From Pseudidiomarina andamanensis (GTDB lineage: Bacteria > Pseudomonadota > Gammaproteobacteria > Enterobacterales > Alteromonadaceae), in contig NZ_CP032551.1 of the NCBI RefSeq assembly GCF_009734345.1, forward strand, positions 1,650,001 to 1,682,000: DNA of 32,000 bases, read 5' to 3'. Positions 1 through 32,000 of this stretch are shown piece by piece. The position numbers and the translations under genes are program-made. A model generated the notes under the pieces. The model saw only the letters and a list, made by a program, of their open reading frames with translations, was not told the DNA's origin and made no database searches. Numbering within the stretch: the first letter of the stretch is position 1; each line of letters starts with the position of its first letter.

Positions 1-52
1 AGAACAGCAGTAACAGTCGAAGTGTTAGTGAGTGGTACCAGCGAATTTGCAT
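1..52 (-). CDS. Sensor histidine kinase, N-terminal fragment (continues past the window start)
   Basis: Reverse-strand ATG at 52-50 lies 7 nt after the regulator stop (60-62) and has a GAGG SD. It reads MQIRWYHSLTLRLLLLF, a hydrophobic N-terminus as expected for the membrane kinase of an RR-HK operon. Only 17 codons are visible. Confidence 0.4.
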   Translation of the reverse strand, partial: MQIRWYHSLTLRLLLLF

Positions 53-59
53 GGCGGCC

Positions 60-737
60 TCACGCTAAATGAAGTAAGCGATATCCTCGGCCACGCACGG
101 TTTGAATGCGCTCTGGATTATGGTCAATTTTCTTACGAATATTACTGATGTGTACGTCGAGGCTACGATCAAATGGTGCTAATTGACGACCAAGTGCCGC
201 TACTGATAATTGGTCTTTACTCACCACTTGGCCCTTGCCCTGCACCAGTGCGCGTAGAATATCGAATTCGGTTGGCGTGAGCTCTAATAACTGCTCGTCA
301 CAACGCACTTCGTTTTGCAACGGATTTACATGGAAGCCGGCATATTCGAGTGGCTCTGGACGCACAGACGTGTTTGGCGTACGGCGCAATAATGCTTTGA
401 CGCGCGCAACTAACTCGCGTGGGTTGAACGGTTTTGGCAAATAATCATCAGCGCCGAGCTCAAGACCTTGTACGCGATCTTCATCATCGCCACGTGCAGT
501 TAACATCAGCACCGGGGTGCTGCGCAGCTGCTGGCGTAACCGCTGCAATAATTGGAAGCCATCGATACCTGGCAACATTACATCAAGTAGAATCAAATCA
601 TAAGAACCGCTTAACGCGCGTTGCAAACCAATCTCACCGTCTGGGGCGAGCGTTAGCTGGTAGCCCTCTTTGGTAAGAATTTGTTCTAACATACTGCTTA
701 ATTCTGCGTCATCATCTACAAGTAATAACTTAGTCAT
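60..737 (-). CDS. cpxR: OmpR/PhoB-family response regulator, CpxR-like
   Basis: 225-aa ORF with a receiver domain (LLVDDD, DLILLDVMLPGIDG, TARG) and a winged-helix output domain. LGADDYLPKPFNPRELVARVKALLRR and PFDRSLDVHISNIRKK closely resemble E. coli CpxR as I recall it. Confidence 0.85.
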   Translation of the reverse strand: MTKLLLVDDDAELSSMLEQILTKEGYQLTLAPDGEIGLQRALSGSYDLILLDVMLPGIDGFQLLQRLRQQLRSTPVLMLTARGDDEDRVQGLELGADDYLPKPFNPRELVARVKALLRRTPNTSVRPEPLEYAGFHVNPLQNEVRCDEQLLELTPTEFDILRALVQGKGQVVSKDQLSVAALGRQLAPFDRSLDVHISNIRKKIDHNPERIQTVRGRGYRLLHLA

Positions 738-820
738 GGGGATGTCGTCCTGCGTGTCTGTCTACAGCTTATAATTGGTGTTCTTAATTATGTAAAGATT
801 CCACGCCACTTAATACCGTG

Positions 821-836
821 TTTACGGAACTTTTAC
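821..836 (-). promoter_or_regulatory. CpxR-box-like direct repeat GTAAA-N6-GTAAA upstream of the response regulator
   Basis: The minus-strand reading of 836-821 is GTAAAAGTTCCGTAAA, 84-99 nt upstream of the ATG at 737. The E. coli CpxR consensus is GTAAA-N5-GTAAA, so the spacing here is one nt longer. Confidence 0.3.
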
Positions 837-859
837 TGATAAGAGAAGCACCTACGCTG

Positions 860-2254
860 CTATTTTATTTCGTTGAGTTTGCGGGCAACCGTGTTGCGCC
901 CCCAACCCAGTATCTCAGCGGCTTTTTGTTTGTGCCCCTCTGAGTGTTCTAAGGCAACATCAAGCGCTAAGCGTTCAATAGTTGGAAGCAGGTTATCTAA
1001 GATGTGGATATCTCCTGCTTCGCATCGATTTTTTAATTCAGTGCGTAACAGTGTATACCATTGAGCGGAATTTTCCTGCGGCATTTTGCCACTTTCTGAA
1101 AAAAAATCTTCAGGTAAATCATGTACATCGATAGTTTGACCTGGCGCCATGACGGTCAACCAACGACAGGTGTTTTCTAATTGTCGGACGTTTCCCGGCC
1201 ATGGCGCTTGCTGCAATACTTGTTCGGCTGCGGGGGTTAAGCGTTTTGCTGAACCACCGAGCTCTTGTGCGGCGTTTTGCAAAAAATGTTGCGCCAATTG
1301 CGGAATATCTTCACGTCGTTCAGCCAAGCTTGGCAGTTGCAATCGAATCACATTCAGTCGGTGAAATAGGTCTTCACGAAACGCGCCTTCGCTTACCCGT
1401 TGCTCAAGGTTTTGATGGGTAGCAGCAATAATTCGCACATCCACTTTGACCGGCTGATACCCACCTACGGGATAGAACTGCCCTTCGGCCAATACCCTCA
1501 GTAAGCGCGTTTGTACCGCCAGTGGCATGTCACCAATTTCATCTAGGAATAACGTGCCGCCGTGCGCTTGTTCAAAGCGACCTTGGCGTTTTTGTGTGGC
1601 GCCTGTGAAAGCGCCTTTTTCGTGCCCGAATAATTCTGATTCAATCAGATCTGCGGGAATTGCCGCCATATTTAGGGCAATAAATGGTTTGTTGGCGCGC
1701 GGACTATGTTGATGCAAAGCGCGAGCAACCAACTCTTTACCGCTACCTGAGGCGCCGGTAATGAGCACGGTAACACTTGAGTGCGATAAGCGCCCAATGG
1801 CTCGAAAAACATCTTGCATGGCCGGCGCGTTACCGATGATTTCGCCTACGTCTGTTGTCGAATTTGCTTCATTGTTTTCGTCTTGGAACGCAGTTTCTCG
1901 CGTTAACGCTCGGCTCACGGTATGCACTACTTCATCTAAATCGAACGGCTTAGCGAGGTACTCAAAAGCCCCGCCTTGAAAGGCACTCACGGCAGAGTCA
2001 AGATCAGAGTGGGCTGTCATCACAATCACCGCCACCTGCGGATAGTCGGTCGATAGTTTACGCAGCACCTGTAAGCCATCGTCGCCGGGCATACGAATAT
2101 CAGTTAGCAAAACTTTCGGGGTTGCTTGCTCAAGCGCTTCGTACAAACTTTTTGCATCGGCGAAGCTGGTGGTAGCAATACCAGCACGCGCAAGAGCTCG
2201 CTCGAGTACCCAACGAATGGAGCTATCATCATCTAATATCCATATGTCACTCAC
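860..2254 (-). CDS. glnG: Nitrogen regulation protein NR(I), sigma54-dependent response regulator NtrC
   Basis: 464-aa ORF with a receiver domain ([20 protein letters not shown]), an AAA+ activator core ([22 protein letters not shown]) and a C-terminal HTH. It overlaps the ntrB stop by 8 nt. Confidence 0.95.
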
Positions 2255-3416
2255 GGCGGCTTTCCTTGTAGCTGGTTGATTTCGGTTTGTCAGTTAACGG
2301 CGCGTCGACGCGGGTTTCAATATATGGCAAATACACGCTAAATTCCGTATGGCCCGGCTCAGAACTCACTTCAATTTTACCGGCGTGTTGGTGCACGAGA
2401 TTTTGCGCAATGGATAAGCCCAAGCCAGTACCGCCGGCACGACCACTCACCATCGGGTAAAACAATGTATCACGCAGCGCCGCTGGAATTCCGGGCCCAT
2501 TATCGTGCACCACGACCACAGCACATTGACGATAGCGCGTACCATGAATGGTCTGTTGATGAACAATGCGCGTGCGCACACAAATGGTCGGGTCAGGCGT
2601 ATGACTTTCTTGCAACGCATCACATGCGTTCATGACCAGATTCAGTAGCACTTGTTCGAGTTGCTCAGATGCCATGGTGAGATCTGGTAAACTCGGATCA
2701 TAATCTTTTACCCAGCGCACGTTTTGGCCAGCACCAAGACGAGCAACTTGCACAACATGTTCCAGCAACGCATGAATATTAGCTGGCTCGCGACTTTGAA
2801 TTTGGTTTGAGCCGAGCATACGGTCTACCAAACTCGTTAAACGGTCAGCTTGGCGAATGATTAGATCGGTATATTCGCGTAGCGCCGGATCATCCAGTTC
2901 ACCTGCCAATAGCTGGGCGGCGCCGCGCAAACCACCAAGTGGATTTTTAATTTCATGTGCCAAGCCACGCACCATGCTCTGCGCTGCTTGCAGTTGCTGC
3001 TGCTGGCGAGTCTCTTGGTTGATACGACGAATTTGGTCAATTTGACGTAGCTCAAGCAGAATGGTTAAACGCCCATCGGGCTGTCGTAACGGCTGTGCGA
3101 TAAACTCAATGGTAATGCGCTGACCATCATGCAGTATCAGCGATACATCGCTATCAGAAACCGATTGCTCGTCTTGTAGTGCTTGTTGTACGACCGAGGG
3201 CTCGAGGCTGCTGAAATGAAAAAGACTAAAAAAAGGCTGGTGCTGAAAGCGCCGCAGGCTGCCATCCAAAATAGCTTCTGCAGCAGCGTTCATATAGTCG
3301 ATGTGAAGTTGCTCATCCAGCAAAATAACCGCTGTGAGCAATTGATTTAAATGCGGTTGCACCACGGTGGTGCAATCGCTTATCGGCAATCTATCGCGCT
3401 CAGGCTCCGCCGCCAT
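2247..3416 (-). CDS. glnL: Nitrogen regulation sensor kinase/phosphatase NR(II), NtrB
   Basis: H-box LAHEIKNPLGGLRGAAQLL and ATP-binding boxes (DNGPGIP, GGTGLGLS), colinear with E. coli NtrB. I trimmed the ORF-track start (3443) to the ATG at 3416 (MAAEPE...), which gives an NtrB-like length. The start is uncertain. Confidence 0.9.
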   Translation of the reverse strand: MAAEPERDRLPISDCTTVVQPHLNQLLTAVILLDEQLHIDYMNAAAEAILDGSLRRFQHQPFFSLFHFSSLEPSVVQQALQDEQSVSDSDVSLILHDGQRITIEFIAQPLRQPDGRLTILLELRQIDQIRRINQETRQQQQLQAAQSMVRGLAHEIKNPLGGLRGAAQLLAGELDDPALREYTDLIIRQADRLTSLVDRMLGSNQIQSREPANIHALLEHVVQVARLGAGQNVRWVKDYDPSLPDLTMASEQLEQVLLNLVMNACDALQESHTPDPTICVRTRIVHQQTIHGTRYRQCAVVVVHDNGPGIPAALRDTLFYPMVSGRAGGTGLGLSIAQNLVHQHAGKIEVSSEPGHTEFSVYLPYIETRVDAPLTDKPKSTSYKESRRE

Positions 3417-3993
3417 TTTGACCTGCACCTGAAATCGCCACACGTAGCACGTACACTACCAGCGTATCGGAGCGTGCAACTTGATCACCGTTCGCATTCA
3501 CAATGCGCAGATAAATACGACGTTCACCACGTGCGACGTTCATTAGCGTCGCTTGATTGCTATCTGCACCTGACCACGACAATACACCGTCAACATATAG
3601 CTCGTAGTTGTAACCTTCTGGCAGCTTTTCCGGTTCCGATTGCCAGAACACATCAAACTGACCATTGTTGGCTCGAATTGGTGCTTGGTACTCTGGTGAC
3701 GTAATCGTCACTGAGAATTCCGTTGGCACTTCTTCAACGCCAGTTGATTCTCCAGCCTGCTCGGTTGGAACCTGCGGCTGCTCAGATTGAGCAGCCACGG
3801 TTGGCTTCGCGAACTCGGTCACTGGCGCCGCATCCACCTCAACTTTCTCAGCCCCTTGAATAGGCTGATCGCTGTAGGTGACGGTACCATCTGCATTGCG
3901 TTTTTTATAAACCTGCGCCGTTGTCGGATCAACGTGCAGCGCCAAGCCAATCAAAAACGTTAACAGAATGGCTGCGAGTGCCAGTGGTTTCAT
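3400..3993 (-). CDS. Secreted DUF4124-like protein of unknown function
   Basis: Start trimmed to the ATG at 3993, which has an AAGGAAACA SD and lies 19 nt after the glnA stop. It has a signal peptide (MKPLALAAILLTFLIGLALHV), a VYKKRNADGTVTYSDQP segment typical of DUF4124, a P/E/Q-rich linker and a C-terminal beta-rich domain. Confidence 0.75.
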   Translation of the reverse strand: MKPLALAAILLTFLIGLALHVDPTTAQVYKKRNADGTVTYSDQPIQGAEKVEVDAAPVTEFAKPTVAAQSEQPQVPTEQAGESTGVEEVPTEFSVTITSPEYQAPIRANNGQFDVFWQSEPEKLPEGYNYELYVDGVLSWSGADSNQATLMNVARGERRIYLRIVNANGDQVARSDTLVVYVLRVAISGAGQNGGGA

Positions 3994-4012
3994 CGTTCGC
4001 TGTTTCCTTAAA

Positions 4013-5425
4013 TTAAACGCTGTAGTAAAGGTCAAACTCAATTGGATGCGTGGTCATTTTCAGCTTCATCACTTCGTGGTGACGCAACTTAATGTACGCA
4101 TCAATCATGTCATCAGTAAATACACCGCCCGCAGTTAAGAACTCACGGTCTTTGTCTAACGCTTCTAGCGCCATCTCTAATGAGTGACATACCGTTGGAA
4201 TTTCTTTCGCTTCTTCTGCTGGCAAGTCGTACAAGTCTTTATCCATGGCATCGCCAGGGTGAATCTTGTTTTTGATACCGTCAAGACCAGCCATCAACAA
4301 TGCTGAGAAACACAAGTACGGGTTCGCCGCTGGGTCAGGGAAACGCACTTCAATACGACGCGCTTTCGCACTAGCAACCACAGGAATACGAATTGACGCT
4401 GAACGGTTACGCGCAGAGTACGCCAACATAACTGGTGCTTCATAACCAGGAACCAAACGCTTGTACGAGTTGGTAGTTGGGTTACAGAATGCGTTCAAGG
4501 CACGTGCGTGCTTGATAATACCGCCAATGTAGTAAAGCGCCATTTCGCTTAAGCCACCGTATTGGTCGCCTGCGAACAAGTTCTTGCCGTCTTTGCTAAT
4601 GGACATGTGAACGTGCATACCAGAGCCGTTATCACCAACAATTGGCTTCGGCATGAAGGTTGCGGTCATACCATATGAGTGCGCCACGTTGTGCACCACA
4701 TACTTATAAATTTGAATTTCGTCAGCTTTCTTCACCAAGGTGTTGAAGCGTGTGGCTACTTCGTTCTGACCAGCCGTCGCTACTTCGTGGTGATGCGCTT
4801 CAACGACCAAGCCCATGTCTTCCATCACGGTGCTCATGGTGCTACGAATGTCGTGCGCTGAATCAACTGGTGGTACTGGGAAGTAACCGCCTTTCACACC
4901 CGGACGGTGCGCCAAGTTACCTTCTTTGTATTCTTTACCTGAGTTCCACTTCGCTTCTTCCGCTTCGATTTTGTAGAAGCTACCGCTCATGTCAGTGTGG
5001 AAACGCACATCGTTAAACAAGAAGAACTCTGGCTCTGGACCAAAGAACGCCGTGTCACCAATACCCATGCTTTGCAAATACTCTTCCGCACGACGCGCAA
5101 TTGAACGCGGGTCACGGTCATAACCTTGCATGGTGTCTGGCTCAAGAATGTCGCACACCACGTTCATGGTGACTTCGTCAGTGAACGGGTCAAGTACAAT
5201 TGAGCTGCAATCAGGCATAAGCACCATGTCTGATTCGTTGATGCCTTTCCAGCCACCAATTGACGAACCATCAAACATCTTGCCTTCTTCGAAGAACTCT
5301 TCGTTGATTTGCGAAACCGGGATGGTCACATGCTGCTCTTTACCTTTGGTATCGGTAAAGCGTAAATCCACGAATTTGACATCGTGTTCTTCAATGTAAG
5401 CCATAACGTCTTGTGGTGTTGTCAT
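4013..5425 (-). CDS. glnA: Glutamine synthetase, type I
   Basis: 470-aa ORF colinear with GlnA-I, with the N-terminal beta-grasp, the catalytic domain and the adenylylation loop KDLYDLP. Confidence 0.97.
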
Positions 5426-5512
5426 GTGATCCTCCGCGATCGTGCATGTCTAGTTTCAGAATTGAGTATAGCAAGCATTGTTCGTTGTGCTTGCACCTTT
5501 GCACCAAATTAA

Positions 5513-5529
5513 AGCAAAAACGATGCCAA
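5513..5529 (-). promoter_or_regulatory. sigma54 (-24/-12) promoter of glnA
   Basis: The minus strand reads TTGGCATCGTTTTTGCT. GG and GC are spaced 12 nt apart as in TGGCAC-N5-TTGCW, about 90 nt upstream of the glnA ATG. Confidence 0.6.
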
Positions 5530-5603
5530 GATTTGAATTGGCTCACTTTTCAATAGGTTACCTTTGACTAGGTACGGTTGTGGTGCTGACTTCTGGCTGA
5601 ATT

Positions 5604-5620
5604 TGCACCATTATAGTGCA
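5604..5620. promoter_or_regulatory. NtrC enhancer site (TGCACCATTATAGTGCA)
   Basis: Matches the NtrC dyad TGCACCA-N3-TGGTGCA with one mismatch. Its centre lies about 110 nt upstream of the inferred sigma54 start site. Confidence 0.6.
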
Positions 5621-5626
5621 AATTGA

Positions 5627-5643
5627 TGCACCACGGAAGTGCA
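5627..5643. promoter_or_regulatory. NtrC enhancer site (TGCACCACGGAAGTGCA)
   Basis: Second NtrC-type dyad, with a perfect left half and a 5/7 right half, 23 bp centre-to-centre from the first. The position resembles the paired glnAp2 enhancer sites of E. coli. Confidence 0.55.
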
Positions 5644-5656
5644 AGAAATTGGAAAG

Positions 5657-5793
5657 CGTTGTTCGTTATTGGTTATTCGTTATTCGAAAGAGCGAAGAGC
5701 GAAAGAAGAACTGCGTGGTTCGTGCTTCGTGCGCTACGCTGTTTGTTTAGGCTTTCGCTTTTCCGAATAACGAATAACGATTAACGATTAACG
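5657..5793. repeat. Long imperfect inverted repeat built from short tandem units; probable RND-operon terminator or insulator
   Basis: The left arm is CGTTGTTCGTTATTGGTTATTCGTTATTCGAAAGAGCGAAGAGCGAAAG (5657-5705). The right arm is GCTTTCGCTTTTCCGAATAACGAATAACGATTAACGATTAACG (5751-5793), whose reverse complement aligns with the left arm. The right arm ends on the RND stop codon. Confidence 0.6.
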
Positions 5794-8700
5794 CTCTCGA
5801 GCAGTCCGGCGCCGCAGGAGCGACGCGTATAGGAGCGGAATGACTATCAGCGTTAACGCTGTCGAGACCGCAATACCAAAGATCAGGCTGACGGCCAGCC
5901 CGTTAAAGATGGGGTCATCGAGGATGAAGAATGCGCCCATCATGGCGGCGATTGCGGTCAGGGTGATTGGTTTGGCGCGCACGACGGCGGCTTCTATCAC
6001 GGCGGTGTTGAGATCTTTGCCGGCGGCGACTTCTTCACGAATGAAGTCAACGAGCAAGATGGAGTTCCGCACAATGATGCCAGCCAGCGCAATCATGCCG
6101 ATCATGGAGGTAGCGGTGAATTGCGCACCTAAGAGGGCATGGCCTGGCATAATACCAATCAGTGTGAGTGGTATTGGCGCCATAATGACTAGCGGAGTCA
6201 TGTAGCTACCAAAATGACCTACAACAAGCACGTAAATCAGCAACAAACCGACCGCATAAGCGAGGCCCATATCACGGAAGGTTTCGTAGGTGATTTGCCA
6301 TTCGCCGTCCCACTTCAGTGCGGTTTGATCCCAAATGTCGGGTTGTGCGATGTAGGTTTGTGGCAGATCGATGTCACCTGCGGCATCGAAGAGGCCATAC
6401 AGTGGGCTATCGAGTTCGCCAGCCATATCCGCGGTCACATACACAACGGGGCGTAAGTCTTTGTGATACATCGGTTGCGCGTACGGGCGTTGCTCACGGT
6501 TAATGAGCTCAGCAATTGGAATTGCTTCGCCGGTGGTTTGACTGATAACCGTGAGGCTTTCGAGCTGTGCCAGTTGCCCTTGCCAATCGGCAGGGAGACG
6601 TAACTTCACTGGTACTGGTTGCGTTTGGTCAGGAATCGCCAAGTAGGTGACATTCATGCCACCAAGCGCCGTTTGTAGCACTTGCACCACTTGTGCCGCA
6701 GTAACGCCAAGTTGCGCGGCACGTTCACGATTTACTTCCCATACTTCTTCGGTGGCTTCAGCCACAAGCGTGCTGTCGATATCAACCACACCCTCGGTGG
6801 CACGTAACTGTGCGAGCACGTCACGAGCACCCAGTTCGCGTGCTGCGGCCGATGGGCCGTACACTTCGGCGACAATCGGGGCAAGCACTGGCGGACCAGG
6901 CGGCACTTCAACAATTTTCAACGATGCACCAACGGCTTCAGCAATTGGCGTGAGCATGGGTCGAATTGCTAAAGCAATTTCGTGGCTGGCACGGTCGCGC
7001 TCACCAAGTTCCGCGAGGGTGACTTGAATGTCACCCATGTTAGCGGCTTCGCGCAAATAATACTGACGCACAAGCCCATTAAAACCAATAGGCGAAGCGG
7101 TTCCGGCATAGATTTGAGTGGCAACCACTTCATCCACCTCATCCAGCTTCTGCGCCAATTGCATGAGTGTCGCGTTGGTCTCTTCTAGGCTGCTGCCTTC
7201 TGGCATATCCAGCACCAATTTAATTTCACTTTTATTATCAAACGGCAGCATTTTCATCACCACCGCTTGCACAACCGCAAGGCCCATCATGGCGACGATA
7301 AGAACAATCAACCCAAAGCCCATGAAATAGCGACGTTTCCGATGCGTCAGCAACGGCTGCATGATGCGCTCGAAGAAGTTATGTAGCTTGCTGCTATGTG
7401 CTTCGCCTTCATAGTGTTCGTCTTTGAGTAAGTGACGTGCCAACCACGGCGTGACCGTCAGGGCGATAATCAGCGACAGCAACATACCCAACGATGCGTT
7501 AATTGGGATTGGGCTCATGTACGGGCCCATCAAGCCACTCACAAACGCCATCGGTAGCAGGGCAGCAATAACGGTAAAGGTTGCCAAAATGGTTGGCCCA
7601 CCAACTTCGTCAACTGCGGCCGGAATCGAGGTTTTCAGTGATTTGCCCAAACCTAAATGACGGTGAATATTCTCCACCACCACAATCGCGTCATCAACCA
7701 AAATACCGATGGAGAATATTAATGCGAACAACGACACGCGGTTTAGCGTAAAGCCCCATGCCCACGATGCAAACAAGGTCATCGCCAGTGTAAGCACCAC
7801 GGCACTACCAACCACAACCGCTTCGCGTTTACCAAGCGTGAGTAGCACCAATGCCACCACCGAAATGGTTGCAAAGATGAGCTTTTGAATGAGCTTGGAT
7901 GCTTTATCGTCAGCCGTTTGACCGTAATTTCGCGTGACATCGATGGCGAGTTCTGGCGGCAACCATTGCTGCTTCAACGTATCGAGGCGAGCTAGTACTT
8001 CCTGCGCCACCACCACCGCGTTTTCACCGGCTTTTTTAGTGACGGCAAGCGTCACCGCTGGCTGCGCTTCACCACTCGCTGGACGCGACCACACGTAACG
8101 GGATGGGACCACCGCGCTACCGCTGATTTCAGCCACTTGTTCAAGGCGAACGGGCTTGCCATCTACATTGGCAACGATTAGATTGCGCAAGGTGTTCACG
8201 CTGTCAATAAAGCTACTCGCTTGTACAGGAATTTGCTGACCTTGAGCCAAGCGGTAACCCGCTTGCGCGCTCTGATTCTGGCCTGCCAATGCTTGGCTCA
8301 CCGCGTTAAAGTCTAGCCCGATGCGGCTCAGTGCGGTGTTGTCGAGGGTCACGTTAATCTGCTCTGGCTCAGCACCAATCACCTTCACTTCACGAACACC
8401 GCTAACGTTTTGCAGCGGCTCAACCAAAGTGTCAGCAACCGATTTCAGATCAAGCCCATCGGCGGTAATCGTTAGTCCAAGAATCGGAACATCATCGATG
8501 CCTCGGGCCTTCACCAACGGTTGTGAGAAATTCGGGTGGCGCACTTGCCAACTCGCGAGACTATCAAAAAGTTCGACGAGCGCTTTATCACGCGGTACGC
8601 CAACTTCAAATTGCACCGTCACCAAAGCTTGGCCGGGTTGTGATACGGAGTAAATGTGCTCAATACCCTGCATGCGTGCAAAGTGTTGCTCAAGCGGCGT

Positions 8701-8916
8701 TGCAAGTTGATTTTCAACCTGACTAACAGCAGCCCCAGGAAATGCCACCATGACATCGGCCATGGTTACGTCGATCTGTGGTTCTTCTTCACGCGGCGTT
8801 ATCAACGCCGCCATGATGCCGAGAATCAGGCCAAAAATTGCCAGCAATGGCGTGAGCTGAGAGCGTTCACCCCATGCCGCAAATTTACCTGCGATACCAA
8901 GGGGTTTATTACTCAT
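5788..8916 (-). CDS. RND-family efflux transporter, inner-membrane permease subunit
   Basis: 1042-aa ORF with the AcrB-like layout: an N-terminal TM helix, two large periplasmic loops and 12 predicted TM segments. It overlaps the adaptor gene by 8 nt. Confidence 0.95.
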   Translation of the reverse strand: MSNKPLGIAGKFAAWGERSQLTPLLAIFGLILGIMAALITPREEEPQIDVTMADVMVAFPGAAVSQVENQLATPLEQHFARMQGIEHIYSVSQPGQALVTVQFEVGVPRDKALVELFDSLASWQVRHPNFSQPLVKARGIDDVPILGLTITADGLDLKSVADTLVEPLQNVSGVREVKVIGAEPEQINVTLDNTALSRIGLDFNAVSQALAGQNQSAQAGYRLAQGQQIPVQASSFIDSVNTLRNLIVANVDGKPVRLEQVAEISGSAVVPSRYVWSRPASGEAQPAVTLAVTKKAGENAVVVAQEVLARLDTLKQQWLPPELAIDVTRNYGQTADDKASKLIQKLIFATISVVALVLLTLGKREAVVVGSAVVLTLAMTLFASWAWGFTLNRVSLFALIFSIGILVDDAIVVVENIHRHLGLGKSLKTSIPAAVDEVGGPTILATFTVIAALLPMAFVSGLMGPYMSPIPINASLGMLLSLIIALTVTPWLARHLLKDEHYEGEAHSSKLHNFFERIMQPLLTHRKRRYFMGFGLIVLIVAMMGLAVVQAVVMKMLPFDNKSEIKLVLDMPEGSSLEETNATLMQLAQKLDEVDEVVATQIYAGTASPIGFNGLVRQYYLREAANMGDIQVTLAELGERDRASHEIALAIRPMLTPIAEAVGASLKIVEVPPGPPVLAPIVAEVYGPSAAARELGARDVLAQLRATEGVVDIDSTLVAEATEEVWEVNRERAAQLGVTAAQVVQVLQTALGGMNVTYLAIPDQTQPVPVKLRLPADWQGQLAQLESLTVISQTTGEAIPIAELINREQRPYAQPMYHKDLRPVVYVTADMAGELDSPLYGLFDAAGDIDLPQTYIAQPDIWDQTALKWDGEWQITYETFRDMGLAYAVGLLLIYVLVVGHFGSYMTPLVIMAPIPLTLIGIMPGHALLGAQFTATSMIGMIALAGIIVRNSILLVDFIREEVAAGKDLNTAVIEAAVVRAKPITLTAIAAMMGAFFILDDPIFNGLAVSLIFGIAVSTALTLIVIPLLYASLLRRRTARER

Positions 8917-9856
8917 AGCTGATCACCTCGCCAGCCTTCAGACCACTCACAACTTCCACCAATCCGTCTTCACTTAAGCCCAAACGCACCGCGCGCCAGC
9001 TGTTGTCTTGCATGCGCACCATGGTGAGTTCACCTTGGTTATAGATAGCTGCAGTAGGCACTTGCACACCTTCATGTTCACCAACTTTTACCAACACTGG
9101 CTGCCATTGTCCCGGCATAAAGCTGCTGTCATGCGGCAATATGAGTCGCATGCGTACGGTGCTTGATTGACTGTGTACCGTAGGAAATACCTGTTGTGCG
9201 GTTGGCTCAAGGCCATTTACGCGTGCCCATTGATATGTGGTAGCCGGCTGGGCATAGCGAGCAGGCAGGTCGACATGCAAACGCAGTTCAGTCGGATCAA
9301 AGCCTGACAATAATGGTGTGCCCGGTTGCACTAATTCACCTGGCTCCACCAAGCGTTCGCTGACAATACCGCCATAAGGTGCCTTCACTTCAGTGTAACT
9401 GAGTTGTTCTTCGGCGCGCTCCACCGCTGCTTCTGCGGAACGTAGTTGAGCTTTGGCATTATCGAGGCGAGCTTTGGCGCGGTCCCGCTCGGCGGCTGGC
9501 AACAACTCACGTTCAACCAAGCTGGTTACCCGATCAAACTCTTGTTGTTCGGCAACCAGTGTTGCTTTTGCGGCAGCCACTTGCGCTTGCGCTTGGGTTA
9601 GCATTTGATACTGCTCAACTGAGGTAATTGTCACAAGCGTTGCGCCAGCTGGCACATTGTCACCCACATCGACCACTACTTTTTCAACACGACCAGACAC
9701 TTGCGCTGATACAGTGGCGCTATTGGTTGACTCCACCAAACCTTGCAAGCGCAAGTATTCAGAAATGGTTGTTGGTTGAACTTGATACTCAGCTGCGACA
9801 GCGGACGTCGCGGCACTGGCAACAAAAAGGGCGATTGCCCAAGCACGCAATGACAT
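8909..9856 (-). CDS. RND efflux periplasmic adaptor (membrane fusion protein)
   Basis: Signal peptide MSLRAWAIALFVASAATSAVAAE, an alpha-hairpin coiled coil (AQAQVAAAKATL...AKARLDNAKAQLRSAEAAVERAEEQL), and barrel-sandwich and beta-barrel segments. I moved the start to the second ATG (9856) because AAGGAG sits directly against the first ATG (9862). Confidence 0.88.
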   Translation of the reverse strand: MSLRAWAIALFVASAATSAVAAEYQVQPTTISEYLRLQGLVESTNSATVSAQVSGRVEKVVVDVGDNVPAGATLVTITSVEQYQMLTQAQAQVAAAKATLVAEQQEFDRVTSLVERELLPAAERDRAKARLDNAKAQLRSAEAAVERAEEQLSYTEVKAPYGGIVSERLVEPGELVQPGTPLLSGFDPTELRLHVDLPARYAQPATTYQWARVNGLEPTAQQVFPTVHSQSSTVRMRLILPHDSSFMPGQWQPVLVKVGEHEGVQVPTAAIYNQGELTMVRMQDNSWRAVRLGLSEDGLVEVVSGLKAGEVISYE

Positions 9857-9866
9857 ATTCATCTCC

Positions 9867-9927
9867 TTGCCGAATTTTGCTCAGTTGAATTTCGTAATTC
9901 ACTAAAGTATAGAGCAAAAATCGGCAA
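9867..9927. repeat. 16-bp inverted repeat (15/16) with a 29-nt spacer in the RND operon leader
   Basis: TTGCCGAATTTTGCTC (9867-9882) pairs with GAGCAAAAATCGGCAA (9912-9927). The left arm abuts and overlaps the AAGGAG SD of the adaptor gene. The right arm fills the spacer of the putative promoter. Confidence 0.5.
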
Positions 9928-9934
9928 GTGTGGA
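9906..9934 (-). promoter_or_regulatory. Putative sigma70 promoter of the RND operon
   Basis: The minus strand reads TCCACA, then 17 nt, then TATACT (-35 at 9934-9929, -10 at 9911-9906). This is a pattern match only. Confidence 0.3.
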
Positions 9935-9966
9935 TGATTTATTTCGTGTTTTTCTAAAATACGAAA

Positions 9967-11637
9967 TTAAATACCGAAATCATCGTAGCGTACCTGCTCA
10001 GGTGGTACTCCAATTTCGTCGAGCATCGCTCGGGTTGCTGCCAACATAGCTGGTGGTCCGCACACATAAACATCTAAATATTGCGTGTCTTGCGTTTGCA
10101 ACCAGGTTTTCGCAATGTCATGAACATAGCCACTCAACCCACGCCATGTGGCATCGTGCTCTGAAATAACAGGGTGATATTGCAAACGCTGCTGTTCTTG
10201 TAGTGCCATGAACTCATCGACGTAGCATAGCTCCGATTGATTTCGAGCCCCGTAGAAGAACTGAATTGGCGCCTGTATTTCGGCCTCTTCCAATGCTTCT
10301 TGAATGAGCGCACGTAATGGCGCAATACCTGCTCCGCCGCCAATAAACACTTGTTGACGTTCGCCTCGAGCGGCGGTATTGAGCAGAAAGTCACCCATCG
10401 GACCCACAGCGTTTATGGTTTCACCAACTTGCATTCCACACAGATACGTTGAACCGACGCCCGGCTGGCATGACGTATCTGGAGCAGGCATTTTACGAAC
10501 GGTAAAGGTAAGTTCAGGTTGCCCTGGCGCCGTTGCGAACGAATAGTTGCGATGCAAAATAACAGTACCTCGGCTCGCTTCACACGGAATTAGGAACTGC
10601 ATAAACTGCCCCGCTTGATAGCTAAATGTCGAGGCATTTTTCGGCAGGAACGTTAATTCATGAATACTCGGGGTCAACACTCGGTTATGTACCAGTTTGA
10701 GTGTCAGTGTGCGCGTATCTGTTTGTAAAAGATCGGCGTTGTTGTCTTTGCATACTCTGTGCTGGCAACTTAAACGTAACCCCTCACGAAGTTCAGATTC
10801 AGATAACATCACTCTGTCACTTTCGGTCGCAGATGGTGCTGTTCCCTTAAAGCGCACTTTGCAAAGTCCGCATGTTCCGCCGCCACCGCAGGCACTCGCT
10901 ATCGGCTTCTGCTGTGCTTGAAAGAACTCTAGGTAGGTCTGTTTGCGGCGAGGGTTCATGTCACCGCGTACCACATTACGCCCGAGCAAAATGAGTCCTG
11001 ATAAGGTAAACCACAGTGTCAGCACACCCGCACTGACAATCAGTAAATGGTTAAAGTTACGCTCACCGCTATAGTCCATGAAGTGCAGTTTGAACGCCCA
11101 ATCAGCCCATAACCACGGTGTGTTTCGATGCTCAACCACAGCACCGGATGCGGCATCGATGTAAATTCGAGTATTCAAATCATCGCGAATGTCGACACGA
11201 TAGCCAGGCTTAAGCCAGCCGTTTACTTCATTGCTACCGGCTGTTAGCCATGTGATTTCGGCAATGTCACCGGGGCCTGAATAACTTGCCAGAGCCAAGT
11301 TCGCTGCCATCATTTCAGTTGTTGACCAAGGCTTTCCAGTCGATGCATCAAGATAACTGACACCTTTAGCATGCTCGACAACGTATTGTGGCGTGCCAGC
11401 CACTGTTCGTAACTGAACATCGCGAATACCAGCAAATTGATTTGATAACTGCGGCCAGTCAAGCGCCTGCGATGATTGCATTGGCGTATGATTGTGAGTC
11501 ATTTTGTAATAATGGTGGCCCGACATTGCATGATGGCCTGCTATCGAGAAGTAAAAGCCACTGATTATCCACAAGAGAACTTGAATGATGATGATTAAAC
11601 TGGTCCAGCGGTGTAGCCACTGCAAAAAGCGCATCAT
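9967..11637 (-). CDS. PepSY-TM membrane protein fused to an NqrF-like [2Fe-2S] ferredoxin / FAD / NAD(P)H oxidoreductase module
   Basis: 556 aa. The N-terminal half has WLHRW followed by a TM helix, a roughly 150-aa periplasmic segment, then KLHFMDY followed by a second TM helix. Next come the CGGGGTCGLC...LSCQ cluster motif, RNYSFA (RxYS FAD site), GVGSTYL, FIGGGAGIAPL (NAD(P)H site) and VYVCGPPAM. Its start overlaps the upstream paralog by 4 nt (ATGA). Confidence 0.85.
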   Translation of the reverse strand: MMRFLQWLHRWTSLIIIIQVLLWIISGFYFSIAGHHAMSGHHYYKMTHNHTPMQSSQALDWPQLSNQFAGIRDVQLRTVAGTPQYVVEHAKGVSYLDASTGKPWSTTEMMAANLALASYSGPGDIAEITWLTAGSNEVNGWLKPGYRVDIRDDLNTRIYIDAASGAVVEHRNTPWLWADWAFKLHFMDYSGERNFNHLLIVSAGVLTLWFTLSGLILLGRNVVRGDMNPRRKQTYLEFFQAQQKPIASACGGGGTCGLCKVRFKGTAPSATESDRVMLSESELREGLRLSCQHRVCKDNNADLLQTDTRTLTLKLVHNRVLTPSIHELTFLPKNASTFSYQAGQFMQFLIPCEASRGTVILHRNYSFATAPGQPELTFTVRKMPAPDTSCQPGVGSTYLCGMQVGETINAVGPMGDFLLNTAARGERQQVFIGGGAGIAPLRALIQEALEEAEIQAPIQFFYGARNQSELCYVDEFMALQEQQRLQYHPVISEHDATWRGLSGYVHDIAKTWLQTQDTQYLDVYVCGPPAMLAATRAMLDEIGVPPEQVRYDDFGI

Positions 11638-12377
11638 AGCGACCCCCCGGTATTAATTTTTGGATTTGGTTTCGTTTTACGAAGGGTATAGACCAACAGC
11701 ACTGCGCCAGTAATTAGGAAAATGAAATTGGCAATAATAAAGCCTCGTAGCAACCAACTTTCAATATCAACGCGCTCTTCATAATCCATAATGTGCAACA
11801 TCCACATAATGTCGAAGCCACGCCAGAATGTATGCCGTTTCGTGACGAGTTCGCCCGTTATTGGTGAAAAGTAAAGGCTGGTGCTTCCAAAATCATCAAA
11901 ATCGACTCGCCATACGGGCAAGTGTACGGGGTTTAATTCTGTTGGCGGGTTGTCAGCTAACCAATCAATACGACTTGCCGGCTGCTCACCTAAAGCATAT
12001 TTCTTTTCAGCAATAGCCTTTATTGCAGCTTGATCAAGACGAATCGATTCTAGGCTTTTGGCATCAATGAGCTCAACACTACCGTGATGACTGACGTGAT
12101 AAACTGGGTGCCATTGATTATTGAGCCACAACGAGGTCAATTTGATGTCGGATGCCTCAGGATATTCGCTCAATACGTGACTAAACGAGGCAACAGATTG
12201 CGTATCCTGAATAACGGCATCATGTTGTTTAACCAAATGATCACCGTGAATAAATGGCAATTTGAAAAATACCATGTAAGCACCACTGATACTCCAAACC
12301 ACCATTTGCAAACCAACGATTAGCGCCAGCCATCGGTGCCACACGCGCCAACGACTACTGGCAATTGTTACCGACAT
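11634..12377 (-). CDS. PepSY-associated two-TM membrane protein (paralog of the N-terminal half of the downstream fusion)
   Basis: VWHRW plus TM1, a periplasmic PepSY-like region, then MLHIMDY plus TM2. I set the start at the ATG at 12377 (GGAGAG SD 4 nt upstream) rather than the TTG at 12389. Confidence 0.8.
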   Translation of the reverse strand: MSVTIASSRWRVWHRWLALIVGLQMVVWSISGAYMVFFKLPFIHGDHLVKQHDAVIQDTQSVASFSHVLSEYPEASDIKLTSLWLNNQWHPVYHVSHHGSVELIDAKSLESIRLDQAAIKAIAEKKYALGEQPASRIDWLADNPPTELNPVHLPVWRVDFDDFGSTSLYFSPITGELVTKRHTFWRGFDIMWMLHIMDYEERVDIESWLLRGFIIANFIFLITGAVLLVYTLRKTKPNPKINTGGSL

Positions 12378-12397
12378 AAAACTCTCCAAAAAGTTTT

Positions 12398-12429
12398 AAA
12401 AAAGCGAGAGGATCTTTCGACCCCCTCGC
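12398..12429 (-). terminator. Intrinsic terminator or attenuator after the TonB-dependent receptor gene
   Basis: The minus strand reads GCGAGGGGGTCGAAAGATCCTCTCGC followed by TTTTTTAAAAC. It is a GC-rich stem with one mismatch and a T-tract, 17 nt after the receptor stop. Confidence 0.6.
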
Positions 12430-12445
12430 AATTCAACGTCCAGGG

Positions 12446-15154
12446 TTAGAACGTGTAACGCATTTTAATAAATAACTGACGCCCTAAAAGGTTATACGTC
12501 ATGGTATCGGTGTTGGCATCCGTCCAGCTTTGAATAAATGGCGGTTGTTTATCAAACACGTTGTTAATACCACCAACTAAGCTCATGTTTGAGTTCACAT
12601 AATAGGTGCCCTGCACATTATGGTAGAACACGCTTGGCGCATGATCTCCAATGTCACCTGGCGCCGCATTAATATCGTCAGCGCCACCAATGTATTGAAC
12701 GCTCCAGTGCGCCTGCCAGTCATCGCGATCAACTGTAACCGATGCATTTGAACGCCAGTTCGTGTAGCTACCGCTGCCTCCAGTGATTTTTCCGGCATAG
12801 GCAATTGGTGTACCACCGGCGAACGGCGTCACAGTATATTCATCGAGGTAACTGACTGTCCAATTCATCGTGGTTGCAAAACCAGATAAGTCAGTTTTAT
12901 AGAATACTGCAGCATCGATACCCGACACTTCTTCTGTTGCCGCGTTAGTCGGTTGCGCCGATAGAAAATCAATTTCACCCGTTAAGCTATCGCGCGTAAA
13001 TTGACTATCGTTACAGAACGGATGGGATAGATTTTCCGAGTTGTAGCAAACCGATAATTTGGTTGAGCCCGGAATACGCTGAATCGCATTCTCGATATCG
13101 ATTTTATAATAATCGATGGTGAACTGTAAGTTTTCTGCGAACCAAGCATCCCAAACTGCGCCAGCTGTAAATGTTTTCGCGTCTTCAGGTTCAAGATTAG
13201 GGTTACCGCCAACAGTCGTCAGAATTGTTGAACCAAGTTGCGTATAACCTGCCGGTACACCATCTGCTTGACAGTTTGCCGCAACTGTTGGATTTTTGCC
13301 TGGCTGATCCCAACCATCACAAGGATCGGTCGTGGTTAAATTCCCTTCGGCTACGCCACCAAACAATTCAGGAATATTCGGTACACGAAACGCCGTTGAA
13401 TTGGTTGCTCGAAGTTTGAGGGCATCATTAATCTGCCAATGTAAACTGGCTTTATAGTTGCCGTCGCTGCCAAACGTATCATAGTCGCTGTAGCGATAGG
13501 CAAGTTCTAAATTTACGCTTTGTGCAAACGGAACATCATTCAGTAGTGGCAAGGCTGTTTCTACGTATACTTCATCAACACTATAGCTACCGCTAATAGG
13601 GTCTGCTTGGTTGGTATTCATCACACCAGCTACAACTGCCGAATCTGGATTCCGCCAGCCTTTTTCTTGACGATGCTCGATCCCGAAAGCGACCGGAACA
13701 TAACCTGATGGTAGTTCAAATAAATCACCAGTAATATTTGCTGTGATTGAACGCTGCTCGTTACCGCCTTCGGAGTCAATCCGGAACATAATGTAGTCAA
13801 TCGCATCTTGACCGAAGCCACCGAAGCCAAGCAAATCGACGCATGGCACGCCAGATTGTCCGCATTGTTCTGGGTCAATTGCTCTACCTAAACGTTCCAT
13901 ATTCGCAATATTGGTCGCGCCATCAATACCTGATGTACGCCCGAAGTTGTAAGCGACTTCCCAGTTCCAGTTGGCATCAATCGTACCGTTCAAGCCCCCA
14001 ACGAATCGCCAAGTATTGACGTCTTGGAAGAAATCTCGAGTTCCGGCTTCGAGCAAGCGACGACGATCGAGTTGAATCGCCTCGCCGGTGGGGTTATCTG
14101 GATGATCTGCAGCATATTCAATACCGCCAACAGTTCCCGAAGTGGCAATTTGATCCGACCGACGATTGTTATAAAGAACTTCAACGAACGCATAAGTGTC
14201 ACCAACCAATCGATAGTCTGCAAAGGTTGAGAAGTTCCAGTTAGTAATTGGGTTCACAGAATTTAGCTGTGAGAAGAAATCAAAGTTATGCTTGGCCGGA
14301 TCATATGGTTCGTAGAAATCACTATCACCGCCGGGTTCTTGATTAAAGTTAATTCGACTTCCCGCATCTGGTCCCGTGAGGATTGTTGCACGGCCGCCGA
14401 TGGTACTTGAGCTGCCGAAACATCCTAGCTCGCCCGGAGCTACCTCAGCTAATGCGCAACCTGCTTGATCTTGCATGTTATAAGCATCGCTTGATCGATA
14501 TCCGACGGTACCAACAATTCGAGCTCGGTCATTACTTGCGCCAAATACCGTGTTGATAGCTCGTTCTTGAGCATCGCCACTATCCGTTGCGCCAAAACGT
14601 GCTTCGATAGAAAAACCTTCATAACTCTTGCGGGTAATAATATTCACAACACCAGCAACAGCGTCAGCCCCGTAAATTGCTGATGCACCATCTTTAAGCA
14701 CTTCGATGCGTTCAATCATCTCAACCGGAATCATATTCAGGTCAACGCTGCTATTGGCACCGGTACCGCCATTCACCACGCGGCGGCCATTGAGAAGCAC
14801 AAGTGTACGGTTAATACCTAAACCACGCAGGTTAACTTGTGCAGTGCCCCAGCCATTACTGGTCCAGTAGGCATTGCTTTGTCCACCAGCAGCGCCGGCG
14901 GAAGCCGACATTCGTTGTAAAATAACTTCTAACGAATTCACACCGGAATTTTCAAGATCTTCTGCGGTAAAAACTTGGATAGGTGCGGCACTCTCGGCTT
15001 CAGTACGCTGCAACCGTGAACCAGTGACGGTGACACGTTCAACTTTTTCCTCATCAATTTGAGCCTGTTGTTGCGTATCTTGAGCCATTGTTTGTACGGG
15101 TAATACTAACGCTGTTAGTGCGGTCGCTACGCCCGATAAAGCGAATTTAGTCAT
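12446..15154 (-). CDS. TonB-dependent outer-membrane receptor
   Basis: 902 aa with signal peptide MTKFALSGVATALTALVLPVQTMAQD, a TonB-box-like VERVTVTGSR, a plug domain (RIEVLKDGASAIYGADAVAGVVNIITR), a long beta-barrel and a terminal aromatic residue (MRYTF). Confidence 0.95.
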   Translation of the reverse strand: MTKFALSGVATALTALVLPVQTMAQDTQQQAQIDEEKVERVTVTGSRLQRTEAESAAPIQVFTAEDLENSGVNSLEVILQRMSASAGAAGGQSNAYWTSNGWGTAQVNLRGLGINRTLVLLNGRRVVNGGTGANSSVDLNMIPVEMIERIEVLKDGASAIYGADAVAGVVNIITRKSYEGFSIEARFGATDSGDAQERAINTVFGASNDRARIVGTVGYRSSDAYNMQDQAGCALAEVAPGELGCFGSSSTIGGRATILTGPDAGSRINFNQEPGGDSDFYEPYDPAKHNFDFFSQLNSVNPITNWNFSTFADYRLVGDTYAFVEVLYNNRRSDQIATSGTVGGIEYAADHPDNPTGEAIQLDRRRLLEAGTRDFFQDVNTWRFVGGLNGTIDANWNWEVAYNFGRTSGIDGATNIANMERLGRAIDPEQCGQSGVPCVDLLGFGGFGQDAIDYIMFRIDSEGGNEQRSITANITGDLFELPSGYVPVAFGIEHRQEKGWRNPDSAVVAGVMNTNQADPISGSYSVDEVYVETALPLLNDVPFAQSVNLELAYRYSDYDTFGSDGNYKASLHWQINDALKLRATNSTAFRVPNIPELFGGVAEGNLTTTDPCDGWDQPGKNPTVAANCQADGVPAGYTQLGSTILTTVGGNPNLEPEDAKTFTAGAVWDAWFAENLQFTIDYYKIDIENAIQRIPGSTKLSVCYNSENLSHPFCNDSQFTRDSLTGEIDFLSAQPTNAATEEVSGIDAAVFYKTDLSGFATTMNWTVSYLDEYTVTPFAGGTPIAYAGKITGGSGSYTNWRSNASVTVDRDDWQAHWSVQYIGGADDINAAPGDIGDHAPSVFYHNVQGTYYVNSNMSLVGGINNVFDKQPPFIQSWTDANTDTMTYNLLGRQLFIKMRYTF

Positions 15155-15180
15155 GACATCCCCCTGAATATTTTTTCATT

Positions 15181-15208
15181 TTTATATATCTTGCTGGTTA
15201 TTTAGCAA
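15181..15208 (-). promoter_or_regulatory. Putative sigma70 promoter of the TonB-dependent receptor gene
   Basis: The minus strand reads TTGCTA, then 16 nt, then TATAAA, 27-54 nt upstream of the ATG at 15154. This is a pattern match only. Confidence 0.3.
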
Positions 15209-15226
15209 CTCGACCGCCCAACTGAG

Positions 15227-15238
15227 TTGTCTATACAT
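15227..15238. promoter_or_regulatory. HutC-operator-like dyad TTGTCTATACAT
   Basis: 10/12 identical to the perfect palindrome TTGTATATACAA in the hutC-hutI intergenic region. The core is TGTC-TA-TACA versus TGTA-N2-TACA. It lies 18 bp upstream of the putative -35. Confidence 0.3.
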
Positions 15239-15315
15239 CTACAACATAGCGAGTTTTAAAGCTCTGTAAAGTTAAAAGTTAAACAAGTTGTCTACTTTTA
15301 AGGCTTATACGCCGG

Positions 15316-15327
15316 TTGTATAGTCAA
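15316..15327. promoter_or_regulatory. Second, weaker HutC-operator-like dyad TTGTATAGTCAA
   Basis: 10/12 identical to TTGTATATACAA, but both mismatches fall in the right core half. It lies 89 bp from the first site. Confidence 0.2.
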
Positions 15328-15578
15328 CTTAACTTGCCCTTCATTACAGTTTAACTTCTTATTTTTTGCGAAAATACCGCAAAAATGAAAGGGTATAAAA
15401 AAAAAGTTGTCGAACTACCTCTCAGGGATTTGTGAATATAAAGTCATATATATGAATAGTTATTCACGTTAACGTTAGCGTTAATGTGTGTTTCCCCAAC
15501 CGAAAATCGTCACGTTGTTATTGTTATGTCAACCACTCTTTGCGAAAATCCAGCATCGTATTCAACATTGTGAGCCTC

Positions 15579-16625
15579 ATGTTCTTATTAATTCTGTTTG
15601 CGTTTGTTGCAGTTGGTGTCTCATTTATATGCTCTATTCTTGAAGCCGCCTTGCTATCGATTACTCCAAGCTACGTGGCTCAGTTAAAAGAAAAGCGCCC
15701 AAAACTACACGCCAAACTACAAAACTTAAAAACCAATATTGACCGTCCGTTAGCGGCTATTTTGACGCTAAATACCGTGGCACATACTGCTGGTGCAGCC
15801 GGCGTTGGTGCCCAAGTTGGCGTGGTATTTGGCGATGGCTATTTAGCGGTTGCCTCAGCGGTCATGACTGTTCTTATATTGGTGCTTTCTGAGATTCTGC
15901 CAAAAACGATTGGGGCAAAGTTTTGGCGCCAGTTGGCACCCATGCTACCGGGTATTTTGAACTTTTTGATTATGATTTTGCGCCCGTTCATTTGGATGTC
16001 TGATCAAATCACCAAGCGTATTGGCGGCGAAGAGCACGTAGATGTGCGTTCGGAAATTAAAGCACTAGCTACCTTAGGTCATGAACAAAAGTTGATTGAT
16101 GCTGATGAACGCCGCGTGATTGGCAATATGCTTGATTTGCACACCATTCGCGTTCGTGACGTAATGACACCTCGCACCGTATGTGAATCAGTGCGCCCCG
16201 ATGAAACCATTAGCGAATTTCTATATCGCGCAAAAACGCTACCGTATTCGCGTTTCCCAGTAATTGATGCCGATGAAGTGCCGCATGGCATTATTCTGCG
16301 CAACGAAGCGTTAGAAGCAGATACCGATAAGACGATTAATCAGCTAGCTCGCGACGTTGATATTGTTGCGGAGTCTGTCAACGTTGAGCAGGTTATGCGC
16401 ATGCTATTAGACAAGCGTCAGCACATGGCATTGGTATTTGATGAGCATGGCACTTGGATGGGTGTCGTCACGCTTGAAGATATTATTGAAACCATTCTCG
16501 GTCAGCCAATTATGGATGAAACAGATACCGTTCCAAGCCTCCGCCGCTACGCTCAACAGCGCTGGGACAAACGCCTTAAGCAATCTGACACCGACAACAG
16601 TGATACTACCAACGAAAAACACTAG
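15579..16625 (+). CDS. DUF21 (CNNM) transmembrane domain plus CBS-pair protein (HlyC/CorC-type transporter family, lacking the CorC_HlyC C-terminal domain)
   Basis: Start trimmed to the ATG at 15579 (MFLLILFAFVAVGVSFICSILEAALLSITPS), since DUF21 proteins begin with a TM helix. A CBS-pair region follows (VRDVMTPR..., VFDEHGTWMGVVTLEDIIE). The 31 codons upstream in the ORF track look non-coding. Confidence 0.85.
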   Translation: MFLLILFAFVAVGVSFICSILEAALLSITPSYVAQLKEKRPKLHAKLQNLKTNIDRPLAAILTLNTVAHTAGAAGVGAQVGVVFGDGYLAVASAVMTVLILVLSEILPKTIGAKFWRQLAPMLPGILNFLIMILRPFIWMSDQITKRIGGEEHVDVRSEIKALATLGHEQKLIDADERRVIGNMLDLHTIRVRDVMTPRTVCESVRPDETISEFLYRAKTLPYSRFPVIDADEVPHGIILRNEALEADTDKTINQLARDVDIVAESVNVEQVMRMLLDKRQHMALVFDEHGTWMGVVTLEDIIETILGQPIMDETDTVPSLRRYAQQRWDKRLKQSDTDNSDTTNEKH

Positions 16626-16714
16626 CTTGTCTAAGCGCGCAAGCGTATAATACGCCGCTATTTTAACCAATGGCGGCTCATACCGTCTCCTCGCGTTTTT
16701 TACAGGCTTTATCA

Positions 16715-18553
16715 ATGACAATTCAAGCGACTGAACTTTCCAAGCTGCGTAATATTGCAATTATTGCGCACGTTGACCATGGCAAAACAACCTTGGTTGA
16801 TAAACTTCTACAGCAATCGGGCACTCTAGAGAGCCGCGGTGGCGTAGAAGAACGCATCATGGACTCCAACGATCTTGAGAAAGAACGTGGCATCACCATT
16901 TTGGCGAAGAACACTGCGGTAAATTACAAAGACTACCGTATTAACATTCTGGACACGCCAGGACACGCCGATTTCGGTGGTGAAGTAGAGCGCGTATTGT
17001 CGATGGCCGACTCGGTATTATTGGTTGTTGACGCGGTTGACGGCCCAATGCCACAAACGCGTTTCGTAACGCAAAAAGCATTCGCGCACGGCTTGAAGCC
17101 AATTGTGGTTATCAACAAAATTGACCGCCCAGGCGCACGTCCTGATTGGGTTATGGACCAAGTATTCGATTTGTTCGATAACTTAGGTGCTACCGACGAG
17201 CAATTAGATTTCCCAGTGGTTTACGCATCAGCGTTGAACGGTTGGGCAACGTTAGATTACAACGAGCAAACCGACAACATGACAGCGTTGTTCGAGACGA
17301 TTCTAGAGAAAGTATCGCCACCTAATGCCGATCGTGACGGTGCGTTACAAATGCAAATCTCGCAGCTTGATTACTCAAGCTACGTAGGCATTATCGGTAT
17401 CGGCCGTATCAAGCGTGGTACGTTGAAATTAAACCAGCAGGTGACCATTGTTGGCGCTGATGGCACCAAGCGTAACGGCAAAGTAGGTCAAATTTTTGGC
17501 TACTTGGGTCTTGATCGTATTGAAACTGACCAAGCAAGCGCTGGCGATATCGTTGCCGTAACTGGTTTGGGCGAGTTGAAGATTTCTGACACCGTCTGTG
17601 CGGCAGGTACCGTTGAAGCGTTACCAGCACTGACCGTTGATGAGCCAACAGTAACCATGACTTTCCAGGTCAACACCTCACCGTTTGCCGGTAAAGAAGG
17701 TAAATTTGTGACTTCACGTCAAATTCTTGAGCGTTTACAGCAAGAATTGAAGCACAACGTTGCATTGCGTGTTCAAGAAACCGACAACCCAGATCGTTTC
17801 CGTGTTTCTGGTCGCGGTGAATTGCACTTAGGCGTATTGATTGAAAACATGCGTCGTGAAGGTTTCGAATTAGCGGTATCACGCCCTGAAGTTATCATGC
17901 GTGAAGTGAACGGTGTGAAAGAAGAGCCGTTTGAAAACTTAACCGTCGATATCGAAGAGCAACACCAAGGCTCAGTGATGGAAAAACTCGGCTTACGTAA
18001 AGCTGAAATGACCAACATGACCCCTGATGGTAAAGGCCGTGTTCGTATCGACTTTATTGTACCGAGCCGCGGCTTAATTGGTTTCCAAACTGAGTTCATG
18101 ACGTTATCGTCAGGTACTGGTTTGATGTACCACAGCTTTGATCATTACGGCCCGTTCAAAGGCGGTAACATTGGTCAGCGTAACAACGGTGTACTCATCT
18201 CAAATGCGCAAGGTAAAGCTTTAGCCTACGCCTTGTTTAACTTGCAAGAGCGCGGTCGTTTGATGATTGGTCACGCAGAAGAAGTATACGAAGGTATGGT
18301 GATTGGTATTCACAGCCGTTCAAACGACCTCACCGTCAACTGTTTGAAAGGTAAGCAGCTAACCAACATCCGTGCCGCAGGTACTGATGACGCGTTGTTG
18401 TTAACCCCACCAATTCGTATGTCGCTTGAGCAAGCACTTGAATTTATCGATGACGACGAGCTGGTAGAAATTACGCCAAAATCAATTCGTATTCGTAAGC
18501 GTATGCTGACCGAAAACGAGCGTAAACGTGCTAGCCGTAGCAAAGACGACTAA
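16715..18553 (+). CDS. typA: Ribosome-associated translational GTPase TypA/BipA
   Basis: Start trimmed to [29 protein letters not shown]. It has G motifs DTPGHADF and NKIDR, and EF-G-like domains plus the BipA C-terminal domain. Length is 612 aa. Confidence 0.97.
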
Positions 18554-18569
18554 GCTATCGTTTACCAAT

Positions 18570-18606
18570 AAAAAAAGGGCGCCTCGTTGGCGCCCTTTTT
18601 GTTTTT
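18570..18606. terminator. Bidirectional intrinsic terminator shared by typA (+) and the hemolysin-III gene (-)
   Basis: AAAAAAA-GGGCGCC-TCGTT-GGCGCCC-TTTTTGTTTTT: a perfect 7-bp GC stem flanked by an A-tract and a T-tract. Confidence 0.8.
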
Positions 18607-18618
18607 AATTCGCTTTTA

Positions 18619-19275
18619 CTACGTCATGTTTGGGTGCGGCAGCACAAAATAGAACACTGAGAAGAAGTGAAGTACGCTGCCGGCGAGCACGAATACGTGC
18701 CAAATGGCGTGATGAAAGCGCAGCGATTTCCACACGTAGAAAATGACGCCGAAGGTATAGGCAAGGCCGCCAGCTAACAGTAACCACAAACCGCCGGCTT
18801 CAACGGTTTCAAGCATCGGTTGAATCACCACTAGAGCCATCCAGCCTAAGCCAAGATAGAGAGAGAGCGACAACCACTTCTTTCGCTCTTTCATGGCAAC
18901 TTCCATGATCACGCCAATCAGTGCAATACTCCACACCACCGCTAACAGCGTCCATCCCCACGCACCACGCAAATTAACCAGTGCAAATGGTGTGTAAGTA
19001 CCGGCAATTAGCACATAAATAGCAGCGTGATCCATCTGTTGAAAGAAAGCTTTGATACGTGGCCACGGAAACGCATGATAGAGTGTTGACGCGAGGTAGA
19101 GTAAAATTAAGCTCGCGCCGTAAATGCCGGCGCTCACCACATGAAAGGTATCACCGTAAGATACTGCCCAAACCAACATAAACACCAACCCGACTATAGC
19201 GGCAATGGCCCCAACGCCATGCGTCAGTGCATGGGCTATTTCTTCAGCCAAACTGTAGGGTTTATGTTTACTCAC
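18619..19275 (-). CDS. Hemolysin III / PAQR-family membrane protein (YqfA/TrhA-like)
   Basis: 218 aa with 7 predicted TM segments and family motifs (EEIAHALTHGVG, HAFP, DHAAIYVLIAGTYTPF, HHAIWHVFVLAGSVLHF). It starts at a GTG with an AAAGG SD. Confidence 0.9.
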   Translation of the reverse strand: MSKHKPYSLAEEIAHALTHGVGAIAAIVGLVFMLVWAVSYGDTFHVVSAGIYGASLILLYLASTLYHAFPWPRIKAFFQQMDHAAIYVLIAGTYTPFALVNLRGAWGWTLLAVVWSIALIGVIMEVAMKERKKWLSLSLYLGLGWMALVVIQPMLETVEAGGLWLLLAGGLAYTFGVIFYVWKSLRFHHAIWHVFVLAGSVLHFFSVFYFVLPHPNMT

Positions 19276-19296
19276 GACGTTTACCTTTTGGTTAAA

Positions 19297-19578
19297 TTAT
19301 TCGCCACGTTCAGGGGTATAGTGGCCTTTGCTGATATTTTCAATGGCCTTCATAAAGTTTTCGAACTGCCGTTCATTTTCGTAATCCAAATGATACTTAT
19401 TATGGAATTCGAGGCGCATGTTGACACCTTGGCCTTCCAAGAACACGGTATAGCCATCAAAATCGGTATAAGCCGTTATACCTTCGAGCGTTCTTCGCCC
19501 TTCGTCATCTGGTTTGCCATATTCAATAATGGTTTCAAACGCGTCGAGTACGAGGCGTTGGTCAATATCATTTTTCAT
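19297..19578 (-). CDS. Small acidic hypothetical protein (93 aa), possibly DUF3081-like
   Basis: Strong GGAGG SD 6 nt before the ATG, 21 nt upstream of the hemolysin-III gene on the same strand, with a globular-looking composition. The family assignment is from uncertain memory only. Confidence 0.65.
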   Translation of the reverse strand: MKNDIDQRLVLDAFETIIEYGKPDDEGRRTLEGITAYTDFDGYTVFLEGQGVNMRLEFHNKYHLDYENERQFENFMKAIENISKGHYTPERGE

Positions 19579-19658
19579 GGTCGACCTCCAACAAAATTAA
19601 GTGTCATGAACAGCATAGCATCGTTTTATGACCAGTTTATTGATCTTTTTACATACAT

Positions 19659-19668
19659 ACATGCATGT
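19659..19668. promoter_or_regulatory. Perfect 10-bp palindrome ACATGCATGT, candidate TetR operator in a divergent promoter region
   Basis: Lies in the 140-bp gap between the 93-aa ORF (-) and the TetR gene (+), 16 nt upstream of a TATAAT hexamer (19684-19689). Confidence 0.3.
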
Positions 19669-19718
19669 TTGATTAAATTCGCTTATAATGTCACCACTAC
19701 TACGCAAAGAGGTGAGAT

Positions 19719-20342
19719 GTGGTTCGTCGTACCAAAGAAGATGCATTAACAACTCGGGCTGAATTACTTGATGCCGCTGAACGTTTGTTTAGCGAAAAAG
19801 GGGTTTCAAATACGTCGATGAACCAAGTGGCCGAGGCTGCTGGGGTGACTCGAGGCGCGATTTATCATCATTTTCAGAACAAGCTCGATTTGATTGATGC
19901 TTTGATGGAACGCGTGCGTCTTCCGGTTGACGAAATGCGAGATGAATTGGCACAAACCTATCAAGGTGACCCGGTATCACTGTTACGTGCGCGTTGCTTC
20001 CACATTATCGGTCAAGTGCAAGATGATCCGCACACGCAAGCCCTAGTGAATATTCTGCTACATAAATGCGAATATGTAGATGATGCCTTGCCTATTCACT
20101 TGCGTCATTTAGGTGGTCGTAATGCTTGTATCACTGAATGCGTGGTGCTGGCTGATAAAGCCAAAGAACAGGGCCTGATTGACGAGAAATATGACTCGAA
20201 AGCTGCAGTAATGGGTTTATTTAGCCTGGTAGATGGGTTGATGTATAACTGGCTGCTGGATAAAAGTTACTTTGATTTATCGCAAACAGCCAGTCAGGCC
20301 ATTGATACTTATCTTGCCGGCTTAAAACCGCGCGGCACATAA
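19719..20342 (+). CDS. TetR/AcrR-family transcriptional regulator
   Basis: GTG start with an AGAGGTGAG SD. The N-terminal HTH (TRAELLDAAERLFSEKGVSNTSMNQVAEAAGVTRGAIYHHFQNK) parallels E. coli AcrR. Confidence 0.9.
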   Translation: MVRRTKEDALTTRAELLDAAERLFSEKGVSNTSMNQVAEAAGVTRGAIYHHFQNKLDLIDALMERVRLPVDEMRDELAQTYQGDPVSLLRARCFHIIGQVQDDPHTQALVNILLHKCEYVDDALPIHLRHLGGRNACITECVVLADKAKEQGLIDEKYDSKAAVMGLFSLVDGLMYNWLLDKSYFDLSQTASQAIDTYLAGLKPRGT

Positions 20343-20352
20343 GCTTCAGCTG

Positions 20353-20865
20353 TTAATCGCCCTGCTTTAAAAATCCTTTGATTTGTTCAGCATCGAAGTT
20401 TGCGATAGTTTCATCGCTTGCTTGCGGGCAACTTAAAAACATCGGCGCTACATAACTTTTTATGGCGGCCATGATCACCATCAAATGCGTCATGGAACGC
20501 AAGGCGCCAATACGTCCCGGCGATGCACCCGCCAATAATACGTTCTTACCCGCCCAAGGGTTTTGCTCAAGCCGCGTTGTCCAATCAATCGCATTCTTCA
20601 GAAGCGGCGGCACCGAACTGTTGTACTCGGGCGTGACAATGACAATTTTAGTGGCATCAGAAATTGCAGTGGCTAATTTTTGAATGTTGGATGGCACACC
20701 GTTCTCATCTTCGTAATCACCGTTATAAATTGGTGCATCAAGCTCTGCTGCTGGATAAACATAGCAAGCGCGCCCATCTTGCTCTGCAACTTCAGCAATA
20801 CGCTTCTGCAACTTACCATTGAGTGATTCCTTACGACTGCTCCCAGCTAGAATCAATAAACTCAT
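20353..20865 (-). CDS. NAD(P)H-dependent FMN reductase (flavodoxin-like fold)
   Basis: ILAGSSRKESLN and TPEYNSSVPPLLKNAIDW are hallmark FMN_red motifs. Its ATG shares one nt with the upstream stop (TAATG). Confidence 0.85.
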   Translation of the reverse strand: MSLLILAGSSRKESLNGKLQKRIAEVAEQDGRACYVYPAAELDAPIYNGDYEDENGVPSNIQKLATAISDATKIVIVTPEYNSSVPPLLKNAIDWTTRLEQNPWAGKNVLLAGASPGRIGALRSMTHLMVIMAAIKSYVAPMFLSCPQASDETIANFDAEQIKGFLKQGD

Positions 20866-21518
20866 TACGATCCCTCCTGCATGGCTTCAATAAAGGCATT
20901 CGATTCTTGAATGGCGGTTTCCATTTCACGAATAAGAACGTCGACATCAGTACGCAAGCTACGGTATTCACCGCGTATGGCATCAACGGCCTTGGCGTTT
21001 AAGTTATGCTTTAAATACAGCACGTTATCTTGCAGTTTTTCAAGTACTGGCTCCATGGTGTCGGCTGCTCGTTCCATGCTTTGTAACAAGCTCGTATAGC
21101 GACGCTCAGTTTCCCGAAGTGATCGCTCACTTTCGCGGCGCATTGAATCGTTACTGTACATACCAAGTTCTTCTTGCCATTCATCAAAGAGCGCTTGAGC
21201 AACATCATCGATGGCTTCAATACGCTCATAAACGCGCTCGGCAGCAGCTTTACTACTCTCATAATCGTCGTTTAGTGCATTATAACGGGCTTCTAATTCA
21301 CCACCGTCAAACTGCAATAACTCATCAAGGCGCTGCAACGCAGATTTAAATTCTTCCTGCGCATCCGATTGCGCATCGCGCGCTTCATCAACGCGATCGA
21401 CCAGAATGTCACGTTTGTGAATGCCGACTTTTTCCATAGCGCCGTAGTATGCGCTTTGGCAACCTGCCAAAACCATAAGGGCGAACACAATTCCTATCCA
21501 ATTCATCAAGTAACGCAT
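20865..21518 (-). CDS. DUF2959-family lipoprotein
   Basis: Start set at the ATG at 21518 (AAGGAG SD 5 nt upstream). It has a lipobox (LAGC), and YGAMEKVGIHKRDILVDRV plus a coiled-coil-rich body match my recollection of DUF2959. Confidence 0.75.
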   Translation of the reverse strand: MRYLMNWIGIVFALMVLAGCQSAYYGAMEKVGIHKRDILVDRVDEARDAQSDAQEEFKSALQRLDELLQFDGGELEARYNALNDDYESSKAAAERVYERIEAIDDVAQALFDEWQEELGMYSNDSMRRESERSLRETERRYTSLLQSMERAADTMEPVLEKLQDNVLYLKHNLNAKAVDAIRGEYRSLRTDVDVLIREMETAIQESNAFIEAMQEGS

Positions 21519-21556
21519 AACCACTCCTTAGTTGGTTGTTGTGCGGTCAGTATAGC

Positions 21557-22249
21557 TTAATACGGTAATGGCGAACCATCCCAATGCCAAAAACCGCCTG
21601 AATCTTCAGCAGTTAACTGATTGATAACGGTAGCGATACGTTCCGCCGATTGCGCTGGTGTGTAGAGCTTGTCGGCTGGCAAACGTTGCTGAAACGGTTG
21701 CGAGAGCTCGGTATCAGTGGTGCCCGGATGTATTGCCGCTAGGCATAACTGTTTATGCGTGCGCTTGAGTTCAACCGAAGCCGTTTTAAGTAACATGTTA
21801 AGTGCCGATTTACTCGCGCGATAGCTATACCAACCACCCAAATAGTTATCAGTAATACTGCCGACTTTGGCACTCAACTGCGCCCATACACATGGGTTCT
21901 TTTTTGGTAACAGAGGTAATAACTGTTGCAATAGAAGTATTGGGAGCACGGCATTCACATAATACGTCTGCTGAAGTTGATGCCAATTCACATCGGCTAG
22001 GCGCTTTTCCGGCATAAAGTCATCGTTATGCAAAATACCTAACGTGCTTATCACAATGTCGGGCTGCTTTATTTGTGAAACGATACGCTGAAGGCTTGCT
22101 TCCGTGTAATCAGTTACTTGCAACCAGTGCCCCGGTAATTTCGACACCTGCTGACGGCTTAACGCTTGTACACTCGCACCCTGCTCATGGTAATACTGCA
22201 CCAACGCTTGGCCGATACCACCACCGGCACCAATGATTAATACCTGCAT
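21557..22249 (-). CDS. Short-chain dehydrogenase/reductase (C-factor-like SDR)
   Basis: Start set at the ATG at 22249 (GAGGAG SD 8 nt upstream). It has a Rossmann motif (IIGAGGGIG) and the catalytic YRASK. Confidence 0.85.
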   Translation of the reverse strand: MQVLIIGAGGGIGQALVQYYHEQGASVQALSRQQVSKLPGHWLQVTDYTEASLQRIVSQIKQPDIVISTLGILHNDDFMPEKRLADVNWHQLQQTYYVNAVLPILLLQQLLPLLPKKNPCVWAQLSAKVGSITDNYLGGWYSYRASKSALNMLLKTASVELKRTHKQLCLAAIHPGTTDTELSQPFQQRLPADKLYTPAQSAERIATVINQLTAEDSGGFWHWDGSPLPY

Positions 22250-22352
22250 AAAATCCACTCCTCACGAAATCATCAATTTGTCGCTGTCATTGGCGATTCG
22301 CCACGAACAAGGTATGTTATTTACGTGAGCAGCACGGTTTGGGATTATAGTC

Positions 22353-23315
22353 ATGCCAAAAGTTGCTGTAGAAGCGAATGCAAACGAGATTGCAGAAGAG
22401 AATGCAGAAGAGAATGGAATGAGCAAAACGACACCGGAACAAACAGGTTTAGAACAATGGCAGGAACGTGGTCGCAAGGCCTGGCGATTCTTGAAATACT
22501 TTGGCAAGCGCTGTCTGGATGACCGCGTGACCATTGTTGCTGGCCATTTAACCTTTGTGAGCATGCTCGCGTTAGTACCATTGCTTGTGGTGATGTTCTC
22601 GGTGTTCTCGGCTTTCCCGATGTTCGAGCAATTAAAAGAAGAGCTCGAAAAATTATTGTTTGCGAATTTATTGCCGACGTCTGGCGAAGTGATCAGCGAG
22701 TATTTGAATCAGTTTGTGAGCAATGTTTCGAAAATGACCACGGTTGGGGTGATCTTCGTTATCGTGGTTGCGGTGAACTTAATTAGTACCATTGATGGCA
22801 CCATGAACCGTATTTGGCGCAATCACAAACGCCGCCGCATGGTAGTAGCTCTAGCAGTGTACTGGATGATCCTAACGCTCGGCCCTATTTTGATGGGTTC
22901 TGGTATGGCAGTAACCTCCTATTTGATATCGCTCACAGCTGCTGCTGAAGTGTATGTGTCGGGCGTGCGCACCACATTGTTGAGTATTGTGCCGGTTGTG
23001 ACCTCTTTAGTGGCCTTTATGCTGTTGTACATCATGATGCCAAACCGTATAGTGCGCGCCCGACACGCATTTTGGGGCGCGTTACTGGCGGCTATTTTAT
23101 TTGAGCTCAGTAAAAGTGGCTTTGCGGCATACATTACTGCGTTTCCGAGTTACCAAGCTATTTACGGCGCGTTGGCGGCAATTCCGATACTGCTGCTGTG
23201 GATATTTGTGTCGTGGAATATTGTGTTGGTGGGCGCTGAGCTTACGGCGAGCATTGAAGAGTTTTTTCAACCACCAAAAACTGAATCAGACGTCACCACT
23301 GAAGGAACGGAATGA
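22353..23315 (+). CDS. yihY: YihY/BrkB-family inner-membrane protein
   Basis: Colinear with E. coli YihY ([57 protein letters not shown]). An alternative start at the ATG at 22419 would give an E. coli-like length, and the acidic 22-aa extension may not be translated. Confidence 0.9.
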
Positions 23316-23761
23316 AAGCATTAATTCAGCGCGTGAGCGAGGCTTCGGTCACGGTTGCGGGCGAACGTATTGGCGCCATCGAACAAGGTTTATTAGTGTT
23401 GCTGGGTATCGATAAAACCGACACGCTTGATGATGTTAGCAAGCTTGCAGCCAAAGTGGCTGGTTATCGTATATTTTCAGATGCAGACGATAAAATGAAT
23501 TTAAGTGTGCAGGATATTCAAGGCGGCGTGCTGGTGGTTTCGCAATTTACCTTAGCCGCAGATACCCAATCGGGTCGACGCCCAAGTTTCTCGTCAGCAG
23601 CACCACCGAGCGAGGCTGAACCACTGTATTTGGCGTTTGTGAATGCCCTCAATCAGCTCGGCATTCAAACGGCGACAGGTGAATTTGGCGCCGATATGAA
23701 AGTGGCACTGGTCAATGATGGACCAATCACCTTCATGCTGCACTCTAACAACAAGGGTTAA
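23312..23761 (+). CDS. dtd: D-aminoacyl-tRNA deacylase
   Basis: [23 protein letters not shown] and NDGPITF are near-identical in layout to E. coli Dtd. It overlaps yihY by 4 nt. Confidence 0.95.
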
Positions 23762-23763
23762 TT

Positions 23764-24669
23764 ATGTACCGTGTTATCGCTCCGGAAACACCGGAACAAT
23801 TCGCCACTTATTACGATTTGCGTTGGCGCGTGTTGCGCGAACCGTTTCAACGGCCACGTGGTTCAGAGCAAGATGAGTATGATCAAGTCGGTTATCACCG
23901 CATGGTGGTGAACAGCGCGGGTCAAGCAGTGGCGGTTGGTCGTTTGCATTTTAATAGCCCGGACGAAGGGCAAATTCGCTTTATGGCATCAGCCCCAGAG
24001 CATCGCGGCGAAGGTCATGGTGTTGCGATTGTTTATGAGCTTGAGAAAGTTGCACGAGCTGAGGGCGCTAAACATATCGTCATTAACTCGCGCGACAACA
24101 CGCTAGGCTTCTACATTAAATGCGGCTACGAAGTAGTAGAAGAAGGCGATACCGTAAAAAATCCGCAAGCGGAACATCAACTCCGTAAAACGCTAACTGA
24201 ATTCAACCGCATTATTTACCGCCCTGATTGGTGCCAAAAACTCGAGACAACTTGGCATAGCGAAATTCCGATTTCGGAAACCATGGGCATTCGTATTACC
24301 CAATATACCGGGCGTGAGTTTGAGACCACGGCCACTTTGTCACGTAATATTAATGTGCACGGCACCATGTTTGCCGGCAGTATTTATTCGTTGGCAACCT
24401 TGACGTGCTGGGGGTTGTTGCATTTACAATTGCGCGAACGACAGCTGCACGGCGCAGTAGTGTTAGCGGATGGCCAAATACACTACCACAAACCAGTGAG
24501 CCGAGAGCCACGTGCCATTGCACGCTTATCAGCGATGACTGGTGATTTATCAGCGTTGACGCTTGGTAAAAATGCACGGGCTACATTAAAGTCACAGGTA
24601 TTTGATGGCGATAAACCCGTCGCTGAATTTACGGGTCAGTTTGTCGTGCTAGCTAATAACGAAAAATAA
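23764..24669 (+). CDS. yiiD: Bifunctional GNAT acetyltransferase / hotdog thioesterase-like protein (YiiD/FabY family)
   Basis: N-terminal GNAT (RGEGHGVAIVYELEKVAR) plus a C-terminal YiiD_C-like hotdog domain. It sits in the conserved yihY-dtd-yiiD order, as in E. coli. Confidence 0.85.
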   Translation: MYRVIAPETPEQFATYYDLRWRVLREPFQRPRGSEQDEYDQVGYHRMVVNSAGQAVAVGRLHFNSPDEGQIRFMASAPEHRGEGHGVAIVYELEKVARAEGAKHIVINSRDNTLGFYIKCGYEVVEEGDTVKNPQAEHQLRKTLTEFNRIIYRPDWCQKLETTWHSEIPISETMGIRITQYTGREFETTATLSRNINVHGTMFAGSIYSLATLTCWGLLHLQLRERQLHGAVVLADGQIHYHKPVSREPRAIARLSAMTGDLSALTLGKNARATLKSQVFDGDKPVAEFTGQFVVLANNEK

Positions 24670-24682
24670 GAAGGACGTTAAC

Positions 24683-24931
24683 ATGAGTGATAATTTATCC
24701 GCCCAGCAGTTGTTACGTATTCGGAGTAAGCTTGAAGCCGTGGTAAACGAGCAACCAGGAACGCGTCAAGCGCTTAGTGCTGATGCTGCCCTGCAACGCA
24801 TGCGCAGTGGCGAGTATGGCTATTGTGTTGAGTGTGGCGAGGAAATTTCGGCGGCACGTTTAGCAGCAAAGCCTGACGTCGCTTTGTGTGTCGACTGCCA
24901 GGCTCTCAAAGATGAAGAAGAGGACGCTTAA
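24683..24931 (+). CDS. DksA/TraR-family C4 zinc-finger protein (82 aa)
   Basis: [25 protein letters not shown] is a CxxC-N17-CxxC finger. It has a GAAGGA SD and starts 13 nt after the yiiD stop. Confidence 0.8.
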
Positions 24932-24939
24932 GCGTCCTC
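24920..24939. repeat. Perfect 20-bp palindrome GAGGACGCTTAAGCGTCCTC spanning two convergent stop codons
   Basis: Self-complementary over all 20 nt. The central CTTAAG holds TAA on both strands. Confidence 0.9.
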
Positions 24940-26469
24940 GAGTACTGCCCCTTCCTGCACTAAGTTGTGCAATTTACCTTGTTCAATTAACGCCGCAATT
25001 GCGGCGATATCTGGCGCAAAATAACGGTCTTGATCATAAAAGCTCACTTGTGCACGTACCCGTGCGTGGGCTTCCTCTACTGCCGCTGCGGCTTTGAGTG
25101 GACGACGGAAGTCTAAACCTTGCGCTGCTTCCAATAGTTCAATGGCGACAATGTCACGAATGTTGCGCGCAATGTCGGTTAAACGACGCGCCGCAAACGT
25201 TGCCATTGATACATGGTCTTCCTGGTTTGCCGAGGTTGGCAAGCTATCAACGGATGCTGGGTGAGCCAGTGTTTTATTTTCCGACGCCAATGCAGCAGCG
25301 GTGACCTGCGCCAGCATAAACCCAGAGTTGACGCCACCGTCGTTCACCAAAAATGGCGGTAAGTTACTCAGATGGTGGTCAATCAATAACGCGCTACGAC
25401 GCTCTGACAGCGCACCAATTTCGCTCGCGGCAATCGCGAGAATATCGGCAGCCATAGCAACTGGTTCAGCATGGAAGTTACCACCTGAAATAATGTCGCC
25501 GTTGTCACTAAACACCAGTGGATTATCAGTGACACCATTGGCTTCACGTACCAAAATTTGGCTAGCATGTTGCAACTGATCGAACACCGCGCCCATCACT
25601 TGTGGCTGACAACGCAATGAATAAGGGTCTTGTACTTTTTCGCAATCCACGTGAGCCGTAGCAATTTCAGAGCTATCGCCCAATAATTGACGGAAGCTTT
25701 GCGCAACAGCAATTTGCCCCGGCTGACCACGCACGGCATGAATACGCGCATCAAACGGTGAGCGTGAACCCATCGCTGCTTCAACAGCCATAGCGCCAGT
25801 AACAAGTGCGGCGTTGAACACACGTTCAATTTGGAACAAGCCATGCAATGCTAGGGCAGTTGAGGCTTGGGTGCCGTTCAACAATGCCAAGCCCTCTTTC
25901 GGGGCTAATGCGCTAAGTGGCTTCAGGCCGGCCTTCGCCATTCCTTCAACCGCTGGATAAATTTTGCCTTCTACACGAACTTGGCCTTCACCAAGTAACG
26001 GCAGTACAAGATGCGCTAATGGCGCTAAATCGCCCGACGCCCCAACCGAGCCTTTGCTTGGCACACACGGGTAAACTTGGTTGTTGAGTAAATCAATCAA
26101 CGCGTCAATCACTTCATGGCGAACCCCAGAAAAACCACGGCTGAGTGAGTTGATTTTTAGCAACAGCATTAGGCGCACCACGGTGTCATCCATAAGCTCT
26201 TGCGTACCTGCGGCGTGCGATAGCACGATGCGGCGTTGTAGATCTTCTAGTTTTTCCGGTGGAATACGAGTATTTGCTAATAGTCCGAATCCGGTATTAA
26301 TGCCATACACAACTTTGCCTTTGGCAAGCACATCAGCAACGGTTTGGTGCGAGCGTGCAATCACCGCATTGGCATAAGCATGTAGCGCTAATTTTTGTGG
26401 TTCTTGCCACCACTGACGTAGCTGCGACAGGCTCAAGGTGCCAGGTTGCAATTCAAATACTTCATTCAT
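24928..26469 (-). CDS. hutH: Histidine ammonia-lyase
   Basis: 513 aa with the MIO-forming [14 protein letters not shown] motif. Its start abuts the hutU stop. Confidence 0.97.
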
Positions 26470-28146
26470 TTAGTTGCCCTCCAGCATTGGTAAGTCTAAC
26501 CCTTGATCACGCGCACAATCTTTCGCAATGTCATACCCCGCATCAGCATGGCGCATCACGCCGGTACCCGGATCATTCCAAAGTACCCGACTTAAACGCT
26601 GATCGGCAGCTTCGGTACCATCGGCAACAATCACTACACCTGAGTGTTGTGAGTAACCCATACCGACGCCACCACCATGGTGCAGGCTCACCCATGTAGC
26701 GCCGCCCGCGGTATTTAAAAGAGCGTTCAATAATGGCCAATCTGAAACCGCATCTGAGCCATCCAGCATACTTTCTGTTTCGCGGTTCGGACTAGCAACA
26801 GAGCCTGAATCGAGATGATCGCGACCAATGACAATCGGCGCTTTGAGTTCGCCATTTTTGACCATGTCATTGAATGCTCGCGCGATACGTGCGCGATCTT
26901 TGAGGCCAATCCAACAAATACGTGCTGGCAAGCCTTGGAAACTAATGCGCTCACGCGCCATATCTAACCAATTGTGCAGGTGTGGGTCGTCAGGAATGAG
27001 TTCTTTCACCTTCGCGTCGGTTTTGTAAATATCTTCCGGGTCGCCTGACAACGCCACCCAGCGGAATGGACCGATACCTTGGCAGAAAAGCGGACGGATA
27101 TACGCTGGCACGAAGCCTGGGAAATCAAACGCATGATCGACGCCAACGTCTTTCGCCATTTGACGGATATTGTTGCCGTAATCTAAGGTCGCTGCACCGC
27201 GCTCTTGTAGCGTTAACATGGCACGCACCTGCACTGCCATTGACTGCTTCGCTGCCGCGACAGTGCCGGTTGGGTCACTCTCTTGGCTCTCAAGATATTG
27301 CTCGAGCGTCCAGCCTTGCGGTAAATAGCCGTGCAATGGATCGTGTGCAGACGTTTGGTCGGTGACCACATCTGGGGTGATATTGCGCTCAACCAACTCG
27401 GCATAAACATCGGCTGCATTACCGAGCAATCCGACAGAAATTGCACGGCCTTCTTCACGCGCTTGTTCAAGTAATTTCAGCGCGTCGTCTAACGAAGTCG
27501 CTTTGTGGTCGAGGTAACGGGTGCGTAAACGAAAATCGATACGTGTTTCGTCAACATCCACTGCCAACATGCAATAACCAGCCATAGTTGCCGCTAGTGG
27601 CTGTGCGCCGCCCATACCACCGAGGCCACCAGTAAGAATCCAACGGCCTTGGGTATTCCCCTCAAAATGCTGACGTGCCACGGATACGAAGGTTTCGTAG
27701 GTGCCCTGTACAATGCCTTGCGAGCCAATATAAATCCATGATCCGGCGGTCATTTGGCCGTACATCATCAAGCCTTTTTTATCGAGCTCGTTAAATTGTT
27801 CCCAATTCGCCCACTCGGGTACTAAGTTTGAGTTAGCGATTAATACTCGCGGTGCATCTTCATGAGTCGGGAACACGCCAACCGGTTTACCCGATTGCAC
27901 CAACAACGTTTCAGTTGGTTTCAGTCGTTCAAGTACTTCAACAATTTTATCGAATGCTTCCCAACTGCGCGCCGCTCGGCCAATACCACCATAAACTACG
28001 AGTGCTTGCGGATGCTCGGCTACCTCGTCATCGAGATTATTCATCAGCATGCGTTTGGCTGCTTCAATTTGCCAGTTTGCCGTGGTTAGCTCTGAACCAC
28101 GGTCAGCGCGGATCTTTCGGCTTTTATCTAAGCGGGTAAAACTCAT
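26470..28146 (-). CDS. hutU: Urocanate hydratase
   Basis: 558 aa with [18 protein letters not shown] (tightly bound NAD site). It is colinear with HutU. Confidence 0.97.
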
Positions 28147-28172
28147 CTGTTTATCCTTTTTCTTACTTGCGT

Positions 28173-28871
28173 TTAAGCTTTAAACGTTAAATGGCCACCC
28201 AACACAAAGCGTGAGCCTGGGTGCGTCAATACGGCATAAGTCACCACACCAGCATCACTCCAAGTGCGACGCACAATGCGTAAACATGGCTCTGGCTTAT
28301 TCAATTCCAGCCATTCGCACACGTGAGCGTTTGGTGTCACCGCTTCAATTTGATGACTTGCTTCGGTCAGCGGGGCAACGGCACTTAAGTATTCATGCGG
28401 CGTGATTTGACGAAAATCTTGCTTCAAATAATCTTCGACGATAGCAGGATTAACGTAGCGCTCTTCAACCTGCACCGGTAATCCATTCTCAAGATGGGTA
28501 ATCACCGAATAATAAACGGGACTTTCCGCTTCTATTTGAAGTTGTTCTGCCACCTGCAAGCTCGCTGGCACTTGCCTGAGTACATGCACGTGCGCTTCAT
28601 AATCGTGCTGACGAGCACGAATTTCGTCGGCAATGTTGCGAATGGCCATAAACGACGTCTGTGACTTCAGTGGTGCGACGTAGGTGCCAGAGCCTTTCGA
28701 GCGAATCACTAGGCCTTCGTCAGCAAGCTCCTGTAACGCTCGACGTGCGGTCATACGACTCACTTTGAACTGAGTCGCTAGCGCATTTTCTGAACTTACA
28801 GGATGATTTTCAGGCCACTCACCCGAAGCAATCTTGCTATAAATATGCTGTTTGATTTTTGAAAATTTCAC
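28173..28871 (-). CDS. hutC: Histidine utilisation repressor, GntR/HutC family
   Basis: N-terminal GntR winged HTH ([39 protein letters not shown]) plus a UTRA effector domain, 26 nt upstream of hutU. Confidence 0.9.
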
Positions 28872-28976
28872 GAACGTTCTACCTATGTGGTTACCGCTTT
28901 GGCTACCTTAAAAAAGCAACCGTGATCAAATCATTCAGACTAATGTTAGAGTGTGATAGAGTGTAGTCATCTTTAA

Positions 28977-28988
28977 TTGTATATACAA
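28977..28988. promoter_or_regulatory. HutC operator candidate, perfect palindrome TTGTATATACAA
   Basis: Lies in the 138-bp hutC/hutI divergent region. The core TGTA-TA-TACA matches the TGTA-N2-TACA dyad I recall for Pseudomonas HutC. It sits 21 nt upstream of the hutI ATG. Confidence 0.6.
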
Positions 28989-29009
28989 GTTGTCGGTGGG
29001 AGATTTTTT

Positions 29010-30212
29010 ATGACAGCAACCATGCAGCGCCTCGAGAACGTTCAGCTTGCCACCATGACAGGCGAGGGCTACGGCCTGATTAATGATGGTGTGATTATCT
29101 TTGATCATGAACAAATTCACTTCGCTGGTCAGCGCAGTGACGCACCAATGGTTGCCGCCGAAACAATCAACGGCAACGGCGGCTTAGTCACTCCCGGACT
29201 CATTGACTGCCATACTCACTTGGTTTGGGCTGGTTCGCGTGCCGATGAGTTTGCTAAGCGTTTACACGGTGTTAGTTATGCCGACATTGCGGCTCAAGGT
29301 GGTGGTATTGCGGCAACGGTGCGAGCAACGCGAGCGGCGTCAGAGGAAACTTTGGTTAAGGTGACAATGCCTCGGCTTAAAGCTTTGTTGCGCGAAGGCG
29401 TCACAACCGTTGAAATAAAATCGGGCTATGGCTTAAGCCTTGAAGACGAGCGCAAACAACTGCGCGCTGCACGTCAACTTGCCGACTTGTTGCCGGTATC
29501 CGTTCGAACGACGTTATTGGCAGCACATGCCGTACCACCTGAATATAAAAACCAAGCGGATGCCTATATTGATTTAGTGGTTGAATCAATTATTCCGACA
29601 CTAGCTGTCGAAGGCTTAGCAGATGCCGTGGATGCATTTTGTGAATCGGTGGGTTTTACCACAGCGCAAACCGAACGTGTGTTTCAGGCCGCTCAAGCTG
29701 CTGGTTTGCCAGTAAAATTACACGCTGAACAATTAAGCAACCAACATGGGAGTGCGCTTGCTGCCCGCTACCAAGCATTGTCGTGTGACCATCTCGAATA
29801 CTTAGATGAAGCCGGTGTTGAAGCCATGGCAAAGGCCGGTACTGTTGCGGTGTTGTTGCCGGGCGCGTTTTATTTCCTACGAGAAACCAAACAGCCGCCA
29901 TTGCAACTGTTGCGCGACTACAACGTGCCTATAGCGGTATCGACTGACGCTAACCCCGGCACGTCACCAATTTTGAGTGTTCAACTCATGCTGCAGATGG
30001 CAGCGACGTTGTTCCGAATGACGCCTGAAGAATGTCTACGTGGGGTAACTGTGAACGCCGCAAAAGCTTTAGGTTTGAGCGATCGCGGTCAACTGGCTGC
30101 AGGTATGCGCGCTGATTTGTGCTTGTGGGATGTCGACGATCCAGCTGCGCTCACCTATCAGTTTGGTACCAATCCGTTAAGCGCTTGCTGGTATCAAGGT
30201 TCGCGTCGCTGA
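29010..30212 (+). CDS. hutI: Imidazolonepropionase
   Basis: Start trimmed to the ATG at 29010 (GGTGGGAG SD 6 nt upstream). It is an amidohydrolase with the DCHTHLV metal site. Length is 400 aa. Confidence 0.95.
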
Positions 30213-31240
30213 AAGCCGTGCAAGTAAGCAAGTACCAACTCACTTAATAACTGAGCACACGCCATATCGCCAGCTTCGCGCCCAGCAGGGTGCAAGCTTG
30301 GTGCAGCTTCAGCTAAATGTAGGTAGCGCGTGCGCGGTAAACTTGCCAAGGTTTCCACAAGACTATAGCCATGCGCCACGTTCAAGCCATTGAAGTTAAT
30401 GGCACTGGCCGGCACGCCTTGTAATGCATCTACGTCAATTTCAATACCAAGTGGCACATGCCAAGCTTCTGCTTGGGCGGCTATGGCGCTGAGCTCAGTG
30501 GACCAATCGTGGGTATATAACTCGTGTACACTGCGATACGTAAATTCCGCATCAGCCAGTTGCTTTAGGCTGTCAGCATTATTCTTGCCTTCATGTAGCC
30601 CAACCACATGATAGTGCTTCAACGCACCGCCCACATAGGCATAGCTAAAGCCATTACCACTGTGACGGCCTTCACGCGCACGAAAGTCGGCATGAGGGTC
30701 AAGGTTCACTGCACCTACGCTTACTTCTGAGGCTTGCTGTAATGAGGTAATCAATGGGTAGGCGTTGTTGTGGCCACCACCAATTAGTATCACATCAAAT
30801 CCCGCTTCAAATAACGGCACCACAACTTGTTGAACACGTTGGTCGAGGCGTTCGCACAGTTCTCGCAACTGGGCTAATTCACCTGCATCTGTATTGCGCA
30901 GGGCATCAGCTTGCTGCTGCAGATCATCGCATTGAACTTTCCCAACAATGAGCAGCTCATGGTCCGCAATCATTGGGTTCGATTGCAACGCCAGCAGCCC
31001 TTTCAATGCGGCCGCAAACGCATGCTCCGAACCGCCACGACCTAAATTGGCGCGCGGGCCAATGGATTCAGGAACACCAACGATGGCAATACGTTGCCCA
31101 CGCTCCCATGCTTGTTGAAGGGCATGATGATAGGTATCAATGGCACCAATGTCAGGTAAGCAGTGGACGGTTTGTCCGAGCCGGATTTCGCCGCTGCGAG
31201 GAGTGAACCACGCAGCGGGATCAATCGATGTTAAAAACAT
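30194..31240 (-). CDS. hutG: Formimidoylglutamase (arginase-fold ureohydrolase)
   Basis: Arginase-family metal-ligand segments ([27 protein letters not shown]). Genomic context is with hutHUCI. Confidence 0.8.
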
Positions 31241-31255
31241 AGTGGTTGATTCAAC

Positions 31256-31741
31256 TTACTCGATATCAAGGGGTTCTGGTGAAATGATAATGCCCGTGCT
31301 ATCGGCGTAAAGGTGATCTTCTGGTAAGAACGTTACGCCGCCGAAGTTTACCGCAACATCGACTTCGCCGACGCTATCATTGGCAGCGCCAACCGGCATT
31401 GAAGCAACCGCCATAATGCCCATATCGAGTTCATCTAACGCATCAACATCACGAACGGCACCGTAGCAAATGATGCCTTCCCAATCGTTTTCAAACGCCA
31501 AGTCGGCGACAGCAATATCGACGAGTGCGCGGCGTGTCGAACCGCCGCCATCAATCAGTAGTACTTTACCGGTACCAGGCTGCTGCACCACTTCTTCAAT
31601 TATGCCTTTGTCTTCGAAGCACTTCACGGTGACCAACTGGCCGCCGAACGACACCCGACCGCCGTAGTGAATGAACATCGGTTCAACCACATCGACTAAA
31701 TCTGGGTATAAATCGCAAAGTTCTGACGTGTTGTATTCCAT
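31256..31741 (-). CDS. rraA: Ribonuclease E inhibitor RraA
   Basis: 161 aa, near colinear with E. coli RraA ([57 protein letters not shown]). Confidence 0.95.
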
Positions 31742-31835
31742 TGCCGTACCCCGTTCACTGTGACTTAACGTCTTGAATGTTAAAGCACAGTATAGCCGCT
31801 TCTGCCCGAGTGCAAAAGCGGCGCGGGTTAAGCAA

Positions 31836-32000
31836 TTACAAAATAAACCGGCTTAGGTCTTCGTCTTGCGCCAACTCTCCGAGGTAACGGTCGACATAAA
31901 CCGCATCAATTTCGATGCGCTGGCCATGTAAGTCACTGGCTTTGAAAGAAATTTCTTCCATTAGCCGTTCTAACACCGTGTGTAAACGACGCGCACCAAT
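31836..32000 (-). CDS. hslU: ATP-dependent protease ATPase subunit HslU, C-terminal 54 codons (5' part lies outside the window)
   Basis: The reverse translation [54 protein letters not shown] matches the HslU C-terminus. It is not in the ORF track because the visible part is under 60 aa. Confidence 0.9.

Follow-up and report, generated by a model that had tools for sequence, protein, structure and literature searches.

Genes and features of the locus

The window analysed here is a 32,000-nucleotide stretch of Pseudidiomarina andamanensis DNA (contig NZ_CP032551.1, positions 1,650,001 to 1,682,000). Its minus strand carries a TonB-dependent receptor gene (TBDR) and, behind it, two genes, A and then B:

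15154..12446, minus strand: TBDR, 902 aa, with a Plug domain and a 22-strand barrel
12394..12429, minus strand: candidate partial terminator or attenuator, a GC-rich hairpin (11 pairs) plus a T-run, between the TBDR stop and the A start
12377..11634, minus strand: A, a half PepSY_TM protein of 247 aa, with an alternative TTG start at 12389
11637..9967, minus strand: B, 556 aa
5788..9862, minus strand: downstream neighbour, an RND adaptor (317 aa) and permease (1042 aa), a generic RND pump by Pfam and NCBIfam

The open reading frames, coordinates and motifs quoted in an earlier, sequence-only reading of this DNA are all present in the translations, among them the pair VWHRWLALIVGL and WLHRWTSLIIII before the first transmembrane helix (TM1) of A and B, and the pair MLHIMDYEER and KLHFMDYSGER. 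The A/B junction reads ...TCG CTA TGA TG CGC, with the TGA stop of A lying within the ATG-A of B, which bears out the ATGA overlap from which translational coupling had been proposed. The receptor gene lies directly upstream, as had also been stated, with the correction that the intervening 68-nt gap holds the GC-rich hairpin followed by the T-run. Because of this element, expression of the three adjoining genes need not be equal. A strong hairpin is found just 3' of the TBDR stop in nearly all orthologous loci, the hairpin sequences being unrelated to one another.

The RND pump was considered as a core part of the system and dropped. The CusA/CzcA model scores under multidrug models for the permease, so that the pump is not of the Cus type, and apart from the three closest relatives no locus has a pump 3' of B. 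It is probably a neighbour and not a core part.

A and B as paired half PepSY_TM proteins

A and residues 9-230 of B share 25% identity over 228 aa (BLASTP, E 1e-17). Judged by this alignment, the similarity of A to the first 230 aa of B goes far beyond chance and makes the two paralogous, as the sequence-only reading had maintained. Each aligns with only the first half of the Pfam PepSY_TM profile, A with residues 13-234 (profile positions 3-162 of 295; 27.1 bits) and B with residues 7-222 (positions 2-160 of 295; 26.0 bits), both just below the cut-off of 28.8 bits. All 45 sampled members of the A family match PF03929 at E <= 0.01, the best at 5e-10, and two homologs of B (P0044 and P0071) score above the cut-off with 41.2 and 29.3 bits. 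Relatives in which both halves are fused into one four-TM chain reach 57-77 bits and, by their profile scores, are bona fide PepSY_TM proteins. No NCBIfam family matched A.

Hydropathy and charge bias give A a predicted layout with a cytoplasmic N terminus, TM1 (17-38), a periplasmic PepSY domain, TM2 (208-233) and a cytoplasmic C terminus. The segments of B are as follows:

10963..11637, minus strand: B residues 1-225, second half PepSY_TM module (TM1 10-34, PepSY domain, TM2 197-223)
10750..10941, minus strand: B residues 233-296, NqrF-type [2Fe-2S] ferredoxin domain (Pfam Fer2) with a shortened N terminus
10030..10698, minus strand: B residues 314-536, FAD- and NAD(P)H-binding domains with the ferredoxin-NADP reductase (FNR) fold

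The N-terminal half of B aligns with the second half of the natural A+B fusions. With one PepSY region and two hydrophobic helices apiece, neither A nor B alone makes a four-TM, two-PepSY chain, and the four-helix unit is confined to the A+B pair and the fused relatives. The positive-inside charge bias suggests that both termini of each half are cytoplasmic; the reductase of B would therefore be cytoplasmic as well, which supports the placement previously assigned to it.

The four histidines put forward as heme ligands in the sequence-only reading turned out to be conserved. In A, H14 and H195 are found in 119 of 119 homologs, next to H44 (97%) and H182 (98%), and in B, H9 and H185 are kept in 90-91 of 91. 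The equivalent residues of the fused forms (H11, H189, H260 and H438) are invariant. Both families thus have one invariant histidine per membrane face.

In 80 of 80 related loci, a second half-gene directly follows A, and the order is always A then B. Natural single-chain proteins also occur, about 19 with A, B and the reductase and at least six with A and B, which retain the order A-B(-reductase) and all four histidines. This arrangement backs the earlier idea of an A/B heterodimer. Because each paralogous half has one histidine per face, a symmetric dimer could also bind two hemes, and A and B might instead form A2 and B2 homodimers whose genes adjoin only because they serve a shared pathway. 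We regard this as highly unlikely, given the obligatory pairing in a fixed order, its retention in the fusions and the translational coupling of A and B in the window. Moreover, A and B have become two separate families with motifs of their own, such as IHGDH and RHxFWRxFD, which are invariant in the A family and confined to it.

The reductase module and its structural relatives

Pfam identified Fer2, FAD_binding_6 (residues 314-417) and NAD_binding_1 (431-536) in B, confirming the intact NqrF-like 2Fe-2S/FAD/NAD(P)H module that had been recognised from the motifs CGGGGTCGLC...LSCQ, RNYSFA, GVGSTYL, FIGGGAGIAPL and VCGPPAM. The hallmarks of such a module are complete, comprising the cluster cysteines, RxYS, GxGxxP, CGP and a C-terminal aromatic residue. 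Among 91 homologs, the cluster residues C250, C256, C259 and C291 are invariant, and these four together with R363/Y365/S366, G435/G437/P440, C526-G527-P528 and F554 are all conserved to at least 97%. NqrF is the top match for the B-type reductase in NCBIfam, PDB sequences and PDB folds: the best NCBIfam family is nqrF (TIGR01941; 173.8 bits, under the equivalog cut-off of 295), and among solved structures V. cholerae NqrF comes closest (E 2e-39). The FAD and NAD(P)H domains share 36-42% identity with those of NqrF. Both proteins have the order TM helix, [2Fe-2S] ferredoxin with CGGGGxCGxC...C, FAD domain and NADH domain. B differs from NqrF by an extra TM helix and a PepSY domain before the module and, in its own clade, by the loss of the first two ferredoxin strands. 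The ferredoxin domain of this Idiomarina/Pseudidiomarina clade (45 of the 91 sequences) lacks 20-28 residues, corresponding to strands beta1-beta2 of the longer homologs, and cluster binding is for this reason less certain in the clade than in those homologs. An exact-sequence look-up returned no record of the window's B.

The fused relatives allowed a comparison of the whole assembly with solved structures. AlphaFold models of the fusions were confident, with mean pLDDT values of 90.5 and 91.5 and pTM values of 0.72 and 0.87. When the full fusion was used for a fold search, the top 50 consisted of NqrF and other FNR folds, and we therefore also modelled a reductase-free four-TM relative. For the fused relatives, FoxB (7ABW) was the sole solved structure at E < 0.001 in Foldseek, colinear over the whole chain, at a low TM-score of 0.32-0.40 and an r.m.s.d. 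of 12-14 Å. Sequence similarity to FoxB lies below phmmer and hmmsearch detection, as PDB searches by phmmer with A and with a natural A+B fusion, and by hmmsearch with a 45-sequence A profile, gave no match.

FoxB of Pseudomonas aeruginosa is a di-heme periplasmic ferrioxamine reductase of the PepSY_TM / COG3182 family (Josts et al. 2021). It shares this Pfam family with the relatives of A/B that score above the cut-off. Like A/B, it is encoded next to a TBDR and has TM helices flanking periplasmic PepSY domains, with a conserved histidine at the start of each TM helix and two per membrane face. Unlike A/B, FoxB is a single four-TM chain without a fused donor and acts on ferrioxamine, whereas A/B consists of two two-TM proteins, one of them carrying the 2Fe-2S/FAD/NAD(P)H module, and occurs in a context of copper and histidine.

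We thus propose, with a probability of roughly 55%, that A and B form a split FoxB-type (PepSY_TM) transmembrane cytochrome b with an NqrF-like donor on B, acting as a metal reductase. The split conduit is well supported by sequence and genome comparison. The analysis shows the domain make-up, paralogy, invariant histidines and cysteines, topology bias, obligatory pairing, natural fusions and genomic associations, and we infer heme binding, the geometry of the heterodimer, the direction of electron flow and the substrate. Each half would provide two TM helices, the first with its N terminus in the cytoplasm, and between them a periplasmic PepSY domain. An invariant histidine of each half would lie at either membrane face, and the four-helix bundle of A and B might hold two b-type hemes. 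The NqrF-like module of B would serve as the electron source on the cytoplasmic side, and electrons could pass from NAD(P)H via FAD, [2Fe-2S], the inner heme and the outer heme to a periplasmic metal under the PepSY domains. Relatives vary in having the full reductase, Fer2 only or nothing fused, and this variation fits a ferredoxin domain acting as the direct donor to the membrane module.

The resemblance to NqrF also admits a reading with no heme conduit, in which the TM2-anchored module passes electrons to an acceptor in the membrane or cytoplasm, for example quinone, and the PepSY halves act as periplasmic sensors, as partners of the TBDR or as an aid to histidine or metal transport. In a fused homolog, the TM2-Fer2-FAD-NAD segment is indeed colinear with full-length NqrF including its N-terminal TM helix (408 columns, TMt 0.77, 37% identity). 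The database annotation as NADH:quinone oxidoreductase, the weak TM-score of the FoxB match and the RegPrecise-type label 'optional component of omp transporter', given to a HutC-regulated neighbour of such a TBDR, point the same way. However, the most conserved residues are the membrane-face histidines, as in FoxB, CrpH and MsrQ-type cytochromes, about 17 half-gene pairs keep both halves without any reductase, and no nqrA-E genes were seen beside homologs with annotated neighbourhoods. We consider this reading quite improbable. No nqr genes were seen in the window itself.

In NOX/FRE/FRO enzymes and in MsrQ with Fre, cytoplasmic NAD(P)H and flavin feed two stacked, histidine-held b hemes that reduce an extracytoplasmic acceptor. 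The proposed A/B cytochrome would share this working principle, as a functional likeness only; A/B differs in its unrelated membrane fold, an extra [2Fe-2S] step and the use of two chains. Pfam gives no match to PF01794 (the six-TM heme domain Ferric_reduct), and NAD_binding_6 stays below threshold (20.4 bits; cut-off 22.2).

Fusions of PepSY proteins with reductases are not wholly new, as domains of NAD-binding or sulfite-reductase type have been noted bioinformatically. COG3182 members fused to sulfite reductases were reported by Josts et al. (2021), and Meheust et al. (2021), who put the number of PepSY-like genes with an NAD-binding domain at 1077, suggested that NADH donates the electrons. 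PepSY_TM proteins fused to CysJ-like flavodoxin/FAD/NAD domains, usually annotated as 'sulfite reductase flavoprotein', were noted in both studies and in a survey of the Brucella flavoproteome. The statement in the sequence-only reading that the donor is generally not part of the same polypeptide must be qualified in view of the fusions of Josts et al. and the genes of Meheust et al. The CysJ-type fusions resemble B in that a PepSY_TM module in the membrane is joined to an NAD(P)H-dependent reductase in the cytoplasm, but they carry a diflavin (FMN and FAD) reductase on a full-length PepSY_TM. In B, an NqrF-type [2Fe-2S] and FAD module is attached to a half PepSY_TM whose partner half is a separate protein. 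Our literature search found no description of this last arrangement. Evolution would here have fused an electron donor onto a FoxB-type periplasmic reductase, so that a pair of genes would suffice to test the whole chain between NAD(P)H and the metal in the periplasm.

The receptor promoter and the genomic neighbourhood

The receptor has the Pfam domains Plug and TonB_dep_Rec_b-barrel. It matched none of the curated substrate families in NCBIfam, with copper, siderophore and B12 models all far under their cut-offs (OprC/NosA TIGR01778: E 0.0023, 16.7 bits, cut-off 472). Orthologs with 46-93% identity lie directly upstream of A in 48 of the 80 loci, distributed over alpha-, beta- and gammaproteobacteria and Rhodothermales. 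All eight cysteines are invariant among the orthologs and look like loop disulfides. An OprC-like Met/Cys copper site is absent from the receptor, and the orthologs contain no invariant Met cluster. The following elements lie in the receptor promoter and in the hut locus of the window:

15287..15322, minus strand: two further conserved half-boxes, TATACAAC (15322..15315) and TAGACAAC (15294..15287), from a phylogenetic footprint of Idiomarinaceae promoters
15243..15270, minus strand: promoter-like site, TTTACA, 16-nt spacer and TATGTT, from a consensus scan
15227..15238, minus strand: HutC-type predicted operator ATGTATAGACAA with the core TGTATAGACA, immediately 3' of the -10 box in the TBDR promoter
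24928..30212, mixed strands: hut locus (Pfam)
24928-26469, minus strand: hutH
26470-28146, minus strand: hutU
28173-28871, minus strand: hutC
28977-28988: hut operator TTGTATATACAA, a perfect palindrome in the hutC/hutI intergenic region
28977-30212, plus strand: amidohydrolase ORF, likely hutI (Pfam)

The hexamers TTTACA and TAT(G/T)GT are conserved in the orthologous upstream regions of Idiomarinaceae. Exact matches to TGTNTANACA occur only twice in the 32-kb window, at the box in the TBDR promoter (15228) and at the hut operator about 10 kb away (28978). A HutC-type box sits at the same relative position in 31 of the 48 orthologous TBDR promoters, compared with 0.3 expected from shuffled sequences. 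A predicted operator kept in this way across genomes would place the TBDR promoter in the HutC regulon, and the receptor appears to be under HutC control. In at least 12-15 related loci, from many lineages, hutU, hutH or hutC adjoin. A MerR/CueR-like dyad seen by eye in the promoter was dropped in favour of the conserved HutC-type box. Because BtuB was the best plug-domain match of the receptor, we also checked for a B12 riboswitch; neither the window nor the TBDR leader had an Rfam match.

In 45 of the 80 loci (38 of 57 outside Idiomarinaceae and 7 of 23 within), a copper gene is found no more than 10 kb away, copper genes being those for Cus, CopA, CueR, multicopper oxidase, DUF411 or cupredoxin. 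In four loci without a TBDR, A and B directly follow cusA. The window itself has no copper gene. Both the setting of the A/B module among genes of copper efflux or detoxification and the HutC-type predicted operator on the upstream receptor, with hut genes nearby in many lineages, are new here.

All characterised PepSY_TM reductases act on ferric siderophores, and the receptor gene is directly upstream of A. A/B might thus be a reductase of ferric siderophores or other Fe(III) chelates, similar to FoxB, FpvG and FsrB with a built-in NAD(P)H donor, which would free Fe(II) in the periplasm from a ferric chelate imported by the TBDR. A few loci do have contexts typical of iron or nickel uptake, namely FecIR in three of the 80, each with a TBDR bearing a signalling domain, and in some cases HupE or DUF4198. 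Iron is nevertheless unlikely as the substrate, considering that the window has no Fur box within three mismatches, that the conserved operator of the TBDR promoter is HutC-like and not Fur-like, that the receptor reaches no curated cut-off of a siderophore receptor family and that copper genes are far more frequent than FecIR. Furthermore, no siderophore-synthesis or ferrous-iron-uptake genes were found among the neighbour genes screened at the 80 loci. Of the two contexts cited in the sequence-only reading, the copper-linked one of the oprC partner is thus upheld, and the ferric-siderophore one of FoxB/PiuB type has little in its favour.

If the split-cytochrome mechanism holds, the chance that its substrate is Cu(II) is about even. 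A/B would then reduce Cu(II) to Cu(I), which Cus, CopA, CusF or other systems specific for Cu(I) could take over, and in P. andamanensis the metal would enter through the upstream TBDR. A precedent is CrpH, a PepSY_TM protein encoded beside the copper receptor CrtA in Bordetella pertussis and proposed to be a periplasmic cupric reductase. CrtA-CrpH and the oprC-linked PepSY_TM gene of Pseudomonas share with our locus the order of a TBDR followed by a PepSY_TM gene and a link to copper, and CrtA-CrpH also the lack of a Fur site and conserved heme-ligand histidines. CrpH, however, lacks a fused donor; it is one chain of four or more TM helices and is linked to providing heme-copper oxidases with their copper, whereas the neighbours of A/B are copper efflux and detoxification genes and hut genes. 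The receptor probably belongs to a different family from CrtA, with its eight invariant cysteines and no match to a copper-receptor model (TIGR01778 tested). The Gig system of Cupriavidus was considered as a known equivalent and found to be unrelated.

Because the receptor appears to be HutC-controlled, the metal may arrive as a complex with histidine, and the substrate is possibly Cu(II)-histidine. Histidine in oxic water would come largely as its Cu(II) complex. In its fullest form, this reading makes the TBDR a HutC-controlled histidine importer and A/B the reductase of imported Cu(II)-histidine, from which histidine would pass to Hut and Cu(I) to efflux of the Cus/CopA type; we offer it tentatively and regard it, taken as a whole, as rather doubtful. 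A comparable pair was described by Leyn et al. (2016), who predicted, over three genomes, a HutC regulon in Caulobacterales and Sphingomonadales with a TBDR ('omp') and the accessory gene 'Caul_2357' and suggested possible histidine uptake; the accessory gene was neither named a reductase nor linked to copper. As in our locus, a TBDR is there assigned to the HutC regulon by prediction.

If Cu(II) is the substrate, A/B would supply Cus and CusF with periplasmic Cu(I), a step that has long been assumed and to which a dedicated enzyme could now be assigned, and would tie copper handling to histidine catabolism. Should the Cu(II)-histidine reading be true, A/B would represent the first dedicated, self-powered periplasmic cupric reductase, and would allow bacteria to live on an amino acid that chelates metals and yet escape poisoning. 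This reading would also explain why the module is found in cus operons in some lineages and behind a hut-linked receptor in others.

Relatives of the module number at least 573 in species-representative genomes, and at 50% identity 901 clusters were counted. The family, which spans alpha-, beta- and gammaproteobacteria and Rhodothermales, is uniformly mis-annotated, either as 'NADH:quinone oxidoreductase / NqrF' or as 'PepSY domain protein'.

Split PepSY_TM pair and its natural fusions

The system occupies the minus strand as three consecutive genes, in which a TonB-dependent receptor (TBDR) is followed by two half-length PepSY_TM proteins, here called A and B:

15154..12446, minus strand, TBDR, 902 aa
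12377..11634, minus strand, A, 247 aa
11637..9967, minus strand, B, 556 aa

In Pfam, A, which is 100% identical to a Pseudidiomarina andamanensis protein, gives a half-length PepSY_TM match (residues 13–234, profile positions 3–162 of 295). B contains a second half-length match (residues 7–222), followed by Fer2 (233–296), FAD_binding_6 (314–417), and NAD_binding_1 (431–536). A and the N-terminal part of B are paralogs with 25% identity over 228 aa (E 1e-17), and the ATG-A of B contains the TGA stop codon of A. The tandem paralogs, the fusion of the second one to a reductase, and the ATGA overlap proposed in the sequence-only reading were confirmed, and all peptide motifs it quoted were found in the translations. 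Exactly two hydrophobic helices are present in each of A and B. In the A and B families alike, Lys and Arg abound in the N-terminal stub and in the stretch behind TM2, and the periplasmic flanks are acidic, a charge bias that predicts an N-in, C-in topology for A and B and thereby a cytoplasmic reductase module, in agreement with the side of the membrane suggested earlier.

The four His residues put forward as heme ligands have withstood the comparison with homologs: H14 and H195 of A are invariant among 119 A-type homologs, and H9 (before TM1) and H185 (before TM2) of B among 91 B-type homologs. In the B-type set, the four Cys of the cluster are likewise invariant, together with the motifs for FAD and NAD. 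Further His residues on the periplasmic side of A are nearly invariant, namely H44 in the IHGDH motif (97%) and H182 (98%), with weaker counterparts in B at H35 (85%) and H170 (82%). The A-family motifs that carry the additional His residues are:

window ~12234-12251, IHGDHL, A residues 43-48, extra A-family periplasmic His
window ~11811-11837, RHTFWRGFD, A residues 181-189, extra A-family periplasmic His

H44, H182, and the less conserved H47 (71%) are extra periplasmic His residues of the A family, without equally conserved equivalents in the B family, and adjoin the proposed outer-heme ligand. They could form a metal site for the substrate.

We compared 80 loci from species-representative genomes, recovered with an A-family profile. 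In a sample of 45 A-family members, every one matched the PepSY_TM family. Pairing is obligatory, as a second half-PepSY_TM gene follows A directly at 80/80 loci, invariably in the order A then B. The halves also occur as single chains, either with the reductase in about 19 proteins of 800–850 aa (from sources including Aliikangiella, Psychrobium, Hyphococcus, and an alphaproteobacterial MAG) or without it in at least six proteins of 468–488 aa. The four His residues are all invariant in these natural fusions, which pass the Pfam PepSY_TM cut-off of 28.8 comfortably with 57–77 bits. Confident models were obtained for an 843-aa fusion (mean pLDDT 90.5, pTM 0.72) and a 476-aa A+B protein (pLDDT 91.5, pTM 0.87). 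The 80/80 tandem pairing, the natural fusions, and the confident fusion folds are three lines of evidence suggesting that the A and B halves function together, which upholds the partnership proposed previously. A and B might instead act as separate homodimers, but the constant order of the genes, the natural fusions, and the asymmetric motifs argue against this reading.

The ferrioxamine reductase FoxB from Pseudomonas aeruginosa was not reached by sequence methods. In a Foldseek search against the PDB, FoxB (7ABW) was the sole match with E <0.001 for the A+B model (E 1.5e-5, probability 1.00). The alignment runs colinearly through ~490 columns, but with TM-scores of only 0.32–0.40 and an r.m.s.d. 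of 12–14 Å. Some genomes have two A/B copies: L011 and L024 on one Pseudidiomarina contig, where the TBDR accompanies one copy and is missing from the other, and L048 and L056 (Microbulbifer) as well as L082 and L085 (Lysobacter), where it accompanies both.

NqrF-like reductase module

The soluble part of B is closest to NqrF, the NADH-oxidising subunit of Na+-NQR, with 173.8 bits against the NCBIfam nqrF model, which is under the cut-off of 295, and an E-value of 2e-39 against Vibrio cholerae NqrF. In the 843-aa model of the natural A+B+reductase fusion P0066, residues ~450–843, comprising the last TM helix and the Fer2, FAD, and NAD domains, superpose on full-length NqrF (7xk3_F). The superposition of this segment covers 408 columns (TMt 0.77, 37% identity), including the membrane anchor of NqrF. 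Because this colinearity extends to NqrF's own anchor, B may derive from a TM1-PepSY unit placed ahead of an NqrF-like protein.

A search of 1.84 billion representatives for relatives of the membrane half gave 901 matches at E <=1e-3 and 486 at E <=1e-10. Their architectures include every combination of a single or double half with the full reductase, the ferredoxin domain only, or nothing. Where a fused module is present, the membrane-adjacent part is always the ferredoxin domain, which fits a role for this domain as the direct electron donor to the membrane half. Relatives with the ferredoxin domain and no FAD/NAD part include P0067, P0290, P0301, P0311, and others (310–357 aa), as well as loci L047 and L077. 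Since such ferredoxin-only relatives exist together with about 17 pairs lacking any reductase, the electron source appears to be modular. If the protein were instead an NqrF-like quinone reductase whose PepSY parts have no redox role, the invariant His pairs and the existence of pairs without a reductase would be difficult to explain.

The Idiomarina/Pseudidiomarina clade, which contributes 45 of the 91 B sequences, has a ferredoxin domain shortened by 20–28 residues, which in longer homologs make up beta strands one and two. TM2 and the first Cys are separated by only 30 residues in B of this clade, and the four cluster Cys are all kept:

window 10852-10977, shortened ferredoxin region, B residues ~221-262

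Copper genes, the hut system, and the TBDR promoter

Reference proteins from annotated neighbourhoods were searched against the 80 loci. B carries the reductase at 57/80 loci, and an orthologous TBDR lies immediately upstream at 48/80. Counting CusCBA/F, CopA ATPase, CueR, multicopper oxidase, DUF411, cupredoxin, and CusRS, at least one copper gene occurs within 10 kb at 45/80 loci, and at 38/57 outside Idiomarinaceae; the loci listed for a copper-embedded A/B module are among L005–L008, L021–L022, and L032–L086. The copper link is seen both with the TBDR (30/48 loci) and without it (15/32), and at four loci, all without a TBDR, A-B directly follows cusA with a gap of <70 nt. There is no copper gene in the window. 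FecIR is present at 3/80 loci. A ferric-chelate reductase is possible, above all at those loci; for the window system, the regulatory and neighbourhood data disfavour it.

By footprinting, TBDR promoters across Idiomarinaceae contain conserved TATACAAC boxes, the third of which is a near-palindrome, TTGTATA(A/C/G)ACAA, directly after a conserved -35/-10 pair. This near-palindrome matches the window's hut operator, and its core TGTNTANACA has two matches in the whole 32-kb window:

15227-15238, minus strand, predicted HutC-type operator at the TBDR promoter, core TGTNTANACA matching the hut operator
28977-28988, hut operator TTGTATATACAA, hutC/hutI intergenic region

Upstream of the TBDR, the TGTNTANACA box was found in 31/48 regions versus 0.3 expected from shuffles, distributed over three proteobacterial classes (alpha- and beta- among them) and one Rhodothermales genome. 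Neither a Fur box nor a riboswitch was found in the window. The core promoter is preceded by two more half boxes resembling TATACAAC (window 15287-15322, minus strand), the first overlapping a TTGACT hexamer; they may serve HutC as auxiliary half-sites or bind another regulator.

At 12–15 loci or more, hutU, hutH, hutG, hutI, and a HutC-like regulator directly adjoin TBDR-A-B, and the remaining copies of the box at such loci were found only at hut promoters. Hut neighbours occur at L040, L041, L045, L046, L049, L051, L052, and L054, and further at L066, L071, L072, L076, L078, L081, L082, and L085; a HutC-like GntR/UTRA regulator is present at 16/16 of these and some or all of the enzyme genes hutU/hutH/hutG/hutI/hutF at 13/16. 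In Hyphomonas, cusCBA, TBDR, A, B, hutC, hutUGHI, and hutF share one 20-kb stretch, in this order. The hut link tracks the TBDR, being present at 35/48 loci with the TBDR against 1/32 without, and at L045 a hut-type neighbour stands beside A-B alone. A regulon survey from 2016 had already placed a TBDR and an accessory gene, left unnamed, under HutC in a small number of Caulobacterales and Sphingomonadales, possibly for histidine uptake. The TBDR family (window TBDR and 47 orthologs) is unusually conserved, with 46–56% identity between classes and all eight Cys invariant, and the window TBDR had no match to any curated substrate family.

Directly after the TBDR stop codon lies a strong hairpin whose structure, not sequence, is kept in nearly all loci, with a T-run after it in Idiomarinaceae:

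window 12394-12429, minus strand, GC-rich hairpin; equivalent gap in L010-L088

The gap before A is too short for a promoter, and the hairpin is probably a partial terminator setting high TBDR and low A/B expression. An RND adaptor and permease at window 5788-9862, 104 nt downstream of B, are generic and not Cus-type, and this pump is kept only in the three closest relatives; a part in exporting some periplasmic ligand or metal is possible but unsupported.

Proposed electron path and earlier remarks on PepSY fusions

We propose that A/B would form a four-helix, two-heme conduit, in which electrons would pass from NAD(P)H via FAD and [2Fe-2S] to the inner heme, the outer heme, and finally a periplasmic metal. 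Cu(II) is the favoured substrate because the module belongs to cus operons or copper islands in many lineages; as a precedent, the PepSY_TM protein CrpH adjoins a copper TBDT. Histidine has been linked to metals in published work on His-Zn import through Hut and on a histidine transporter in the copper resistome. In a more speculative reading, the TBDR, putatively under HutC control, would import histidine as its Cu(II) complex, which A/B would then split by reduction, a scheme consistent with all three associations.

No characterised example of such a system was found in the searched literature, in line with the sequence-only reading. The general idea is already in print in the form of bioinformatic remarks. 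Fusions to sulfite reductases have been noted among COG3182 members, an NAD-binding domain has been counted in 1077 PepSY-like genes with NADH proposed as the donor, and a PepSY_TM/flavodoxin/FAD/NAD cluster has been reported in Brucella. Three features go beyond these remarks and are new here: the division over two chains, an iron-sulfur module of the NqrF type, and the setting among copper genes and HutC sites.
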